A stretch of 64,000 bases of DNA, taken from the IMG/VR virus record IMGVR_UViG_3300045988_108551. One strand, given 5' to 3'. Positions 1-64,000 of this stretch are shown piece by piece. The stretch is from a virus. The notes under the pieces are model-generated. The model was not told the DNA's origin. It saw nothing but the letters and a program-made list of their open reading frames with translations, and did no database searches. Position 1 is the first letter of the stretch. The number at the start of each line of letters is the position of its first letter. A program made the translations under genes and the position numbers.

Positions 1-92
1 AGGGGAATAATTACAAAAATGTAAGAGTTCCGGTAGTTGTCATCAAAGGCAAAAACGGTCTTAATTATCTTTTCCCGGTTAGTCTACGTTCT

Positions 93-2270
93 GTGGAATC
101 AGAGGAAGGAAAGAAATGGATTTCTTTTATAGATATGCTGCTTGAATCCGGTGACTCTGAATTGTTACAGATGGGTCAAGATGACATACAAGATCTTAAT
201 GCGTATCTAACCAAGTTAGGTCTTGATCCAGCTTCGTATCAAGTATCGTATTTGAATCCTATTTCAGGGCTTAGAAAAGCTCGTGAGGCTATAGAAAAAT
301 TATCTACGGTTCCTGATGTTGTTAAGTGGGTAGAAGATGGAAGTAGGAGCGTGAAAGACATTGTGACGTCTGAAGTAGAATCTGGAATAGATTTCGAAGG
401 TGAGATGTTTGTCGCTCCTAAGATCAGGATTCAGTTTGGCAAATCATCTTCCAGGCCTAAATCGCTTATAGAGGATGATCTTCCTTTCTCTGATGAGGGT
501 AAGACCGTTACTTCTAAGGTAGAAGATGTGGAAGTTTATGAAGAGGAAATGCCAGAGGAAGGGGCTGCCCGGGAGACTCAGCCGGCGCCATTAGCTCAGC
601 CGGCTCCTGCGGCACAAGATGCGCAGTCTTTACCTGGCAAGAAGCGTACCTCCAGGAAAAACTTCTCTCTTATGTTAAACGAAATAGAATCTCATATAGA
701 AAAAGAGGGATTGCCGCCTTATGCTAATATTTTTGATTTTATAGCAAGGAAGATTGTAGGAGGTGATTTGAGATTTCTTCGTGAGAGAGGTAATCCTAAA
801 AGTCTTAAGGAGGAAATGGGATTAGAACCTAAAGGAACAGTAGGTGATAAAATATCCACTCCTTCTAAAAAGGGAGGTAAGACCTTAGAAGAATATGTTT
901 CTTGGCTTTGTTCTCAAACGGATCAGGTGGTGGTTGATTATGTTGGTCCAAGATCTGACGAACAAATTATATCAGAGTTGAAAAACTTTTTGAAATATAT
1001 TAATTTTGTTCCAAGCAAGGCTTTGAATTATTCTCTTAGAGTCAATGGCATGGATGCCCTAAAAGAATATGGCACAAAAGAGGAAGTAGAAAAAATGGAA
1101 TCTGACATCAATAGTTTGGTTTCTGAAGTTTTGCCTACGGTAGATAATCAAACTGTAGAAGATGTTTCTACTGCAATAGAATTAAATAACTTGCCTGCCA
1201 TATGGAGACCTATGGAAAGCCTTGATATGACAAACGAGGAAAAAATAGAGTTTTTGAATAACGTAGCAGATTTCCTTAGCGGCATTCCAGAGTATGATGC
1301 TGTTGTGGAGTCTATAGAGTCAGAATCATATAATATTTTAAATGATGGAAAAGAAGGAAGTGCAGAAGGCGGTGCAGTACGCGCTGAGGAAGATGGCGAT
1401 AAAAAGGGAGATGGAAAAAGAGAAGGACAACCCAGAGATGATGGCAAAGCTGAGGGAGATGTCTATTTACCTGGATCTGAAGAAGGAAGAGTAGATAACT
1501 ATAAGAAGAACGGAGATAAGTTCTCTGATATTGCCGAAGTTACTTTATGGTTACTTAGAAGGGCTGCCGGCATAACCTCTATCCCGGAAGGAGAAGAGGT
1601 TTATGTAGAGGGGGATGAAGTTAATAGCATTATGACCGATATGGAATCAAGGTACGGGATAGACACCATCAACCACTCGCATACGACTAAGGCTATAAGG
1701 GATCTTAACGGCGTATCAGGTTATAAAGTAGAATACGGCTTAACCTTTTTAACATACGATCCTTTTATTAGAATATCCAATCCAAGGAAAGAATCTAAGG
1801 CCGAGAAAGACGAACCTCGTATATCCGAAGAACCGCTTACTCACATATCAAGGGTAACAACCCCTTATTTCCTGTACGGCGGTGATGAAGCATATACATC
1901 TGTTCCGGCTAAGGTAGAACCTATACCGGAGAAGATAATGGGTCGTAATGGCATTAAATTTGGTATGAGTGTAGTCGAGTTAACCAAATTAGGGTACAAA
2001 AAAGCTGGTGGAAACTGGATATATAAATTCTATATGAACTCAGGTGTGTATGATTTGTATAATATCAGTACCGGTGAAGCGTTTAGGGCAAAACCGGATC
2101 TTGGAGTTAAGATAAGTTCCAGTGCATTCATCCGCTCTTTATCTCAATCTGGTAGAAAAATACAAAATATGATGAGTAATATGAGCCAGGAAGAGATAGA
2201 TAGAAATAAGAATCTCGTAGAAGGTTCTGATAATTCGGATTCGATAAATGAGTTAAATAAAGAGTGTTGA
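93..2270 (+). CDS. Large hypothetical protein (725 aa from GTG at 93; first ATG near 135); acidic with a Pro/Ala/Gln-rich stretch; possibly virion-associated; may be 5'-partial
   Basis: Long ORF. The frame carries no stop back to nt 3, so the gene could continue upstream of the window. No recognisable catalytic motif. Confidence 0.75.
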   Translation: MESEEGKKWISFIDMLLESGDSELLQMGQDDIQDLNAYLTKLGLDPASYQVSYLNPISGLRKAREAIEKLSTVPDVVKWVEDGSRSVKDIVTSEVESGIDFEGEMFVAPKIRIQFGKSSSRPKSLIEDDLPFSDEGKTVTSKVEDVEVYEEEMPEEGAARETQPAPLAQPAPAAQDAQSLPGKKRTSRKNFSLMLNEIESHIEKEGLPPYANIFDFIARKIVGGDLRFLRERGNPKSLKEEMGLEPKGTVGDKISTPSKKGGKTLEEYVSWLCSQTDQVVVDYVGPRSDEQIISELKNFLKYINFVPSKALNYSLRVNGMDALKEYGTKEEVEKMESDINSLVSEVLPTVDNQTVEDVSTAIELNNLPAIWRPMESLDMTNEEKIEFLNNVADFLSGIPEYDAVVESIESESYNILNDGKEGSAEGGAVRAEEDGDKKGDGKREGQPRDDGKAEGDVYLPGSEEGRVDNYKKNGDKFSDIAEVTLWLLRRAAGITSIPEGEEVYVEGDEVNSIMTDMESRYGIDTINHSHTTKAIRDLNGVSGYKVEYGLTFLTYDPFIRISNPRKESKAEKDEPRISEEPLTHISRVTTPYFLYGGDEAYTSVPAKVEPIPEKIMGRNGIKFGMSVVELTKLGYKKAGGNWIYKFYMNSGVYDLYNISTGEAFRAKPDLGVKISSSAFIRSLSQSGRKIQNMMSNMSQEEIDRNKNLVEGSDNSDSINELNKEC

Positions 2271-2272
2271 GT

Positions 2273-2803
2273 ATGAGAAGGAGATTTTTTAATGCTGCGG
2301 ATAATTTCGTGGGACGATGTTATAATAAGTTATCCAATGAAGAGATAAAAAGGCTTGGAGGAAAAAGACCTTATGTATGTCAGTTTAATAAAATTCATAT
2401 ACATATAGGACCTGTATTAAAAGATCATGATTCTGATGTTAGTTACATAATGTTTAATAGTAATTGGAATCATGGTGGTTATGAATCTATGGTTTATAAT
2501 CATAGCAATAATGGTATTTTTATATTAGGTGAAAACAAAATTGGTAACATAGAAGACCATATGCAAGATCTAACATATTGGTACGAATATGATCCGAGTC
2601 TTAATGAAAATTATTGTTATTATTATTATGAAGCTGATAATAGTGGAAATGCTATTAAGTTGAATGGTGAGTTTAGTGATGTTAGCACTGTTTTTAACAT
2701 TCCCAGTTTGGAAGTTACCACTCTTCGTGATGGCAGTTTGAGTTTTCCGGAGATTTATATAGAAGGAATTTGGGATCCGTCATTGTATAAGTCGGTTTTA
2801 TAA
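2273..2803 (+). CDS. Hypothetical protein (about 176 aa), N-terminus MRRRF, Asn/Tyr-rich
   Basis: ORF track gives 2264 (GTG); first ATG at 2273. Overlaps the upstream stop. Stop TAA lies inside an 11-bp inverted repeat. Confidence 0.65.
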   Translation: MRRRFFNAADNFVGRCYNKLSNEEIKRLGGKRPYVCQFNKIHIHIGPVLKDHDSDVSYIMFNSNWNHGGYESMVYNHSNNGIFILGENKIGNIEDHMQDLTYWYEYDPSLNENYCYYYYEADNSGNAIKLNGEFSDVSTVFNIPSLEVTTLRDGSLSFPEIYIEGIWDPSLYKSVL

Positions 2804-2829
2804 TTAACTTTGCAAAAAAGTTAATTACA

Positions 2830-5088
2830 ATGGGTGTCAAATGTCAGATAGAAAAAAAGGAAAATGAAATAAAACGGGTTAAGGCTCCTAACGGGGAGCC
2901 TTCCGTTCTTTACGAAAGTGCTTTAAAAGTATTAGGAAACAGCGAGCGGGCCCTTCAGGTATGGGCTAAGGCTTACACTCCTGGTTTTTTGTCGTATTAC
3001 GGTCATTGGAACAACCCGGCTCCAGGGGAGATGTTTAATACCGATCCCAATGGCGAACCTCTTTTAGAAGACGTGCTGTCGTATATGAAGCGTCAGACTT
3101 ATTTTGCTGATCCTTTAACGGCTCAGGACATTAAGGATGTAAGGGATTTCCTTTTGTCTACTCATTATTTTTTCAATGCGTCTTCATTGTCTAATGCTAT
3201 CCTCTTCGATTTTTATGTAGATGGCAGTTTGATACTGAATGAGCAGAAATTAAGGAGATCCGGTTTGTATGATGAAACAGAAATAAGTCGTATTTTATCC
3301 GATCCTTCTGTTTTAAACGAGGTTTCGACTTCCATGAGAAAGTTAATAGATTCTTCTATTAACGAACATGATAGGGAAAAGGATAATTATTTTATGTCTG
3401 TTGACTATCAGTATGGTCCTATTGTTTACAAGGAGGGAGTGTTTAACCAATTTGGTAAAAAAGTACCATATAATCCTTCTGAGCTTTATTGGGCTATGGG
3501 CAAAACAGTAGCCGGCATAAAAAACTTTTCTGAATTTTCATCTGCTTTTGAATCGTTGAGAAACTCATACCCTGAACTGGTTGAGAAATTCGTTTCTGAT
3601 AAAGAATTTGCCGAATCTATGTTTGATGAGTTCTCATCTACGAATAAGATTCCGGTAATAAACATAGAAGGGGATGATGTGGTAGAAGGCAAGAGAAGAT
3701 CCTTATCTAAGCTACAAGATCTGTCTTATTACAATCCTGGCAAAATAGAGTTCCTAAGAGCTCGTATATCGGCTTATTTACATAGGGCTAATGCCGACAC
3801 CGAATCCGATTTAAGAAGCATGATATGGGATATAGAAGAGGCTTGTACGTGGTTTGGCATAGATATAATAGGGACATCGGAAACTTATGATGGCACAGAA
3901 GAATCTTTGAATAAGATAGATAATTTGATGCTGGATCTTGATATTTATGTGGCCAGGCATAATGATGTAAATTATGCTCCAACGCTGGCATCTTCTATAG
4001 ATGATGTTCTTGGTGATAGCACAGATTATTATTTTGGATTATTACCGGAGTATATGGATAATTTGAATATCGTTTATTCTGAATCCGATATAGACCCAGT
4101 AGAGGCATTTGAGAAACATTCATTGCTTAAGGTAGGAGATAATCTATATCAAAGGATCAGCAAAGATGATCTTAACGAGATGTATCAAATATCAACAGTG
4201 TTAGCCAAGCACAACCTAACTCATTTTTCTACTAAAATATATCCTGAATCTTGTTTTAAGAACGGCGTTTTGGATAAAGAGAAAGTACGGAACGTAGATA
4301 ATAATACGCTCATGGCTTCCATTAAAAAATACGTCAGATCGTTCATGGATTCTCAGAACACGGAGGACATGATAATGACCAGGATGGCGTTTGGACACCC
4401 GGCGGTACTTGACGTTCCTTACGTGGATGTGGATCGGGAGTATAGTCGATACATGAACAAAAAACAAGATAGCGAAAACCCATTATCCTTATTCGATTTA
4501 TACCAATCTTACCTTGACAACAAACTCCATAAAACAAAATTATATGATAATGCCTATAAGTATCTTGACTTCAAACCTGGTCCATCTTTGGGCCTTATTT
4601 CTGATGATCCTGATATTTTGAAATCAATAGAATTATCTTTATCTGGAAAAGACAGGTTGATGTTGTTTGATTATAGCATGACCAGTACCGACCCTTCTTT
4701 ATCAGAATTGTTTTATTTGGAGAAGTATGACCCTTCGTATGCCGGGAATGATTTTGAACACTATTTTTACACCAGGCACCCGTATTTGTTAAAAGAAAAA
4801 TCGGGCCCTAATATCGTAGAGCAAGATGGTGTTATAACAGCCGAAGGTATTTATGATAATTTTATAAGAGTAGGTAATGAGATATGGTCTAAAGTAAGCG
4901 AGAGTAGTTCCGGCTCTATCTACCAAAATCTGACAGGAACCGAATCAGAGGTGAAATACGATTCTACTCAGAAGGCTAAGACGGTAGAAACCGATTACGC
5001 TCTATACCAAAACAGATCTGGCTTGACGCAAGACATGACCGTAAGCAAGCCTGAATTGGATGATCTTAATAAATTGGAATGTAGGTAA
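2830..5088 (+). CDS. Large hypothetical protein (752 aa)
   Basis: ATG start 22 nt downstream of a TAACTTTG (-7-like) motif; uninterrupted 2.26-kb ORF. Confidence 0.85.
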   Translation: MGVKCQIEKKENEIKRVKAPNGEPSVLYESALKVLGNSERALQVWAKAYTPGFLSYYGHWNNPAPGEMFNTDPNGEPLLEDVLSYMKRQTYFADPLTAQDIKDVRDFLLSTHYFFNASSLSNAILFDFYVDGSLILNEQKLRRSGLYDETEISRILSDPSVLNEVSTSMRKLIDSSINEHDREKDNYFMSVDYQYGPIVYKEGVFNQFGKKVPYNPSELYWAMGKTVAGIKNFSEFSSAFESLRNSYPELVEKFVSDKEFAESMFDEFSSTNKIPVINIEGDDVVEGKRRSLSKLQDLSYYNPGKIEFLRARISAYLHRANADTESDLRSMIWDIEEACTWFGIDIIGTSETYDGTEESLNKIDNLMLDLDIYVARHNDVNYAPTLASSIDDVLGDSTDYYFGLLPEYMDNLNIVYSESDIDPVEAFEKHSLLKVGDNLYQRISKDDLNEMYQISTVLAKHNLTHFSTKIYPESCFKNGVLDKEKVRNVDNNTLMASIKKYVRSFMDSQNTEDMIMTRMAFGHPAVLDVPYVDVDREYSRYMNKKQDSENPLSLFDLYQSYLDNKLHKTKLYDNAYKYLDFKPGPSLGLISDDPDILKSIELSLSGKDRLMLFDYSMTSTDPSLSELFYLEKYDPSYAGNDFEHYFYTRHPYLLKEKSGPNIVEQDGVITAEGIYDNFIRVGNEIWSKVSESSSGSIYQNLTGTESEVKYDSTQKAKTVETDYALYQNRSGLTQDMTVSKPELDDLNKLECR

Positions 5089-5132
5089 TTTTTGTGTACA
5101 TATATATAGTTTTTTCATAGTTATAATTTGGG

Positions 5133-5165
5133 AAGTGAGGCTTGTGAAAGTCTCACTTTTCTCAT
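5133..5165 (+). terminator. Rho-independent terminator (11-bp stem, GTGA loop, T-rich tail)
   Basis: AAGTGAGGCTT / AAGTCTCACTT hairpin followed by TTCTC, about 45 nt after the 2830..5088 stop. Confidence 0.5.
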
Positions 5166-5592
5166 ATATGCACGTATATCAATAACATACAAGAAAAGTT
5201 AGATTTTCATTGTTTATGAATTATTTTTATTAAGTTTGCAATATTAGTTTCAGGAAGGGATTATAGAAATAGGAAAAAGTAAGAACCGGACGTAACTAAT
5301 AACAGTAGGAAATGAGAATCAGTACCATCAAACGTAACAATAGCATTCATCTTATGTATAAAAACATTATGAATGATTTAGGTCAATTAAGAACTGTAGT
5401 TTCAAAATCCTATATTTATAATCTGATACAAAATCAAACCGGATTAAGTATCAGAACTATATCCCATGTCTTGAATCACACAAAAGAACAGGATACAGAT
5501 TCTTTGTGAAAACCATACATTTTCATACATTTGTGTGTTCTTTAGTTTTTAGATTTAAGTTTTTCATGGTATTAGTTTAGATTAGTGTAGAT

Positions 5593-5627
5593 CAGGGTTC
5601 GCAGTGATGCGGGCCCTGGTTTGTTTT
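5593..5627 (+). terminator. Rho-independent terminator
   Basis: 10-bp stem CAGGGTTCGC / GCGGGCCCTG (two G-U pairs) followed by GTTTGTTTT. Confidence 0.55.
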
Positions 5628-5643
5628 AAAAAGTATTAAAATA

Positions 5644-5674
5644 TTTGTTATTTAAAATCCTGTTCCTATCTTTG
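5644..5674 (+). promoter_or_regulatory. Bacteroidota-type promoter candidate (TTTG -N19- TATCTTTG)
   Basis: TTTG at about 5644 and TAnnTTTG (TATCTTTG) at about 5667, with a 19-nt spacer, about 45 nt upstream of the 5718 ATG. Confidence 0.45.
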
Positions 5675-5717
5675 TTCCAGAAACAATGAACAACGAGATC
5701 CCACCTCTGGTTGTTTG

Positions 5718-6449
5718 ATGTTGAAAGATATTTTTGGCTCATTAGGGTTTGTCATAGTGGGATCTGACATTCTCTTTTGGGCCTATTTTTTTATTATGGA
5801 TAATACTTGTATTCCTTTTGTGTTAATAAACGACAGAAAAATGATTGACGCAAAACATGTTCATAAATTGTTAGAATGTAAGTATGATTTTAAACATTGG
5901 ATTAAGGATGTAATATCATCTTTTAATTTTAAGGATGGAATAGATTATATATCATATAGATATGATAATAATGGAGAACAAATAATAGATAATAATAGTC
6001 ATGTATTTAGGCATGACTATTATTTATTCCCCAAATCGATTCTGTGTATCATCTATATGAAGTGTGATAGATCTTTATTTAAAGATTTTATTTATGATAT
6101 ATTTGATTGTTGTAATATTAAAAATGACGATCGGGTATTAGATATAATACATAGATCTATCGATAGGTATAATAAAAAATGTATAAAATATTTTACATAT
6201 ATAACAAGAAATAATAATAATGGTTTTTATAAAATAGGTAAAAGCTCTGATGTAAAAAGAAGGCTATCTGGGTTGTCTATTGTAGAAGATAACTTAACAT
6301 TAATAGCTTATGTGAATAAAGATATAGAGAGCGAGCTTCATGCAAGATTTGATATCAAAGGGATATACAGAGAATGGTTCAACTTATCAGATTGCGATTT
6401 GAATGATATAATTGATAAATATAAATTCAAGTTGTGTGACATGGCTTGA
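5718..6449 (+). CDS. KilAC-like N-terminal domain fused to a T5orf172 (GIY-YIG-like) C-terminal domain; Bro/antirepressor-like or homing-endonuclease-like protein
   Basis: N-terminal region (KHVHKLLECKYDFKHWIKDVI...FKDGIDYISYRYD) resembles KilAC. C-terminal GFYKIGKSSDVKRRLSGLS...ELHARF...EWFNLSD matches the T5orf172 pattern. Very AT-rich; ATG two codons after the TTG at 5715. Confidence 0.7.
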   Translation: MLKDIFGSLGFVIVGSDILFWAYFFIMDNTCIPFVLINDRKMIDAKHVHKLLECKYDFKHWIKDVISSFNFKDGIDYISYRYDNNGEQIIDNNSHVFRHDYYLFPKSILCIIYMKCDRSLFKDFIYDIFDCCNIKNDDRVLDIIHRSIDRYNKKCIKYFTYITRNNNNGFYKIGKSSDVKRRLSGLSIVEDNLTLIAYVNKDIESELHARFDIKGIYREWFNLSDCDLNDIIDKYKFKLCDMA

Positions 6450-6631
6450 ATTTTATTACAATAAAAAGTGATTAAGAGATGAGTCTATGGTGATATTTAC
6501 TCATCTCTTCTTATTTTTCTGAAAATACTTCTCTTCTATAGGAAATAAACACACCCATATTCCACCCTGCAATCATGATCTTTGTTACGTGCTTAATGCA
6601 CATATGTTTAACAATTAAATACTATAAAATT

Positions 6632-7639
6632 ATGGGTGGTGATAAAATCGTCCTTTTAGATGGAGCCGGGGCTAACGGTGGTGGTGCAGCCACTAACGGT
6701 CTTCTTTCAATGATTCCCGGCATGTTTGCTAATTTGATAGGTGGTAATAAAATGGATCCGAATCTGGTGGCGGCTTTGATGAACGGTCGTAATAACCAGG
6801 ACGGTTTCGGTGGGGCTAACGGTTGGTGGCTCTGGATAATTGTTTTGTTCTGGCTGTGGGGTGGACGCGGCTTCGGTAACGGTTTTGGAAATGGTGGTGA
6901 TTGTTGCGCCAATGGTTTACCCGCTCAGTTGAATAACGATTACGGTCGTGAGCTTCTGATGCAGGCAATTCAAGGTAATCGTAGCGCTATAGATCAGATC
7001 GCTTCTGCTTTGAACTGTTCTACTACTCAACTTCAGAACGCTATCTGCAACGTACAGGGTGCTATTGATAAAGTAGCTGGTCAGGTAGGTATGACTTCTC
7101 AGGCTGTTATCAACGCAGTTCAACAACAAGGTTGTGAAATAGGAAATCAAATCAGCTCTTGCTGCTGCAATCTGAGTTCGTTGATCAATCAAAGCACTTG
7201 CCAGACTCAGGGAATGATTACTCAGCAAGGTTTTGATAACCAGCTTCGCACGTTGGAACAAACCAATATCTTGCAGAACGGTCTCAACCAAGGTCTGGCT
7301 AACAATCGTGAGCAAGCTACAAGCCAATTCAATATCTTGTCTGCGAAACTTGACGCTCAAACCGTTATGATCAACGACAAATTCTGTCAGTTGGAAATGA
7401 GGGAGATGCAGAACACTATTGCTCAACTTCGTGAAGAAAAAGCGGCTTTGACAGCTTCGGCATTATCTCAGCAACAAACCCAGAATATCGTTGGTCAATT
7501 ACGCCCGACGGCCGTCCCAGCCTACCCCTCTTGTTCTCCTTACCAGGCTTATTCTTGGGGACAGGTATTCGGAGGAGGTTACTGCAATAACGGATGTGGA
7601 TGTAACAACGGATGTTGCAATAACAACGCTGCTGTCTGA
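6632..7639 (+). CDS. Gly-rich / Gln-Asn-rich / Cys-rich putative membrane protein (about 336 aa)
   Basis: Start taken at MGGDK. N-terminal Gly/Asn-rich segment, hydrophobic WWLWIIVLFWLW helix, GFGNGFGNGG, long Q/N-rich coiled-coil-like middle with Cys pairs, C-terminal CNNGCGCNNGCCNNN. Confidence 0.7.
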   Translation: MGGDKIVLLDGAGANGGGAATNGLLSMIPGMFANLIGGNKMDPNLVAALMNGRNNQDGFGGANGWWLWIIVLFWLWGGRGFGNGFGNGGDCCANGLPAQLNNDYGRELLMQAIQGNRSAIDQIASALNCSTTQLQNAICNVQGAIDKVAGQVGMTSQAVINAVQQQGCEIGNQISSCCCNLSSLINQSTCQTQGMITQQGFDNQLRTLEQTNILQNGLNQGLANNREQATSQFNILSAKLDAQTVMINDKFCQLEMREMQNTIAQLREEKAALTASALSQQQTQNIVGQLRPTAVPAYPSCSPYQAYSWGQVFGGGYCNNGCGCNNGCCNNNAAV

Positions 7640-7662
7640 TTTTATTAAGAGAGGAGGCTAAT

Positions 7663-8076
7663 ATGGCTTGTGTTTCTAAAATAGGATCGTTGTATGAGAT
7701 GGTTACGAAGAATGTTATTGTCAGTACGACAAATACAATCTTCGGTATTAACCCACGGGCTTGGATCGCCCTTCCGTGTGAGGGTCTTATCCTTCTTAAG
7801 ATAAGGCAAGTAGTCCCCACAGCCGGAAGTGCTCTACCGGTACAGATTGCGGTCCCGGCAAACAGCACAGTTTCAACAGTAGGAGCCGACACCTGTTGCT
7901 CGGTTACGGGAGTGAATGTCGTGAACCCTATTAACGTAGCTGTAACGGGTGCTGCTATGGTAAATGGCACAGAACGCCTTCTGTACTTCAATAAAGTTCG
8001 TGGCGTGTTAAGATTAATGGATTGCTGTGTTCCAGTAGCGGCAGCCCAGGCGTCTGAAGTTAAAGCAGGTAAATGA
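7663..8076 (+). CDS. Hypothetical protein (137 aa), Val/Thr-rich
   Basis: GGAGG-like motif upstream of ATG; followed by a strong terminator. Confidence 0.7.
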   Translation: MACVSKIGSLYEMVTKNVIVSTTNTIFGINPRAWIALPCEGLILLKIRQVVPTAGSALPVQIAVPANSTVSTVGADTCCSVTGVNVVNPINVAVTGAAMVNGTERLLYFNKVRGVLRLMDCCVPVAAAQASEVKAGK

Positions 8077-8084
8077 TTTCAGTA

Positions 8085-8112
8085 GGGTGATGGAGATCAT
8101 CACCCTATTTTC
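8085..8112 (+). terminator. Rho-independent terminator
   Basis: GGGTGATG-GAGAT-CATCACCC hairpin followed by TATTTTC, 9 nt after the stop at 8076. Confidence 0.65.
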
Positions 8113-8132
8113 ACCTAAATAATATTTTGATC

Positions 8133-8621
8133 ATGTTTTCAGATTTGAAGAAAGGGTTTCAGGTACATACCCTTGATACTAATACAGTACCTAAATACGA
8201 ATTGGGAAAGGTAGTAGCCGTATCCGAACCCAGGTATCTTCCTCCTCAGCCGGGTCAGTATCAGGCGATGCAGACCCGCGTGGTGGATCTGACGGTAGAG
8301 CTCACTGGCGAAACCAAGACCTATACGGTTCCGGAATCCCAGAATGTGGCTAAGGCTATGGGTATAACATTATCTACCAGCATAGATCCGATTATGAACG
8401 AACTGAATGCTATAAAAAGCACCAGTCAAGACATAATAGACAGCGTAGATACCCATCGTGCCAAGATAGAGGCTTGTGAATCTATATTAGAAGACATCAA
8501 TCCGGCATTCAAACAAACGAGAGAGCAGGATCGTAAAATAGCTGGTATAGAAAATAAGGTGAATGACCTTACTGATTCATTCGAAGATTTAAAGAAGTTA
8601 ATTGTAGAACGTTTGAAATAA
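8133..8621 (+). CDS. Hypothetical protein (about 162 aa), coiled-coil C-terminus
   Basis: ORF track start 8127 is TTG; first ATG at 8133. Confidence 0.75.
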   Translation: MFSDLKKGFQVHTLDTNTVPKYELGKVVAVSEPRYLPPQPGQYQAMQTRVVDLTVELTGETKTYTVPESQNVAKAMGITLSTSIDPIMNELNAIKSTSQDIIDSVDTHRAKIEACESILEDINPAFKQTREQDRKIAGIENKVNDLTDSFEDLKKLIVERLK

Positions 8622-8628
8622 GTATAAT

Positions 8629-9006
8629 ATGATAGTATATGATTTAAATTCAGGACACAGAGAATATCCTGGATATGATGAGATAGAAGACAGGCGAGGT
8701 GGAGGCAGAGGCAGAAGCCGTCGTTCTGATGGGACGTACATGGAGTACGGACATGGGTTCCTTCCTCCTTATGATCATTACGGTATGCATGAGAAGATGA
8801 AGGAAATGGAAGAACGCGAAAACGAGCTGGAAGAAAGGGAAAGAAGGCTCGAAGAGCGCGAACGTCGTCATGAAATGGAGGACCGGGAATACCGGAGGAT
8901 GGGTTACGAATCCTACCCGACCGATTACTATGGAGACGACAGATACTACGGTGACGGACCTCAGATGCGTAGAGGTCGCGGACGTGGCAGAGGTCGTTCT
9001 TATTGA
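8629..9006 (+). CDS. RG/RGG-repeat and Glu-Arg-repeat protein (125 aa), putative nucleic-acid-binding protein
   Basis: RGGGRGRSRR at the N-terminus, central ERENELEERERRLEERERRHEMEDREYRR, C-terminal RRGRGRGRGRSY, Tyr/Asp/Gly-rich linkers. Same reading frame as the next ORF, separated by a single TGA. Confidence 0.7.
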   Translation: MIVYDLNSGHREYPGYDEIEDRRGGGRGRSRRSDGTYMEYGHGFLPPYDHYGMHEKMKEMEERENELEERERRLEERERRHEMEDREYRRMGYESYPTDYYGDDRYYGDGPQMRRGRGRGRGRSY

Positions 9007-9099
9007 GGAGCAGACGCAGAGGATCCAGCTTATCAGAAATATGTAGATACTTACGGCTACCATTTTTCTAATGCTCTTGCTGATGAGGCGGTAAAGAAG

Positions 9100-9393
9100 A
9101 TGGTCAACGTCGATGGATCCAAGAGGATCTGGAAGCAGCCGGAAATAAAAGATATTTTTGAAAAGTGCGGAGCGAAGAAGCCGGATAAAGCGACATGGGG
9201 CGATGTCCAATATGTCTTTGCAATGTACTATTCGGATGGTTTTCCGAAGGTCTTCAAATGTGAGAACGAGTTGGTGAAAGCTACGTTAATGTATTTGGAT
9301 GATCCGGATGCTCCCGAAGGAGTAGCCTTTATAAGATGGCTTGCCGTGCAAGATTACCTCGGCGAAAAAATAAACTGGAAGGATCTGACCTGA
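9100..9393 (+). CDS. Hypothetical protein (97 aa)
   Basis: ATG at 9100. The frame is open from 9007, immediately after the in-frame TGA that ends the previous gene. Confidence 0.65.
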   Translation: MVNVDGSKRIWKQPEIKDIFEKCGAKKPDKATWGDVQYVFAMYYSDGFPKVFKCENELVKATLMYLDDPDAPEGVAFIRWLAVQDYLGEKINWKDLT

Positions 9394-9498
9394 GATCCAG
9401 GCCCAGGCCCTTCCGGTGGTGCGGGAGCCATAGTAAAAAATATGATTCCCGCATTCCCGTTTTTCCCGTTTGGAAAAAAAGGAATAAAAAAATGTTAT

Positions 9499-9540
9499 AC
9501 CGGTCGGCGGGCAATAGAATACCCGTGGCCGGTTTGTTTC
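9499..9540 (+). terminator. Terminator-like GC-rich hairpin with TTGTTTC tail
   Basis: ACCGGTCGGCGGG...CCCGTGGCCGGT imperfect stem followed by a T-rich tail; lies in a GC-rich noncoding islet. Confidence 0.4.
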
Positions 9541-9559
9541 ACATAACTTTTTTTTGGAT

Positions 9560-9736
9560 ATGAATATGGCACACGAATCTAAATCAAATAAAACCCCATT
9601 GTATTTAATAGGAGAGTTGATTGGCGTACCGAATACGGTTATGGACTCAGCATTGCATGAACTGAGAGATAGAATAGACAAAGACCCTAAATATAAAGAT
9701 GTTAAAAATTGGCTCGAGTCTTTACCCAAGATCTGA
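9560..9736 (+). CDS. Small hypothetical protein (about 58 aa)
   Basis: ATG two codons after the TTG at 9554; flanked by terminator hairpins on both sides. Confidence 0.5.
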   Translation: MNMAHESKSNKTPLYLIGELIGVPNTVMDSALHELRDRIDKDPKYKDVKNWLESLPKI

Positions 9737-9758
9737 ACCTATTTTTTTCAATACCAGG

Positions 9759-9793
9759 CCCGATGCGATTTTAACGTATCGGGTTTTTATTTT
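9759..9793 (+). terminator. Rho-independent terminator
   Basis: CCCGATGCG / CGTATCGGG 9-bp stem followed by TTTTTATTTT. Confidence 0.6.
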
Positions 9794-9863
9794 AATATAT
9801 ATTGTTTTATTTTAAATCTAATTAATTCATGAATGTCGTACATTTGTTGAAAAACTATTCTAT

Positions 9864-10091
9864 ATGGAAAATAAGGAAGATTACGTTGGTTACGAAGATC
9901 AAGAACTGTGTAACCGGTATTACAAAGAGGCTGACGCCATGAGACAAAAGCAGGACTGGTCTCGGCTTAGGGCTGTCCCTGCTCCGGCCAAGGGAACGCC
10001 ATCGCCCGGCTGGGGACAGCTTGGACGTGGAAATGATGTCCGTGTTAAGTATGTTAGCATCAATTCAGGATTAGGAGGGGACAGGTTATGA
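9864..10091 (+). CDS. Hypothetical protein (75 aa)
   Basis: ATG start; ATGA overlap with the next gene. Confidence 0.6.
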   Translation: MENKEDYVGYEDQELCNRYYKEADAMRQKQDWSRLRAVPAPAKGTPSPGWGQLGRGNDVRVKYVSINSGLGGDRL

Positions 10092-10303
10092 CCGTAGAAG
10101 AATTAGCTAATAAAAGATACGGTGGCGAATTTGTTTTCATGTTTGGTCATTTGGAAGGTGTAACAAGATTCGTTTTTGAATGTTTCGATCCCAGACCTGA
10201 TCACGAAGGTAAAAATACTTATATGGTTTCCTATTTTGATAAGCGCATCCGTAGAAGAGACGTAGTAGATGTGCCGTGTTATATGAATATTTTGCCAAAA
10301 TAA
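10088..10303 (+). CDS. Hypothetical protein (71 aa)
   Basis: ATGA start/stop overlap with the upstream gene. Confidence 0.6.
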   Translation: MTVEELANKRYGGEFVFMFGHLEGVTRFVFECFDPRPDHEGKNTYMVSYFDKRIRRRDVVDVPCYMNILPK

Positions 10304-10506
10304 TGAAAATATTAATCTTAAATGTACCTATATTTTCCGGTAATATTATTTCTCCTACCTGGATTAAAGCTGCAAGAGATTTCCAATCTAAATCGAAGGC
10401 AGAAAGAGATTCGTATTGTTCGGTTTGTGGATGTGCGGGAGGGTGTAACTTGTGCGATGATATAAGTAAATATAGGATTTCAGAACAACTAAAATATTAT
10501 ATATAA
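10303..10506 (+). CDS. Small Cys-rich hypothetical protein (about 67 aa)
   Basis: ATG in a TAATG stop-start overlap; CSVCGCAGGCNLC motif. Confidence 0.5.
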   Translation: MKILILNVPIFSGNIISPTWIKAARDFQSKSKAERDSYCSVCGCAGGCNLCDDISKYRISEQLKYYI

Positions 10507-10507
10507 T

Positions 10508-11140
10508 ATGGTTAGAATCGCATATTTCGGAACCGATGGCTGCCCCGGTCATCACGTTATTCCAATACGAGGTAAATTCACAGAAGAGGATATTAAGGTA
10601 ATAGAATCTGTAGATTGTGATGATTTCTATAAGGTGTTTGATGTCATGCGTTTTAAGATAGCTGAGTTTAAAGGATGGACGATATTGGGAATCCCGGCAA
10701 GCTTAGACGATCATAGACTTGGAAGCAAAACCGTTATCTTCATAGAAGGTAAAGCTAACGAAGCTAATTTTATGGAAGTCATACAAGAGTATTCTTTTCT
10801 TAAAAATAAGGTAAAGAAACTTGCCGAATTGTATCATGATGGAGAATGGCTTGCGACTGGTAAATTGAATCAAGATCCGCCTACTAACAAGGAGCGGTTT
10901 CAATTCACGTTAGACAAGGATGATATTATTAACATGATTAGGGGAGTCATTTTAGATCCTTATTCTGATGTGGCGAATGAAATGGAGAAAATCGGATTGG
11001 GATCATCATCTGATTCTTCATATGATGGTCCTACATGGTCTTGGTTTATTAACAAAGTAGATATTTGGCAGAATAATGCATGGAATGGTTTTTCTGCCGA
11101 GTTCTTATGGGGTTTGTATTGTAGGATAAAGAAAGTATAA
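10508..11140 (+). CDS. Hypothetical protein (210 aa)
   Basis: ORF packed 1 nt after the previous stop. Confidence 0.75.
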   Translation: MVRIAYFGTDGCPGHHVIPIRGKFTEEDIKVIESVDCDDFYKVFDVMRFKIAEFKGWTILGIPASLDDHRLGSKTVIFIEGKANEANFMEVIQEYSFLKNKVKKLAELYHDGEWLATGKLNQDPPTNKERFQFTLDKDDIINMIRGVILDPYSDVANEMEKIGLGSSSDSSYDGPTWSWFINKVDIWQNNAWNGFSAEFLWGLYCRIKKV

Positions 11141-11160
11141 CAACTAATTTAAAACAAATC

Positions 11161-12057
11161 ATGGAATTAAAAGATTTTAAAGATGTAGTTAGAGTGATGA
11201 CAAAAGAAGAGTTCGAATCAGCAATCAACGAAGATATTAAATTCGTTGAAAGATTTAAGCATTTTTTTAAACATGATGATGTTGCGAGGATAATAGAACA
11301 CGTAAAGTCAGTGTTAGAAGCATCAGTGGACTACTGCTATCCGAATCATCCTGAAGTAGAATTTGAAAAAGATTTTAATATACAATACGATGTCAATAAG
11401 ATCTTGAACAAATACGGCCACACCGAAATGGGTCTGTATAAAATACAGCTCTATGTAGAGAATATTTTGGGTAGTATTCAAAACAAGAAGCCTGTAGACA
11501 TGGGAGAAGTTTCTGACGGATACCATACTTTCAATGAATTGTATCGGTACCGTATGTTGTACAACGCCGCCTTCTTTAATCTATTAGCCAGAAACGGACA
11601 GGTTGAAGTTTGCAAATCAAGAAGGCACAGCGACGGAGAAAAATGCTTCGGTTCTGATGATTGGTTTATTGTGATGGCAATGTTACCCACTGGTCAGGTG
11701 TCTAATCACTATGAAAGCAAGTACTGGGATTTGTTTGATGTTCCAGAGAGAGAAACCTCTTTCGAATATGATGGTCATACACCAAATGAAGCCGCCGACA
11801 GACTTGAACAGTATCTTAATCAAAAGAAGTCAGGTTTAACATTTGAAGAAGCTTTTAAATTTCTGAAAGATGGTAATATGATCAAAAGACGTGGATGGAA
11901 AAATGAACATCTTGATGCTTTTAGAAGAAGTGGTGTTAGCTCAATTCATGTGGAAAAGTCATTGATCATAATTATAAATGAAGAAACACGGAGGCTGACA
12001 TCGTGGAACCCAAGTATAGAAGATATATCGTCAAATGATTGGGAGATTACGAAATGA
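11161..12057 (+). CDS. Hypothetical protein (298 aa)
   Basis: Long ORF with ATG start. Confidence 0.8.
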   Translation: MELKDFKDVVRVMTKEEFESAINEDIKFVERFKHFFKHDDVARIIEHVKSVLEASVDYCYPNHPEVEFEKDFNIQYDVNKILNKYGHTEMGLYKIQLYVENILGSIQNKKPVDMGEVSDGYHTFNELYRYRMLYNAAFFNLLARNGQVEVCKSRRHSDGEKCFGSDDWFIVMAMLPTGQVSNHYESKYWDLFDVPERETSFEYDGHTPNEAADRLEQYLNQKKSGLTFEEAFKFLKDGNMIKRRGWKNEHLDAFRRSGVSSIHVEKSLIIIINEETRRLTSWNPSIEDISSNDWEITK

Positions 12058-12329
12058 GTTTGTTTGTGTGTTCAAAATGTGGCTGTATAGATAATACAGC
12101 CACATCATATTACTGGGCTCTTATGAGACCTTGTAAGAATCGTATTTACGATAAGTCGCTAAAGGGATATGAAGGCAAGCCTCTTTGTTCTGAATGTGCC
12201 GCTATTGAATATAGTAGGGGAGGCGAAGTGGTGGTAGTTCCTGGAACGTGGCACGGTAAGTTCAAGAAAGAATGGCCTACTGAAGAAGAAAAGAAGCATA
12301 TTGGTAAAAACGGTATTTTAAATTATTGA
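12054..12329 (+). CDS. Cys-rich (zinc-ribbon-like) hypothetical protein (about 91 aa)
   Basis: ATGA overlap. CSKCGC ... CKN ... CSEC cysteine pairs. Confidence 0.6.
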   Translation: MSLFVCSKCGCIDNTATSYYWALMRPCKNRIYDKSLKGYEGKPLCSECAAIEYSRGGEVVVVPGTWHGKFKKEWPTEEEKKHIGKNGILNY

Positions 12330-12332
12330 TTT

Positions 12333-12638
12333 ATGTGTGATAAGGAAATTGTTGTATGTGCAGCTATATGGGTTCAAGATCACAAGAACAAGCCTCACGG
12401 TCCAGTAAATATACCATCTGGAACCGTATTTTGTGGATTGAGACACTGTTCCATAATATCGCAACTTGCGGCATACGGAATAGCTCATAAAAACCGCAGT
12501 GTTCAAGGATTTTTGACAAGCAAGAATCGGTTTTTAACAAGAGAAGAAGCATCTGAACTTGTTAGAAACAATAATCAGGAAATGGTAGTAGATAGGAGTG
12601 CTATTAGAGAACAATTGTATTCAGAAGATTTGTATTAA
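12333..12638 (+). CDS. Hypothetical protein (101 aa)
   Basis: ORF starts 3 nt after the previous stop. Confidence 0.65.
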   Translation: MCDKEIVVCAAIWVQDHKNKPHGPVNIPSGTVFCGLRHCSIISQLAAYGIAHKNRSVQGFLTSKNRFLTREEASELVRNNNQEMVVDRSAIREQLYSEDLY

Positions 12639-12655
12639 CTAAAAAATAAAACAAT

Positions 12656-13006
12656 ATGGGATTTATAATCAGAAAGTCAATATTTTATGATATGATGGAC
12701 GGCAATCAATTAAAGTATGAATTTGACAACAGGGATTTAGATCATATCACATTTAAAGGTGATGGTAAAGAATCTTTTTCATTTAACAGAGCACTTGTTG
12801 AAAATTTAATTGAGACATTTGAAACCATGCAGGATATATACTCCGATAATTATAGGCTTAAGGTTTATACTGGTAATTGCATAATTCAATTGAACGTAAA
12901 TCCAAAGGACCCCAGTGAATCCTTTTTTGACGTATATGATAGAGATGAGATGAAATTGATATACGGAATAAAGATCAGTATTCTGAAAGAAATGTTTATC
13001 ATATGA
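12656..13006 (+). CDS. Hypothetical protein (116 aa)
   Basis: ORF with ATG start. Confidence 0.65.
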   Translation: MGFIIRKSIFYDMMDGNQLKYEFDNRDLDHITFKGDGKESFSFNRALVENLIETFETMQDIYSDNYRLKVYTGNCIIQLNVNPKDPSESFFDVYDRDEMKLIYGIKISILKEMFII

Positions 13007-13320
13007 TTACCAAGCAGGACATACAAACAGCAGCATCGTATATTTTCCGAAGCAGTTTTGTCTCGGAGGACCAGGCAAGGAAAGCAATGGTAAAAGCCGG
13101 CAATAACGCTACCAAGATCCTCGTCAAGACCTTTAGAGGCAAGTTGTTCAAGAAAGCTTTTGAAAGAGCCCGTAGAGGAAAGGATATCAGTTCTTTTGAA
13201 AGACAGGAAAAAGAAAGTGGTTTCAATTTTCTACACAATCCTAATAATGGTCGTATGCAAAGTGGTCATATTATAATAGATGGAATTGGTCTTTTTAAAC
13301 AAATAATTCATGAAAGGTAA
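13003..13320 (+). CDS. Hypothetical basic protein (105 aa)
   Basis: ATGA overlap with the upstream gene. Confidence 0.6.
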   Translation: MITKQDIQTAASYIFRSSFVSEDQARKAMVKAGNNATKILVKTFRGKLFKKAFERARRGKDISSFERQEKESGFNFLHNPNNGRMQSGHIIIDGIGLFKQIIHER

Positions 13321-13480
13321 AAAAGTTGATATTCGTTTAGGCAGAGGTCTGGCGAATCAGATTAAGATAAACAAAACCATCCCAGTGTCTCATAAACCAA
13401 AAGAAGAACGTCGAATGATGTTTGTTTGTGGTGATGATATTGCTTCTCTTATAAAGCGGTTTGAAAACGAATCAAAGTAA
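13310..13480 (+). CDS. Small hypothetical protein (about 56 aa), possible small DNA-binding protein; coordinates approximate
   Basis: ATG overlaps the end of the previous gene in another frame (MKGKKVDIRLGRGLANQIKINK...). Ends 5 nt before a perfect terminator hairpin. Shorter than the 60-aa ORF-track cutoff. Confidence 0.35.
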   Translation: MKGKKVDIRLGRGLANQIKINKTIPVSHKPKEERRMMFVCGDDIASLIKRFENESK

Positions 13481-13484
13481 TATA

Positions 13485-13518
13485 AAGTCGGACATGTATC
13501 TTGTCCGACTTTTTTTAT
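13485..13518 (+). terminator. Rho-independent terminator (perfect 10-bp stem)
   Basis: AAGTCGGACA-TGTATCT-TGTCCGACTT followed by TTTTTTATAT. Confidence 0.7.
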
Positions 13519-13529
13519 ATATTTGTGGC

Positions 13530-13853
13530 ATGGCAAGAGGTTATTATTGGATACCACAAACAGATGAAACGTTAAATGGCAGAAGCTATTACGTAACTAA
13601 GGTAGTAGGAGATATAGTGTTTGATACTAAACGAAAAAGAATAGTGTTTCAAACTACCAGGTATTTCCCAGTAGGCTCCGTATTCCATTTTACTCACAAC
13701 TGCTTTAAATACGTCATAACCTGCCGGCTCCGTAAGCCTGGGCTGTGGTATGAGGCAAGGAGGGAAGACTGCGGACCTATTGGACCGGATGATGTGGAAA
13801 GGTTCGAATCAGGAAGGTTTATTCATAGAAATGGGTACAAATACAATGCATAA
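13530..13853 (+). CDS. Hypothetical protein (about 107 aa)
   Basis: The ORF-track start 13461 (TTG) overlaps the terminator hairpin; first ATG after the hairpin is taken instead (MARGYYWIPQ...). Confidence 0.6.
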   Translation: MARGYYWIPQTDETLNGRSYYVTKVVGDIVFDTKRKRIVFQTTRYFPVGSVFHFTHNCFKYVITCRLRKPGLWYEARREDCGPIGPDDVERFESGRFIHRNGYKYNA

Positions 13854-13905
13854 GCGTAACTTGACGATTTGCGTCAGATTATAATTTTTTTTCATATTTA
13901 TATTA

Positions 13906-13940
13906 AGCCGTCAGACTGGGAAGTTAGACGGCTTTGTTTT
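13906..13940 (+). terminator. Terminator-like hairpin with TTGTTTTT tail
   Basis: AGCCGTC...GACGGCT stem followed by a T-run. A second weaker hairpin plus a T9 run lies at 13862..13892. Confidence 0.45.
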
Positions 13941-13993
13941 TATCATGTGCCTGATTTTTAATTACCTTTGTCTCATAACAAAAATGTTTTACT

Positions 13994-16900
13994 ATGACAT
14001 CAACGTGTATTATTAAAAGAGATAATAAAAAGAAAGTTGTTTCTGTCTCTACCAGATCAGGGGACAGGTCTATGTTATTCGATAAGATAGCATCTATTCC
14101 TCTTATGGAAAATAGGGAACGGGCTACTACTGTTTTTAAAACCGTATTTTCTAATAAGTTCTTAAAGGCTTTTGGTGACTGGAGAAGGAATGTGCCTATC
14201 AACAAACAGGCTTACAATAAGGTAAAATCCAATATCGACCTTATTCCGGAAGCCTATAGAGAAAGGGTGCTGGATAAGGCTTCTAAGATGAGCAACCCTA
14301 TTCTTGTGTCGAAATCAGATGCACCTTATGGGATTCAAGAATCAGGCTTTGGATTCTATAGCCAGGATCTGGGTGATAATATTATGTTGGTGGATGCTAT
14401 GGTTCCGTCAGGTATTTCCATACCGGAAGGACCAGGAATAGACGCCGGCCAGTATCTACAAGATGCTATATCTTCGGACTTCACTCCCGTATCTATGGTA
14501 CAGGATAAGGGTGTTAATTATATGGTTATAAAAGACGGTCTTAAGATATTTAGCCCAGAAGAGCTACCACAGACAGATTCTAATCCTGTGGGTGTAACGT
14601 ATCAGACCGGAGAGCCTCGTTTGTTTTTCATGAACGATCGTAGTCAATTATTTGAAGATTACGGAGAAGCTCTTCGCTCTGGCGGAAATGATATTAGAAT
14701 AGGATTCTTATCAGGCACCGTTCAAGAATCTACCGTGGATGGCGTGGCAGACATTACTTACAAGGCTGGAAAGTATGTTCTTAATAATCCCAAATCTTTT
14801 ATACCGGTCATGACCGCTTCTGCTTCTACTTCTTTATCAACAAAAGGTGGTATAATTAACTACCTTATAAAGAAAGGTCTTTTGTCAGGATCTAAGATAT
14901 TCGATCCGGAAACAAGAAGCTATTATCTTACAGGAGAAGGTCATACAGGACAAATTAGACTTTTCAATTCAGCCTTATCATACACCGAGCTCCGTAATCA
15001 TTTTGGTTCCGATGTTTCCATGAACGACCAAGGTATGATAACCATAAGCTCGTTGGATAATAGTAATGTAACTATGAGGCTCGCCACCGGAGGAACGGAA
15101 AGGGTTAGCAAAGAGCAGATAAAGAACGATCTTAAGTCAGGAAGATACAATGAATTGGACGCCAAGTACGATCATTTTGATGCGCTTGTAGTTTCATTCA
15201 TATTAGAAGACAACGATCTTTATGCTGATACTAAAGCTAAGATCGTATCAGATTATAGCAGGCAGGAACGTGATCAACGAAATTCTATTGTCGAGATACT
15301 GAAAACTCTTGGCGTTAGTGTCATAGGTATGACCGATTATATAGAGAAGTACCAAACCAAATACGGGCACGAACCTTCTGCTAAGGCATTGGCGGATATT
15401 GCCAATAATGTAATAGCAGTTGGTGAAGATGCTACTTTATCTGATTTAGTAGAAGAAACAGCCCACTTTCTTGTAGAGGCATACAGAGATCAGAATGCTG
15501 TTGAGGCTGTTCTGCAAGATGTAGAAGGTACGGAAGAGTGGAACCAGTATGCAGGTCAGTATTATAATACATACGGTAAAGCGTATGAAGGAGCTGAGCT
15601 TGATAATGCTGTTAGGAGAGAAATTCTTGGAAAGATCCTCGCCAGGGAGATGCAGGCCGGCACAGCACAGGCGCCGGTAGAGCCCACCTCCTTCCTGGGG
15701 CGCGTCCGGCAGCTTTTCTCTGGAATCGTAAGCTGGCTTAAATCAGCTTTATCAACCCAAAGACAAGATTTGAATAACGTTATTAAAAACATTCGTGATC
15801 TTGCCATTACTGACATAGATAAAGGATTTGACACCTCTCTGTTAAAGGATAATGACTTTACATTATACTCCCTTTCTTCTATGAACAAGAACAAGTTTCT
15901 TGAGTCTAAGATCAGATCACTAAGAAAAACATTAAGAGACTTACGTCAGATAAGCTCTGATAGGGCTGTAACTACGTCTATGACCCTTGCGCAGCTTAAG
16001 ACCATAGAAGATAAGATAAATAAGGTAGAGACCGAAATAGACAAGAATGAGATGGCGGCTGCCATGAACAGCATGATCTCCACAGCCGAAGCTCAGGTCA
16101 GATACTTAAGCAATGTGGTGAACACCATCCTTCATGGTGATACCAAAGACGGCAAGCTTCACTTCAATACCAATGATCGAAAGAACGTAGATATTATCAA
16201 CAATCAGGTTCTTCCGATCATGAACGATCTTCGAGGATATATCCGTAACAGAAGTACCGAATTTGATGAACGTGAAAAGCAGGATTATACAAATAGGATC
16301 AACACCGTCATTGCCGACATCAATGGTATTCAGTCTGATATTAAATCAGTACAAGACCTTGATGAAAGTACGTTGCTTGATAAGTTAATGAACGAACTTC
16401 ATGTGCCGGCAGATAAGGTAAAGAGAGTAAAAGAATTTTTCGACAAGGTTCAACACGATGTTTCTTGGATAAGTAGGTGGTTTGGTATATTAGAGCATTC
16501 TTCCAGTCCGTTCAATAACGCTCTTGGAGCTATGATTGCCAAAGACAATTACAATGCGATGGTGAATGCCCAGCCCGCCATATCCGATTTCCTGGCATAT
16601 GCGAAAAAGCATGGTTTTAACAAATCTGAATTTGAAAAACTGCTTCAGAAAGTAGACGGAAAAACTTCTAATTACCTTCGTAGTGCTCTTGATATGGCTA
16701 AATACGATCGTAATAAGAAGCTGGCGCAGATGCGAGCGTTTGCGACTGCCATGAACATAGAGATATCAGAAGAAGAAATTGGTGATGTGGTTGACAATAA
16801 CCGTAATTACGTATTTAAAAGAGAAGTAGTTGACAAGGATGGAAATACGGTTACTGAAAACGCTAAATTCAAACCATCGTCTGATAGGGTTAATACCGAT

Positions 16901-19900
16901 ATTTTTACCATCGAGCAGGAAAAGATCTATACGGAACAGATGGAAAAGTGGGATGCTGAAAATTCGGAACTGGAATTTAGTGAAAGTTATGCCACAAGAA
17001 TGGAATCCATATACAAAAAGGCTGAAGAAGAATTAGGGCATCCAGTTTCTCAAACAACCAAAGAATACCTTAATGCTCTATCCAGGCAAAAACGGATACT
17101 GAGGCAGCCTTTTATTGATAGCGGTGGTAATTTTGATGAAGTTGCCTATTTTAAAAGCAGCAATTACGAAGAAGAAGGACTGCTTCGTAAACAACGTAAA
17201 GAAGCAGCTTCAGAATACATATATGTAGGAACCAGGAGAGTGGAAAAAACCGGCGACCAACTTAAGATGGCCAAAGAAATACAAGCTATAAATGAAGTTT
17301 GGAGAAAGGAATCAAATAATGTTACTAATGCCGTATCAGAATCGTTTTTGCAAAAATTGAGAGCGATTCAGAGCGAATCAGGAGGGGAAGCTGCATTGAG
17401 AACGCTTATGTTGGGTGGTCACCTGTCATTCAACGATCGGTTTTGGAATGATATAGAATCGGAACAGTCAGCGCGCACCGAATCAAATAACAAGGCTTCG
17501 TATCTCAAAATGGCGCATGATATCATTAGTTCTACGACAAGCGATAGAGATGCGACTGACGTGGATTCTATTGTGAAAGATATAGAAAAAAATAAGGCTA
17601 TTATCAAGGAAATAATCGGAAACAATCGCGATGTGGCTGATATCGGAGAAATTAACGAAGCAACATTTACCTCATCCGAAAGAGATGCTTTTAGGGCCGC
17701 ATCTGAAGCTATTGAAGCCGATTACGCTATTTTGATAGATTATGCTAAGATGGTGGGTCTTGAAGATATTGATAAGTACCTTACTAAAAGCAATAAGGCT
17801 GAAAACGAAGTAAATCAGTCTTATTTAAATGCTCTTGCTGACTCCAAGGAAGTGGAATGGAAGTTCGTACAACGTCATACTACGGCGAAGAAAGCAAAAA
17901 GGATTCAGGCTTTAAGGGATAAGCTGTTTAAGGCTGCTGATAACCGATATCTGTTTACCGTATCTGAAACCAACTACCTGTCAGAAAAGCTTGGTATAAG
18001 CAAAGAATTAGACGGTAGAGATTTTAGGAATGCTGTTAATGCTAAGATGGCCAGCTTGTTTTTAAATAATACAAGAGAAGAGGGTATAGAAGCTGACATA
18101 AAAGCGGGCATAGAAGAGGCCAATGCTATTGTTAATGAATTTGCCAGGAGCCAGGTCTTTTCGTACTATAAACGCATGGCGCCTACTGGATATGCGGCTA
18201 TGATCGACAAAATCGGTCGAGGTGAGATAGATGTGGCGCAGATGGTTAAGGACGTACAAAACGGTACATCCACCCAAGATTATGGCATGGATATATCGTA
18301 CCTTTCTTTCGATCCTGCAAGGGCATGGGTGGCTGAATCTGAAGCCGAAAATAGCGGCCGTAATCCTGATTATGTAAAAGATCATGGGTATGGTCATCGA
18401 ATGCCTAAGAAAAGCCTGTATCGTGATGAATCGTATTTCAATGACTTTGGCATCAAGTATGATGTTGACGGTAATGAGGTTGCTACTAAAAATGTAGAGC
18501 AGTGGAATATGATTCAAAAACTCAAGGAAATAAAAAGACAATCCCTTGATCTATACAAAGAGCAGAGCCCGAACCTGTATGCTATTCCACAGATATCAAA
18601 ACAAGACATAGAACGTATAGAAGGATTGGGTATTAACTTCAAAAATACGGTTCGTAATTTTGTATCAGATCTGTGCCTGGACAGAGTAGACGATTCTCTA
18701 TATGGTAAGACCAGGCAAGGAGAAGTGTATGATCCGGAAGACAGACTTAGGTCTATACCTAAATACTACATATATGAATTGGAGAACCAGGATGATGTAT
18801 CTCACGATTTTGGCTACTCTTATTCGATGCTTATGATGCAGTCATCGTTATACAACGAAAAGCAGAAGTCTATAGAGCTCGCTCAAGGACTGGAGCAGAT
18901 GTTACTGAATAAACAATTTGAAGGTGGTAAAAAGGCTGAAGCAACCCAAGCATATCAGATGTTCAGGGACTTCTTCAACGATCATTATTATGGCATTAGG
19001 ATGAACACCAAAAAACTTACGGTGAACATCGGAGGATATACGGTAGACCTTACAAGAATTATGATGGCTGTTGAAAGATTTATGTCGGTCATGAACTTGG
19101 CACTGTCCCCGTTTGTGGCAGCTACCGGCGCCTTAACAGGTCATATCAACCTCATCATGGAATCTGCCGTAGGACAGTATATAAGTAAAGATTCCCTTAA
19201 ATACGCATCGGCTGAATTTTCACGCCTTGCTCCATCTTGTATAGCAGAAACCGGAGACATAGATAGGAAAAGCAAATTATATGTCATAGGTGAGAGAATG
19301 GGGATATTCAATATCCGAAATCGTATGTATGGTGCCGGATACAATAGAGTGGCCAGGACCTTAATGCGTTCACCTATGTATGCTTTTATGGAAATCCTGA
19401 ACTACCCTCTTGATCCGCAGGTTATGATTGCTACTATGGACAATGTTCGTTATTACAAAGGTCGGTTCTACACGTTCCAAGATTTCAAGATGGAAAAAGA
19501 ACGCAATAAAGAACAGAGTACCATAAAAAGAGAATGGAATGCATTAAAAGATCGTACTTTATGGAGTATGGTAGACGTCGTGGATGGGAAGGTGGTTGTA
19601 AAGCCAGGATCGGGTGTTACTGTTGAGGAAGTTGAAACCCAGATGGCTATAACCAGGAATCAAGTCCGTAGCTTGTCGCAGATATGTAACGGATCTTTGA
19701 ATGAAGAAAACCGAACTGCCGCATCGCGCAACTGGATAGCCAGGTTCATGACCGCCCACCGAGGATGGTTGGTGCTGGCGGCTCAACGTCTGTGGAAAAG
19801 ACGTGGCTTCAATTTCCAAACAATGCAAGAAGAGGAAGGGTTGTCAATTACGTTAAAGAATATGATAGCCAAAACATTTAGCCTGGCTTCCGAGTCTGGT

Positions 19901-20440
19901 ATGAAAAACATCATAGATGCCTGGAACGAAAATAAAGACAATATGAATGAGGTAGAAAAAACTAATCTCAAACGCCTCAGTGTCTATGCCGGCACGTTCC
20001 TTATCATGCAAGCCGTATCCATGCTTCTTGCCGGATGGCGTGATGATGATGAAAACGAAGAAAGTTGGCTTACTCAATTTGGATCTTACGTTGGATTCAG
20101 AACCATAAACGAAATAGCTTCACAGATGCCGTTTATTATGGAGCTTAACGTTGTAGATATCATTAACGACCCGTTTGTTATGGGAAGGAAGCTGAAGGAT
20201 CTTACCGATCTTAGGAATTATTCACTTGATAAAGTAACATCCGGTACATACAAAGGAGAGTCTAAGCTATTTAGGCAACTCGCCAAACAGACGTTTATCA
20301 AACAATGGTATAATATCAAGACGCCGGAAGACGTAGCGCGCGCCTATAATTGGTGGCAGCAGACAAACAACAAGTCAATGATGTTCTTCATCGGCGCTAC
20401 TCCTGATTCGGAAGGAGACGATGACGTTAGTTACAAATAG
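13994..20440 (+). CDS. Giant hypothetical protein (2148 aa); candidate virion or tail/ejection protein, function unknown
   Basis: 6.4-kb uninterrupted ORF with ATG start. TACCTTTG -7-like motif 24 nt upstream. Coiled-coil-rich middle, hydrophobic segment near the C-terminus (VYAGTFLIMQAVSMLLAGW). No clear enzymatic motif seen by eye. Confidence 0.9.
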   Translation: MTSTCIIKRDNKKKVVSVSTRSGDRSMLFDKIASIPLMENRERATTVFKTVFSNKFLKAFGDWRRNVPINKQAYNKVKSNIDLIPEAYRERVLDKASKMSNPILVSKSDAPYGIQESGFGFYSQDLGDNIMLVDAMVPSGISIPEGPGIDAGQYLQDAISSDFTPVSMVQDKGVNYMVIKDGLKIFSPEELPQTDSNPVGVTYQTGEPRLFFMNDRSQLFEDYGEALRSGGNDIRIGFLSGTVQESTVDGVADITYKAGKYVLNNPKSFIPVMTASASTSLSTKGGIINYLIKKGLLSGSKIFDPETRSYYLTGEGHTGQIRLFNSALSYTELRNHFGSDVSMNDQGMITISSLDNSNVTMRLATGGTERVSKEQIKNDLKSGRYNELDAKYDHFDALVVSFILEDNDLYADTKAKIVSDYSRQERDQRNSIVEILKTLGVSVIGMTDYIEKYQTKYGHEPSAKALADIANNVIAVGEDATLSDLVEETAHFLVEAYRDQNAVEAVLQDVEGTEEWNQYAGQYYNTYGKAYEGAELDNAVRREILGKILAREMQAGTAQAPVEPTSFLGRVRQLFSGIVSWLKSALSTQRQDLNNVIKNIRDLAITDIDKGFDTSLLKDNDFTLYSLSSMNKNKFLESKIRSLRKTLRDLRQISSDRAVTTSMTLAQLKTIEDKINKVETEIDKNEMAAAMNSMISTAEAQVRYLSNVVNTILHGDTKDGKLHFNTNDRKNVDIINNQVLPIMNDLRGYIRNRSTEFDEREKQDYTNRINTVIADINGIQSDIKSVQDLDESTLLDKLMNELHVPADKVKRVKEFFDKVQHDVSWISRWFGILEHSSSPFNNALGAMIAKDNYNAMVNAQPAISDFLAYAKKHGFNKSEFEKLLQKVDGKTSNYLRSALDMAKYDRNKKLAQMRAFATAMNIEISEEEIGDVVDNNRNYVFKREVVDKDGNTVTENAKFKPSSDRVNTDIFTIEQEKIYTEQMEKWDAENSELEFSESYATRMESIYKKAEEELGHPVSQTTKEYLNALSRQKRILRQPFIDSGGNFDEVAYFKSSNYEEEGLLRKQRKEAASEYIYVGTRRVEKTGDQLKMAKEIQAINEVWRKESNNVTNAVSESFLQKLRAIQSESGGEAALRTLMLGGHLSFNDRFWNDIESEQSARTESNNKASYLKMAHDIISSTTSDRDATDVDSIVKDIEKNKAIIKEIIGNNRDVADIGEINEATFTSSERDAFRAASEAIEADYAILIDYAKMVGLEDIDKYLTKSNKAENEVNQSYLNALADSKEVEWKFVQRHTTAKKAKRIQALRDKLFKAADNRYLFTVSETNYLSEKLGISKELDGRDFRNAVNAKMASLFLNNTREEGIEADIKAGIEEANAIVNEFARSQVFSYYKRMAPTGYAAMIDKIGRGEIDVAQMVKDVQNGTSTQDYGMDISYLSFDPARAWVAESEAENSGRNPDYVKDHGYGHRMPKKSLYRDESYFNDFGIKYDVDGNEVATKNVEQWNMIQKLKEIKRQSLDLYKEQSPNLYAIPQISKQDIERIEGLGINFKNTVRNFVSDLCLDRVDDSLYGKTRQGEVYDPEDRLRSIPKYYIYELENQDDVSHDFGYSYSMLMMQSSLYNEKQKSIELAQGLEQMLLNKQFEGGKKAEATQAYQMFRDFFNDHYYGIRMNTKKLTVNIGGYTVDLTRIMMAVERFMSVMNLALSPFVAATGALTGHINLIMESAVGQYISKDSLKYASAEFSRLAPSCIAETGDIDRKSKLYVIGERMGIFNIRNRMYGAGYNRVARTLMRSPMYAFMEILNYPLDPQVMIATMDNVRYYKGRFYTFQDFKMEKERNKEQSTIKREWNALKDRTLWSMVDVVDGKVVVKPGSGVTVEEVETQMAITRNQVRSLSQICNGSLNEENRTAASRNWIARFMTAHRGWLVLAAQRLWKRRGFNFQTMQEEEGLSITLKNMIAKTFSLASESGMKNIIDAWNENKDNMNEVEKTNLKRLSVYAGTFLIMQAVSMLLAGWRDDDENEESWLTQFGSYVGFRTINEIASQMPFIMELNVVDIINDPFVMGRKLKDLTDLRNYSLDKVTSGTYKGESKLFRQLAKQTFIKQWYNIKTPEDVARAYNWWQQTNNKSMMFFIGATPDSEGDDDVSYK

Positions 20441-20577
20441 ACGAAGAATATCGGACTTGCATTGTTTTTGTATGATTCCAATATGTTATATTAGCATCGT
20501 CAAAGAGTAGATTGTACGTTTTTTTGTTCTTACTTGAAAGATTATGTAGGTTTAATTTTTTCTGAAATTGTTTTCTT

Positions 20578-20620
20578 ACCGGTTCTCAGTCAGAGATGAT
20601 AGGGAACCGGTTTCTTTTAT
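20578..20620 (+). terminator. Rho-independent terminator
   Basis: ACCGGTTC...GAACCGGT 8-bp stem followed by TTCTTTTAT, about 140 nt after the giant ORF stop. Confidence 0.6.
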
Positions 20621-20817
20621 GTTGTCAATTATTGCTATCTTGCAAACAAAAATCATGAGACGAAGATTTCAAATAGGGATGGGGGGTAAATCCCTCGCTT
20701 ATAATCAATAAAGGCATATACATCCAACATGTAGATGGAGGATTATATACAAAAGAAAATTGGTCTAATAAAGGATATTCCAATGATCTATGCAATGGAA
20801 TAGCTCTTGTAGATAAA

Positions 20818-21273
20818 GTGTGTTTTGTTATAGCCACCGAATATATTGGCACATTTCGTTGGGGTAAGGATGGAGAAATAGACAATATATTTGCACAAGA
20901 TAGTTCTCATATTGGAACTATTAAAAAGGATTATTGGGGGCGTGAAAATCAGAATGCGTATCTTGAATATGATACCAGTAATACAGATTACGCTTTTAAT
21001 AAAGCTAATAGCTATTTATTTAAAAATGGTCAAAATGGATATGTAGGTGGCGCCGGAGAGTTTTTTTTGATATCATTGTATGCTAATGAAATAAACGAAT
21101 GCCTTTTAATGGTAGGAGGTACGATAATGAGTAATAGAATGTGGACATCCACTCGAAATACAAAATTTACCTATTCGTGGTATTATGATATAAACATCCA
21201 AGGAGATCATTTGGATACAGGTTCAAGGGGTAGTTCACATTATGTCCGCCCTTTTACTGAATTAATTTTATGA
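20818..21273 (+). CDS. DUF1566/Lcl-like (C-type-lectin-like fold) domain protein; non-ATG (GTG) start or disrupted N-terminus
   Basis: C-terminal MWTST...SWYYDINIQG...GSRGSSHYVRPF resembles the YWSST...G..vRcVR pattern of the minus-strand gene 48086..48922. No ATG in frame. Upstream short ORFs in another frame (MRRRFQIG...* at about 20654) look like a displaced N-terminus. Confidence 0.5.
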   Translation: MCFVIATEYIGTFRWGKDGEIDNIFAQDSSHIGTIKKDYWGRENQNAYLEYDTSNTDYAFNKANSYLFKNGQNGYVGGAGEFFLISLYANEINECLLMVGGTIMSNRMWTSTRNTKFTYSWYYDINIQGDHLDTGSRGSSHYVRPFTELIL

Positions 21274-21277
21274 AATT

Positions 21278-21727
21278 ATGAGAAGAAGATTTGAAAATAT
21301 TAAGACAGTTGCCGGCGTCAAGATCCCTGTTTTTGCTTGTTCGATTTCGGCCCCTACAACCACATGGCGAAATCCTGTACCTATTCTTGGTTGTAGATAC
21401 CGATCTAATGGAGCAACTATGGCGGCTTCCTATGTTTTAGATGAAATTAATAATAGCAAGGTATGTACGATGGGCGGTAATCCTATAAGTTGTACGATAT
21501 CAAATTCTGGACAATATATCCAGGCTTACTTTAATGAAGGACAGGTAACAGGTGATATTATATTACAGTTTACGATTGGAGACGTTTTTTATTATTTCTT
21601 TATTACAGAAGGATCCAATCAAGTACCTCAACTGAAATTAAGTCCAAGTACTCACCTTATTCATTCAATATATAAGATAAGTACAATTGGCAGCTTTGTC
21701 CCTATTGATACCTATGTGGAATTATAA
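21278..21727 (+). CDS. Hypothetical protein (149 aa), N-terminus MRRRF
   Basis: ATG start 4 nt after the previous stop. Confidence 0.65.
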   Translation: MRRRFENIKTVAGVKIPVFACSISAPTTTWRNPVPILGCRYRSNGATMAASYVLDEINNSKVCTMGGNPISCTISNSGQYIQAYFNEGQVTGDIILQFTIGDVFYYFFITEGSNQVPQLKLSPSTHLIHSIYKISTIGSFVPIDTYVEL

Positions 21728-21791
21728 TAAAAGATATAAAAATAGTACTAAAATGTATTAGTATAAGATAAGACGGTTATTAATCATATAT

Positions 21792-21840
21792 TACAATAAT
21801 CCCCAACCGTACACCTATTGTATGGCCGGGGATTATTGTA
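21792..21840. terminator. Bidirectional terminator hairpin at the convergence of the plus and minus transcription blocks
   Basis: Perfect 13-bp inverted repeat TACAATAATCCCC ... GGGGATTATTGTA abutting the stop of the minus gene 21842..22090 and lying about 65 nt after the plus gene 21278..21727. Confidence 0.55.
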
Positions 21841-21841
21841 G

Positions 21842-22090
21842 TTACCATCTTCTCTTGTAACAAGAGTCCACTACCTTTACCTTTCCTTCTTCTTTCTCAC
21901 CATAATTAAATTCATACGCATCTTCGAATGAATAAAAAACAGCATAATACGACACGCCAAACATATTATATTTTATTCTGTTTTTCCATTTCCCAAAAAT
22001 GTTTTGATATTGGCACCAATATTCTATTTCCCCATTAGTTAATTTCCTTTCAAATATTCTAATAGGAACATGAAATAGATTCCTAAGCAT
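21842..22090 (-). CDS. Hypothetical protein (82 aa)
   Basis: ORF overlaps the upstream minus gene by 8 nt. Confidence 0.6.
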   Translation of the reverse strand: MLRNLFHVPIRIFERKLTNGEIEYWCQYQNIFGKWKNRIKYNMFGVSYYAVFYSFEDAYEFNYGEKEEGKVKVVDSCYKRRW

Positions 22091-22571
22091 TAGCTTTATG
22101 ACCTTCCCTATCTGTGAAAACTAAACCAATACCTTCTATAATATATCCTACTACAGGAGCTTTGTCAAATTCCTCCTTCGTAGCCCAAGTGGCATTATCA
22201 GGCATCAGATCCTTAAATGCATCCGAAACATCACCTTGGCACCAGCAGTTATTTGATACAACAATGCCTTTCCCTTCGATATTGATATACATTTTTCTTC
22301 CACCGCATCCAAGGCTGTTCCATCCGCTCGGTACGTTTTCCACCATAGGCTTAAGCACCCAGCTTTCACCGTCTATCCTAACCCATCCTGGATCGTCTTT
22401 GTGCTTGTCGTACATATTTTGCCAAAAAGAGCATTCGTAGCACCACCCCCTGTCTTCCATGACAGTTCTTATCTCACACCTTTCAAATCCATCTGCATCC
22501 ATCGTGTGCGGAGAATGAGGCTGGTGAGGAGTGCCACATTTTGGACATACGAGTTTTAAATTATTTTCCAT
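22083..22571 (-). CDS. Cys-rich hypothetical protein (162 aa)
   Basis: CPKCG N-terminal zinc-ribbon-like motif. Confidence 0.7.
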   Translation of the reverse strand: MENNLKLVCPKCGTPHQPHSPHTMDADGFERCEIRTVMEDRGWCYECSFWQNMYDKHKDDPGWVRIDGESWVLKPMVENVPSGWNSLGCGGRKMYINIEGKGIVVSNNCWCQGDVSDAFKDLMPDNATWATKEEFDKAPVVGYIIEGIGLVFTDREGHKANA

Positions 22572-22809
22572 ATTGTTTCACTTTTATGATCTTAATAGAA
22601 TCTCCTATATTGTATTCCCCTTGGTATCCAACGAATTTTATAAGTCTATTACTGTTAAATATTGAAAATCCTCCGTCTTCACCATAATACATCACACGCC
22701 CACCCTGTAAAGGACGTAAATCATATATAACCCATCCGTTATTAACCTGACTATCATCATGCGAACATGATGATAACACAAGTGCCATCAATAAAACAAA
22801 ATACCTCAT
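22561..22809 (-). CDS. Putative lipoprotein (82 aa)
   Basis: Signal peptide MRYFVLLMALVLSSC with an LSSC lipobox. Confidence 0.65.
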   Translation of the reverse strand: MRYFVLLMALVLSSCSHDDSQVNNGWVIYDLRPLQGGRVMYYGEDGGFSIFNSNRLIKFVGYQGEYNIGDSIKIIKVKQYGK

Positions 22810-22816
22810 GTTATTT

Positions 22817-23008
22817 TCAACATAAAAATTTATAACCTGGTTTTACTGCCTCTGCTTCTTCTCTCGTATCAAACATTAAGATAGTAGTTGATTCTGTACC
22901 TTCACAAATGTAAGATACTTCCACCCACCACCTAAAAATTCCAGAGCCATAATCATCATAGTACGGCTCAGAAAGAACTTCTTCTACATACCCATCCAAA
23001 TAATTCAC
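22817..23008 (-). CDS. Small hypothetical protein (63 aa)
   Basis: ORF with ATGA overlap. Confidence 0.5.
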   Translation of the reverse strand: MNYLDGYVEEVLSEPYYDDYGSGIFRWWVEVSYICEGTESTTILMFDTREEAEAVKPGYKFLC

Positions 23009-23727
23009 GATCGCTCCTCCTTATTTTTAGATTCTGCCTCTTCGAGTATGCTGATCACCTTATCAACAATATCCGAATCAGACATTTTCTCAATAAAAAC
23101 ATCCATTGCCTTAGTTATGTCATTGGCTTCTTTTTCTTCAAGAGCTATTTCTCCACCGGTAATAGCATCAGATAATGATGTAGATAAGTGTCTTATCTTA
23201 TCAATGCTCATAAACGTAAATGGATTACCACCTTGACCTCCACCCATTTCTTTCATGATCTGATATCCACCTGAGATAAGTCTGCCTGATGTCGTGGCCA
23301 AGGAGGATACGATTAGGGACAGTACCGCCGCTTCCGTCCGCTCCTCGGACACACCCCTCGACCACACGGCTGCCCTTATAGCGCCGGCCAGATCGTCTAT
23401 GTATGGCATGAGGCAATCTTCCATCGCTTGTGTTATATCAGCTATAACCTCACTACGCTCTTTATTTATGTAGTAGATAGAAGCATTGTACCTCTTTATC
23501 TCTTTGTCCATGTCATTTAAAAGACGCTTGATATTGTGCTTATACATAGGACTGGTTTTAATTACTTCCTTTAGCTTAAGAATGTAATTATAAGCCTGGT
23601 CGTTTACGAACAACGTCATGGTCTCAACCGTTGAATGAAGCGTGTTAAGACTGTTAAGAATCTTATCGAAATTGTTTATCAAATAAGCTTTTCTGGCTTT
23701 TGCCGCGTAATTAATCATCGCATTCAA
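23005..23727 (-). CDS. Hypothetical protein (240 aa)
   Basis: ORF overlapping neighbours at both ends. Confidence 0.75.
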   Translation of the reverse strand: MNAMINYAAKARKAYLINNFDKILNSLNTLHSTVETMTLFVNDQAYNYILKLKEVIKTSPMYKHNIKRLLNDMDKEIKRYNASIYYINKERSEVIADITQAMEDCLMPYIDDLAGAIRAAVWSRGVSEERTEAAVLSLIVSSLATTSGRLISGGYQIMKEMGGGQGGNPFTFMSIDKIRHLSTSLSDAITGGEIALEEKEANDITKAMDVFIEKMSDSDIVDKVISILEEAESKNKEERS

Positions 23728-24253
23728 ATTTTAGATTTTCAAGTTCGAGTATTTGTAACCTAAGAGACTTAATTAAATCCGTTCTCTGTTCCTCTGCATG
23801 TTTTAAAGCCTCTTCCTTGCTTTCAAAAGCACAATCCCCTATCTGATAAGGGGTGTAACGACCAGGAGTGTCGGCTAATAAAAGACCACCACAATCTTCT
23901 ATTCTGGCTTTTACCTTTCTTATTTTCCCATCTTTTAGACACATGTCCGTAACCCATACGAATTTACCATATAATTTATCATACTCTTCTAATCTCTCTT
24001 CTTGCAATTCATACCATTTAGGCTTAGGAAATCTTAATGTGAATTTAATTTCGGTATCTTTCTCTAAGACATTAATATCATACGCCTCCGGCCACAGTTC
24101 TTTTATGCTGTCTTCATCTTCAGCATACGCCACCAATACAAATGAATTATCGGATTCTGCACTACACCAATATGGATATTTTATAGGCCATTTGACTGGA
24201 CGGTAGTCGTTGTCGCAGTCGGATTTTTTAATGTAAAATCTTGCTCTAATCAT
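23711..24253 (-). CDS. Hypothetical protein (180 aa)
   Basis: ORF with ATGA overlap with the methyltransferase gene. Confidence 0.7.
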   Translation of the reverse strand: MIRARFYIKKSDCDNDYRPVKWPIKYPYWCSAESDNSFVLVAYAEDEDSIKELWPEAYDINVLEKDTEIKFTLRFPKPKWYELQEERLEEYDKLYGKFVWVTDMCLKDGKIRKVKARIEDCGGLLLADTPGRYTPYQIGDCAFESKEEALKHAEEQRTDLIKSLRLQILELENLKFECDD

Positions 24254-25449
24254 GATTCTTTTATTCTTTTAAGTATATGTTCAATAACTTTAATAGTCCA
24301 CCCGTTTCCCAACATCTTGTACTGTTGGGTTTCGCTGCATTCCCATTTATACCAATCTGGTACAGTCTGTAACCTGGAGCACTCTGTAGGGGTTAATCTT
24401 CTTATTCTGAAATCGCCATGTAATGTTCTCTGTATGATAAAATTGTTTCTATCATATGAATTACAAGATAATGTTGGAGTCTTATCTTCATGAAATCCAC
24501 CTTTGTTAAATCCTCTTGGTATTTGGAAAATAAGATTATCTTTCTGAACTGTTGTGAGACAATTGGATTTTCCATCGTTTTTAAATTCAATCATCTGAAC
24601 TGTTTTAAGACCAGATTCTCTACATGTAGGTTTTTCTGGATTCCTACCTCTCATTGCTACACAAATAAGATCGTACGTGTATTTACCCTTTACGGTAACA
24701 GTATTGGATTTTTCATCTTTTGTTTTAATATTAGCTCCATAATAATTCCCCTTGTCGTGATTTCTTTTCAAGTGAAAAGCTAAATTGTTTAAAACTTTTT
24801 CAGATAAGTAATATTTTTCATCTACTTCATATTCCTCTATATCACTTATGGTCAAACCCTCGTCTTTAGGCTGAGGGATAATGCCGCCTTGAATATTAGT
24901 CCAATAAATACGTTTCCTGGTTTGAGCGGAAACAAGTGCTGAATTAATATGATTGCCTTTACACCCTATAGCATCATCGAATACCGGCTCCCATTTCTTT
25001 CCCATCTTAACGTTCTCAAGAAGAAACAACACATCAGGATTAGTTTTTCTTACATCATTCAAAATACGAATAAACTCCCAGAATAAGTAAGACTGACCGG
25101 CAAATTCAAATCCTTGTTTTTTTAATTCAAGATACTCATCAAGTGATTTGATTTCTATTCCTTCTACGGTAGACAACCCTTTTCTTTTTCCAGAAAAGGA
25201 CATATCTGTACATGGGCTGCCGGCTAAAATAAGATCTATGTGTCCAAGATCTTCTACATTCAAATCCCTTACATCTCCTACTTGTATCGTATTAGGGAAA
25301 TTTAATTGCGTTTGTTTAATAGCAAACTTATCTATTTCTGATGCATAATATACTTCAGGTGTGATCCCTACTTCTTTTAACGCTATTTGACCACATGACA
25401 TTCCGTCAAATAAACTTAACACTCTCATGGCATTATACACATTTTTCAA
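24250..25449 (-). CDS. DNA (cytosine-5)-methyltransferase
   Basis: Motif I LFDGMSCG (FxGxG), motif IV GSPCTDMSFSG (PC), motif VI ENV (LLENVKM), C-terminal QTVPDWY ... GNGWT. No adjacent restriction endonuclease. Confidence 0.9.
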   Translation of the reverse strand: MKNVYNAMRVLSLFDGMSCGQIALKEVGITPEVYYASEIDKFAIKQTQLNFPNTIQVGDVRDLNVEDLGHIDLILAGSPCTDMSFSGKRKGLSTVEGIEIKSLDEYLELKKQGFEFAGQSYLFWEFIRILNDVRKTNPDVLFLLENVKMGKKWEPVFDDAIGCKGNHINSALVSAQTRKRIYWTNIQGGIIPQPKDEGLTISDIEEYEVDEKYYLSEKVLNNLAFHLKRNHDKGNYYGANIKTKDEKSNTVTVKGKYTYDLICVAMRGRNPEKPTCRESGLKTVQMIEFKNDGKSNCLTTVQKDNLIFQIPRGFNKGGFHEDKTPTLSCNSYDRNNFIIQRTLHGDFRIRRLTPTECSRLQTVPDWYKWECSETQQYKMLGNGWTIKVIEHILKRIKES

Positions 25450-25741
25450 TTTTAATTAATTTTGATGATAGATACATATTCCATTTTCCTCTGCCTCTAT
25501 CACCTTTTTCGTTTTGTTTTTGGATTGTCAAGTACAGATCTCCGTCTTCACATACTTCAACTTTTTTCAAGAAGCCTATCATTTCATCTCCTGTTTCGTG
25601 TAAAATACGGATCTTATCTCCTTCTTTTAACCCATAATTGGAATCAAAGTATTCTTTTTTGATTCTATCAATATTGTCTTTATGTTTTTTTATAGCATAA
25701 AGCTCTTTTCTTAATAAATAATTTAGTTGTTCTATTGTCAT
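25433..25741 (-). CDS. Hypothetical protein (102 aa)
   Basis: ORF overlapping neighbouring genes. Confidence 0.6.
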   Translation of the reverse strand: MTIEQLNYLLRKELYAIKKHKDNIDRIKKEYFDSNYGLKEGDKIRILHETGDEMIGFLKKVEVCEDGDLYLTIQKQNEKGDRGRGKWNMYLSSKLIKIEKCV

Positions 25742-26295
25742 TTCTTTTCCTCCTTATTTAATGGTATTAATCCTTTCCCGTGCTTATCATACCACAGCAT
25801 AGCTATACAATTCCATGCACATTGTGCAAGATGAAAACATCCTGTATCAGAATCCACTCTTTCTCCTTTCATGTATTCTATCAGGTGTCTAAACATTGCC
25901 GCGCGATACCGTTCAAAGCCGTTGTCAAGATTCTGCCAATTATTAGGCCCATATTTCTTGGCTCCAGCATGATAGACTTTTACAATGTCCTCAATTTCTT
26001 CCATCGGAAGCAAATCCCATCGTAGTTTATCGTCAATGATGTCATTTTTCACCGATTTGTTTTCTCTGGATACTTTGACAGGAATAATACCCATAATGTC
26101 CGTTCCTATGATAAACGTCTCTCCATTGCAACAAACCTCAGCATATTCATCATCTACCTCTATGTCTGATACTGCCTCCACTATAGCTCCTCTGGCTATT
26201 TCTAATTCGGAACTGATTACATCACTTTCCAACATGCGAAAAATAGATCCTTTTGGATAAAGGATCTGTTTAGTATTATTGTCCATCTTTTCCAT
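25738..26295 (-). CDS. dATP/dGTP diphosphohydrolase-like N-terminal-domain protein (phage nucleotide pyrophosphohydrolase family)
   Basis: RWDLLP ... YHAGAKKYGPNNW ... RYRAAMFRHL ... HLAQCAWNCIAMLWY matches the conserved R-DLLP / GA-KY / NW / RHL / HLA-WN pattern of that phage family as I recall it. Confidence 0.6.
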   Translation of the reverse strand: MEKMDNNTKQILYPKGSIFRMLESDVISSELEIARGAIVEAVSDIEVDDEYAEVCCNGETFIIGTDIMGIIPVKVSRENKSVKNDIIDDKLRWDLLPMEEIEDIVKVYHAGAKKYGPNNWQNLDNGFERYRAAMFRHLIEYMKGERVDSDTGCFHLAQCAWNCIAMLWYDKHGKGLIPLNKEEKK

Positions 26296-26339
26296 TGTTT
26301 TATCGTTGTTTTAATCGCTTGATATAATAATATAATCCA

Positions 26340-26678
26340 TCATTCTCCTGTAAAGCGGTCAAATTCTTCTCCGCTCATGACAATGCGGTTAATGATAATT
26401 ATGCCGTTATTGCTATAATTATCACTTTTAACTCCCATATCATCAAGCTCCTTCTTTAAGTCTTCAAATGTGGGACCTTTCTTGTCTTTGAAAAATAAAG
26501 TAGCATGTACAACCTTTCCATTGTTTAGTTTTACTCTCACGGTATAGACATACCCTTTTTCATCTTCATCCTTTTTATTGATATCATCAAGGATGCTATT
26601 TATCATATCCTTGTCCTCACGTGATAGGTTGGATATGGCTATTCTGCCCTTTAATCTAAATACTTCATTTTCGTTCAT
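26340..26678 (-). CDS. Hypothetical protein (112 aa)
   Basis: ORF. Confidence 0.65.
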   Translation of the reverse strand: MNENEVFRLKGRIAISNLSREDKDMINSILDDINKKDEDEKGYVYTVRVKLNNGKVVHATLFFKDKKGPTFEDLKKELDDMGVKSDNYSNNGIIIINRIVMSGEEFDRFTGE

Positions 26679-26962
26679 GACTTTCTGTTTTTGTTGTTTT
26701 CAAAATATTGTCTTACGGCTTCTATGGCTTTATCATCATCAAAAGCTTCTTCAAACTCCGTGTAGAACCTATCTCGCTCCATGCAGAATGTGTTTTTTCC
26801 TTCCGGTATAGGACGGAACACAACCACCCTCTCTTTGTCGTGATTGGTTCCTATTATGTTATTGTCTAAGATAATAGAATACCTTCTTGAACTTTTGTTG
26901 ATAACAACATCATGTTGAAGACCATACAATTTAAGTATTTCCCTTAATTGATTTGTTTCCAT
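26675..26962 (-). CDS. Hypothetical protein (95 aa)
   Basis: ATGA overlap. Confidence 0.6.
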   Translation of the reverse strand: METNQLREILKLYGLQHDVVINKSSRRYSIILDNNIIGTNHDKERVVVFRPIPEGKNTFCMERDRFYTEFEEAFDDDKAIEAVRQYFENNKNRKS

Positions 26963-27319
26963 TTATATTATTCCTTCCAAATTTACTTTAATAGAACCAT
27001 TTATGGTTTTAATGCTCCCATCTATGGTCGAAATCACATCATCTATATCATTTATAATACTTTCCATGTCATCAACCACCTCCTCCATATCAGTTACAGC
27101 CTGATCTGACTCCCAATATCTTTCTGAGTCTTGTAACGATTCCGGTATATTATCTCTCGCCTCAGTCTCTTCGTCTAAAATCATATCAACATCATCTTTG
27201 GCTGAATTTATGTTGCACTTCAACTCCGACAACTTTGATTTGATGTATTCAAAATCCGTTTTATACTTATTTACGTTGTTAATAACATCCAATATTTTTT
27301 TTCTTCTCTTGTTGTTCAT
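26963..27319 (-). CDS. Acidic hypothetical protein (118 aa)
   Basis: ORF; Asp/Glu-rich. Confidence 0.6.
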   Translation of the reverse strand: MNNKRRKKILDVINNVNKYKTDFEYIKSKLSELKCNINSAKDDVDMILDEETEARDNIPESLQDSERYWESDQAVTDMEEVVDDMESIINDIDDVISTIDGSIKTINGSIKVNLEGII

Positions 27320-28740
27320 GCCTTTATCCTATTATAATATTCGATAATCTTTTCTTTTCTATCTCCTGGTTTTACTGCCATATTCTCAGCCAAGAACCTA
27401 AAATAAGACACCGGTATGTCCTTGAATCTAATTCCTTCATATTTTCCAAACCACATTATTATACTGTCAAGATCGTCTTCTCTCCTACCATCTCCATTCA
27501 CAGATTTAAGCGAGGCTGCCCGGCGAAGGATCTCGTCTTTGGTAATAATATCACCCATCCTTATATTGGACAGAAGTTGATCGCCGGCAAACATACACCA
27601 GCCCTTAGAAGGGAATTGTTCGATTGTCAGGTCTTCTATCCGACCAAAGCGTCTCATGTTGTCGCAGCAATCAACTATCAGCGCCTCTTTCTTGTCAGGA
27701 TGGATGCGTACGGCGCGGCCTAATATTTGGTAATAAGTTGAATATGAGAAAGTTGGGCGACCAAATATCACACAATCAAGTTCAGGAAAATCAAATCCGG
27801 TAGCAAGCGTTGAATAATTAAAAACCACCTTCAACTTACCTTCTTTGAAATCGGATATAATTTGTTCTCTTTTCTTTTTGGTTGTTAGCGATGTTACGAC
27901 ACCGGTTATGGCTCCCATCCTGGCATTCATGAACTCTGATATTCTATTACATGATTCGATAGAATCCATGCAAACCAAAATGGCTTTACGCTCGTTCATA
28001 AGTTGAAGAAGGCGCTTGTAGATAGAGTTGTTTAAGCCGTTTCGTACAATACTTTCTTTAATAGATTCGTTGGTGTATTCAGCTCCGGTACTGTTTAACA
28101 TCAGAGCCGATTCATCAAAAGACCATCGTTCGTACTTAAGTGGACACCAAAACCCTTGAGAAGTTAGTTCTTGTATTTGAGTCACATGAACTATTTTCTT
28201 GAAGAAGTTATGCTCGTCTTTCGTCAGCATATTGAGCTTGCTGTAGTTTCCTTCCAGCATGGAACTGTAGGTTCGGAGGCGGCAGGGAGTGGCGGTGAAG
28301 CCCAGCACCTTCGCCTCTGGAAACCCGTTCATAAACTCCATAAATTCAGAACCTTCTTCAGGAGAATATCCTGAATGACATTCGTCTATCAATAAGGTAT
28401 CTATCCCTATATCCTTCAACCTCGCTACATCTTTCTTTATGCTCTTTAATGTTGCATAAGTCATAGCCGACAGCTCCTTTATACCACATGAAGCAGAATA
28501 TATAGTAGGTTCAGAACCGAATGATACGGCCTTCGCATAATTCTGCTCCAGAATCTCTTTTGAGGGCTGTAATACTAATGTCGGTCTATTTATTTCATGT
28601 GCTATCTTGGATATCAGAAGGCTCTTTCCACATCCGCATGGGGCTACGATTATGCCAGGCTTCTTAGAGCTTCCTGTAAGAAACTTAAGCCCGGCATCTA
28701 CTGCCTCTTTTTGGTAAGGTCTAAGTTCAAAGCCCATCAC
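27316..28740 (-). CDS. Superfamily-2 DEAD/DEAH-box DNA helicase with a DUF3820-like C-terminal motif
   Basis: Motif I APCGCGKS, motif II LLIDECH, motif III GFTATP, motif VI QILGRAVR. C-terminal MWFGKYEGIRFKDIPVSYFRFL resembles the FGKYKG ... P..YL.WL tail motif. Confidence 0.9.
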   Translation of the reverse strand: MMGFELRPYQKEAVDAGLKFLTGSSKKPGIIVAPCGCGKSLLISKIAHEINRPTLVLQPSKEILEQNYAKAVSFGSEPTIYSASCGIKELSAMTYATLKSIKKDVARLKDIGIDTLLIDECHSGYSPEEGSEFMEFMNGFPEAKVLGFTATPCRLRTYSSMLEGNYSKLNMLTKDEHNFFKKIVHVTQIQELTSQGFWCPLKYERWSFDESALMLNSTGAEYTNESIKESIVRNGLNNSIYKRLLQLMNERKAILVCMDSIESCNRISEFMNARMGAITGVVTSLTTKKKREQIISDFKEGKLKVVFNYSTLATGFDFPELDCVIFGRPTFSYSTYYQILGRAVRIHPDKKEALIVDCCDNMRRFGRIEDLTIEQFPSKGWCMFAGDQLLSNIRMGDIITKDEILRRAASLKSVNGDGRREDDLDSIIMWFGKYEGIRFKDIPVSYFRFLAENMAVKPGDRKEKIIEYYNRIKA

Positions 28741-29104
28741 AATCTATTATATTATTTTTTGAAAGTTCTATTATCGCCTCTTTCAACATCTCCCTTGCTT
28801 TATCTTCGTTATCTTCAAGCAAGCATACACTGCACGATATGCCCATACGATCTCCATAAGCCTCGGCATTACCTAATGTGAATGCGCAGCAGTAATCATA
28901 ATCCATGTTTTTTGCTACGGTAATAAACTGATTATCTTCTATCAGTACAGCATATTCAGCATTGGTTTCACACATGATAATGGCTTTATCTTTTTTTATA
29001 GACAATACCTTGTTTCTGAAAAGTCCGTTATAAATCCATAGTTCCTTTCCTGCATTTTTATAAAACGCAGCCATATCTTCCTTGATTGTAACTTCTTTTT
29101 TCAT
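28727..29104 (-). CDS. Hypothetical protein (125 aa)
   Basis: ORF with 14-nt overlap with the helicase gene. Confidence 0.65.
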   Translation of the reverse strand: MKKEVTIKEDMAAFYKNAGKELWIYNGLFRNKVLSIKKDKAIIMCETNAEYAVLIEDNQFITVAKNMDYDYCCAFTLGNAEAYGDRMGISCSVCLLEDNEDKAREMLKEAIIELSKNNIIDCDGL

Positions 29105-29107
29105 GAC

Positions 29108-29437
29108 TTACTTGTGTTTAACATCAGTAATTAAAACATATCTTTTAACAATATCTTCAAGACTCACAGAAGAACGTATATATAGTTTTTCTTCGTACTC
29201 ATATAGAGCGTACCCTTCTTTTATGTCTAATATCTTAATCACATGCTTGCCTCTTTCAAATGGATCCTCAAAGTAGCTCTTATGTTCGTATCTTTGACCG
29301 ACTTTTATTTTGTCAGTTTTCTTCTTCATCTTATAACGATCTATTGCTCTACCTGTTTTTATGAAAGCTGTCGTGAGTAAGTATAATAAAACTAAATACA
29401 AAAGGATCGCTACTCCACATATTAGATCTTCTTTCAT
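29108..29437 (-). CDS. Membrane-anchored hypothetical protein (about 109 aa)
   Basis: Start taken at the internal Met (MKEDLICGVAILLYLVLLYLL..., a transmembrane segment), because the track start overlaps a 56-aa upstream ORF in a TAATG stop-start arrangement. Coordinates are codon arithmetic from the ORF track. Confidence 0.5.
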   Translation of the reverse strand: MKEDLICGVAILLYLVLLYLLTTAFIKTGRAIDRYKMKKKTDKIKVGQRYEHKSYFEDPFERGKHVIKILDIKEGYALYEYEEKLYIRSSVSLEDIVKRYVLITDVKHK

Positions 29438-29603
29438 TACACTCCTTTTAAATAGTTGAACCATATATCCTCCAGCTTCTCCTGAAGCTCAAACGCTTTC
29501 TTGAAATTCCCGCATCGTACAGCAACGTCTCTCATGTATGTCAAGTTTATAACTTCCGGATCTTGCCGGTATTTTGTTCTTAACTTTTGAACATCCTCAT
29601 ATT

Positions 29604-30623
29604 TCATCGTTTTATCTTTTTAGACGGATCCCAATCCGAAGAGAAAGGGCATTCGTTTTTGTTATGTAATCCAAAGTCACAATAATAACACAGTGCTGAC
29701 GGGCAGGGCAGCTTGTTTTGCGGAACAGGCTGACTTAGGGTGGCGCGCCGCTTGCTATACCTGGCTCCTTCTGCTCCCTGGATGTACGCTTGAAATGTTT
29801 TTACACTATTATCTTCAAAATCATACATTTTGGATAAAGTGTCATTTAGCATTTCTATAGATTTTGTTTTACGTTCCTCATCAACTTTAACCTTTTGGTA
29901 TTGTCTGGTCCTGGTAAAGAAATAGATGTTCATATCCGGCAGAACCCCACCATATTTTCTATAGATGTAAAATGAATATATAGGATGCTGTAAATTCGTT
30001 TCCAACTTCTTAGAATCAAAAACCTTATTCCCTGATTTCCAATCTATGACATAATGGTGAACTACGTTCTTGCTTTTTATAGCCAGATGAAGGTCTACTG
30101 ATCCTACTATGTACACATGTGTATGAACGTCACCATTTATATCAACAGGCTTAGGAAGACGATACGGCAGCACAAAATCTTCTTCTACTCCAACTATAGC
30201 ACCGTGTCTGATAAGTTTCTCACAGGGATTAAGATCACTATCAGCTATCATAAACCTATTGCCGTCTTTTTTGAACAGATCCACAATCCAAGCAAGAAGC
30301 TCCCCAGATTGTTTCATGGCTATCATCATATTTTCTGGTGATTGCCAAGGTATGTCTTCTTGATAGGAATAGTAACTTATCGCTTCTCCAAGGTCTTTAC
30401 CAGAAGGCTGTCTTCCGTTCTTAAAGAAGTATTCCAGTGTTTTATGGATAACCGTACCATAAGATGTAGCTTCTTGTTTTTCTGTAGACCTTTTACCCTC
30501 TACGTAAGTCTTATACCATTTCATTGGACAAGTAAGAAACGTATCTATCTGGGAATAAGATATGGCAAGACGTTTCACACCATTAAACTCCTTATATAGC
30601 AAATGTGTTTCCGGGACCATCAT
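29604..30623 (-). CDS. PD-(D/E)XK exonuclease, Cas4/RecB-like, with a putative 4Fe-4S cysteine cluster
   Basis: SYSQIDTFLTCPMKWY, GTVIHKTLE, GSVDL ... IDWKSG (D ... DxK), and C-terminal CPSALCYYCDF ... C providing three Cys plus the N-terminal Cys. Confidence 0.85.
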   Translation of the reverse strand: MMVPETHLLYKEFNGVKRLAISYSQIDTFLTCPMKWYKTYVEGKRSTEKQEATSYGTVIHKTLEYFFKNGRQPSGKDLGEAISYYSYQEDIPWQSPENMMIAMKQSGELLAWIVDLFKKDGNRFMIADSDLNPCEKLIRHGAIVGVEEDFVLPYRLPKPVDINGDVHTHVYIVGSVDLHLAIKSKNVVHHYVIDWKSGNKVFDSKKLETNLQHPIYSFYIYRKYGGVLPDMNIYFFTRTRQYQKVKVDEERKTKSIEMLNDTLSKMYDFEDNSVKTFQAYIQGAEGARYSKRRATLSQPVPQNKLPCPSALCYYCDFGLHNKNECPFSSDWDPSKKIKR

Positions 30624-30979
30624 AAGTCATTGTCTTTAAATCCTTCCGGGTAATATACGACATACTTCTTACCGTCTTCTGGTGTCATGGCAAACTGCAT
30701 GTAGTTATTACGATTACGATGCTTACCATCTAATCCTCGCTTCCAATACAGAATCCCGTCTATATCCACATAAGACCGTCCGCGTTCGGCTCTAACTACG
30801 TCCGTGTGCAGCAGATACCCGTCGGAAGACACAATCCATACTTTATCTCCTTTGTTTAAATAAGATATTCTTTTTCTTACAACAACCTTTTTCTTATTAT
30901 CCAATACAAATTCCTCGTCAGTCATACTCTTCATCCTCCTCTTCTTCTGTTTCAAAATCAATTCCATAACACTGATCAT
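30620..30979 (-). CDS. Hypothetical protein (119 aa)
   Basis: ATGA overlap with the nuclease gene. Confidence 0.6.
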   Translation of the reverse strand: MISVMELILKQKKRRMKSMTDEEFVLDNKKKVVVRKRISYLNKGDKVWIVSSDGYLLHTDVVRAERGRSYVDIDGILYWKRGLDGKHRNRNNYMQFAMTPEDGKKYVVYYPEGFKDNDL

Positions 30980-31142
30980 AATGCTTGGTCAGTTCTTCTG
31001 GTTCTAAATCTTGTCCAAAATCCATGTTAAAAATATCGTAATTAGTAAAGCACTTAAAATCACTGTCCCTGCCGGCATGAAATCTATGAATGCTGCTTTT
31101 GCTTCTTCAATTAGGCCCAAGTGTAACCTTGGGCCATTGTAT

Positions 31143-32843
31143 TTATTTTTTGTCATCTCCTTTTAACTTCTTTAAAGTATCTGCAATCGGAAGCTGATCA
31201 ATGACTCCCAATGCCGGAGCGACGGTCTTGACAACATTATTAAGGAAATTACCGGTACTGTTCTGACCGCCGTCAAATACCGTGATATTTCCGAGGTTAA
31301 TGTGCTCAAATGCTTTAACCTGTTCTCCAGCAATTTCTTTCCACTGATTAACCATCTTGTACTGGATGGCGATCTGAGGATTGGATTCTGCTGCTTCCAC
31401 CATAGCCTTAAATCCGTCGGCTTCTGCCATTAACGACTTTTTCTTACCTTCGGCTTCTGCCTCCAGTTTCATCTGAATAGCTTTTGCCTCTGCCTCAGCT
31501 TTTGCCAAATGTGCTGATGCCTCAGCCTCAGCCCGGCGTTTGATCTTCTCGGCCTCGGCATCAGCTTGCAAGATAGCCTCTTCCTTCTGGGTTTCAGCCG
31601 GCACAATCTTTTCAGCCTTAAGCGCAGCCTGAACTTTCTTAGCCTTAGCTTCTTCCACTTCTTTGTCGGCAAGCTCTTTTGCTGTTTTTACAGCCGCTTC
31701 CGATTTAACTTTTTCTTCTCCGGCCTTCTTTTCTGATTGAGCTTTGATGATCTGTAGTTCTGATACTGACACAGCAACCTCCTTCTGGGCATTGTTGTAT
31801 CCTATAGACGCATTTTTCTCAGCCTCAGCCTTCTTAATCTGAGCTTCAGAGTCTTGTATTGCTATAGCCGCTTCCTTGTCAGCTTCAGCCTTATTCTTTC
31901 CGACTTCTTCCATCCTTTCAGCCTCGGCTTTATTTACTTCAAGTTCTGCCTTAGATCTTACGATCGCCGATTCCTTGTCGGTTAAAGTTTTTGCGATAAC
32001 CGCAGCCCTGTCTCTATCTGCTTGAGCTACACCGATCTGTTTCTCTTTATCGGTTAAAGCCAAGGCTATTTCTTTTTCTTTCTTCGTTTCAGCTACTATC
32101 GTTTCCTTTTCTTTTTCAGTACAAGCAATTTGAATCTCTTGTTCTTTTTTGGTATTAGCCACAGCCGTTTCTTTCTCCTTCTGCTGTACAGCAATCTTAA
32201 TAGCACCCAGCTTCTCCTGCTCTTCGATATTAGCCTGTGCTTCGTTCAGAGCCCTACTTTCAGCCTCCTTACCAAGGTTCATAATATAACCGGCTTCGTC
32301 TCTGATGTCACTGATGTTGATGTTCAGGAGGTAAAGACCTAACTTATTAAGCTCGTTATCAATGTTCTTTCTTGCCTTATCCAAAAACTCATCCCTGTCA
32401 GAATTAAGTTTTTCGATTGTCATTTCAGCAATAATCAAACGCATCTGACCGTAAACGATGTCCGTAATAAGATTTTCAGTAGATTCGGTATCCATCCCCA
32501 AAAGTCTTTCTGCCGCATTTTGCATGATTTCGGGATTTGTACTGATAGCTACTGTAATGGTCGTAGGTACATCTACTCTAATATTCTGAGATGACAAAGC
32601 ACCGGTAAGCTTGCAATCTATTTGCATAGGCTCCATTGACAAAACATCATAGCTTTGAATAATAGGCAAGACAAATGCCGCTCCACCATGATATAATTTC
32701 GCCGATTTCTTTTCCCCACCTGTCTTACCATAAACGACCAAGACCTGATTAGGCTTACATCTACGATACCTTGATAAGACTCCGATGATTGTCAAAATAA
32801 TCACTACAGCTAAGATAGCTGACACGTACATGATTGTTGTCAT
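31143..32843 (-). CDS. Flotillin-like SPFH/band-7 protein (YqiK-like) with an N-terminal transmembrane helix and Ala/Glu/Lys-repeat coiled coil
   Basis: N-terminal TM (VSAILAVVIILTIIGVL), then an SPFH-like domain (NQVLVVYGKTGG ... IRVDVPTTITVAIS ... IVYGQMRLIIAEMTIEKL), then a long EAEAKA-type coiled coil and a C-terminal tail. Confidence 0.9.
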   Translation of the reverse strand: MTTIMYVSAILAVVIILTIIGVLSRYRRCKPNQVLVVYGKTGGEKKSAKLYHGGAAFVLPIIQSYDVLSMEPMQIDCKLTGALSSQNIRVDVPTTITVAISTNPEIMQNAAERLLGMDTESTENLITDIVYGQMRLIIAEMTIEKLNSDRDEFLDKARKNIDNELNKLGLYLLNINISDIRDEAGYIMNLGKEAESRALNEAQANIEEQEKLGAIKIAVQQKEKETAVANTKKEQEIQIACTEKEKETIVAETKKEKEIALALTDKEKQIGVAQADRDRAAVIAKTLTDKESAIVRSKAELEVNKAEAERMEEVGKNKAEADKEAAIAIQDSEAQIKKAEAEKNASIGYNNAQKEVAVSVSELQIIKAQSEKKAGEEKVKSEAAVKTAKELADKEVEEAKAKKVQAALKAEKIVPAETQKEEAILQADAEAEKIKRRAEAEASAHLAKAEAEAKAIQMKLEAEAEGKKKSLMAEADGFKAMVEAAESNPQIAIQYKMVNQWKEIAGEQVKAFEHINLGNITVFDGGQNSTGNFLNNVVKTVAPALGVIDQLPIADTLKKLKGDDKK

Positions 32844-32874
32844 AACTTTTAAAATTTAATTGTTGATAAAAAAA

Positions 32875-33369
32875 TTAGATACTTAATTCTCCTTCTTCAT
32901 ATTTTATATTCGCCTTGTCGCCGTTTTTGTAGGTTTTTCCAGACAAGCATCTTACTCTCATTTGCTCTTGTCTTCCATTTTTCGAAATATTTACCATATA
33001 ATGATTCTTCCCTGATCTAAATACTATCTCCACTTCTCTTCCGTTTAAATCTTCCGGACATTCGTACACCATTTCTTGCTTTAACTTAAGAAGTAACTTA
33101 TATACGTAAAACAAAACGATAAAGAAAAACGACCCTATCACAACCCCTACTAAATGGGAACCCGAAAAGTAGGTAGTCCAGCTATATCCAAGAATAAAAT
33201 GTGTTATGCCCTTGAATGATATGATGTCCGACAAAGACATACTTAAATCAGAAGCACTGTCAATGTCAATATCCGTATCCAGATCAGATCCTAATATCGA
33301 CAACAAAAACTGTATAACAAAAGCAAATGACGCTATTAAAGCCATGCATAAAATTATGTCACTTCCCAT
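32875..33369 (-). CDS. NfeD/YqiJ-like membrane protein (partner of SPFH proteins)
   Basis: Two TM segments separated by an acidic DLDTDIDIDSASD stretch (YqiJ hallmark) and a C-terminal beta-rich soluble domain. Lies 31 nt upstream of the flotillin gene on the same strand. Confidence 0.75.
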   Translation of the reverse strand: MGSDIILCMALIASFAFVIQFLLSILGSDLDTDIDIDSASDLSMSLSDIISFKGITHFILGYSWTTYFSGSHLVGVVIGSFFFIVLFYVYKLLLKLKQEMVYECPEDLNGREVEIVFRSGKNHYMVNISKNGRQEQMRVRCLSGKTYKNGDKANIKYEEGELSI

Positions 33370-33610
33370 ACCCTTCTGTTATTATTTTGTAAACAAGATC
33401 AGTCATATCTTTGATGGTCTCCATATCATAATCAATAATAACAATATTGAATTTTTGTTCCACCATCACTTCCAGTTCAATTTGATCAACAGAATCTAAT
33501 CCAAGTTCTTTAAACGTCACATCTTCTTCATGAACTATATCTATTTCCGAATTAAGAAACTGAGTAATAATTATATCCTCTATTATCTTTCTGATTCTTA
33601 CTTTTTCCAT
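33359..33610 (-). CDS. Acyl carrier protein (83 aa)
   Basis: LGLDSVDQIELEVMVEQKFNIVI matches the ACP phosphopantetheine-attachment helix II (DSL/DSV Ser followed by acidic EL.M.E). Acidic, small, four-helix-sized. Confidence 0.8.
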   Translation of the reverse strand: MEKVRIRKIIEDIIITQFLNSEIDIVHEEDVTFKELGLDSVDQIELEVMVEQKFNIVIIDYDMETIKDMTDLVYKIITEGYGK

Positions 33611-34311
33611 TGCTTTCTAATTTTGTTAAATAAATACGTTTTTATGTTTTTCAATCGCTCTTTGTCTGTTTCAGAACTTCCGGTAAACAAATAATCCGGA
33701 TTGCCTTTAGCCGGCGGCGTAGGCAATTTAGATACGGCAAACAACCAATCCATTTCCTTATTCTTCTTAGACTCCAAATAAGGCTCGGTAGCGATCTTAA
33801 ATTTTTCAGCTATTAAGTCAAAGAGCTTTGAATTTTTAAGGTTCATATGAACTGAAAAAGCCTGAGAAGGCGGTTTCCATATGAAGTTACATAAGCTCAT
33901 TGTATAATCTCCTGACTCTGCTATATAAGATTCCGTTACCTGAAGTATGACCTCTTTCTTGAATGAGGTGTTACCCATAAACCAACACAATCTGGATTCC
34001 GCTTCTTTTCTGCTGACACCTATGTCTTTTGAATACGATTCGTACATTCCTATCATAATCTTCAACGTTTCCAGAACCTCGTCTGTCATTTCCGGTGTCT
34101 CTATATAATTCACAAAAGACGTTCCCTTGTTGGTCAATCTCATCACGCCTGATTTTAATTTCTCAACCAGGCCAAGCTCTATATACCTCCCAGCATCTTC
34201 TTCCGGCATGGCTTCGATCATAACCGAATCCTTCTGTCTTATGGCAAGAAGATTGGCAAGATCATTAGGAGTCATGTCTGATGCTGCAAGTTGTCTGAAA
34301 TTGATGTACAT
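33598..34311 (-). CDS. Hypothetical protein (237 aa), first large gene of the flotillin/NfeD/ACP operon
   Basis: 13-nt overlap with the ACP gene and 2-nt gap to the upstream small gene. Confidence 0.7.
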   Translation of the reverse strand: MYINFRQLAASDMTPNDLANLLAIRQKDSVMIEAMPEEDAGRYIELGLVEKLKSGVMRLTNKGTSFVNYIETPEMTDEVLETLKIMIGMYESYSKDIGVSRKEAESRLCWFMGNTSFKKEVILQVTESYIAESGDYTMSLCNFIWKPPSQAFSVHMNLKNSKLFDLIAEKFKIATEPYLESKKNKEMDWLFAVSKLPTPPAKGNPDYLFTGSSETDKERLKNIKTYLFNKIRKQWKK

Positions 34312-34313
34312 TC

Positions 34314-34511
34314 TTAATCAGCTTTAATAAAAATAACATTCTTGTTATCTTGTCTATCAACATGTCCACATGGACCAATAATTATGTCTGTATATGAACA
34401 AGAATCGTAATCTTCGAATATACACCTATCGCATGTATCACCTTCCACACATTTTAATCTTACAAGTCCGGCAGGAAATACTTCTCCTACTTTAAATTCC
34501 TTCTTTTCCAT
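34314..34511 (-). CDS. Small Cys-rich protein (65 aa)
   Basis: C..C ... C ... C pattern (CVEGDTCDRC ... C ... C). Confidence 0.5.
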   Translation of the reverse strand: MEKKEFKVGEVFPAGLVRLKCVEGDTCDRCIFEDYDSCSYTDIIIGPCGHVDRQDNKNVIFIKAD

Positions 34512-34526
34512 ATTCCCTCCTTGTTT

Positions 34527-35129
34527 TTAACTGTTGTACCCTTCTTTAATAATCGAATTTCTACCAGTAGATACCGACTGTCGAAGATCGTCATGTACAG
34601 AATCTACCGTAGAATACTTGTTTCTGGTTGTAAAAATCACTTCCAGCATCTCCTTGTAATCACCTAAAGCTACTTCGTATCTCGGATCTACTTTGGCTTT
34701 TCTTTCGGCCTCGGCATTACTTTTAGCCAGTTCTCGGTCGAGGAGGTCTTCTTTGATTCGGTCAGCAATCATATCAAGTTCTTTTTTAATAACTTCTCCT
34801 GCTGCCCGAAGTTGACCTTCTACGTCACCAAGCTGGTCTTGGACGGTTCCTATTTCTTTCTTTAGGCGATCGTATTCGTTAATCATACCCATATCACCTG
34901 CATAGCCGGAAAAGTCCTTGATTATTCTGGTTCCTTCTTTAAGGAGCTCAATAACTCGTCTTTTACGTTCTCTGCTTATTAAAGACGGAAGACGATAATT
35001 CATATCCGCCACCGCCTTATCATGTATGGAGTTGATTAAAAACATCTCTCTTTCATCTCCTGCAAACTCAGTAAGAACCAAAAGGAACTTACTTATCAGG
35101 TATTCGTTTTCTTCTACTGTCAGTCTCAT
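34527..35129 (-). CDS. Coiled-coil hypothetical protein (about 201 aa)
   Basis: Start moved to internal Met 52 (MRLTVEENEY...) because the track's N-terminal extension is GC-rich and overlaps the DnaB-like gene. Confidence 0.6.
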   Translation of the reverse strand: MRLTVEENEYLISKFLLVLTEFAGDEREMFLINSIHDKAVADMNYRLPSLISRERKRRVIELLKEGTRIIKDFSGYAGDMGMINEYDRLKKEIGTVQDQLGDVEGQLRAAGEVIKKELDMIADRIKEDLLDRELAKSNAEAERKAKVDPRYEVALGDYKEMLEVIFTTRNKYSTVDSVHDDLRQSVSTGRNSIIKEGYNS

Positions 35130-35143
35130 GGTTCTTATTTTTT

Positions 35144-36277
35144 TTAATACAATGACTGTTCTTCTTTTGTCTCTTGTTCTTGTTCCTGATTGTCCGTAAC
35201 GTCTTCCACAGTATAGAGCTTGGGCGGCGTCGGCGGCTGGTTGGGGTTCACGAACTTCGTCCCGCCCTCCCCGTACATCCATCCATGCCCCGGCAGAATC
35301 TCTGGGTGGATTGTATTAGTAAGCTCTTCCATACTAACTTGCCTTACCTTCAGTATATGATGAAACACCAGTCCGGCTGTCCTGAATGATGTTTTGTTTT
35401 CAGTTTTAAACCTATCAAGAGTCTGATACCAATCTTTCCCAAATATCATATACTTATCCAGCCCGTACCTACGAGGATTGTGCAAACCTATCATTAACGT
35501 ACATAACTGACCCAGCGTATCAGATTGGTAAAAATCAGAAAGACGCGGAGGCTGCTCTTGTGGGCTTTTTATCCTTCCTTCTATCTCTCTGTTGAATTGT
35601 GATATGATGAGGAAAAATATGTTTTTATATACTAATTTAGCTTCGTTCATAACCGCCACCAAATCATCTATAGCCGACTTAGGATCTAACCCCATTCTTT
35701 TTATCAAAGCAATATGATCGACTTTAAATATTATAAGACGTTTGTCTTTGTGTTTGGTAGCTATATGATACACAGCCGCCTCAAACTCTTTTACCGTACA
35801 CGGAGCATCGATGTATATTATATTATTCCTGATTTCACCCTGAAGGATTTCAAACATCCTCATCTCTTCCACTGTATTAGAATCTTGCCTTCTTAATATT
35901 TCAGGAGCCCGCTTTTTCATATCCTGGCTCATTCTACGAAGAAGAAGATCTTGAGGATTCATTTCGAACTCGCAATTAACAAGAAAATAATCTTCTGCTT
36001 GCGGGTTGATCATCGGATTCATCACATTTTCCAATATCTTTTGGGCCACATACGATTTACCTACAGATGGCCGGGCTCCTATGGCAATAGCATGCTGAGG
36101 GAAAATACCTCCAAGCAAAGCCTCATCAATATAATCGTATCCGGTTTTAGCGGGGATAAGCTCTCCCCGCCTGTATTTCAAGATATTCTCATACGCCTCT
36201 TCCATGACCTGTTTAGAGGTCTTGAATATCCTTCTTATATCTATCCTATTTGCTATCTCCTCGTGCATTTTTGTCAC
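35144..36277 (-). CDS. DnaB-like replicative helicase (RecA-fold C-terminal domain only)
   Basis: Walker A GARPSVGKSY, Walker B-like FKVDHIALI, ISQFNRE (SQLNR-like H3/arginine finger). Lacks the DnaB N-terminal domain. Confidence 0.85.
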   Translation of the reverse strand: MTKMHEEIANRIDIRRIFKTSKQVMEEAYENILKYRRGELIPAKTGYDYIDEALLGGIFPQHAIAIGARPSVGKSYVAQKILENVMNPMINPQAEDYFLVNCEFEMNPQDLLLRRMSQDMKKRAPEILRRQDSNTVEEMRMFEILQGEIRNNIIYIDAPCTVKEFEAAVYHIATKHKDKRLIIFKVDHIALIKRMGLDPKSAIDDLVAVMNEAKLVYKNIFFLIISQFNREIEGRIKSPQEQPPRLSDFYQSDTLGQLCTLMIGLHNPRRYGLDKYMIFGKDWYQTLDRFKTENKTSFRTAGLVFHHILKVRQVSMEELTNTIHPEILPGHGWMYGEGGTKFVNPNQPPTPPKLYTVEDVTDNQEQEQETKEEQSLY

Positions 36278-36557
36278 CTTTTGTATCCGATTTGGATCCC
36301 CTATTAGCTTTTACTGATTTATACCTAAGACCGTTCTTGGTATGAGAACAATCCTTGCCTTTTCTCCAGCCCTTACCCTTCTTCTTGTCCGTTTCGTAGT
36401 TTTTACGACCAAGCTCCCGGCGTTTGGCTTTCTGTTCCGGTCTGGCATTTATCTCCTTGTCTTTTTTAGCCTTTTTCTTCCTGGCTTCGGGATGAGTCCT
36501 GTAGTACTCTGTTGATCTGCCCATCTTCTTACATTTTTTTGATTGATAATAGCACAA
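36246..36557 (-). CDS. Lys/Arg-rich basic small protein (103 aa; start may be the internal Met)
   Basis: Highly basic; overlaps the DnaB-like gene start. Confidence 0.45.
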   Translation of the reverse strand: MCYYQSKKCKKMGRSTEYYRTHPEARKKKAKKDKEINARPEQKAKRRELGRKNYETDKKKGKGWRKGKDCSHTKNGLRYKSVKANRGSKSDTKGDKNARGDSK

Positions 36558-36575
36558 AGATAGGCAATTCTTGCC

Positions 36576-37142
36576 CTATTTCAACCTGCCGTAACTCATA
36601 TCAGGATCACACCAGACATACCCGTCTTTCTCATCATGAAGATACTCAGGACATCCTCTACATGCGCTACTTCCTGACACTATTTGATTGTTTTTATTAG
36701 GGCACTTATCTCCAGGTTTATGCCATTCTATTCTCGAACCTGATCGCTCTTTGTTTACATGACAGAATTGAAATACTTTTCCCATCGTCTTCTCGCCGAA
36801 CATACCTATATGTGTGTATTCTTCCGGTATAGATAGAAATTCGGATAAATCTTTATACATCCTTTCCTGTTCTTCCGGCGTAGACCACAGTCTGTCAAGT
36901 TCGGCATGGACTCTTATTTTAAGAGACCTTAGTGATGGGCCCGCAAGCCGGCCTTTAGCTTTTCCCTTATTCGGCCCTGATTCATGAACACCGACATAAG
37001 CGTTGCATGGTTTACACATCATAACCATCCCTAAGCCTTTTCTGCTATATATTTTATCGGCATTGACCAACTCGGTTTCTCTTCCGCAATAAGGGCAAAT
37101 TTCGCCTCTTAAAATCCGTTGTTGCCGCACATTGAGTTCCAT
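36576..37142 (-). CDS. Zinc-ribbon protein (DUF3268-like)
   Basis: CPYCG ... CKPC N-terminal C4 motif followed by GRLAGPSLRSLKIRVHAELDRLW. Confidence 0.65.
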   Translation of the reverse strand: MELNVRQQRILRGEICPYCGRETELVNADKIYSRKGLGMVMMCKPCNAYVGVHESGPNKGKAKGRLAGPSLRSLKIRVHAELDRLWSTPEEQERMYKDLSEFLSIPEEYTHIGMFGEKTMGKVFQFCHVNKERSGSRIEWHKPGDKCPNKNNQIVSGSSACRGCPEYLHDEKDGYVWCDPDMSYGRLK

Positions 37143-37366
37143 ACTCTATCCTTTTGTTTCTCTTTAAACTTTTCATACAAACTGCTTTCAGTTTCCATTT
37201 CCGAGATCTCCACCTCTACGTCCTCTCTTTTGAAAATTACTTTCTTGGCTGTAGGATACGCACATTTAGAGATACGAATAGCATTACGAATAGCATAAAC
37301 AAAATACGTTTCTGGTGATGATTCGATCACCACTACCTCGTTTAAAGTGTTTTTATAATTTTCCAT
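37109..37366 (-). CDS. Hypothetical protein (about 85 aa)
   Basis: Start moved to the internal Met to remove overlap with the upstream gene. Confidence 0.5.
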   Translation of the reverse strand: MENYKNTLNEVVVIESSPETYFVYAIRNAIRISKCAYPTAKKVIFKREDVEVEISEMETESSLYEKFKEKQKDRVWNSMCGNNGF

Positions 37367-37367
37367 G

Positions 37368-37721
37368 TTATCTACTTGCTTCAATTACATACCCTGGATT
37401 ATCTTCACATGCCTCTTTGTATTCGATAAGAAACTTAAGAAATGAATCATAAGACCCCCATCCATTTTCTGGTTCGTATCTCAAAAGACTCTTTCTCTTG
37501 GATATCATAATATATATACCTTTTGTGAGTATCTTCGCCATCTCTTTGGTATCTATTTCCCTACCCAATTCTTCCGGTCTCCAAACATAATCGTATAGTG
37601 TTTCTTTGTTTTCTGATACGAATATTTTTTGTGCCATCTTGTTCATGTTGTGGGTGATGTTTGCAACCCATTTACGATCCTCTTCTTTCTTCTTGCTCTT
37701 AATATAAACGTCCAGGCTCAT
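37368..37721 (-). CDS. Hypothetical protein (117 aa)
   Basis: ORF. Confidence 0.65.
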   Translation of the reverse strand: MSLDVYIKSKKKEEDRKWVANITHNMNKMAQKIFVSENKETLYDYVWRPEELGREIDTKEMAKILTKGIYIMISKRKSLLRYEPENGWGSYDSFLKFLIEYKEACEDNPGYVIEASR

Positions 37722-38712
37722 AATATTTCTCTTTTACTTTGTTATTAATTATCAAATCTGCCACATCATCTCCGTCCCCTACATTCTCAACACTCTGAAG
37801 ATAGTCCGATACTTTTATCCTTGACTTCATCATCATCCCATCTATCTTTTTACTCCATGTGTCAAATGCTTGTCCTTTGTCCGGAAAAGCTACAGTCTTT
37901 CTATCTTTTAAAACATCTATCACTTCCGGTCTTAAGTTCTGCAACCCACCGGTAGCTACAAACAACTCATCTGGTTTATTTACAGCGCATATAATAGCCG
38001 TCTTTTCTGACTCCACCAAATTAACTACCTTATCTGGATACTGGCTTAGAAGATGCTCTCCGAACAGGCATTGCCTAAACAAGAAGTCTCTTGCATGCAA
38101 CGAGTGATAAAACATAACATGAGGCCGCTCATTGTCACCGTCTTTTTCCTTCACTCTTTTTACATCAATCTCATTCCCCTGGCCGTCGGTTTTTATATAA
38201 AAGTCCATGATCTTGCCGGTTCTACATACAAAATCTTTGTCTATCTGCCAGAATATACAACATCCTTTCCATCCCCATAAGTCCATTGTTCCAACATGAT
38301 ACCTTCTGAACACATCAGATACCCTTTCTTTTCCCCATAGAGACGATAAAAATCTAAATACGGTGTTTCTATCGTCTGGAACCACAGTCCTCTCAAACTC
38401 GCTAAAAGGTATGTAATTTACAACGTCAGGATTTACAGGAGGACGATAAGCTCTTATGCACTTGTTTCCCGAGATCCAAAGATCTTTGTCACCTACATCC
38501 TTACCAGTAGGTCGTTTATCGTAACCGCAAGTCCGTTCATGATCGCATCTTCCGAACTCGTTGCCGACAACCTGGCCTGTTGCCACATCAATATAAGGGG
38601 TGAGACACCGGCTTTTCCCGCAAGCTGGGCAGGTTAGCTTCAGTCGGCTCCTGCCCGGCCTGCGGTCAAGTTGAAACCGAGGTACGTTTTCGTATTTTCT
38701 AAAATCAAGCAT
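37699..38712 (-). CDS. Putative DNA primase (zinc-finger plus Toprim-like); function tentative
   Basis: N-terminal CPACGKS ... CDHERTC zinc-binding motif, a central acidic ESEKTAI ... PDKGQ region weakly Toprim-like, and a position 1 kb from the DnaB-like helicase. Confidence 0.7.
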   Translation of the reverse strand: MLDFRKYENVPRFQLDRRPGRSRLKLTCPACGKSRCLTPYIDVATGQVVGNEFGRCDHERTCGYDKRPTGKDVGDKDLWISGNKCIRAYRPPVNPDVVNYIPFSEFERTVVPDDRNTVFRFLSSLWGKERVSDVFRRYHVGTMDLWGWKGCCIFWQIDKDFVCRTGKIMDFYIKTDGQGNEIDVKRVKEKDGDNERPHVMFYHSLHARDFLFRQCLFGEHLLSQYPDKVVNLVESEKTAIICAVNKPDELFVATGGLQNLRPEVIDVLKDRKTVAFPDKGQAFDTWSKKIDGMMMKSRIKVSDYLQSVENVGDGDDVADLIINNKVKEKYYEPGRLY

Positions 38713-39055
38713 TTTTAACTCCTCTCATCGCCTCTATGATTCTATCTGCTATAGTTATAGACCATGACACCACATCTGGTATATATACTCCGCAATCTAT
38801 TTCTCCTTTTCTATCTTGCATTTTAATGAACTCAATAGAATAAGCCTTAACAAGATCGAATCTACGTTGTTCCCAATCCACGTCTTTGTTTTCATCATCC
38901 ACAGGAAGGGTATCGAGATAATAATTTAAACTCTCATTTATCACACTTCCTTTGCTGTCATAGAATTGTATTTTGTCACAGTCGCTTCTTGTAGTTGAGC
39001 CGCTGAAGGTGATTACGTCTATTATCTCCCCGGTTCTTCTAATTTTTCTTTTCAT
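38705..39055 (-). CDS. Hypothetical protein (116 aa)
   Basis: ORF. Confidence 0.65.
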   Translation of the reverse strand: MKRKIRRTGEIIDVITFSGSTTRSDCDKIQFYDSKGSVINESLNYYLDTLPVDDENKDVDWEQRRFDLVKAYSIEFIKMQDRKGEIDCGVYIPDVVSWSITIADRIIEAMRGVKNA

Positions 39056-39285
39056 ACTCTTCTTGTGTTTCTAACCAGTATAGGCATTGTCACATTAACA
39101 GTCTTGCCATATTTCTCGTAAGATGTGAGTATGCATATTGCATACTTATCCCCTATTTTCAAATCTTTCGATAATCTTAATCTTGAACCCCTTTTGATGT
39201 TAATAAAATAATCACCAAAAGGATTGATACATATCGGTTTTACGATTTCCACATAATCTCCTTTAGGAATAACAATATCACTCAT
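39052..39285 (-). CDS. Hypothetical protein (77 aa)
   Basis: ATGA overlaps at both ends. Confidence 0.55.
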   Translation of the reverse strand: MSDIVIPKGDYVEIVKPICINPFGDYFINIKRGSRLRLSKDLKIGDKYAICILTSYEKYGKTVNVTMPILVRNTRRV

Positions 39286-40598
39286 ATTACGAATCTTTTA
39301 GACATTTCCTCAGCAATATCATATACGACAATATGATCCTCTTCATTGTACGGCTTATTGATATTCAGCACTCCTTTTCTCACTTTAAACCTCTTATCTT
39401 TTCTGATATGATTCAACATCCCTTGTTGGAATACACAGTCTGCCTTCTCCATAGCAGCATTTTTATCAGACCATTCCTTTAGCGTATAACCTTTACTGTT
39501 CGTGCTTTTTGGAGAAAAATTCATAATACGTGCATCAATTCCGTACCAGTTTTTAACCATTCTCCTTTCAGCCTCCAATTGAAAAGCATGTTCATTTCGT
39601 ATGTCACCTGATTTAAAATCTAAGATAACAATCTCTTCTTTCTCCACTTCTCTCACTTCCTTCTTCGGATCTCCTTTTTTGAACTGCCCCGTAGCCCTTT
39701 GATACACGGCTCCAAAATAACCTTCTTCTTTGTATTTGAATGTCATTTTAACCATCGCATCTATCGGCGTAGCTACCAAATAATCTTCTAATGACAATAT
39801 TCTTTCAATCATCATCGGCTTAACCTTATACTCTGAACAAAATTTAGCAAACTTCATAACTCTGACAATCATATCGTCAAGATCATCTATGCTACCAAAG
39901 AATTTGTCAAGATTCTTTTTTGATATTTTAAGCTTGCCTTCTTGCACTGTCTTAACTATAAAACTTCGATTTAAGACCATATCTCTACCCGTCAAGTACA
40001 ATCCGTATAGGTAGTGCATGATCGTTCCTTTATCTGCATCATATTCTGATACTTCTTCCGGATTGCGACCAATCATCCTCATCTCCTGTCTCCATTCTTG
40101 AAGAGCCGTCTTGTCATCTACGAATCCGTCTCTGATCATGGTTGTTACCGAAGCATATATCTTGGCTGTCCCATCGTCCATCTTTCTTACATAAAAACGA
40201 TTACCGTCTAATGTCAATCTTACGAATTTGGGAGTCTCGATCTTCTTTAACTCATCACAGATATAAAACGGCTCTAACGTTTCCTGATTTTCTGTAAACG
40301 GATTCGAATCCTCTTCTCCAGGGTTAGGAGCGGCTTCCTCCGCCGGAGCTTCCGGTTCCTCCTTCTGGGCCTGCTCTGGCTCAGGCGCCGGCTCTTCAAC
40401 TACTGGAACCTGTCCACCTCTTTCCGCTATGTCTCTGTTCTTTATTAAAGACATAACCTCCTTCTTCAACTGCTCTGGTGTTTGGTTAGGATCTGACACC
40501 GACATCACAACATCGTTCATTCTAAACAACGTATTTCCTTCTCCTTCTACCATAGGCGCAAACCCTAAATCTGTCAATATTTTTATTTTCTCTTTCAT
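39282..40598 (-). CDS. PD-(D/E)XK-family nuclease with an acidic linker and an unknown N-terminal domain
   Basis: GTIMHYL, PIDAMVK, EEIVILDFKSGD (D/ExK) and QLEAE motifs in the C-terminal half. Pro/Glu-rich linker (EPEQAQKEEPEAPAEEAAP). Confidence 0.8.
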   Translation of the reverse strand: MKEKIKILTDLGFAPMVEGEGNTLFRMNDVVMSVSDPNQTPEQLKKEVMSLIKNRDIAERGGQVPVVEEPAPEPEQAQKEEPEAPAEEAAPNPGEEDSNPFTENQETLEPFYICDELKKIETPKFVRLTLDGNRFYVRKMDDGTAKIYASVTTMIRDGFVDDKTALQEWRQEMRMIGRNPEEVSEYDADKGTIMHYLYGLYLTGRDMVLNRSFIVKTVQEGKLKISKKNLDKFFGSIDDLDDMIVRVMKFAKFCSEYKVKPMMIERILSLEDYLVATPIDAMVKMTFKYKEEGYFGAVYQRATGQFKKGDPKKEVREVEKEEIVILDFKSGDIRNEHAFQLEAERRMVKNWYGIDARIMNFSPKSTNSKGYTLKEWSDKNAAMEKADCVFQQGMLNHIRKDKRFKVRKGVLNINKPYNEEDHIVVYDIAEEMSKRFVI

Positions 40599-40780
40599 GA
40601 TCTTCCTCTAATCAATTCTTCTTTAATACAATGTAACACTGTTTCCACTTCATCTTTATCTCTATCTTTCACTGCGATAGCTATATCCTTGCCATAACTC
40701 TCTCTTCGTATGTGAGCATAAAAGATAGTTTCATCGTCAGCTTCTATTCTTATTTTATAAAGTTTTCTCATATCTGTCAA
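40595..40780 (-). CDS. Small hypothetical protein (61 aa)
   Basis: ORF. Confidence 0.45.
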   Translation of the reverse strand: MTDMRKLYKIRIEADDETIFYAHIRRESYGKDIAIAVKDRDKDEVETVLHCIKEELIRGRS

Positions 40781-41270
40781 TTATTTCAATAATTAATCTA
40801 CCTCTTTCTTTAATCATTCCCCTGCTTTCCATATCCAGTACCTTCTTTACCGCATACTTCCACACAAAAGGAAATTCTGTTTCAAGTTTATCAAATTCCA
40901 TCCGGTCAAGATACATGTCGAATACCGTATGCTCCGATTCATGAAGGAAAACTATATTATCCCTGCAAGTAGCAACCGACTTATATATCCTTTTCGGAAG
41001 TATGTGACATACGTTACATACTGTAGGAAAATGAATAGCCTTACCGGTCATAGACATTCGAATAGTACTCAACTCCTCCAACATAAGACGAAAAAACCCG
41101 GATAAATCCGGGTTCTCTAACTTTTTCTTCTTGCTGCTGTTTTTAATGGATGTAATTCTGTCTTTTTTCTTCGGAGTCAACTCTTTGCTCCTGCAAGCCT
41201 GGCATAAGCCATGACTTCTTATCATTACTTTTCGTCCGCATTTTTCGCAGACGTACAATATCTTTTCCAC
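40755..41270 (-). CDS. Zinc-ribbon hypothetical protein (171 aa)
   Basis: CEKCG ... CQAC N-terminus and an HILPKR ... H..E.H region. Confidence 0.65.
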   Translation of the reverse strand: MEKILYVCEKCGRKVMIRSHGLCQACRSKELTPKKKDRITSIKNSSKKKKLENPDLSGFFRLMLEELSTIRMSMTGKAIHFPTVCNVCHILPKRIYKSVATCRDNIVFLHESEHTVFDMYLDRMEFDKLETEFPFVWKYAVKKVLDMESRGMIKERGRLIIEIIDRYEKTL

Positions 41271-41476
41271 TTTTTATATTTCGATACAAGCGATATGTAT
41301 TTAGATATAAGCGATATACTTGAAAAAGATAACGCCGTTAAAGACAGCGTATATGGTAAGTTCATTAACCATCTTGGCACTTCTTCTGTCTTAATCACTA
41401 TCAGTAAAGTAGCACCTGCCACTACCAATAATACAATTGCTGTCGCAAGTGCTACACGGGAAACAACATCACTCAT
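41225..41476 (-). CDS. Putative small membrane protein (83 aa)
   Basis: Hydrophobic LATAIVLLVVAGATLLIVI segment. Overlaps the downstream gene by about 46 nt, so uncertain. Confidence 0.35.
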   Translation of the reverse strand: MSDVVSRVALATAIVLLVVAGATLLIVIKTEEVPRWLMNLPYTLSLTALSFSSISLISKYISLVSKYKKWKRYCTSAKNADEK

Positions 41477-41939
41477 CAGTTTTCTTTTCTCCCAATTTTT
41501 CTACGCCTTTTTGCAGATCGTATTTAAACACTTCAATGATTTTCGTTTCCACAATAGACTCGCAATTCCAGTCTCCTAACGTACCCTGCATACCTTTAGT
41601 CAACACAGCTTCGGCATCCTTAGGATTGCCGGCCTGGATATACATATAGCATGGAGTTTTCTTTTCTTTACCTTTCTTTTCATCCAGTGTAATGTAATTC
41701 ACCTTACACTTATACCAGTACTCAGCTTCTCCGTTGAAGAAGATTTCCGACACTTTAATAGGATTAATTTTTACAACCTCGAAAGATTTGTACAAATCCT
41801 TGAAGATCTCCAACGATCTTGATTCTGCCTCTGTGTAAGACAAGGCATCTACCAAATACTTTTCAGTTACTTTCTTTTTTTTGCCGTTCTCGATATTATC
41901 AATCTCGGCTTTTACCGTAATTTCAAACCAGCGATTCAT
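41469..41939 (-). CDS. DUF4494-like protein
   Basis: N-terminus MNRWFEITVKAE ... KKKKVTEKYLVDALSYTEAESR resembles the DUF4494 family common in Bacteroidota and their phages, from memory. Confidence 0.65.
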   Translation of the reverse strand: MNRWFEITVKAEIDNIENGKKKKVTEKYLVDALSYTEAESRSLEIFKDLYKSFEVVKINPIKVSEIFFNGEAEYWYKCKVNYITLDEKKGKEKKTPCYMYIQAGNPKDAEAVLTKGMQGTLGDWNCESIVETKIIEVFKYDLQKGVEKLGEKKTDE

Positions 41940-41950
41940 TGTATTAATAT

Positions 41951-42229
41951 TTAATTAGTTGATTTCTTTCCTTTCTCTATACTATTTTTAAGTCTTTCAG
42001 AACACCACTGCAAAACGTCCATCATCATCATCTCATTGTTGGATAAGATACCTTTTATAATTAACGCCAATTGATGCTGTGACATTCTTAGGCTCATATC
42101 AAATCTTCTTTCCTCTTCATTTACTATCGTGGCTACGAAATACTTACACCCCTCTAAGTGCGTCAGGGCTTCAATCATAGCTTCTTTTATCTCTTTTTCT
42201 TCCATTCTGTTTGTTTTTTTTTTGGACAA
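41951..42229 (-). CDS. Hypothetical protein (92 aa)
   Basis: ORF. Confidence 0.6.
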   Translation of the reverse strand: MSKKKTNRMEEKEIKEAMIEALTHLEGCKYFVATIVNEEERRFDMSLRMSQHQLALIIKGILSNNEMMMMDVLQWCSERLKNSIEKGKKSTN

Positions 42230-42281
42230 AGATATGTCTTTTGATAATAAAAAAGATTCAAAATGATTTAATTTAGCTTAA

Positions 42282-42950
42282 TTACGGCTCTTTTGATTCG
42301 TCCGGTATAGGCATGTCAAACTTTTTTCTGATAAACGACTCTGTTTCTTCATTGAATGGATAGGCCTCCTTAATAAAATTCATAGCTACCTCCATATCAC
42401 CGTCTGCTATATCTTTATACCTTTCAAAGATACCAATCAGGTCATTGTTATATGAACGCTCTTGTTTTATGTTGTACACGTATTTCAACACCCTGTCTTT
42501 AATTTCATTGGCTTTTTTCACAGTATCATTGAAGGAATTTATACTTTCCAATTCTGGATCTTTGTTTTCCTTGTTTACCTTATCAAACTCTTCCTTGCTA
42601 TATCCTGCTTCTCCTGTAATGGCTGGGCAAACACTTCCATTTATGATCCAAAACTGTTCATACGATCCTATCAGAAACTTTGATTCCATTTTAAATGCAT
42701 TATATTTAATAAGCAAATTAGCCACCTCTGTTGCACCTTCTATGGTTCTAAAACCGATACCGATATCTTTTAACATAAATACTGGAACTCCAGTTCTTGG
42801 ATACACGACTTCTTTTTTGTTCTTTATATTCCAGTTTTTAGCTTCAATTGGAATACCTTTACCAGCAAGCTCTTTGTCTATATACAGATATATCTCTTTG
42901 CATGTCAATGACACGATCTCATCTCTGCTTAAATCAAAAACTGTTTTCAT
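42282..42950 (-). CDS. Hypothetical protein (222 aa)
   Basis: ORF. Confidence 0.75.
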   Translation of the reverse strand: MKTVFDLSRDEIVSLTCKEIYLYIDKELAGKGIPIEAKNWNIKNKKEVVYPRTGVPVFMLKDIGIGFRTIEGATEVANLLIKYNAFKMESKFLIGSYEQFWIINGSVCPAITGEAGYSKEEFDKVNKENKDPELESINSFNDTVKKANEIKDRVLKYVYNIKQERSYNNDLIGIFERYKDIADGDMEVAMNFIKEAYPFNEETESFIRKKFDMPIPDESKEP

Positions 42951-43150
42951 TTATTTTTATTTATTAAATTAAACAATCTACCTCTTTGTTCAGGCTCCGT
43001 ATATTCTACCCATATATCGGCTGCCACATTTCTAAGAAATTCCATAAAGTCATGATGATCCCTGTATTCAACAGAATCGACTTTTCTCACAAAACTTAGG
43101 ATTTCCTTTAACATCTTATTGTTTTCTTCAAGAAGCTCTCTGTCGGTCAT
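42947..43150 (-). CDS. Hypothetical protein (67 aa)
   Basis: ATGA overlap. Confidence 0.5.
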   Translation of the reverse strand: MTDRELLEENNKMLKEILSFVRKVDSVEYRDHHDFMEFLRNVAADIWVEYTEPEQRGRLFNLINKNK

Positions 43151-43335
43151 AACCTTTCAAATTTTCTTCTTAATTTATTCATTCTTCTATTTTCTTTAAA
43201 ACAAGGAAATGGCTTATCTTTTACCGATAAATAACCATCTTGAATACAGTCGCTTATAGCTTTAGAGGATAGTATTTTTACTAATTTTGTACCCGATCTA
43301 TCATTAGGATCGTCAAGTCCTAAAACGTTTTGCAT
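43147..43335 (-). CDS. Hypothetical protein (62 aa)
   Basis: ORF. Confidence 0.45.
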   Translation of the reverse strand: MQNVLGLDDPNDRSGTKLVKILSSKAISDCIQDGYLSVKDKPFPCFKENRRMNKLRRKFERL

Positions 43336-43540
43336 TCCGGTATTAGACCTCGCCTCTACGAATTAAATAACATTCTCCTTTTTTATTAGGATGCTTCTTA
43401 AACGGATCTTTTGGCAAATATATGTATTCATACTTATCAGTACATTTTTTTTGTTTCTCCAAATTGGATGAAGTGTTTTTCCTTTTTTGTCTCATAACTC
43501 TAACTTTTAAAAATGAATAATTAATTGAGTATATAATTAC

Positions 43541-43807
43541 CTAAGGTAATAGATCATCCAAATAAGCCCATGATTCCATTTCATCTAATCTGCATAAAAT
43601 ACATCCTGGACGGCTGGATATAAAAGTTCTGTTCTCTTCCAATATACCCATAATTGGATTCTTTGATCCTATTGTTGATTTCTTAGGGAGAAACACAATA
43701 AAACGGTGGCAATCTGGAATTACTGTTATAGAATGCCACACGCTGTTAATGCGCCACTCTGCACCAGCTTTAAAAAGAGGAACAGCATATTCTATATCTT
43801 GTTTCAT
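43541..43807 (-). CDS. Hypothetical protein (88 aa)
   Basis: ORF. Confidence 0.55.
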   Translation of the reverse strand: MKQDIEYAVPLFKAGAEWRINSVWHSITVIPDCHRFIVFLPKKSTIGSKNPIMGILEENRTFISSRPGCILCRLDEMESWAYLDDLLP

Positions 43808-43851
43808 GTCTTATTATTGTTTAATTAATTTAAATATTTTTAGTTTTGAAA

Positions 43852-44097
43852 TTATTTAATATGCTTATCGGCTGGATTGATTATCAATCCATCGTCACAT
43901 GAAGGGAATGATATGTTAGATTCTCCATTATCAAGATTAGTCAGTTTAACCGTTCCAGCATATTCATCATCCACAAAAAACAATTGACCCGAAGAAACCA
44001 CAAACCTGCATTGATATGTATTCATCATTGCTCCAAGTTGTCTAATCTTAGTTTTAATCTCTAAAAGTTGAGCGTTGTTGATTATATTCTTATTCAT
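43852..44097 (-). CDS. Hypothetical protein (about 81 aa)
   Basis: Start moved to the internal Met (MNKNIINNAQ...) to avoid a 130-nt overlap with 44106..44561. Confidence 0.5.
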   Translation of the reverse strand: MNKNIINNAQLLEIKTKIRQLGAMMNTYQCRFVVSSGQLFFVDDEYAGTVKLTNLDNGESNISFPSCDDGLIINPADKHIK

Positions 44098-44105
44098 ATT
44101 TTTTT

Positions 44106-44561
44106 TTAGTTTTGAATTAATGTGAAAAGGGCAATTATAGTCGCAACTGATATAATAGATAAAATAACATTTGCCAATGTATGCCTTAAAAGGCGTCTTT
44201 CGAGATTTGCGATATGCTTTCTTAGTCCTTCGCAATGTTTTTTTGTAGACCTGGATTCTTTGAGTTCTTTGTTGTATTTTATCATATTTTTGTCACACCA
44301 TTTCATTATATCAGCACTTGCTTTGTTAAGCATATCTCTGATTTTTTCATCATCATAGAATGGTATTTCAACATCAACACAAGTATTTGGCCTGTATAAT
44401 AATCCGTATGTATCAAAGCACACTTTCAATGTGACAACTTCAGGCTTAGCCATTTCTTCGGCTTGTTTCTTTATCTGCTCATCTGTTGCTTCGGCTTTAG
44501 CTTTAAGCTCATTGTAGTCTTCTATATTCAGCAAAGCCATGTTTTCAAATTTTGTATTCAT
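44106..44561 (-). CDS. C-terminally membrane-anchored coiled-coil protein (151 aa)
   Basis: C-terminal TM segment VILSIISVATIIALFTLI. Confidence 0.65.
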   Translation of the reverse strand: MNTKFENMALLNIEDYNELKAKAEATDEQIKKQAEEMAKPEVVTLKVCFDTYGLLYRPNTCVDVEIPFYDDEKIRDMLNKASADIMKWCDKNMIKYNKELKESRSTKKHCEGLRKHIANLERRLLRHTLANVILSIISVATIIALFTLIQN

Positions 44562-44747
44562 ATCTACTATTTCTTATTTAGAGTGAATGTTTGCCAAATG
44601 CTTTATCCCAACGCCTGTTTGTTATCTGTACACGTACTACCAACGCATCACGATATTTACGGGATTATATGGTTCTTATGTGGCGGATGTTGATAATCCT
44701 AACAACGCATTCGTACTGATTTTTGCAAACTGTTCACTCAATTATTT

Positions 44748-44999
44748 TTAATTTTTAATTAATTCAACTCCTATAATATCTTCGTAATCAATATAGTGCA
44801 TCATTGAAACACCGTTGTCATCATTAGCCATTATTTCAACACAAGCAGAACATCTATTGAATGCACCTTCGATTGTTATACCCGTTAATTGCCTAAAGAA
44901 TCCTAAAAATTTCTTTGGCCTGATAATCCTAATACGGACAAGATCATTCCAAGTTATTCCTTTATATTCACAAATAGATTTAAACTTCTCGGCTGTCAT
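44748..44999 (-). CDS. Hypothetical protein (83 aa)
   Basis: ORF. Confidence 0.55.
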   Translation of the reverse strand: MTAEKFKSICEYKGITWNDLVRIRIIRPKKFLGFFRQLTGITIEGAFNRCSACVEIMANDDNGVSMMHYIDYEDIIGVELIKN

Positions 45000-45018
45000 A
45001 ATTCGATTATTTTAGCTG

Positions 45019-45297
45019 TTAGTCATTTTTTGGAATCCAGTTATCCGTATCACAGTGAAAGCAATATCCGGTTTTAGGATGCTCCGCACCGTCTTTAGCT
45101 CCGCAGGTTCCGCAATAATATTCCTTATCATATTCTGGGGAAAGACCTTTATTTCGTTCTTTGATAACAGCTTTTCTTTCTTCGAGCATCATCATTTTAT
45201 CAGGATTACGACTCAAATAAAACTTTCTGACTTTATGTATTTGCTTATCAAACAGATCATCGGACTCGGCAATTTGTTTTGCTGTATATTTACTCAT
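45019..45297 (-). CDS. Zinc-finger hypothetical protein (about 92 aa)
   Basis: ATG two codons inside the TTG-initiated track ORF. CGTCGAKDGAEHPKTGYCFHCD motif. Confidence 0.6.
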   Translation of the reverse strand: MSKYTAKQIAESDDLFDKQIHKVRKFYLSRNPDKMMMLEERKAVIKERNKGLSPEYDKEYYCGTCGAKDGAEHPKTGYCFHCDTDNWIPKND

Positions 45298-45456
45298 GCT
45301 CAATTATTTTTAAAGTTTATCTATTATTTTGTCACCCATTTCCTGCCATTCATCACTCACGCTTATAACCAATCCTATGATAATGAATGATAATAACAAC
45401 GTAAAAATAAGTCATAACAGAAAGCAGATAAAAACACATACATACCTCATGATTTT

Positions 45457-46203
45457 TTAGTTGTTAGATAAAAGCAAAATCGGTTCATTTGACTCCGCAA
45501 TTGCTTTTATTTGTTCTGGATTGATAAAACTCTTAACTTGTTCGCTTATATTACAAATGGACTTGATCATATCAACGAATAATTTCGAGGTACATTCGTT
45601 ACACTCCACTTCCATTACCTGTTTATGTCTATTGTATGATATGCTCGTTACACAATTCAGCCAGTGCGCATAGGTTCCTTTTTCTGTATTTAACCTGCTG
45701 TATTCTACTTTTGTCTCTCCATTTCCATATTCAATTACTCTTTTTAGAAATGGTTTTGCATAAACACTAAAACCGAAAGGTTGGGCGTTTAAGGCATCTA
45801 AACGGGAAGTTCCATCCCTCCATTCTCCATTTTCATCGCCTCCTGTCCATTCCTTAGAGGGGTTAGGGACAATATTTCCGTTTTTGTCATATGAAAACAG
45901 GCAATTCGTTTCCAGTTGATACTTAATAACAGGCACTTCTTCTACTATTTTATAACTCAAACATCTCTTCAGAACTTTCCTGATTTGACTCACTAGATCA
46001 GAAAATGATGTGCTATTGAAATATCCTTCGTTACCTAATCTGTTTGTAGGTAATTTGATCCCATAAGAACGAATCTTATCCACATCTTCTTTTGATAAAG
46101 TAGTGGTAAGCACTCCTTTTTGGGTGATATTCACTTTAACAGTTACAGATAAACTGTTGTTATCATTCTTTTCCGTTATATTTAGTGTTGTTAATACTGC
46201 CAT
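45457..46203 (-). CDS. Hypothetical protein (248 aa)
   Basis: ORF. Confidence 0.75.
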   Translation of the reverse strand: MAVLTTLNITEKNDNNSLSVTVKVNITQKGVLTTTLSKEDVDKIRSYGIKLPTNRLGNEGYFNSTSFSDLVSQIRKVLKRCLSYKIVEEVPVIKYQLETNCLFSYDKNGNIVPNPSKEWTGGDENGEWRDGTSRLDALNAQPFGFSVYAKPFLKRVIEYGNGETKVEYSRLNTEKGTYAHWLNCVTSISYNRHKQVMEVECNECTSKLFVDMIKSICNISEQVKSFINPEQIKAIAESNEPILLLSNN

Positions 46204-46221
46204 AATCAGATCTTTTTAAAA

Positions 46222-46473
46222 TCAATTTGAATAAATATAATGCATTCCTGCTTCATATACCTTATGTACATCAGGGTCATTCTTGTCTTCCGGTTCCAAT
46301 TCACTCTCTTCACAAGTATAATCCCATTCAGAGTTGTAGTACATATCCTCGTCTGTTTTCTCCAAGGAACAATCTTTCATTAGATTCATATTTTCTCCCC
46401 ATACTGCAACTTCTTGCTGTTGCTCTTCTTCTGTCATAAGGGATATTTTGTCTTTCAATTCTTTCCAGGTCAT
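46222..46473 (-). CDS. Acidic hypothetical protein (83 aa)
   Basis: ORF. Confidence 0.55.
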   Translation of the reverse strand: MTWKELKDKISLMTEEEQQQEVAVWGENMNLMKDCSLEKTDEDMYYNSEWDYTCEESELEPEDKNDPDVHKVYEAGMHYIYSN

Positions 46474-46497
46474 GATTTCTAAAATATGATCAATAAT

Positions 46498-46881
46498 TCA
46501 TTCTACATCAAAAAGTTGATCTAACACCAATAATTCGGCATCCATATCTTCATCTTTCGGGAAACGAACTTTTATGTTTCCGAACTTAGATGTCTTAAAC
46601 AAGATGTAGGGGTTCATGTCTTCGGCAGTCACCGGCTTATATTCCTTAACTTCCGACATCTTGAGATACCAGTCGCCTATTTTCACAAACCCGGAGAAAA
46701 CAGAACACAGATGCGCTTTTACAGACAGTATTTCCCTTTTATCTTTAAAGGGTATAATTTCCTCCTTCCCTCTTATCCTGATTGACAGGAAAGGACGAAT
46801 GTTATCTGTTTCATTTTGGAACTTGAAGCCTGTTATGGCTTGTTTTGGGATTCTTCTTCCCATTAATATGAAATAAGCCAT
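46498..46881 (-). CDS. Hypothetical protein (127 aa)
   Basis: ORF. Confidence 0.65.
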   Translation of the reverse strand: MAYFILMGRRIPKQAITGFKFQNETDNIRPFLSIRIRGKEEIIPFKDKREILSVKAHLCSVFSGFVKIGDWYLKMSEVKEYKPVTAEDMNPYILFKTSKFGNIKVRFPKDEDMDAELLVLDQLFDVE

Positions 46882-46904
46882 TGTGATAAGTGATTTTATT
46901 TATG

Positions 46905-47255
46905 TTATATTGATTTCTTTCCAATCTTCTTAATCTTTGTTGGTCTTGACAATCGATAATCCTTTTCTATCGGCCTATCGAATACGTCATTCCTATATCC
47001 TTTATATCCTTTCTCGTAAATACTAACCCTTGCACAAAACTCAACCACATCGCCTGGTAATAAATCGGCGCTTTCGAATCCTTTTGTCAAATTAAACCAC
47101 AAATGATCTGTTACTATTTTACCATCGAGTAACACGTCTTGTAAAAGTATTGTCTTTACAGGTCCTTTATACCCATCCCTGAATCCAAAACGAATGAATG
47201 TCGCTGTAAATACGTGCCGATCTCTTGATCCTATTATTTTCAGTTCTTTTCTCAT
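46905..47255 (-). CDS. Hypothetical protein (116 aa) immediately downstream of the ABC ATPase
   Basis: 6-nt gap to the ATPase gene. Confidence 0.6.
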   Translation of the reverse strand: MRKELKIIGSRDRHVFTATFIRFGFRDGYKGPVKTILLQDVLLDGKIVTDHLWFNLTKGFESADLLPGDVVEFCARVSIYEKGYKGYRNDVFDRPIEKDYRLSRPTKIKKIGKKSI

Positions 47256-47261
47256 TCTCTT

Positions 47262-48074
47262 TCATTTATTTGTTTCACTTATGAAATTGACAACATCCTT
47301 TAGATATCCTTCTGTCATCTCTATGAAATTCACACAATCTAATTTGCTTAACTTGTAAATCAACGCCGGATTGTGTACTATGGCTATAATTTGTGTTTGT
47401 GGTTTATGGAATGATAATACATTATAAATTTGCATTATGTTATCAATATCAAGATTCCTATCTGGCTCATCCATGAGAACCGTGTATTCAAAACTGCTTT
47501 CTGTTAATGTTATGCGGTTTCTTTCATAATACTTCAACAGGTTATCAATTCTTTTAATCCAAAACGCATTTGATTTTTTCTTGTATTCTACAAGATCTTG
47601 TATTGGAAATGTATAATCCTTTTGACCGAACATTAAATTGAAAAGTGATTCCAATGACAACACCACTTTCTCTCCATAAGATCTTCGAATATTATTCACA
47701 TACAAATCTAAGTTGCTGATGTTTTTCAATACGCTATCTCGATTCATCTCCGCCGATGGCAATAAACGGAATACTTTCCCTGCATAATCGGATGATATGT
47801 CAATCCCATCAAGAACCTTGTCATCATCATCATCATCAAATATAGGTGGAAAATCCAGTGCCTCGATCGGTATTTCAGAGCACATGGATTTCTCACATAA
47901 CGCATACATTGATATGATGTTAAGCAAGGTCGATTTTCCACTACCGTTTTTCCCTATAATCACATTCACTCCTGGCTTGAAAATAAATTCTCTGCCATTT
48001 TCAAATGCTTCTATATCCGAAACATATTCAAATGGAGTTTTTGTATTGTCTTTTATTTTTACTGATGTTATCAT
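47262..48074 (-). CDS. Standalone ABC-type (RecF/SbcC-like) ATPase, 270 aa
   Basis: Walker A GKNGSGKST, SYGEK (signature-like), Walker B VLMDEPDRNLD, H-loop AIVHNP, and an acidic DDDDDD insert. Confidence 0.85.
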   Translation of the reverse strand: MITSVKIKDNTKTPFEYVSDIEAFENGREFIFKPGVNVIIGKNGSGKSTLLNIISMYALCEKSMCSEIPIEALDFPPIFDDDDDDKVLDGIDISSDYAGKVFRLLPSAEMNRDSVLKNISNLDLYVNNIRRSYGEKVVLSLESLFNLMFGQKDYTFPIQDLVEYKKKSNAFWIKRIDNLLKYYERNRITLTESSFEYTVLMDEPDRNLDIDNIMQIYNVLSFHKPQTQIIAIVHNPALIYKLSKLDCVNFIEMTEGYLKDVVNFISETNK

Positions 48075-48085
48075 TGTAATCCTTT

Positions 48086-48922
48086 TTAAAAATCAATTAC
48101 CGCCCGAACCCTGCCACTGCCGTACTTGCCGTTGCTGCCCGTGATGCCATTGGAGAAGATCACGCACCACGCGTAGTTCTGGCTGTCCTCAGTACTGGAC
48201 CAATACCACGCCGAGCCTAACGGTTCTGCGCCTATGTATTCAAGCGCATCGTTTATGCTGTCTTTGTAATGCGCCATTAGGTTGAGTTGTCTCAACGGAG
48301 GGATGTATTCGCCATCTTCCAGCAGATTTTTCAACTTTGGATTTCTGGCTACAAGGCGTTCCGTATTTTTCTGTCCGTCGAAATCAAACAGCGCATCACA
48401 TTCACGTTCGTAATATGTCCCACTTCCGGATTCTTCACGGCTATCATCGTCAAGCAATTGTACGCTATCATGCTCCGTCAGTGAGATAGCAAACGATACG
48501 TCTTTGTGCTTTAATCCGATATAACGCACATTCTCTTTAATATTCTCTCCAGTAAACGGCTCAGCGTGTCCGTTTCCGTAGATTAGATACAAACCATCTT
48601 TTCTTGATGGTACTCTATTTTCACATACGCATCTTTCATTTTTGGGACTTACAATTATGTTCAACTCATTCAACACATGATCTTTTACAACCTCCTTACA
48701 TATTCTTCTTACAAAATCAGAATCTCTTTGTTTAAGTTCGTCATTAACCATACATCTGATCCAATACTCTATTTGATTGTTATTCCCATATGTATTATTC
48801 ATACACTGTTTTACAAGTTTTTCCAATAATGGTTCTATGTTTTTGATTATATCTTCTTTGGTAAGGTGAAGTTCATTTAATATGCAGTTCCTTACCGCCT
48901 TGTATTCTTTACTTGCGCTCAT
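48086..48922 (-). CDS. DUF1566/Lcl-like (C-type-lectin-fold) domain protein
   Basis: C-terminal YIPPLRQLNLM ... AWYWSSTEDSQNYAWCVIFSNG ... GSGRVRAVIDF fits the DUF1566 pattern (RLPT..EL ... YWSST ... vRcV) as I recall it. Confidence 0.8.
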   Translation of the reverse strand: MSASKEYKAVRNCILNELHLTKEDIIKNIEPLLEKLVKQCMNNTYGNNNQIEYWIRCMVNDELKQRDSDFVRRICKEVVKDHVLNELNIIVSPKNERCVCENRVPSRKDGLYLIYGNGHAEPFTGENIKENVRYIGLKHKDVSFAISLTEHDSVQLLDDDSREESGSGTYYERECDALFDFDGQKNTERLVARNPKLKNLLEDGEYIPPLRQLNLMAHYKDSINDALEYIGAEPLGSAWYWSSTEDSQNYAWCVIFSNGITGSNGKYGSGRVRAVIDF

Positions 48923-48979
48923 AATATTCTATGTGATTATATACCTTATAAAATTATTCATATCGTTTATATTTTGCTG

Positions 48980-49234
48980 TTACCAAGCGAGATAAAAATT
49001 CCGCTTCACAATAATACAGTGAGTGTAATTGCTCAGGTCGATTCCGTTGTCCGTAAATGTATCCAGGACCCGTTTTTCCACGTATTTGAGTTTTACTGTT
49101 ATCCCCTTCTTAAACACTTCTATTAACTTCTCATTGCACTCAATAGGTCCAATAAGACAGTATCTATTCGAAGGACTGTCTGATATACAATATGTCTGAC
49201 ATCCTAACATGTTGCTTAAAATATTCTCATACAT
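48980..49234 (-). CDS. Hypothetical protein (84 aa)
   Basis: ORF. Confidence 0.55.
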   Translation of the reverse strand: MYENILSNMLGCQTYCISDSPSNRYCLIGPIECNEKLIEVFKKGITVKLKYVEKRVLDTFTDNGIDLSNYTHCIIVKRNFYLAW

Positions 49235-49403
49235 ATTTTCTATATTTTACAATTCTTAGCTATGTTACTTAATTCAGCGGTCATTATCAGATCTGATAGT
49301 GATCGCCCCGTATGCGCATTTTCGAATAAATTTTACTTTTAATAATTTTCTCATTAGAGTTATCCTCTATTTACTTTTTTTTCTTTATTTCTTCCGCGAT
49401 CTC

Positions 49404-49568
49404 TTATAATGTTGTCGGAGATAAATAATCATCTACCCTCAACTCTCTTACATAATCTAAGCAATCCAGACCCTTAGCATCTATTTCCTGCCTCTCTTCG
49501 TCGACCCACCTTAAAGTGCCATTTTCTCCACATTCCGGGCATTTATCTGCCCCACACGGAAGAAGCAT
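49404..49568 (-). CDS. Small zinc-ribbon protein (about 54 aa); coordinates approximate
   Basis: MLLPCGADKCPECGENGTLRWVDEERQEIDAKGLDCLDYVRELRVDDYLSPTTL read from the minus strand of a 370-nt gap. Shorter than the ORF-track cutoff. Confidence 0.35.
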   Translation of the reverse strand: MLLPCGADKCPECGENGTLRWVDEERQEIDAKGLDCLDYVRELRVDDYLSPTTL

Positions 49569-49607
49569 TTGCGCCCCACATAAGACACATCTTACCCAGT
49601 CTCCGTG

Positions 49608-49835
49608 CTACACCCCTTCGTATGTTCTTGTTTTCATATTTGTCATTTTATCATTTACAACTTTCACTTCTTCGCTCCACAAATGTCTCTTATATATCGG
49701 AGTGATGCCGATCAGAATACCACTATCTTTGCCCCAATATTGAAGTGTTTTGGACTCAATTTTATGATGCAATTCCTGTATTCCTCCTTTGTTTCTGTCA
49801 TAAGGATAAAAATCAGATAATTTTACCGTTTTCAT
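49608..49835 (-). CDS. Hypothetical protein (75 aa)
   Basis: ATGA overlap with the upstream paralog gene. Confidence 0.5.
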   Translation of the reverse strand: MKTVKLSDFYPYDRNKGGIQELHHKIESKTLQYWGKDSGILIGITPIYKRHLWSEEVKVVNDKMTNMKTRTYEGV

Positions 49836-50569
49836 TTTTCTGGATTTTCAGTAGTTCCTAAAAGACATTCATTACCCTCAAAATGAATACAATAATCCCA
49901 TAATGTTCCATTGGAACATTCGTACTTATAAGGCAATCCATTATAATCGTCCACAATTTCCCTTGCAAACAAACTGATATTCCATTTTTTATTTCCTTCT
50001 TTTCTTACCAGCACTTTGTCAAACGGCTTAAAATCATATTTCGGCTCTTCTTTAATCCCGAAGAAGCGTTTCAGATATTCTTTTGCTTTAGGATTTTCGC
50101 TTTTCTTTAACGCTTTAATCATCTTCTGTTTTTCCGAATCTGTTGCAAGTCTATAACATTCTATGTAGTTTTCGTGTGCAGCCAAATTATCCGATATATT
50201 AAGTTTTGTTCCCGCTGCAAGACTCGCATACAAAGATGTTAAATATTTCCCATGCATATTTAAAATAAAAATAAAACTTCCATCTCCGTTGCTTAACACA
50301 TCTCCATCTTTAAATGTAGTATATTCCGGGACTTCAAGAAGGAGGCGATTTTCGCTGCTAATTGCTTTTCCTGTAGCAAAAAACCAATCTACCGATACAG
50401 GAATCGAATGAATTACAACCAATAACGGACAACTTGACGAATTGTCTTCATATACGATTTCTACTCTATTTCGTCCTTTCTCTGTCACAATCTGACCTAC
50501 TATTTCCCCTGTGTTTATTTTTTTCACCGTTTCTAAATCAAACGGGATTGTTACCATTTTATGCTCCAT
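49832..50569 (-). CDS. Hypothetical protein, tandem paralog A (245 aa)
   Basis: Shares PFDL.T..KI..GEI.G, FKKGDVL, KPF..VLVR, W...LF.R and YEC..G....C...EGNE..LGT with the adjacent gene. Confidence 0.75.
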   Translation of the reverse strand: MEHKMVTIPFDLETVKKINTGEIVGQIVTEKGRNRVEIVYEDNSSSCPLLVVIHSIPVSVDWFFATGKAISSENRLLLEVPEYTTFKDGDVLSNGDGSFIFILNMHGKYLTSLYASLAAGTKLNISDNLAAHENYIECYRLATDSEKQKMIKALKKSENPKAKEYLKRFFGIKEEPKYDFKPFDKVLVRKEGNKKWNISLFAREIVDDYNGLPYKYECSNGTLWDYCIHFEGNECLLGTTENPEK

Positions 50570-50573
50570 AATC

Positions 50574-51311
50574 TTATTTGTTTTTATTAGTTCCTAAAAA
50601 ATGTTCGTTCCCTTCGTATGGGATACACTGACTAAATGTTACGCCTCCTAAACATTCATATTTGTCGTCTATTTCTGATCTTCTGGAGAATAAATGCAAT
50701 TTCCACCTCTCTTGGTTGGTTCTTCTCACCAGCACTCGTTCAAATGGTTTGAGGTCGTGTTTCGGCATCTCATCTAATAGATACTTATATTCACTTAAAT
50801 AATGTTTTATTATATCTATTTTTCTACTGTCTTCGACTTTTATAATCTTTTCTGCTAAAAATTTCTTCTCTTCTTCTATAGCCTTTCTTACATGCCGTTT
50901 TTTATCTTCGTCATACACATCAGTCCATAATTTGTAATCAAACCCAATATCTCCATATGTTGTCATTCCACATATACATCCCATTACCCCTTTGGTAATA
51001 ATTCCATCATATATGAATTGATATCCATCAGTGCTTGTTAATACATCTCCTTTCTTAAAATACGCCCCAGCCTCTACCCTCAATTCCAGAGTGGCATCAG
51101 CAAAAGTACAACCTTCTGTGTTAGCATATATAGCGCTTATCCCATATCCATCTTTTTTTACAAAAAGCAAATTATAAGGACTTGCACAGTTTTTCGACTC
51201 ATATACAAATTCTATTTCAATATCATTAATTAATACCGAACCTTCTATTTCTCCGCTTTTAATTTTTCTCGCCGTATTTAAATCAAACGGAACAATAATT
51301 GGATTTTCCAT
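50574..51311 (-). CDS. Hypothetical protein, tandem paralog B (245 aa)
   Basis: See paralog A. Identical length; 4-nt spacer between the two genes. Confidence 0.75.
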   Translation of the reverse strand: MENPIIVPFDLNTARKIKSGEIEGSVLINDIEIEFVYESKNCASPYNLLFVKKDGYGISAIYANTEGCTFADATLELRVEAGAYFKKGDVLTSTDGYQFIYDGIITKGVMGCICGMTTYGDIGFDYKLWTDVYDEDKKRHVRKAIEEEKKFLAEKIIKVEDSRKIDIIKHYLSEYKYLLDEMPKHDLKPFERVLVRRTNQERWKLHLFSRRSEIDDKYECLGGVTFSQCIPYEGNEHFLGTNKNK

Positions 51312-51351
51312 ATCTTTTCGTTTTTAATTGTTATAAAATAAGATGGGTTAC

Positions 51352-52413
51352 TTACGCCCATCCCAGTTGTTTTGCAATACTTTCCATCTCGCTATACGCA
51401 ATACGATGACATCCAGCAGTCAGTATATCGTTTTTATACCGGTTTATTCTCCACCTGTTGCCGTCTACGTCCTCTACCAGGCCATGCCGGAACTGACCTC
51501 CCTGGTGCAACAGTGACACAACCTGCCACATTCTTCTGGCCTCTTCTATCCCGATTTTTATTTCTTTGCTTGTTTCAATAATCCCTCCTTTTATACGCAT
51601 CCAAACATTTGGTTTATCATAAGAAGTAAGATCACACGCATGCAAGAAATCAAGTTCTCCTGACTTCCATTTTTCTAATTTTTCATGGAAATCCCTACTA
51701 CGTTCTTCTTCCAGCTCTTTCAGTTTCCTTAACTTTTCAACCTCTTGTACTTCTCTACTTATTCTATATTTTTCAACTCTTTCCCGATATTTCAACCAAG
51801 TTCCTTCACCACAAACTTCATCTACAACCACATTAACGGTTCCAAGGACTTCCAGTGCTTGATGATTCAACAATATCTGGAAAATACGTTTCAATTCACT
51901 GACATGTTCACGTTTAATCTTATCTGATTTCCGTGATAATTCATGGTTAGTTCCAAGCCATTCGTTTGCACTCTTTTTAAGAAGACTCTGAGGAGTTCCC
52001 ATATCGAAGAACTCAATATAACCCATCAGATTTTTAAACGCTCCCCAAACATTCTGATAAGGCAATTCAGTTCTGGCTTTCTTGTATTTTTCAATAGCAT
52101 CTTTAATGGATTCCAACCCACTGGTGGCAAATGCCATATTACCATTATTTGACATATTATATCCAACACTGAATACCTTTGAGCCAGTTGGTATTGCTTC
52201 ACGAACATAATATTGATGCCTGCTTGTAGTAGAAGAATAATATCTATCATTAATCAAATACGCCTTTTCTCCACGCTTGTTTCGCACGATTCTTCCAACC
52301 TCAAAATGTCTTCCATAGGAGTAAATACTTTGTCCTTCAAAATAGAAGTTACTACCATTTGCTGATTCTTGACTTTCATTTGCCCACAAGTGAGCGACCA
52401 TTGAATTGTTCAT
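51352..52413 (-). CDS. Hypothetical protein (353 aa)
   Basis: ORF. Confidence 0.8.
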   Translation of the reverse strand: MNNSMVAHLWANESQESANGSNFYFEGQSIYSYGRHFEVGRIVRNKRGEKAYLINDRYYSSTTSRHQYYVREAIPTGSKVFSVGYNMSNNGNMAFATSGLESIKDAIEKYKKARTELPYQNVWGAFKNLMGYIEFFDMGTPQSLLKKSANEWLGTNHELSRKSDKIKREHVSELKRIFQILLNHQALEVLGTVNVVVDEVCGEGTWLKYRERVEKYRISREVQEVEKLRKLKELEEERSRDFHEKLEKWKSGELDFLHACDLTSYDKPNVWMRIKGGIIETSKEIKIGIEEARRMWQVVSLLHQGGQFRHGLVEDVDGNRWRINRYKNDILTAGCHRIAYSEMESIAKQLGWA

Positions 52414-52425
52414 ATAAGTATCTTT

Positions 52426-52740
52426 TTAATTGTTTAACTTACCTCTACTATATAATCCTCTTTGTTCATATTTTTCAATACATTCGGTTATCATATCGCA
52501 GAACACTTGCCCTTCTTTTTCGGAACCTCTGAAGTAACCAATCATCTTCAGGATATTCCCGTTAAACTCATGGACAAACTTGTTGTAATAATGTTCCCCC
52601 ATAACTTTCCCGTATTTTTCCATGAACAAATTCTTGTCCAGTGATTCATCCTTAAAACAACGGTTGTAATCCCATCTTACAACACGAAACAATGTTTCAA
52701 AATTCAATCTTTCCATATCCTGTATTTTATTTAAGCTCAA
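52426..52740 (-). CDS. Hypothetical protein (104 aa)
   Basis: ORF. Confidence 0.6.
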   Translation of the reverse strand: MSLNKIQDMERLNFETLFRVVRWDYNRCFKDESLDKNLFMEKYGKVMGEHYYNKFVHEFNGNILKMIGYFRGSEKEGQVFCDMITECIEKYEQRGLYSRGKLNN

Positions 52741-53623
52741 ACCTAATATCTTCCGGCAACTGAGAGCGGTCCACCTTGTTCACAAAATCATCAAACTCTT
52801 CCTGTGTGATTTTTTCTCCATAACTGTTCCAGTTGAAAGATAAAGTATTTAAGTGAGGGTAATATATAGCATTATCAGTAGACAACCCATAATCAAACAC
52901 ACAGAGCATTATCTTTTTTTCTGCTTCTGCTTGTCTGATTCTCTTATCGTATCGCTCACAAATTTCAGCACGCTTTTTCAACATCTCTGCCTTATGATCC
53001 TCTTCCCTACGTTTTTCGATATTTTCTGCGGAATAATACCTGGCTTTAACGCGATCTTCAATAAGAGATCGTTCCTCGTCCGTTAATGTCAAAGTAAGCC
53101 TTTCCTTTTCCGGCATATACGGATTTACCCATTTCTTGCCACACAGGTCTTCAAGTTCAACAAGAAGCTCGTCTGATTCACGTTTCCATCTATCCACAAT
53201 CCCCAGATTGAAAAGCAGATACTTGAAATACATCTTATCCTCAGAGGCTTTATATAATTCTACGCATTCTTGTTCTGATATACGCAAATACTCCATTGCC
53301 ACAGACATACCACTTCTTCTAACGTAATATATGCCATTTTCCACCGGATACATAGGAGCACCATAATGGTTACAAAGATGCAACGATATGAATTTCGCCA
53401 ATTCCGGAAAATGTTTTGCAACTTCATCGTGGCAGCAACCTCCCATATACTCTACATACGTTCCTTGTTGATCTTTCTGTCTAATATCAGCCGTTACGCT
53501 CCAGTCACACATATTGTTATGACAATCATCATCTAAAGATATTGTGACTGTTATTCTGTATTCTTCTTTGTTTTCTGTAAAGAATTTTGTACTTGAATAA
53601 ATTAGTTTGTTTGCAGTTTCCAT
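52727..53623 (-). CDS. Hypothetical protein (298 aa), Cys/His-rich N-terminal region
   Basis: ORF; DDDCHNNMCDW ... GGCCHDE. Confidence 0.8.
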   Translation of the reverse strand: METANKLIYSSTKFFTENKEEYRITVTISLDDDCHNNMCDWSVTADIRQKDQQGTYVEYMGGCCHDEVAKHFPELAKFISLHLCNHYGAPMYPVENGIYYVRRSGMSVAMEYLRISEQECVELYKASEDKMYFKYLLFNLGIVDRWKRESDELLVELEDLCGKKWVNPYMPEKERLTLTLTDEERSLIEDRVKARYYSAENIEKRREEDHKAEMLKKRAEICERYDKRIRQAEAEKKIMLCVFDYGLSTDNAIYYPHLNTLSFNWNSYGEKITQEEFDDFVNKVDRSQLPEDIRFELK

Positions 53624-53634
53624 ATTATTTTAGT

Positions 53635-53871
53635 TTAATCATTACGCTTGTAAAAAATAAAATCTGCACATTCTCCCGGTGTATTATTAGCGTTATTGTA
53701 CCAATAAAAACCTTCTGTTTTCCAGTCTACATCTACGGGATCTTCTTTTACTCGTTCCAAGAAATTCCTTATTTCTCGTTCTTCATTATCTGACAAACCT
53801 GTATAATCACCATTTATCAGAGCACGAGCCCAATAAACTGGAAGCCTGTATCTTGTTACCTTTATACTCAT
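53635..53871 (-). CDS. Hypothetical protein (78 aa)
   Basis: ORF. Confidence 0.55.
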   Translation of the reverse strand: MSIKVTRYRLPVYWARALINGDYTGLSDNEEREIRNFLERVKEDPVDVDWKTEGFYWYNNANNTPGECADFIFYKRND

Positions 53872-54260
53872 AGCTTCATTAATTTACAATTACTATCTTC
53901 AAATACAGGGACCATGCCCTGTCCCCTGAAATAAGCAGTAGCTAACTTAAAAGCGTACAGCGGATTCACTTTCTTAATTTCTCGCTGTGATTTATAGAAA
54001 GATAACGGCTGACATATATAGAAATTTTCATTGCCAAGACTCCCAAAAAGCCAATCCATACTACCTTCATCACAATTAGTGCTACCCAGTATTATTAAAT
54101 CACATCCGGTCTTCCGGGTCCCTAAGATGAATGTCTTGTTCTTATTCTCTGGCCGCATAAATATCTCTTTATCAATATTAAACCAATCACTTTGGCAACT
54201 TTCTACATCCCTTAGAACGATCTCGTCAATCTCACGGGCATATTCTTCTTGTGTTTTCAT
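53868..54260 (-). CDS. Hypothetical protein (130 aa)
   Basis: ATGA overlap. Confidence 0.65.
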   Translation of the reverse strand: MKTQEEYAREIDEIVLRDVESCQSDWFNIDKEIFMRPENKNKTFILGTRKTGCDLIILGSTNCDEGSMDWLFGSLGNENFYICQPLSFYKSQREIKKVNPLYAFKLATAYFRGQGMVPVFEDSNCKLMKL

Positions 54261-54272
54261 AAGGCATGTTAT

Positions 54273-54686
54273 TTAAAAGAAACTCCAACAATATGTCACA
54301 ATAAATTCCCTCATTCCGTATTCAGCAAGCTGCTGAAACGATTCTATCCCATTACAATAATAAAAAACATTATCATTATCATCATCGTTGATACTCAGCG
54401 ATAGTTTGATTGTCACTCTTTTATCGTCTCCTGTTTCTTTCCACACAATCTGACATTCTACGTATTCAGGCTCCTTACCTGTTCTTTCTACAAATTCAAG
54501 GAATCTTAAATCAATTTCATATTTGACTCCTTCAACATTAGATATCACTACCTCGTTTTCACAATCACTGCAAATAGCATGCATGAAAGCTCCATCAAAA
54601 TAATCTATTATTTTTCCGGTATTCGGATTTACTATGGCTTCACAGGCAACATTTGTTCCACCACATCTTGTACATATATATCCCAT
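54273..54686 (-). CDS. Zinc-ribbon hypothetical protein (137 aa)
   Basis: CTRCGG ... C ... CSDCE motifs. Confidence 0.65.
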   Translation of the reverse strand: MGYICTRCGGTNVACEAIVNPNTGKIIDYFDGAFMHAICSDCENEVVISNVEGVKYEIDLRFLEFVERTGKEPEYVECQIVWKETGDDKRVTIKLSLSINDDDNDNVFYYCNGIESFQQLAEYGMREFIVTYCWSFF

Positions 54687-54898
54687 AATTATCTGTTTTT
54701 AAAATGTTCAATAATTTCATCTACCGTAGCCTTACGCCATGTGATACAGCCCGCGTCTCCCCTAAACCGGAGCTCTTCGCACTTCACCCACCTGTCTCCC
54801 GTGGCGTCCGTCACTATCAGCCATTGACCTGAATCAGTATTATTTGTAATTCTTTGGTGTTCTTTCTGATAATATACCCCCGTGATCTCCCCATCTCC

Positions 54899-55708
54899 TC
54901 ATTCTTTCAAGTTATATTCTTTCATTATTTCTTCTATCAATTCGTCTGTTTCCATATAATAACCCCAACAGGAATCAACCTCTTCCCATTCTTCTTCCTC
55001 TTCATCCTCCCTGGATTCATCTTCGTATTTCTTGACAAATTTCACTTTCTTTTCAAGCACATACCCCTTTACATCTCCCCACATCCATATACCTATGGAT
55101 TTCACCTCATCATCTATAATCTTGGCACAATCTTCTTTCCAGTTCTCTTTTTCATTATATATTTTTTCATATCTATCTTTTGTGACATACGCTATCCCCT
55201 CCACATAATCTCCTTGACTATGACCCCTTGTTGACCACTCTTTTACTAATACGTCTTTTTCGTATTCGTTTATGATTTTTAATAGATCTTCGTCATCTAA
55301 GCATTCTATTAATTCCGTCTTATAATCCAAATCCTCCAAATCTTCTGGAAGAAATTCTTCTTGCACGTATGAAAAGCTCTCATACCTCAATTCCCACAAA
55401 TGAGTACTTCCATTGTATATAAATGAAACATTATTTGCTTTTCCTTCTTTTAGGTATTTTATAATATCTTCCTGCTTTACATGCTCCACCACAATAGCTT
55501 CAAGCACATCTCTTAATCTATGATTATTATTGTAGAAGAAAGTTTTCCAATTGCATTCATCATGTAATCTACTGGTATCGGAATATTCAAAAAAATACAA
55601 TCCGCACATATCCCAATTAATTATAGGACTTTCACCGCTATAATCGTCATAATAGATCTTAATGCGATAATTGCCTACTTCTTTTGTTGTAATAATTCTG
55701 TCTTCCAT
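54899..55708 (-). CDS. Hypothetical protein with a poly-Glu C-terminal region (269 aa)
   Basis: ORF; ESREDEEEEEWEE. Confidence 0.75.
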   Translation of the reverse strand: MEDRIITTKEVGNYRIKIYYDDYSGESPIINWDMCGLYFFEYSDTSRLHDECNWKTFFYNNNHRLRDVLEAIVVEHVKQEDIIKYLKEGKANNVSFIYNGSTHLWELRYESFSYVQEEFLPEDLEDLDYKTELIECLDDEDLLKIINEYEKDVLVKEWSTRGHSQGDYVEGIAYVTKDRYEKIYNEKENWKEDCAKIIDDEVKSIGIWMWGDVKGYVLEKKVKFVKKYEDESREDEEEEEWEEVDSCWGYYMETDELIEEIMKEYNLKE

Positions 55709-55719
55709 GTCTTTATATT

Positions 55720-56118
55720 TTAAATAGTTCCTAACTTTTTATCAATAAATTCATCTATTTCATCATAGTATGATCCATCGAAATCATAATTCCCATATTT
55801 CTCTGTAAACTCTTTAGCCCACTCTCGAATGATGTTAAATGCCTGTTCCCTGCTATATTCTTTTGGTCCTGTTAGATACTCCACAGCTTCCACCGATAAC
55901 TCTTGCAGATTTCGTAAGTAATTTAAACCAATGCTATATGGTAGCTTACCTACTTCTATACATACATGATGATCTTGTTTAAAGGCGTCCTGCAAGTCTT
56001 CAAGACTCTCTATCAATGACTCGGACTCATCATCTACCCTCACCTTGTATAACTCAAAATCTTCATTTTCTGCCGACACCCATATCTTGTAGGCTTTTCG
56101 TTGGATAATCTTTTCCAA
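55720..56118 (-). CDS. Hypothetical acidic protein (132 aa)
   Basis: ORF. Confidence 0.6.
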   Translation of the reverse strand: MEKIIQRKAYKIWVSAENEDFELYKVRVDDESESLIESLEDLQDAFKQDHHVCIEVGKLPYSIGLNYLRNLQELSVEAVEYLTGPKEYSREQAFNIIREWAKEFTEKYGNYDFDGSYYDEIDEFIDKKLGTI

Positions 56119-56167
56119 ACAAATCCGTCACTGAACACAATTAGGCTACCTGTTACTATCGTTCCTT

Positions 56168-56452
56168 TCATTTTTCTTCCTCCTCATTATCCCATCCTAA
56201 ACAAGAATCTAAATGTGAAATAAAAATTGTAGCTCCCTTATTTTCTTCCACAGTAGGATACTCTACCTCATAATAGTCAAATTCAGAGCTCTCTAATCCG
56301 ACCCTATTTTCATCCCATCCATTTTTGGTCCCATCTTCTGCCATTTCTTTAAGCTTTTCCAAAGCCTCTTCTGGTGTTTCTGCTTCAATGGATAATCTAT
56401 CTTTCATCCATCCATAAACCCTTCTTTCTACTTCAAATATAAATTCTTTCAT
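56168..56452 (-). CDS. Hypothetical acidic protein (94 aa)
   Basis: ORF. Confidence 0.55.
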   Translation of the reverse strand: MKEFIFEVERRVYGWMKDRLSIEAETPEEALEKLKEMAEDGTKNGWDENRVGLESSEFDYYEVEYPTVEENKGATIFISHLDSCLGWDNEEEEK

Positions 56453-56492
56453 TTCGCTATTTTTTTTTGTTTATTATATTTCACATCTTGTA

Positions 56493-56813
56493 TCAAACAA
56501 CCTCCTTGGAAGCATTATTTAATGGTGATTCCTTCAATCTCTTTAGATTAAATCCTATCATATTCCCACACTGTGGACACCTAAAACCATAAGGTTTACT
56601 AACCATCCTGTCACTTCTGTTGCACATCATACAGTATGGGCGCCATCCGTCATACCATGTCCCTCCCTTGGCTTCCTTCAATCTTCTCAACTTTTCTTTT
56701 TCTGGAAGATCTATATTCTGTTTTAGTGTTTCCATTAATCTGTTGTTTACCGTGATAATATCAATATCTGAGACATCAAAACATAATACGGCTATTTTGA
56801 TTTTCGCTTCCAT
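56493..56813 (-). CDS. Zinc-ribbon hypothetical protein (106 aa)
   Basis: CMMCN ... CPQCG. Confidence 0.6.
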   Translation of the reverse strand: MEAKIKIAVLCFDVSDIDIITVNNRLMETLKQNIDLPEKEKLRRLKEAKGGTWYDGWRPYCMMCNRSDRMVSKPYGFRCPQCGNMIGFNLKRLKESPLNNASKEVV

Positions 56814-57001
56814 GATTGTTTATTGTTCTACATCAATAATCCCATACTCTGCTACTTCCAACACATCCTGCACTATTTCCGGATAGTCAGTCGTATCTAA
56901 CGAAGCATCTTGAACGTATGCTTCCGCTAATTTCTTGGCTTCTTCAAACGATTCGGCTTGTATATATAAATCAAGCGTCAATGAAAACGGATATAACATA
57001 G

Positions 57002-57316
57002 CTAATCTGTTATTCTGTAATAATAATCAAGTTCTTCTCCCTTAAAATTGTTCATGGCATACTCGTCAGCTTCCCGCCACAACCGGTCATACAATGCAGC
57101 CAGTTCACGATTGCTTTCATAATGTTGCCAGATTTTATGATTCAATACCAGCGTCAATTCTGTAAAGAACTTATAATCGTCTTTCCATTCGCTAAACGCA
57201 CGTCTGTAAGTATCTTTGACACCTGCTATACCATACTTGTCGGCTATGCTGAAATCTTCCCAAAAGGTAGTTATTAGGTCATAGCCGTTCTCCTGCATAA
57301 ATTCTTTGAATGTCAT
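57002..57316 (-). CDS. Hypothetical protein (104 aa)
   Basis: ORF. Confidence 0.6.
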   Translation of the reverse strand: MTFKEFMQENGYDLITTFWEDFSIADKYGIAGVKDTYRRAFSEWKDDYKFFTELTLVLNHKIWQHYESNRELAALYDRLWREADEYAMNNFKGEELDYYYRITD

Positions 57317-57327
57317 AAACTATTATT

Positions 57328-57795
57328 TTAGGTATATAATTGCCTTATCTTATCAATGACATCTTCCTTAAATTCGTAATACTCATATATACGACCTTTG
57401 TAGTCAGCTATCATTTCTTCAATCTTACTTTCGGATGCCCATAACCCATAATACACATAGCAATCCGATAATCTATCTACTGAAGAAACACCGATCAACA
57501 TCATTTTGAAAAATGGATTTCCCTCTTTTTCCAATTCTTCTCTTGCTCTGTCTGTCACTGCATCCCACCATTGCCCTTCGCATTTCTCTACCTCCCCATT
57601 ATCAAGTACGACATCAAACTTTCTACCTCCGAAAGCTTCTCTTCTCTCATTTCTCTTTGCAAGGAAATCATAGAATATACCTCCTATCCTTCCAATAATG
57701 GTATCATCTCCGTACTTTGTGCTAATTTTATCAGGCATTTCGTCGAAGACAAGGAACTTCGATTCTCCTGACTCTACTAAGTATAATAGCTTCAT
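57328..57795 (-). CDS. Hypothetical protein (155 aa)
   Basis: ORF. Confidence 0.65.
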   Translation of the reverse strand: MKLLYLVESGESKFLVFDEMPDKISTKYGDDTIIGRIGGIFYDFLAKRNERREAFGGRKFDVVLDNGEVEKCEGQWWDAVTDRAREELEKEGNPFFKMMLIGVSSVDRLSDCYVYYGLWASESKIEEMIADYKGRIYEYYEFKEDVIDKIRQLYT

Positions 57796-57806
57796 GATTT
57801 ATTTCT

Positions 57807-58277
57807 TTAGATGTAAGTTATTCCTCCAACCTTGATCTGCATTATATCGTTTTCAAGCATAATGAAATTATTTTGTTTTATGGATCCAAATATCAATCCA
57901 TATACACTTACCGTATTAAACAGCCTAACAGTGTGAAAATCTTCATTTAGCCTTACTCTGTTTTTATTCCAATATCCCAAATCGTTGATAGTTATCGGGA
58001 ATCCTTCTATGTTGTTATACCTGTAGTAATTGTTTTCATTGAAAACTATTTTCTTTATTAACAGGTTCCCGATGCTTTTCATGTTGAATCCGGACAACTC
58101 TATCTGTTCTAAAATATAATCAATCAAATTATTATGATATGTGTTTGGTTTATCTTCTTTCTCATTAATGATTTTCTTCCATTTCTTTGTTAAAGGAATC
58201 CGTATATCCATATATGTGCTAAATACTACTATAGTAGGACATTCCCCTTCAAACTTCGTTAAATCTTCTACTCTCAT
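57807..58277 (-). CDS. Hypothetical protein (about 156 aa)
   Basis: Start moved to the internal Met (MRVEDLTKFEG...) because the track's N-terminal 28 codons run through a GC-rich hairpin-forming spacer. Confidence 0.55.
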   Translation of the reverse strand: MRVEDLTKFEGECPTIVVFSTYMDIRIPLTKKWKKIINEKEDKPNTYHNNLIDYILEQIELSGFNMKSIGNLLIKKIVFNENNYYRYNNIEGFPITINDLGYWNKNRVRLNEDFHTVRLFNTVSVYGLIFGSIKQNNFIMLENDIMQIKVGGITYI

Positions 58278-58379
58278 AATTAACAAATATTTGTATTGTT
58301 TTCGTCGTTCACTATCTGACTGATATACGGCCCTGGCCACAGACAGCCAGGCCGACCTCATGGCAGGGCGGGCGCCGTC

Positions 58380-58568
58380 TTACTCTGGCTGTTCTACCCA
58401 CTCCCTGTATCCTACATTAAAACCAATAGGATCATACCTTTTGATCATAGTGCCATAATTCTCTCTACCGCAATACCTGTTCTTTCCTCCAATGATCCAT
58501 GCCTCATCGTCTCTATCTGGAGATATTGAGTTAAGAAACTTCTCATAATCTTTTCTACTCTTTCCCAT
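58380..58568 (-). CDS. Hypothetical protein (62 aa)
   Basis: ORF. Confidence 0.45.
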   Translation of the reverse strand: MGKSRKDYEKFLNSISPDRDDEAWIIGGKNRYCGRENYGTMIKRYDPIGFNVGYREWVEQPE

Positions 58569-58914
58569 CTTTGTCTTGATTTAAACAATAGTTAATAAAA
58601 TAAGCAACCTGTTCATTTTCCCCTGTATTATCATAATCACCTAAAGTCATATCATCATAATCCAGCAGAACTATACGAAAATCGTTTTTTTTGACATACA
58701 CCTCCGTTAAAAACATAGGAATCCCATTAATTTCTATTATCACCGGAAACTGATCATCAAAGTCAAACGTATTATTAGCTTCTCGCCATTCTTTAAATTT
58801 TAGCTTTATACTTCCACCGTTCTCCGCTAATGCCTCTTTGATGTACTTTAATCTTTTTGCATTCAGATCAACCTCTGCTTTTTCTATTTCTTTGTACAAT
58901 TCATTCAGATCCAT
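58555..58914 (-). CDS. Hypothetical protein (119 aa)
   Basis: ORF. Confidence 0.6.
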   Translation of the reverse strand: MDLNELYKEIEKAEVDLNAKRLKYIKEALAENGGSIKLKFKEWREANNTFDFDDQFPVIIEINGIPMFLTEVYVKKNDFRIVLLDYDDMTLGDYDNTGENEQVAYFINYCLNQDKDGKE

Positions 58915-59001
58915 ATTCCACTATATTTATGTTGTCAAATTTTTCTTTTATAACATCCAAGGCGCCACGCTCGTTTGTTACCATAACATACTTTCCTGGC
59001 T

Positions 59002-59298
59002 TCATTCCTTTATTCTACTTATTTTTAAATTGTTGTTCTTACAGTATTCCTTTATCCAACTATCCGTTAGATAACGATTAACTCTATCGTATTTCTTTTT
59101 CGGACCCTTGCTCCAGAATTTCCATTCGTTTGTAATATCGTTCCCATATTTATCAAACCAGTAGATATAATACACTACGTTACCGTATAAATCCACTCTT
59201 TTTCTTTCCTGTATGACTACCTCGTAAGGCATCTCCCTGTCTCTTTTCTCCATCTTTGTTCTCCTTTCTTGAATAAAAAAAACGACACCTATCTTCAC
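59002..59298 (-). CDS. Hypothetical protein (98 aa)
   Basis: ORF. Confidence 0.55.
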   Translation of the reverse strand: MKIGVVFFIQERRTKMEKRDREMPYEVVIQERKRVDLYGNVVYYIYWFDKYGNDITNEWKFWSKGPKKKYDRVNRYLTDSWIKEYCKNNNLKISRIKE

Positions 59299-59331
59299 AG
59301 ACCAGTGCCGGCAACTAACTTACATGGAAAA

Positions 59332-59742
59332 CTACTTAACCTCAACTAATTCTACAGAGTTGTAGAATTTAGTGAAGCTACCAACAAATTCTCTTATATT
59401 TTTATATTCTTCTGGTCGTTTTCTGTTACCGTCTTTTATGTAATTTACCCACAGTCTATCCTCTATGTTCTTAATCGCATTCTCTATAGTAAATTCGTCG
59501 CTGACACACATTAAACACGAAGACCCTGTTTTCTTATGCGGTTTATACACCCTTGAAAAAGACCATATTTTTATCCTGTCGTATATATATCCGTTGTTTG
59601 GATAAACGAACCCTATTCGACTGTCGCCTTCTTTAGCATAAAACACACCTGGCTCTTTCCCGCCTTTCTTATACACAATAAATCCTTTTTCTTTTAGGAT
59701 CTTAACCACTTTATCTAATTTATTTTCTACGTTCATTTTCAT
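59332..59742 (-). CDS. Hypothetical protein (136 aa)
   Basis: ORF. Confidence 0.65.
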   Translation of the reverse strand: MKMNVENKLDKVVKILKEKGFIVYKKGGKEPGVFYAKEGDSRIGFVYPNNGYIYDRIKIWSFSRVYKPHKKTGSSCLMCVSDEFTIENAIKNIEDRLWVNYIKDGNRKRPEEYKNIREFVGSFTKFYNSVELVEVK

Positions 59743-60193
59743 GCAAGTATTTAAAAACGACCCTCATTATAGTTGCGAAGTTCTCTACCTTAACCCACTC
59801 ATGAGCTACTGCTCTAAGTACAGACGTTTCATATGTTGGGACATTGTCTTCTTCAATCACCTTACAAGAAGCCAGAACTCCTTCGGTCGGCTTTAGTCCA
59901 CGGTCATGCAGCTCGCAGAGACCGTCTGGCCGGCGGAATGCGCACCACCCGTCTTTCTCTGTCGGCTGGATCATCGCTATTGGTTTTTCTTTCACTGCAA
60001 TATACCCTACCATCCACATTGTTTCTTTTAGCCTGTCAGCGTATCCGGCATCTATGATAGCTTCTATGTCTTTTGGCGTACCAATACAAGGAACCTCACA
60101 CATGTTCTTGCATTTATCACATGTACAAGGCTGCTCCCATCTATTATGATCTATGCCAACCAACTTCTTTATCCGTTCTACTTCCTCTTTCAT
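59720..60193 (-). CDS. Cys-rich hypothetical protein (157 aa)
   Basis: CTCDKCKNMCEVPC cluster plus further Cys (CAF..., C...H). Confidence 0.65.
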   Translation of the reverse strand: MKEEVERIKKLVGIDHNRWEQPCTCDKCKNMCEVPCIGTPKDIEAIIDAGYADRLKETMWMVGYIAVKEKPIAMIQPTEKDGWCAFRRPDGLCELHDRGLKPTEGVLASCKVIEEDNVPTYETSVLRAVAHEWVKVENFATIMRVVFKYLHENERRK

Positions 60194-60194
60194 A

Positions 60195-60479
60195 TTATAC
60201 TGTCTCTGTTAGTTTTTCGTAATACAACTTCATTTCCGGTGAAGCGTATTCCATGAATGCTTCGAATAAGTGTGGTACCTCTATTATCATATTCACATTA
60301 CAACCTTCTGTCTGTGAAAGCGATTCAAGATCATTACTGTACAGGCACGTAACATAGGCACCTATATTAAATACATGCAAATCTATCCTTACGTATTCTA
60401 TACATGAAGACAATGCATTAAACAAATTCTTTACTTCATTCTTGTCAAAAAGTTCTACAAATTCTCTCAACCCCATCAT
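60195..60479 (-). CDS. Hypothetical protein (94 aa)
   Basis: ORF. Confidence 0.55.
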   Translation of the reverse strand: MMGLREFVELFDKNEVKNLFNALSSCIEYVRIDLHVFNIGAYVTCLYSNDLESLSQTEGCNVNMIIEVPHLFEAFMEYASPEMKLYYEKLTETV

Positions 60480-60859
60480 TTTACCACCCTTTCTATGTGT
60501 TTAATTAATACTACTGCTATTCCCTTACCGGTTTTTATCGCACATTCCGACCCTTTTATCCATTCTACACACCCTACATACTTTTCCGTAGCATGAAATC
60601 CGGGATTGTATTTTCCAGATGTACTGAACTCTACCGTATCCCCTACCCTCAGATCATCAAAAGCAATAGACCATGTGGTCCAAATTCTGTCATGTCTCCC
60701 AGGCTGAATGGCCCCGATTACGCCTTTTTTACGACCGTTTTTTATTGCCCTTAGTATTATCTTCCTATCACCTTCGATAAGGCTGCAAAAGCGCCCGTAA
60801 AAGGTCAAATCAACTTGTTTTCCTCCTATTTCTTCTCTTATTTTTGTTATTCTGTTCAT
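60476..60859 (-). CDS. Hypothetical protein (127 aa)
   Basis: ATGA overlap. Confidence 0.6.
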   Translation of the reverse strand: MNRITKIREEIGGKQVDLTFYGRFCSLIEGDRKIILRAIKNGRKKGVIGAIQPGRHDRIWTTWSIAFDDLRVGDTVEFSTSGKYNPGFHATEKYVGCVEWIKGSECAIKTGKGIAVVLIKHIERVVK

Positions 60860-61073
60860 TTTCTGATTTTGTTTTATTTTTTTCTTTGTTTTTTCTATCT
60901 TCTATAGAAGATGATAATAACATTATCTTTTCTATGTTACTTTTTGACTGTAAAAAAGAATCGCATTTCATTACTACTACCACCTTCTTAAGTTCCCCAT
61001 TATCGTATAGCGATACACGCATCATGTTTTGCACCTCGTCCACTATCAGACCTGGAGTAGTCTTAGCCATTTT
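60810..61073 (-). CDS. Hypothetical protein with a very basic C-terminus (about 87 aa from the internal Met)
   Basis: Overlaps the downstream gene by 50 nt. KNKEKNKTKSENEQNNKNKRRNRRKTS tail. Uncertain. Confidence 0.4.
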   Translation of the reverse strand, partial: KMAKTTPGLIVDEVQNMMRVSLYDNGELKKVVVVMKCDSFLQSKSNIEKIMLLSSSIEDRKNKEKNKTKSENEQNNKNKRRNRRKTS

Positions 61074-61083
61074 GCGTAGCTTA

Positions 61084-61332
61084 TTATACTCCGGTCTTTC
61101 CATTTCCTCTGTTTATTACTCTATAGTATTTATCCTTATCCCCTTCTTTCAACTTCTCCAGATAGAAAATTCCATCATGTAAATGAGACAAACAAAACCT
61201 GTATCCGTATTTCTGTACTCTTCTTACATGATCCCGCAGTCTTATCTCTTCACTTTTGTCTTGTACTTTGATTTTAATACTGTCCCCTTCTTTGATTGTG
61301 TATAAAATAGTTTGAATCTCTTCTTTTTTCAT
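61084..61332 (-). CDS. Hypothetical protein (about 82 aa)
   Basis: Track start 61368 is GTG; first ATG (MKKEEIQ...) gives 61332. Confidence 0.5.
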   Translation of the reverse strand: MKKEEIQTILYTIKEGDSIKIKVQDKSEEIRLRDHVRRVQKYGYRFCLSHLHDGIFYLEKLKEGDKDKYYRVINRGNGKTGV

Positions 61333-61395
61333 CTTATAAAATATTTTAACGGCAGCACCTATACTCACGCACCACTACTGCCTTATGTTTAACAA

Positions 61396-62205
61396 TTAAA
61401 TACTTAACTCTTCAATGGTCAAGCCTTTTTCTTTTGCCCACTTTAGCATCGCGCATAATTCTGTTTCTGACTTATATTTCGGATCACGCCACGCCCATCC
61501 GAATTTATCCAGGACATGATGATATAATTCGTCGGCCTTTGCCGTGTAAATGTCTTTGAATAAATGCTCCGAACCTTCCGGTATAAGCATCTCTGTTGTT
61601 GCAAAATCGGAATACGATAAACATCCGTAAGCATATTCTGTTATTTCACTCCATGCTTCTCCGGCTTTAAATCCAAATTCTTTTACAAAAGCCAAAGTTA
61701 GATACATATTTAATAATATTGTTACATCATATCCGGAATCCGACTTTCTTTCTATTATTTCCTTTTCAAATTCCTTTAAATCTTCAGGCCCTAAAAAGAT
61801 GTATCCTGATACCGACCGGTAATTAGTCTCCGCATACTTCTTGCATTTATCATCATTGACAATCTTACTAATGTTAGATAACATCTTTTGCCTCCATTCA
61901 TCACAAAACTCTACCTCTACGTTCATCCAATCAGTACCATAATTATATTCTTTCGGATATCCGACCGATGTTACCTTTATACTATTCACGCCATATCCGT
62001 AAAGGCGTTCACTTACCTCATTCGCCCATTCCTGTACAAAAGGAATAAACTTATTGTAATAAGAATCAAAATCAAAATCCGATTCCTCCTCATATTCTGG
62101 CATCTCTTCATAATCCTGTTCAAAGAAATGACGAGGATCTGCTATTGTTTCGTAGAAACTTACGTTAATGAAACAAAACTCGTTAGTTGTCGTTTTTAAT
62201 ATCAT
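61396..62205 (-). CDS. Acidic hypothetical protein (269 aa)
   Basis: ORF. Its stop codon lies inside one copy of the 20-bp repeat. Confidence 0.75.
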   Translation of the reverse strand: MILKTTTNEFCFINVSFYETIADPRHFFEQDYEEMPEYEEESDFDFDSYYNKFIPFVQEWANEVSERLYGYGVNSIKVTSVGYPKEYNYGTDWMNVEVEFCDEWRQKMLSNISKIVNDDKCKKYAETNYRSVSGYIFLGPEDLKEFEKEIIERKSDSGYDVTILLNMYLTLAFVKEFGFKAGEAWSEITEYAYGCLSYSDFATTEMLIPEGSEHLFKDIYTAKADELYHHVLDKFGWAWRDPKYKSETELCAMLKWAKEKGLTIEELSI

Positions 62206-62456
62206 AACTTTTTGTATTTACGTACATTTTTCTTGCCATAGAATCTACACATGGCACGAATCTGACTATAAAATACTTTTGTCCTCCTGGCCTCAAAGTA
62301 TTTAAACATTTCTTCATTCTTTGTTTCCCAAACGTAATCCGTTTGGGAACTCATGCGATCTTTCTCCTTGCGTGAATAATGGTAATATGATACCACAACA
62401 CGTTTCATACCATTCTTTACAGGTACGATATTTACGTCTATACTATTCTCTGTCAT
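62202..62456 (-). CDS. Hypothetical protein (84 aa)
   Basis: ATGA overlap. Confidence 0.55.
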   Translation of the reverse strand: MTENSIDVNIVPVKNGMKRVVVSYYHYSRKEKDRMSSQTDYVWETKNEEMFKYFEARRTKVFYSQIRAMCRFYGKKNVRKYKKL

Positions 62457-62575
62457 ATTATTATTGTTTTATGCATTATACAAATACAAAGAGCGCATAC
62501 CTTCACAGGCCGGCGCTCCTTTCAATAAAAATGAAAAAACTAATATTACATAAACATATTGTTTTCTACTCTTTA

Positions 62576-62809
62576 TTACAATACTTTTGTTCCGCAATTA
62601 TTATATCTTCCGTACTCTTTTTTCGTATCATTCAAGATTTCAAAAACCATCTTCTTGTGATCTTCGTTTGGTAACCTATCCTTAACAGCCGATATTACGC
62701 CCGCTATAGACGTAAAGCCTGAATCTGTTATTGAACACAGCAACACGCCTCTGTCGGCTCCGGTGCTTATTGCTGACGCCTTTATAATATCATTCTTATA
62801 TATTCTCAT
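62576..62809 (-). CDS. Hypothetical protein (77 aa)
   Basis: ORF. Confidence 0.55.
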   Translation of the reverse strand: MRIYKNDIIKASAISTGADRGVLLCSITDSGFTSIAGVISAVKDRLPNEDHKKMVFEILNDTKKEYGRYNNCGTKVL

Positions 62810-62984
62810 AACTTTTTTGTTTTATTGTTTGTGAGATGCCCAGAATCGAACCAGGACCGGCACATACGCACCGGCACGCCGCGTCATCCCCTCTATGATG
62901 CAGAAATAGGCATGCCTATCCTCACGAACCGACATGCCAAAACCCAAAACTTAATTTGATGAATAAAATAGATTAACAAAAATA
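62810..62984 (-). ncRNA. GC-rich structured intergenic element with a tRNA T-arm-like motif; candidate small RNA or tRNA remnant
   Basis: The minus strand reads ...GGCATGTCGGTTCGTGAGGATAGGCATGCCTATTTC...GGTCCTGGTTCGATTCTGGGCATCTCACAAAC. GGTTCGATTC is T-loop-like, and AGGCATGCCT is a perfect 10-bp palindrome. A full cloverleaf could not be folded by hand. Confidence 0.25.
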
Positions 62985-63299
62985 CTATTCTAATTCTTTT
63001 ATAATATCTTTCACAATATTCAGCCTTACCTCCTTCGTTTCTGGACTAATACAACCAAACCACCCATAAAACTTTCTTGTTTCCTCTGGTTCTGTGGCCA
63101 TACTTATCTTCTCCTCCAATTCCGGGAAATATATTCTCACCATTTCGTCTGAACGAAACTCATAGATATTTTTATGTGTTTTGAAATACATAAACACTAC
63201 ATTTCTTAACGCAACACATATGTATTCCCCATCCTCTAACCTATCAATCATCTCATATACCTTTTTCCATATGAATAATCGCTCTTCTTTTGTAAACAT
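62985..63299 (-). CDS. Hypothetical protein (104 aa)
   Basis: ORF. Confidence 0.6.
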   Translation of the reverse strand: MFTKEERLFIWKKVYEMIDRLEDGEYICVALRNVVFMYFKTHKNIYEFRSDEMVRIYFPELEEKISMATEPEETRKFYGWFGCISPETKEVRLNIVKDIIKELE

Positions 63300-63313
63300 A
63301 TCCTTCTTTATTT

Positions 63314-63655
63314 TTATGGTATTATTTGACTGTATGCAGACTTTTCCATGTACACAATATTATGCTCCTGTCCAAATATCTTCTTTGCCACCTCTTTCTT
63401 TATCGCACAATATCTTCCTGTACGATACGGATTCTTTTGATCTGATCCATCCTCGACTTCGATAATAAAACAACCTCCGTCATCTATTATCTTTTTGCAA
63501 TTGTCACATATTTCTCCCGTGCATATATGATGCGGCGCCTGCCCTTTGATGTTATTCCCTAATAAAGCAATCCCCATCTCTTCACCGCATACTATGCATA
63601 GTTCTATGGATGGATTCAACCCATGCTCTGGATGCAATACAATACCGTCTTTCAT
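63314..63655 (-). CDS. Cys/His-rich hypothetical protein (113 aa)
   Basis: CIVCGEE ... HHICTGEICDNCKK ... C. Confidence 0.65.
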   Translation of the reverse strand: MKDGIVLHPEHGLNPSIELCIVCGEEMGIALLGNNIKGQAPHHICTGEICDNCKKIIDDGGCFIIEVEDGSDQKNPYRTGRYCAIKKEVAKKIFGQEHNIVYMEKSAYSQIIP

Positions 63656-63972
63656 TTTCTATCCTCCTTTATTAATTCTATTATAAACTTTTTATCTTGT
63701 TCCCACAATGGCAGCCCTTCTTTTACTGTGTATGCCACTGTTTCCCTCTCTCCTATTAATCGCACGGCAATCTCTCTTGCTTTCAAGTCATCCTCCTCAT
63801 GCGATTTGTTTATTAAATCATAGGCACATGATTCCACCTTTTGCCTTTCGATTATTATCGAACCCATTAACTCGCTTATATGCGATCCTAAAAACGATAA
63901 GACATTAATAGCTTTCCCAATATCATTTGAAATAGCACTTGCTAAATACATCTTATCCATATACTCCGGCAA
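63652..63972 (-). CDS. Hypothetical protein; the frame is open to the window end, so possibly 5'-partial (first ATG gives start 63960)
   Basis: Track start is TTG. No stop codon between 63972 and nt 64000 in frame. Confidence 0.5.
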   Translation of the reverse strand: MPEYMDKMYLASAISNDIGKAINVLSFLGSHISELMGSIIIERQKVESCAYDLINKSHEEDDLKAREIAVRLIGERETVAYTVKEGLPLWEQDKKFIIELIKEDRK

Positions 63973-64000
63973 AGCCTCGTATGCCGTTTCTATGTTTTTA

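Follow-up and report, generated by a model that had tools for sequence, protein, structure and literature searches.

Several genes that lie close together in a crAss-like phage encode a flotillin, a membrane protein, an acyl carrier protein (ACP)-like protein and two further proteins, which raises the question of whether they act as one unit, and of what a flotillin may do for the phage that carries it. In the preliminary description of this locus, these five genes were taken to be a single functional unit that ties the flotillin to ACP and lipid metabolism.

The phage and its gene array

The window, which is the whole stretch of 64,000 nt that was analysed (IMG/VR record IMGVR_UViG_3300045988_108551), originates from an abundant, uncultured crAss-like phage of the human gut. 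It is 98% identical to the complete, 151-kb genome of epsilon crAss-like phage OR575929.1, in the replication/early block, which corroborates the genomic context first proposed for these genes. The same arrangement is present in that complete genome, and 165 IMG/VR contigs from many samples carry the flotillin gene. The five minus-strand ORFs of the preliminary description are real, coordinates included (Table 1). The arrangement had also been thought to be undescribed. It is indeed not discussed in the paper on phage OR575929.1, but three of its genes are already labelled in GenBank as "flotillin family protein", "transmembrane protein", and "acyl carrier protein".

Table 1. Genes of the block and the 50-aa gene adjoining it.
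Feature	Position	Strand	Basis
Flotillin, 566 aa	31143..32843	-	Pfam Band_7 + Flot
NfeD-like partner, 164 aa	32875..33369	-	Predicted fold and position upstream of flotillin
ACP-fold protein, 83 aa	33359..33610	-	PP-binding, phrog_5934
Winged-helix protein, 237 aa	33598..34311	-	N-terminal winged-helix DNA-binding domain, helical C-terminal domain
Cys-rich protein, 65 aa	34314..34511	-	No significant family match
50-aa protein, C-terminal hydrophobic stretch	31004..31156	-	ORF overlapping flotillin stop by 14 nt

From the 65-aa gene to the flotillin gene, the five ORFs are spaced by +2, -13, -11, and +31 nt. The boundary of this group is arbitrary, as tight co-directional packing extends both ways: a 251-aa gene lies 15 nt upstream of the block, and the overlapping 50-aa gene (-14 nt) on the downstream side is followed by spacings of +24 and -4 nt, all within a minus-strand array of ~40 kb. 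Dense packing of genes is a genome-wide trait of this phage and is not peculiar to the five genes. A minus-strand terminator was found neither inside the block nor in the flanking genes. Matches to sigma-70-type promoters were at chance level (25 vs. 21.2 +/- 4.9 expected) in a scan whose coverage does not extend to Bacteroides promoters. Ten neighbouring genes are all conserved together in 80 near-identical contigs, and the ORFs are intact in 80 of the 80 loci checked.

The flotillin, its membrane partner, and their Bacteroidales counterparts

The flotillin assignment of the 566-aa protein proved correct, as both of its Pfam domains score above the curated cut-offs: Band_7 (PF01145, residues 30-211; 91.7 bits vs. 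23.6, E 7.6e-26) and Flot (PF15975, residues 450-559; 39 bits vs. 27, E 1e-9). A long Glu/Ala/Lys-rich segment (residues ~200-450) was read by eye as a putative coiled coil, and a hydrophobic stretch at residues ~5-24 (YVSAILAVVIILTIIGVLS), conserved in bacterial homologues, as an N-terminal anchor. The protein is 23% identical to E. coli YqiK (E 2e-20). Results of our sequence analysis identify it as a flotillin of SPFH2 type. The equivalog model of B. subtilis FloT (NCBIfam NF058507) was rejected for this protein, at 145 bits vs. the cut-off of 700; it belongs to the flotillin family but is no orthologue of FloT.

The layout of the 164-aa protein encoded 31 nt upstream of the flotillin gene comprises a transmembrane (TM) helix, an acidic DxDxDxD loop, an S-F-K-G-x-x-H-F motif, a TM hairpin, and a C-terminal OB-like beta-barrel. 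In its structure model, which was built from a 4-sequence alignment, helices are predicted at residues 2-25, 52-69, and 72-100, ahead of the OB domain. The best matches of the predicted C-terminal beta-barrel among 48,164 PDB chains are OB domains of NfeD proteins, and the top Foldseek match of the model is full-length YbbJ (PDB 8z5g; 119 columns, probability 0.97, E 0.02), with an alignment that spans the TM as well as the OB part. The order and spacing of the two genes match those of yqiJ-yqiK, and homologues of the partner are encoded directly upstream of flotillin also in L082, L084, L091, and L092. In contrast, the protein matches neither Pfam NfeD (PF01957) nor YqiJ_N and YqiJ_OB (the YqiJ models PF21001 and PF07290), to which the positive controls, E. 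coli YqiJ and YbbJ, match strongly. Its phage relatives and 27 bacterial homologues have no match to these models either, even at E values up to 1-10, and hhalign comparisons with YqiJ and YbbJ gave probabilities of only 1-4%. One of 74 remote members of the partner family matches Pfam NfeD (6e-5), and the sole non-TM match of the family profile in PDB is the OB domain of YuaF (E 0.36). Thus, the initial designation of this protein as a YqiJ-type NfeD stands as far as the predicted OB fold, the TM helices, and the operon position are concerned, but finds no backing from any NfeD or YqiJ sequence model; the protein is NfeD-like in its predicted fold and operon position only. Partners of SPFH2 proteins are barely conserved in sequence, are recognised by structure and operon, and have been laterally co-transferred with the SPFH gene (Hinderhofer 2009, PMC2636767).

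A search for bacterial counterparts yielded 80 Bacteroidales loci (in Bacteroides, Phocaeicola, Parabacteroides, and Prevotella) with flotillins 62-67% identical to that of the phage over the full length. In 79 of these loci the gene directly upstream encodes a small membrane protein homologous to the phage partner (30-41% identity), which is its copy in the phage. The L091 and L092 loci are surrounded by bacterial housekeeping genes. Homologues of the ACP-like, 237-aa, 65-aa, and 50-aa proteins were found at none of the 80 loci, the first three being looked for within 4 kb. Sampled Bacteroidales flotillins are 84-96% identical to each other, while the phage clade is ~72% identical to all of them and branches outside (conserved columns). 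A second phage lineage retains the flotillin pair at 82% and 61% identity, with dS saturated. The GC3 of the pair in the phage (0.41) is like that of neighbouring phage core genes, and the population dN/dS values of the flotillin (0.035) and its partner (0.049) are close to those of DnaB and PDDEXK (0.037-0.045). The purifying selection on both genes is as strong as that on phage replication genes.

The clear homology of the pair to a host chromosomal operon might be taken as a sign that host DNA was mis-assembled into the phage contig, or that the genes are a recent, decaying acquisition. Both possibilities, to which we attach practically no weight, are refuted by the recurrence of the arrangement in a complete phage genome and in the IMG/VR contigs, by the intact ORFs, by the low dN/dS (0.035-0.05), by a composition that is phage-like and not host-like, and by the position of the phage clade outside the sampled host genera. 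Where the preliminary description had set a conserved phage operon against a host-derived insertion, each of the two turns out to be half of the answer: the flotillin pair comes from the host, yet it has long resided in the phage and is kept by selection in a single clade.

Composition of the five-gene block

The five genes co-occur solely within one species-level phage group. In sister phages the gene order is DnaB, a 200-aa gene, a 121-aa gene, the 237-aa gene, and the ACP-like gene, and the stretch between the latter and the PDDEXK gene is occupied by genes for a DNA methylase, a p119-like protein, a 53-aa protein, and two radical-SAM proteins. The flotillin pair is missing in L086, L087, and L176-L179, and L088 and L089 lack homologues of the pair and of the ACP-like gene alike. 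The five genes probably lie side by side in the window only because the space from the ACP-like gene to the PD-(D/E)XK exonuclease gene is filled by accessory genes that vary between lineages.

The winged-helix domain of the 237-aa protein is MarR-like, which replaces the acyltransferase or PPTase fold anticipated for this protein. Its gene, together with the ACP-like gene directly after it, is present in sister phages that have no flotillin, and in more distant relatives no PP-binding gene was called beside the 237-aa gene. We conclude that the 237-aa gene is a conserved gene of the replication module, and that the ACP-like gene belongs with it and not with the flotillin gene. At the domain level, the identification of the 83-aa protein as an ACP is upheld by its matches to PP-binding (PF00550; 26.7 bits vs. 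the cut-off of 20.8) and to phrog_5934 (E 2e-8), although it stays under every ACP cut-off of NCBIfam (at best 30 vs. 71). The phosphopantetheine serine motif is kept in the window (GLDSVD) and in L084 (GLDSLD), while the positional orthologues in four contigs of the sister lineage have GFDDLD, with Asp in place of Ser, which favours a role for which acyl carriage is not required. The serine is retained in the two flotillin-bearing lineages only, a single phylogenetic contrast that would fit a link of the ACP-like protein to flotillin in these lineages, and translational coupling through the 11-nt overlap of the ACP-like and partner genes could mean a functionally meaningful co-expression in the lineage of the window. 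The dN/dS of the ACP-like gene is 0.31. A wider lipid pathway found no support in OR575929.1: the annotation of its 206 features, read for all positions but 100,001-108,145, contains no gene for a PPTase, for fatty-acid synthesis, or for an acyltransferase.

The 65-aa gene occurs in the population as two divergent alleles, about 94% and about 62% identical to the copy in the window, has a dN/dS of 0.67, and is absent in L084, a related flotillin-bearing phage. It is a variable, dispensable accessory gene outside both modules. The hydrophobic stretch of the 50-aa protein reads as a membrane anchor, and a homologue of this protein (33% identity) is encoded at the same overlapping position in the divergent L084. 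No homologue was found in flotillin-less sister phages or in bacterial loci by tblastn, a search insensitive for so small and divergent a protein, as L084's own copy escaped it. The dN/dS of the 50-aa gene is 0.45. Its product may belong to the flotillin cassette as a third component, specific to the phage.

Could the five genes nevertheless make up one operon for an ACP-dependent acyl or lipid step that supplies or alters a flotillin/NfeD microdomain, and for which the 237-aa and 65-aa proteins would be the acyltransferase or PPTase? The genes are co-directional, the 237-aa, ACP-like, and partner genes overlap by 11-13 nt, there is no terminator between them, they are conserved together with their neighbours in the near-identical contigs, and the distribution of the ACP serine also fits such a unit. 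However, the ACP-like and 65-aa genes are far less constrained than the flotillin pair, the fold of the 237-aa protein is not that of an enzyme of this kind, the lipid genes are missing from the annotation of the related genome, and tight packing extends over the whole genome. The co-occurrence data, that is, the lack of ACP genes near bacterial flotillin operons, the presence of the 237-aa and ACP-like pair in phages without flotillin, and the absence of the 65-aa gene in L084, largely refute this reading, which we regard as very unlikely. From the comparison of genomes, the block is best described as a mosaic of independent units and not as one functional operon.

Possible roles and relation to known systems

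The explanation that we favour, with a probability of about 60%, is that the flotillin and its partner are a host-derived SPFH/NfeD-like membrane scaffold retained as an accessory module of the phage, and that the ACP-like, 237-aa, and 65-aa genes are its unrelated neighbours. An ancestor of this epsilon crAss-like clade would have captured a two-gene scaffold cassette, or possibly a three-gene one with the 50-aa gene, from a Bacteroidota host, and the cassette genes are probably expressed with the co-directional early/replication array. The flotillin and its own co-evolved partner may oligomerise to a dome or cage of SPFH type on the cytoplasmic side of the inner membrane of the host, whereby the phage would supply or re-shape a membrane microdomain during infection. 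Such a microdomain could sustain membrane organisation and the quality control of membrane proteins, or serve as a platform for phage processes. The ACP-like and 237-aa winged-helix genes would then form an older pair of their own within the phage replication module, and the 65-aa gene a variable filler.

Alternatively, the pair might act against the host, as a dominant negative or decoy in the host flotillin complex, or by caging a membrane protease such as FtsH, with a redirected turnover of membrane proteins or a shifted outcome of infection. The control of lambda CII by HflK/C-FtsH is a precedent for such an action. The SPFH and C-terminal domains of the phage flotillin are ~72% identical to those of the host (conserved columns), near enough for mixed oligomers, links between SPFH proteins and FtsH are known from the literature (including PMC2636767), and a repressor and anti-repressors are encoded by this phage genus (PMC11054128). 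On the other hand, the flotillin came into the phage together with a partner of its own, and that partner, retained since then, has diverged to 33-42% identity with the host protein, which suggests a self-contained complex. We consider an action against the host unlikely.

The location of the cassette in a variable accessory slot, which in sister phages holds a DNA methylase gene, may point to a conflict between phages or with host defence, for instance to superinfection exclusion at the inner membrane or to protection against abortive-infection effectors or premature lysis. The co-occurrence of a small phage-specific membrane protein with the cassette and the sporadic, independent acquisition of flotillin by unrelated phages, such as Vibrio phage KIT04, are in line with this. 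Yet no PADLOC defence model was matched, genes engaged in an arms race typically show neither such strong purifying selection nor so little diversity, and the literature searched contains no experimental precedent, which makes such a function quite unlikely. We give a similarly low, distinctly tentative rating to a more specific proposal, namely that the flotillin, its partner, and the 50-aa protein together constitute an SPFH cage peculiar to the phage within the inner membrane of Bacteroides, which would enclose or exclude a host machine (e.g., FtsH-type quality control or envelope synthesis) and help to set the long non-lytic or persistent infection of crAss-like phages, perhaps with the recruitment of the serine-bearing ACP-like protein.

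Flotillin genes are seldom found in phages: matches occur in 11 of 50,697 phage records, and the flotillin has no PHROG family. The flotillin KIT04_048 of the T5-like Vibrio phage KIT04 is 29% identical to the one described here. Its gene is preceded by an abutting one for a small protein with several TM helices, the first of which is followed by an acidic stretch; unlike the partner in our phage, this protein lacks the OB domain. The KIT04 flotillin is an independent acquisition, in a phage of unrelated family and host. Phage GIB1 encodes an SPFH-domain lipoprotein (PMC13239085). Among phage ACPs, those of phrog_5934 and g153 of Yersinia phage fHe-Yen9-04 are small proteins of PP-binding fold like the 83-aa protein, but the gene of the 83-aa protein is fixed beside a winged-helix gene of the replication module and has sister-lineage orthologues without the serine.

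SPFH proteins assemble into cages (PMC12624060; PDB 8z5g), and the binding of an NfeD protein in such a cage has a structural precedent in E. coli QmcA-YbbJ (PDB 8z5g). However, QmcA is an SPFH1 protein of stomatin type and not a flotillin, the QmcA-YbbJ gene order is reversed, and YbbJ resembles the phage partner in the Foldseek comparison only, with no similarity in sequence. E. coli YqiJ-YqiK and B. subtilis YuaF (NfeD2)-FloT (PMC2636767) share with the phage the order of partner and then flotillin, a partner with TM helices and a C-terminal OB barrel, as in our model, and a flotillin with an N-terminal anchor, SPFH domain, coiled coil, and Flot domain. SPFH2/NfeD2 operons are laterally co-transferred as a pair, like the phage pair. 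The phage partner is shorter than YqiJ (164 aa vs. 209 aa) and is distinguished by its acidic loop and SFKGxxHF motif. In the Bacteroidales operon (e.g., L109 of B. thetaiotaomicron, L121 of B. xylanisolvens, and L149 of P. vulgatus), the gene order, strand, and domain layouts are the same as in the phage, with a partner of 165 aa vs. 164 aa and a spacer of about 40 nt vs. 31 nt. While the Bacteroidales copies are chromosomal housekeeping genes, the phage copies form an outlying, faster-diverged clade of phage-like composition, with a coiled coil of variable length and the additional, overlapping gene of the 50-aa membrane protein.

Organization and phage context of the gene block

The five minus-strand ORFs that the preliminary description had read as a flotillin/NfeD/ACP operon are present precisely at the coordinates listed in the table, and the intergenic spacings between them are, in order, +2, -13, -11, and +31 nt. 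Close co-directional packing extends past the block on either side. Upstream, the end of a 251-aa gene is 15 nt away, and downstream, the 50-aa gene is followed by the gene of a 119-aa protein (at +24 nt) and by that of a PD-(D/E)XK exonuclease (at -4 nt); the window from about 22 kb on is a single minus-strand array. The terminator scan detected no minus-strand terminator-like sites inside the block, and the number of sigma-70-like hits in the promoter scan was at the chance level (25 vs. 21.2 +/- 4.9 expected). Thus, the boundary of a distinct five-gene unit has no support in the sequence.

Genes of the block and its surroundings (dN/dS values are derived from population-level comparisons)
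Gene	Position	Strand	Type	dN/dS	Remark
DnaB-like helicase	35144-36277			0.045	
251-aa	34527-35282		ORF		overlaps the helicase gene by 139 nt
65-aa, Cys-rich	34314-34511	minus	ORF	0.67	
237-aa	33598-34311	minus	ORF	0.038	
ACP-like, 83 aa	33359-33610	minus	ORF	0.31	
164-aa partner	32875-33369	minus	ORF	0.049	
Flotillin, 566 aa	31143-32843	minus	ORF	0.035	
50-aa	31004-31156	minus	ORF	0.45	overlaps the flotillin stop by 14 nt
PD-(D/E)XK exonuclease				0.037	

As the homologues of the annotated 251-aa ORF in related phages are of about 200 aa, the real start of this ORF is probably an internal Met near residue 52.

The full-length identity of the region to phage csAssE-Sib (OR575929.1), a complete 151-kb epsilon crAss-like genome from the human gut, is 98.1%. 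The genes labelled there as "flotillin family protein", "transmembrane protein", and "acyl carrier protein", together with hypotheticals, are flanked by the DnaB-like helicase gene on one side and the exonuclease gene on the other. Although the pair is partly annotated already, no earlier analysis of it was found in the literature searched. The paper on csAssE-Sib (PMC11054128) mentions neither flotillin, SPFH, and NfeD nor ACP. The searches revealed no papers tying flotillin to crAss-like phages and no earlier analyses of phage-encoded flotillin, of SPFH with NfeD in bacteriophages, or of Bacteroides flotillin in connection with phages, while the search for ACP in crAss phages gave unrelated papers only.

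The flotillin and its 164-aa partner

The assignment of the 566-aa protein as a flotillin is borne out by its matches to the Pfam models Band_7 (E 7.6e-26) and Flot (E 1e-9), each over the curated cut-off. It is not a FloT equivalog, its score for that NCBIfam model being 145 bits vs. the cut-off of 700, and it has no match in PHROGs, where there is no family for flotillin. The length of its coiled coil differs among near-identical phages. In addition to the typical 566-aa protein, a 481-aa allele with an in-frame deletion of 85 aa (about residues 306-392) occurs on at least seven contigs (e.g., at 7001-8446 of flotillin locus L093), and the protein search showed numerous further lengths between 408 and 595 aa, some of them perhaps from truncated contigs. 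Tandem Repeats Finder detected no DNA repeat that would account for this variation.

In the case of the 164-aa partner, the proposed NfeD/YqiJ identity is supported by predicted fold and operon position and not by sequence models. Searched to E 10, the protein has no match in Pfam, NCBIfam, PHROGs, or PADLOC, while the positive controls, YqiJ and YbbJ of E. coli, gave strong matches to YqiJ_N/YqiJ_OB and NfeD. Its AF2 model (pLDDT 73) comprises a transmembrane (TM) helix (residues 2-25) followed by a disordered acidic loop, a TM hairpin (residues 52-100), and a six-strand barrel (residues 112-163, pLDDT ~84). According to Hinderhofer et al. 2009 (PMC2636767), the partners of flotillin-type SPFH2 proteins share minimal sequence conservation, are identified from structure and operon context, and are transferred along with the SPFH gene. 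The phage partner, with its predicted TM helices and barrel and its lack of a sequence match, fits this description. Profile and profile-profile comparisons of the partner family with NfeD/YqiJ gave nothing significant; only one of 74 remote family members reached Pfam NfeD (E 6e-5), and the sole non-TM match of the family profile in PDB was the YuaF OB domain (E 0.36). An exhaustive profile search defines this Bacteroidota-wide family as ~414 representative clusters of a predicted NfeD-like fold, missed by current Pfam models, none of which covers it. Two features stand out in alignments of the family: an acidic DxDxDxD loop, which is conserved, and after it the motif S-F-K-G-x-x-H-F, which is nearly invariant.

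Flotillins of 62-67% full-length identity to the phage protein are encoded by Bacteroides, Phocaeicola, Parabacteroides, Prevotella, Leyella, and Xylanibacter. In a scan of 80 bacterial loci (one genome per species), a partner homologue is located immediately upstream of the flotillin gene and on the same strand in 79 (30-41% identity, E down to 5e-36), there being no upstream sequence at the remaining one. No homologues of the ACP-like, 237-aa, 65-aa, or 50-aa proteins are encoded within 4 kb of these loci. This arrangement indicates that the partner and flotillin genes are a Bacteroidales two-gene operon that was captured by the phage as a unit. The same pair occurs amid housekeeping genes on two metagenomic bacterial contigs (L091 and L092). 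A distant pair (36% and ~40% identical), which adjoins a divergently transcribed 197-aa protein and is not accompanied by ACP, is present on two short metagenomic contigs (L082, 197-2645, and L083).

Sequence comparisons indicate that the capture was not recent. The phage flotillin clade branches outside the sampled Bacteroidales genera in a neighbour-joining tree, its conserved-column identity to all bacterial flotillins being ~72%, as compared with 84-96% among the latter. GC3 of the phage gene (0.41) is as in the adjacent phage core genes, and a second, divergent phage lineage (L084) retains the pair in the same place (flotillin 82%, partner 61% identical). Between Bacteroides and Prevotella the partner is 49% and the flotillin 90% identical; the partner is fast-evolving in general. 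Of the two alternatives raised in the preliminary description, a host-derived insertion or a conserved phage operon, the former holds for the origin of the pair, but the pair has been resident for long and is kept by selection in one phage clade. Recent host contamination or mis-assembly is ruled out by the occurrence of the flotillin gene on 165 IMG/VR contigs, the intact ORFs, the outlying clade, the low dN/dS, and the phage-like composition.

The best 80 of the 165 contig-encoded flotillins are 96-100% identical to the window copy, and the protein clusters have roughly 2,400-3,000 members each. All ten genes of the DnaB-to-exonuclease stretch, part of the early/replication array in which the cassette lies, are intact in 80 loci. 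The constraint on the flotillin pair equals that on the core replication genes; on the ACP-like, 50-aa, and 65-aa genes it is far weaker. The window vs. L084 comparison was unusable here, since dS is saturated. Strong purifying selection on the complete pair, in a phage lineage for which public gut metagenomes contain thousands of sequences, indicates that the scaffold is useful to the virus.

Mosaic make-up of the block

Sister phages (L086, L087, L176-L179), whose DnaB is ~61% identical to that of the window, have neither flotillin nor partner. Their genes are arranged in the order: DnaB, 200-aa, 121-aa, a 237-aa homologue (57-60% identical), an overlapping ACP-like gene, DNA cytosine methylase, a 119-aa homologue, 53-aa, two radical-SAM genes, and PD-(D/E)XK exonuclease. 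The more distant 237-aa homologues (36-37% identical; L088, L089) have no adjacent PP-binding gene called, and one of them is followed by an uncharacterised 65-aa ORF. The 65-aa Cys-rich gene is absent from L084 and occurs in the population as two divergent alleles, ~94% and ~62% identical to the window copy (the latter aligned over 69 residues). Its product has no significant family match, with nothing in NCBIfam and only a weak match in PHROGs (phrog_33085, E 0.003). These gene orders, together with the absence and alleles of the 65-aa gene, indicate that the block consists of three separate units: the variable 65-aa gene, the old pair of 237-aa and ACP-like genes, which is part of the replication module, and the host-derived partner-flotillin cassette with its overlapping 50-aa gene. 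The reading of the five genes as a single lipid operon is unsupported, as the flotillin pair and the 237-aa/ACP-like pair separate across genomes.

In relatives, the slot of the cassette is occupied by different accessory genes; sister phages have there the gene of a DNA cytosine-5 methylase and two radical-SAM genes (L086, 6941-9946; L178, 6949-8826). The methylase ORF of L178, with 625 aa rather than 277 aa, suggests the insertion of an element, e.g., an intein. Related phages have, at various places in their replication modules, TnpB/IS605 OrfB genes as well as helicase genes split by intein or homing-endonuclease domains (L084, 13497-14288; L087, 1592-2812 and 12288-12711; L089, 6142-8571).

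The acyltransferase or PPTase fold expected of the 237-aa protein was rejected, a winged helix being found instead; the protein has no match in PHROGs or NCBIfam. The ACP call stands at the domain level (PP-binding, 26.7 bits vs. the cut-off of 20.8; phrog_5934), although the protein falls below all NCBIfam ACP cut-offs. The phosphopantetheine serine is kept in both flotillin-bearing lineages (GLDSVD in the window; GLDSLD in L084, 5532-5798). In positional orthologues of the sister lineage it is replaced by Asp (GFDDLD; L086, L178, 6675-6938; L176, 4563-4826; L179, 6675-6944), and these predicted ACP-fold proteins should therefore be unable to carry the prosthetic group. The coincidence of serine retention with flotillin is a single phylogenetic contrast, and we give it no weight. 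No PPTase, fatty-acid, or acyltransferase genes are annotated in OR575929.1 outside positions 100,001-108,145. This and the serine loss point to a conserved role that does not depend on carrying an acyl group, the ACP-like protein being perhaps a small acidic partner of the 237-aa protein with the winged helix. Neither the ACP-like protein nor the annotation provides positive evidence for a role in lipid metabolism.

The 50-aa protein has a C-terminal hydrophobic stretch and a 33%-identical homologue in the same position in L084 (8011-8169). No homologues were found by tblastn in flotillin-less phages or bacterial loci, a search that a small divergent protein could escape. It is predicted to be a phage-specific membrane protein, its gene overlapping the cassette.

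Possible role of the pair and comparison with known systems

Flotillin/NfeD pairs are widespread in bacteria, and their function is poorly understood. The phage version, apparently a compact, diverged, self-contained module, could be expressed in Bacteroides for studies of flotillin cage function and of the benefit that a phage draws from manipulating membrane microdomains. Its significance is moderate, as this kind of system is already known and the role of the pair is inferred only; the analysis also draws attention to the loss of the prosthetic-group serine from the ACP-fold protein of sister phages.

On membranes, SPFH proteins assemble into rings and domes (PMC12624060), and the NfeD-SPFH complex (8z5g) is a structural precedent for a cage. 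By analogy with this established biology, the phage flotillin and its own co-evolved partner may build a cage at the cytoplasmic side of the host inner membrane and would in this way, during infection, provide a membrane microdomain or remodel an existing one. We rank first the reading of the pair as such a self-contained scaffold, the candidate benefits being membrane homeostasis or a platform for phage processes. Interference with the host flotillin or FtsH is ranked second. A conflict function, exclusion or anti-defence, is placed third; PADLOC, in which only a non-significant LmuC match to the 237-aa protein was obtained, gave no support for a known defence system. 

Full-length comparison of the phage flotillin with E. 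coli YqiK shows 23% identity (E 2e-20). Phage-borne flotillins are rare (11 of 50,697 phage records by tblastn, mostly short or unannotated). The T5-like Vibrio phage KIT04 (LC487410.1; L258, 2680-4350) has an independently acquired 473-aa flotillin (Band_7, E 4.6e-24), and the abutting upstream gene encodes a multi-TM protein of 82 aa, which lacks an OB domain and has an acidic stretch, DLDD, following its first TM. An SPFH lipoprotein of phage GIB1, the role of which was called "unclear", was described in 2026 (PMC13239085). The SPFH2/NfeD2-type pair described here represents a host-derived phage accessory that is unusually complete.

Follow-up and report, generated by a model that had tools for sequence, protein, structure and literature searches.

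In this study, we show that an epsilon crAss-like phage of the human gut carries a real gene for a stand-alone acyl carrier protein (ACP), and we tentatively suggest that a host AcpS-dependent carrier or competitor in host acyl-ACP metabolism is its most likely role. A carrier primed by host AcpS is the best-supported reading because helix II of the protein is kept in an AcpS-compatible form, no phage enzyme able to serve it was recognised, and a sister lineage carries a canonical orthologue. The ACP itself is already known in kind (the phrog_5934 class) and in annotation (GenBank, IMG), so that the finding restates an existing annotation. Three minor points are new: the upstream neighbour can be set aside as a partner enzyme, the surroundings of the ACP are defined as an NfeD-flotillin cassette with its boundaries, and the serine is found to have been lost in sister lineages.

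Results

The window, by which we mean the whole analysed stretch of 64,000 nucleotides (IMG/VR record IMGVR_UViG_3300045988_108551), has the ACP gene among replication genes on the minus strand (Table 1). The ORF starts with ATG, and the protein begins with MEKVRIRKIIEDII and has 20 acidic and 9 basic residues (pI 4.28). It matches the Pfam family PP-binding (PF00550) with 26.7 bits against a gathering cut-off of 20.8 (E 6.8e-6), phrog_5934 'acyl carrier protein' with 35.2 bits (E 2.1e-8, residues 9-75), and dozens of ACP structures in the PDB (best E 7.7e-6), with sequence alignments that span residues 3-78 of the 83-aa protein and run through helices II to IV. The preliminary description of this DNA, which had recognised an acidic 83-aa protein of the ACP family and had proposed a PP-binding profile search, is thus confirmed by a match above the gathering cut-off as well as by phrog_5934 and the solved structures. 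NCBIfam ACP models are matched with E down to 2.8e-7, every one below its equivalog cut-off. Because the scores for the housekeeping AcpP equivalog (TIGR00517 / NF002148-NF002151) were tested and not reached, the window ACP is not a housekeeping AcpP equivalog.

Table 1. Features around the ACP gene of the window, followed by the content of the corresponding variable slot in the window and in related phage genomes
Feature	Position	Strand	Basis or gene content	Motif
ACP gene, stand-alone, 83 aa, pI 4.3	33359..33610	-	PP-binding, phrog_5934 and PDB ACP matches; named 'acyl carrier protein' by the sources	
Helix II recognition motif LGLDSVDQIELEVMVE	33458..33505	-	Register to E. coli AcpP set on the DSxD motif	
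Ser40 codon TCT, predicted 4'-phosphopantetheine attachment site	33491..33493	-	Reads aga on the + strand	
NfeD-type membrane protein	32875..33369	-	Predicted long N-terminal helices (probably membrane-spanning) and C-terminal beta-barrel	
Flotillin (SPFH/Band 7 and Flot domains), NfeD operon partner	31143..32843	-	Pfam, NCBIfam	
50-aa ORF with hydrophobic C-terminal stretch, cassette end	31004..31156	-	ORF list	
Exchangeable cassette (most of ACP, NfeD, flotillin, most of 50-aa ORF)	31033..33570	-	Window compared with L215	
p237, 237-aa winged-helix protein of the replication module	33598..34311	-	Predicted structure	
65-aa Cys-rich ORF	34314..34511	-	Sub-threshold hits only	
Slot of the window			ACP, NfeD, flotillin, 50-aa ORF	DSV
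Slot of L087/L211 (p237 77% identical)			Canonical ACP, NfeD, flotillin	DSL
Slot of L084 and L217-L219			ACP homologue, then C5 methylase and two generic radical SAM genes	D-D-L (Asp)
Slot of L215, L220, L221			ACP homologue alone	D-Y or D-F (Tyr/Phe)
Slot of L086, L088, L089, L090			No ACP	None

Residues 36-51 of the protein (LGLDSVDQIELEVMVE) hold the recognition motif. In the DSxD register, D39, S40, V41, D42, E45 and E51 of the window ACP are the equivalents of D35, S36, L37, D38, E41 and E47 of E. coli AcpP, and the alignment of the motif serine with Ser36 agrees with its earlier prediction as the phosphopantetheine position. D35, E41 and E47/48 have a role in the modification of E. coli ACP by AcpS, and neutralising the AcpS-contact positions stops this modification (bioRxiv 10.1101/2025.01.28.635281). 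The equivalents of the residues needed by E. coli AcpS (D35, S36, D38, E41, E47) are present in all major ACP haplotypes: all ten retain D39, S40, D42, E45 and E51, and they read LGLDS[VIL]D[QR]IEL[ED]xMVEQ. The window ACP resembles bacterial AcpP (TIGR00517, PF00550) in size, acidity, the register of helices I and II, the D-S-x-D motif and the D35/S36/D38/E41/E47 equivalents. Unlike E. coli AcpP, to which it is 28% identical, it has DSV instead of DSL, and Q52 and K53 stand where E. coli AcpP has E48 and E49; unlike housekeeping AcpP in general, it scores 28.5 bits against the TIGR00517 cut-off of 70.45 and has no fab or pls genes nearby. A recent bacterial donor was not identified, AcpPs of many phyla being only about 44-67% identical (50-57% near full length).

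The ORF is a real gene and not a chance ORF. About 95% of IMG/VR genomes carry it intact, stops or frameshifts occur in about 5% of copies, and deletion-fusion alleles exist in public data besides the nonsense and frameshift alleles. Its pN/pS is 0.30, compared with 0.04-0.08 for neighbouring genes, which indicates purifying but relaxed selection, with a constraint about five times weaker than that on the neighbours.

Over 6 kb around the gene, the window shares 98% identity with GenBank OR575929 (phage csAssE-Sib, 151 kb), in which the same gene, with no real difference, is already annotated as 'acyl carrier protein' (WOZ57347.1); the paper describing the csAssE-Sib genome does not discuss it. 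Ten common alleles that were queried, the window's among them, occur on 131 to >1000 contigs each and on >6,500 in total, and their sources call them 'acyl carrier protein', 'DUF1493' or 'phosphopantetheine-binding protein'. Those queried within the 90% cluster of the window ACP are called 'acyl carrier protein'; public collections contain the exact window protein, and identical proteins are named ACP by NCBI and JGI. The ACP is an accessory gene of a very common human-gut crAss-like phage. One allele stands in RefSeq under 'uncultured Dialister sp.' (WP_288877835.1), a label that probably arose as a binning error in a metagenome-assembled genome and should not be taken to indicate the host.

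Conservation of the serine had been named beforehand as one of two points on which the assignment would stand or fall, and the outcome is divided, the serine being kept in the window lineage and replaced by Asp or by Tyr/Phe in two sister lineages. Among the 119 IMG/VR orthologues retrieved by a DNA pattern that left the serine codon free, the Ser40 codon is TCT in 118 and TAT in one. The closest variants listed (120, of which 111 are full-length) lack the serine in 32 full-length cases (29%; F 16, P 13, Y 2, A 1) and have 54% of their non-consensus residues within helix II, in a list that counts distinct, mostly singleton, unclustered sequences and not contig frequency. Weighted by contigs, Ser-less alleles amount to <2%, and the apparent hypervariability of the serine, which had resembled an arms-race signal, was accordingly rejected as an estimate of frequency. 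The S40F and S40P alleles nonetheless come from contigs of at least 15 different sequencing runs and at least eight haplotype backgrounds, and their contigs reach 140 kb among those inspected. Ser-less alleles of the window lineage are rare, but real and recurrent. Mutagenesis of helix II by a diversity-generating retroelement (DGR) was rejected, since the changes, as reasoned from the codons, are not adenine-specific. Several of the S40F/S40P contigs have a split downstream flotillin ORF or none; a link between Ser-less alleles and flotillin decay was dropped, flotillin being disrupted at 5 of 11 Ser-less and 32 of 94 serine loci by a first heuristic, which is not clearly different, and a tblastn re-count of the flotillin state took in serine alleles only.

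Pfam scans took the longest ORF of every non-overlapping slot in the window, down to a length of about 90-100 aa, together with the neighbours of the ACP, at E <= 0.01 (E <= 0.1 in one of the scans). Among the scanned window ORFs of at least about 90 aa there was no ACPS/4'-PPTase, ketoacyl synthase, acyltransferase, AMP-binding or thioesterase family and no acyl-ACP synthetase, and none of these enzyme classes is annotated over positions 1-146004 of the 151-kb OR575929. The earlier statement that the 64 kb hold no recognisable phosphopantetheinyl transferase (PPTase) or acyl-synthase partner is thus upheld by the Pfam scans and by the annotation of OR575929. Likewise, no cognate PPTase or loading enzyme of a PKS, NRPS, lipid A, sphingolipid or RiPP-type cluster was found in the scanned window ORFs or over OR575929 1-146004. 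The genes around the ACP encode DnaB, the winged-helix protein, NfeD, flotillin and a PD-(D/E)XK nuclease, with no fab or pls gene among them. A divergent enzyme among the many unannotated phage genes would still be compatible with a scan of this kind, which reads sequence only. Since no priming, loading or using enzyme of the phage is recognisable, the ACP would depend on host enzymes.

The Pfam hits of the window belong mostly to replication and nucleotide metabolism (DnaB, primase DUF6371, helicases, PD-(D/E)XK nuclease, C5 methylase, dATP/dGTP diphosphohydrolase); others are an AAA_21 ATPase, a protein with a Tad2-like domain and an AntA/T5orf172 protein. PADLOC defence-system models gave nothing significant. 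The Tad2-like protein (11161-12057, plus strand, 298 aa) combines a WDGH domain (E 4.7e-36) with a Tad2-like Thoeris anti-defence domain (E 3.6e-11). At 24250-26295 (minus strand) a C5 cytosine DNA methylase lies near a protein with a dATP/dGTP diphosphohydrolase N-domain, with one ORF of about 100 aa between them, a proximity that hints at phage DNA modification or nucleotide-pool editing. The ATPase (47262-48074, minus strand, 270 aa) is a P-loop protein with AAA_21 (AbiEii-like) and SMC_N head matches, located among early genes.

The preliminary description had also allowed for cooperation of the ACP with either of two upstream neighbours, and neither proposal was supported. The protein p237 has no profile match in Pfam, PHROGs or NCBIfam. 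Its model, built from a 45-sequence alignment (pLDDT 86), is helical, with a predicted MarR-like winged helix as N-terminal domain and a helical C-terminal domain, and the protein is a conserved member of the crAss-like replication module; a fold search against viral proteins gave significant matches only to proteins from Cellulophaga phage phi14:2 and from a crAss-like virus. For its size it was considered as an Sfp-type or AcpS-type PPTase; it is not one, having neither an ACPS/4'-PPTase profile match nor the alpha/beta PPTase fold. The ACP gene follows p237 directly in all four ACP-bearing lineages, with an overlap of 13-37 nt. However, p237 is present in four relatives that have no ACP, and in one of them (L089) a non-ACP gene follows with the same 13-nt overlap. 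The overlap and adjacency are therefore not specific to the ACP, and p237 is not a demonstrated ACP partner. The 65-aa ORF still further upstream showed no link to the ACP; it evolves near-neutrally (pN/pS 0.97), an alternative allele of 68-69 aa occurs in close relatives, and it is either fast-evolving or not under constraint at the protein level.

Downstream of the ACP lies an NfeD-flotillin pair that the preliminary description had overlooked. The NfeD gene overlaps the ACP stop by 11 nt, and the flotillin matches Pfam Band_7 (E 7.6e-26) and Flot (E 1e-9) as well as NCBIfam FloT (E 2.8e-42, below the cut-off). A predicted membrane-anchored NfeD with a C-terminal OB-like beta-barrel thus adjoins an SPFH/Band 7 protein, which is the arrangement of an NfeD-SPFH operon. 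The pair (31143-33369, minus strand) is a phage-borne operon, and only 11 of 50,697 phage records have flotillin relatives. Both genes are under strong purifying selection (pN/pS 0.04-0.07). Flotillin was intact in 68 of 93 related genomes, being absent in 17, partly deleted in five and split in three; the ACP gene is present in these 25 too, and the serine codon is kept in 93 of 93. An ORF of 50-52 aa after the flotillin is also found in L087 and L211.

In relatives of the phage the backbone of this region reads primase, DUF3268, DnaB, a protein of about 200 aa, p237, a variable slot, a protein of about 100-120 aa (recurring in most relatives), PD-(D/E)XK nuclease and helicase. The ACP homologues of the four lineages that have one in the slot share only about 26-39% protein identity. 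The orthologue of L087 passes TIGR00517 (74.3 bits; cut-off 70.45). The Asp-type homologue occurs in four genomes with 78-100% identity and the motif LGFDDLD (L084:6675-6938; L217-L219 at 3501-3770), and both the Asp-type and the Tyr/Phe-type homologues still match ACP models (E 2.6e-10 and 9.4e-14). NfeD and flotillin are present in the two serine-bearing lineages and absent in both Ser-less lineages. The radical SAM pair beside the Asp-type ACP of L084 was rejected as a set of ACP-dependent enzymes, with only generic MoaA-/viperin-like matches.

The limits of the block are given by L215, whose two flanks match the window at 95% and 89% identity and in which window positions 33570..31033 are replaced by about 290 bp; the 3' end of the 50-aa ORF is common to the window and to this alternative cassette. 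The ACP-NfeD-flotillin block is thus an exchangeable cassette. As judged from these alignments, this is a cassette polymorphism within one phage species, with the ACP as an accessory gene in a hot spot. The replacing stretch of about 290 bp (L215:5041-5335, also in L220 and L221) codes for the Tyr/Phe-type ACP homologue, which overlaps a hydrophobic ORF of 62 aa. Separately, unrelated high-GC phage contigs (L222-L224, about 2075-3737) have an 81-aa ACP with the motif LELDSIE directly after a gene of about 470 aa that begins like a DnaB-type helicase, and ACP genes inside phage replication modules may be recurrent.

Discussion

The AcpP-like ACP is carried as a non-core early gene in the variable slot of the replication module, and most likely its product would be converted to the holo form by host AcpS. 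The holo protein, through helix II, might then engage ACP-client enzymes of the host, namely those of type II fatty-acid, phospholipid and lipid A synthesis, and as a parallel carrier or competitor it could shift host acyl-ACP metabolism during infection. The use of host AcpS and of host fatty-acid enzymes had been proposed in the preliminary description; the part that stands is that host AcpS would be the only route to the holo form and that the AcpS-contact residues are kept, observations that speak to the route and not to modification itself. An interaction with host FabZ has been predicted for another phage ACP (bioRxiv 10.64898/2026.03.01.708874). Some findings count against a host-primed role. 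With 28% identity, the protein is distant from housekeeping AcpP, and host enzymes may accept it poorly as a substrate; moreover, the intact Ser-less homologues of the two sister lineages, the S40F/S40P alleles seen on many runs, the weaker constraint and the stop, frameshift and deletion alleles all argue in the same direction.

Stand-alone ACP genes have been reported in jumbo phages, roseophages and others, and the literature that we searched reports no tested function of a phage ACP. Like the stand-alone phage ACPs of phrog_5934 (filed as moron or auxiliary metabolic gene), the window ACP matches the profile and is an orphan without cognate enzymes; unlike the others, it lies in a crAss-like replication module beside NfeD-flotillin, and the serine has been lost in its sister lineages. 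It also resembles mitochondrial ACP, which serves as a structural subunit in assemblies of complex I, ISD11 and the mitoribosome, the best PDB match being SDAP1 of complex I (7ar9). Mitochondrial ACP exemplifies an ACP that acts chiefly as a binding module, and the likeness is only a lead, since the mitochondrial assemblies need the acyl-pantetheine arm and partners with an LYR motif, whereas no LYR-type partner was identified for the window ACP. Acyl-AcpB acting as a ligand of the MarR regulator FabT offers a further comparison, from which p237 differs in its 237 aa, its extra helical domain and its frequent occurrence without an ACP in relatives.

The main rival to a host-primed carrier, which we regard as unlikely yet deserving of attention, is that the protein is a mimic independent of the prosthetic group, that is, an acidic four-helix decoy or inhibitor that binds a host ACP-client or another host or phage protein and for which the serine is an unneeded ancestral feature. 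Overproduction of apo-ACP is reportedly toxic to E. coli (Keating, Carey and Cronan 1995), which would suit a mimic. The sister lineages keep intact, lineage-conserved homologues with Asp (L084, L217-L219) or Tyr/Phe (L215, L220, L221) that still score as ACPs, and at least part of the function of the family therefore needs no prosthetic group; the spread of S40F and S40P over at least 15 runs and the lack of a phage enzyme able to use acyl-ACP point the same way. On the other hand, about 98-99% of the genomes in the window lineage retain the serine together with all the acidic AcpS-contact residues, which pure binding would not predict, and the contig share of Ser-less alleles is very low (<2%). 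The locus might also encode a two-state host-interaction module whose key surface is formed by helix II and the serine, in which the serine form goes with NfeD-flotillin, the Ser-less forms are obligate apo-ACP mimics, and the recurrent S40F/S40P alleles are a sign that phosphopantetheinylation is conditionally selected against in certain hosts. This is a speculative and rather improbable proposal, which draws on four lineages and rare alleles; if true, it would mean that the phage tunes or blocks the ACP-dependent metabolism of its host by an undescribed strategy.

The cassette, p237-ligand and passenger readings are weaker than the mimic. The ACP, NfeD, flotillin and the 50-aa hydrophobic ORF could form a membrane cassette that remodels or stabilises the host membrane in a long-lasting infection, with holo- or acyl-ACP supplying lipid to flotillin microdomains or regulating its delivery. 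The four genes lie side by side, overlapping or separated by no more than about 31 nt in a layout compatible with co-transcription, they move together as an exchangeable block of 2.5 kb found in two lineages only 71-75% identical in DNA, the constraint on NfeD and flotillin is strong, and the serine is kept in both lineages with NfeD-flotillin and lost in both without. We nevertheless find this reading improbable, because that correlation comes from four lineages only, 25 of 93 related genomes have the ACP with an absent or damaged flotillin, a bacterial-type relative of the NfeD has no ACP upstream, and no link between a phage ACP and flotillin was found in the searched literature. That the gene is a nearly neutral passenger, a captured bacterial acpP decaying slowly without a role in infection, seems very unlikely: its pN/pS is five to seven times that of neighbouring genes, disrupted alleles of several kinds occur and the whole cassette is replaceable, but the value remains well below 1, the ORF is intact in the great majority of genomes, every major haplotype retains the serine and helix II (>6,500 contigs), and ACP homologues persist at the locus in four deeply diverged lineages. 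Least likely of all, to our mind, is that the ACP is a ligand or subunit of p237 that couples phage replication or transcription to the acyl-ACP state of the host, as acyl-ACP does on FabT. Its constant place after p237 in four of four ACP-bearing lineages, and that of the ACP after the gene with a DnaB-like start in the high-GC phage, would fit; the four relatives with p237 and no ACP, the same 13-nt overlap before a non-ACP gene, a MarR resemblance that is that of a generic winged helix, and Ser-less homologues that cannot carry an acyl chain do not.

Stand-alone ACP genes recur in phage genomes, and the one described here belongs to one of the most widespread phages of the human gut. The serine-bearing and Ser-less homologues at a single locus provide a natural contrast for whether the prosthetic group matters, and the phage ACP may act together with the phage flotillin. 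Should a host-primed ACP redirect or block the lipid metabolism of the host, the phage would have a simple lever on Bacteroidales physiology in persistent crAss-like infection.
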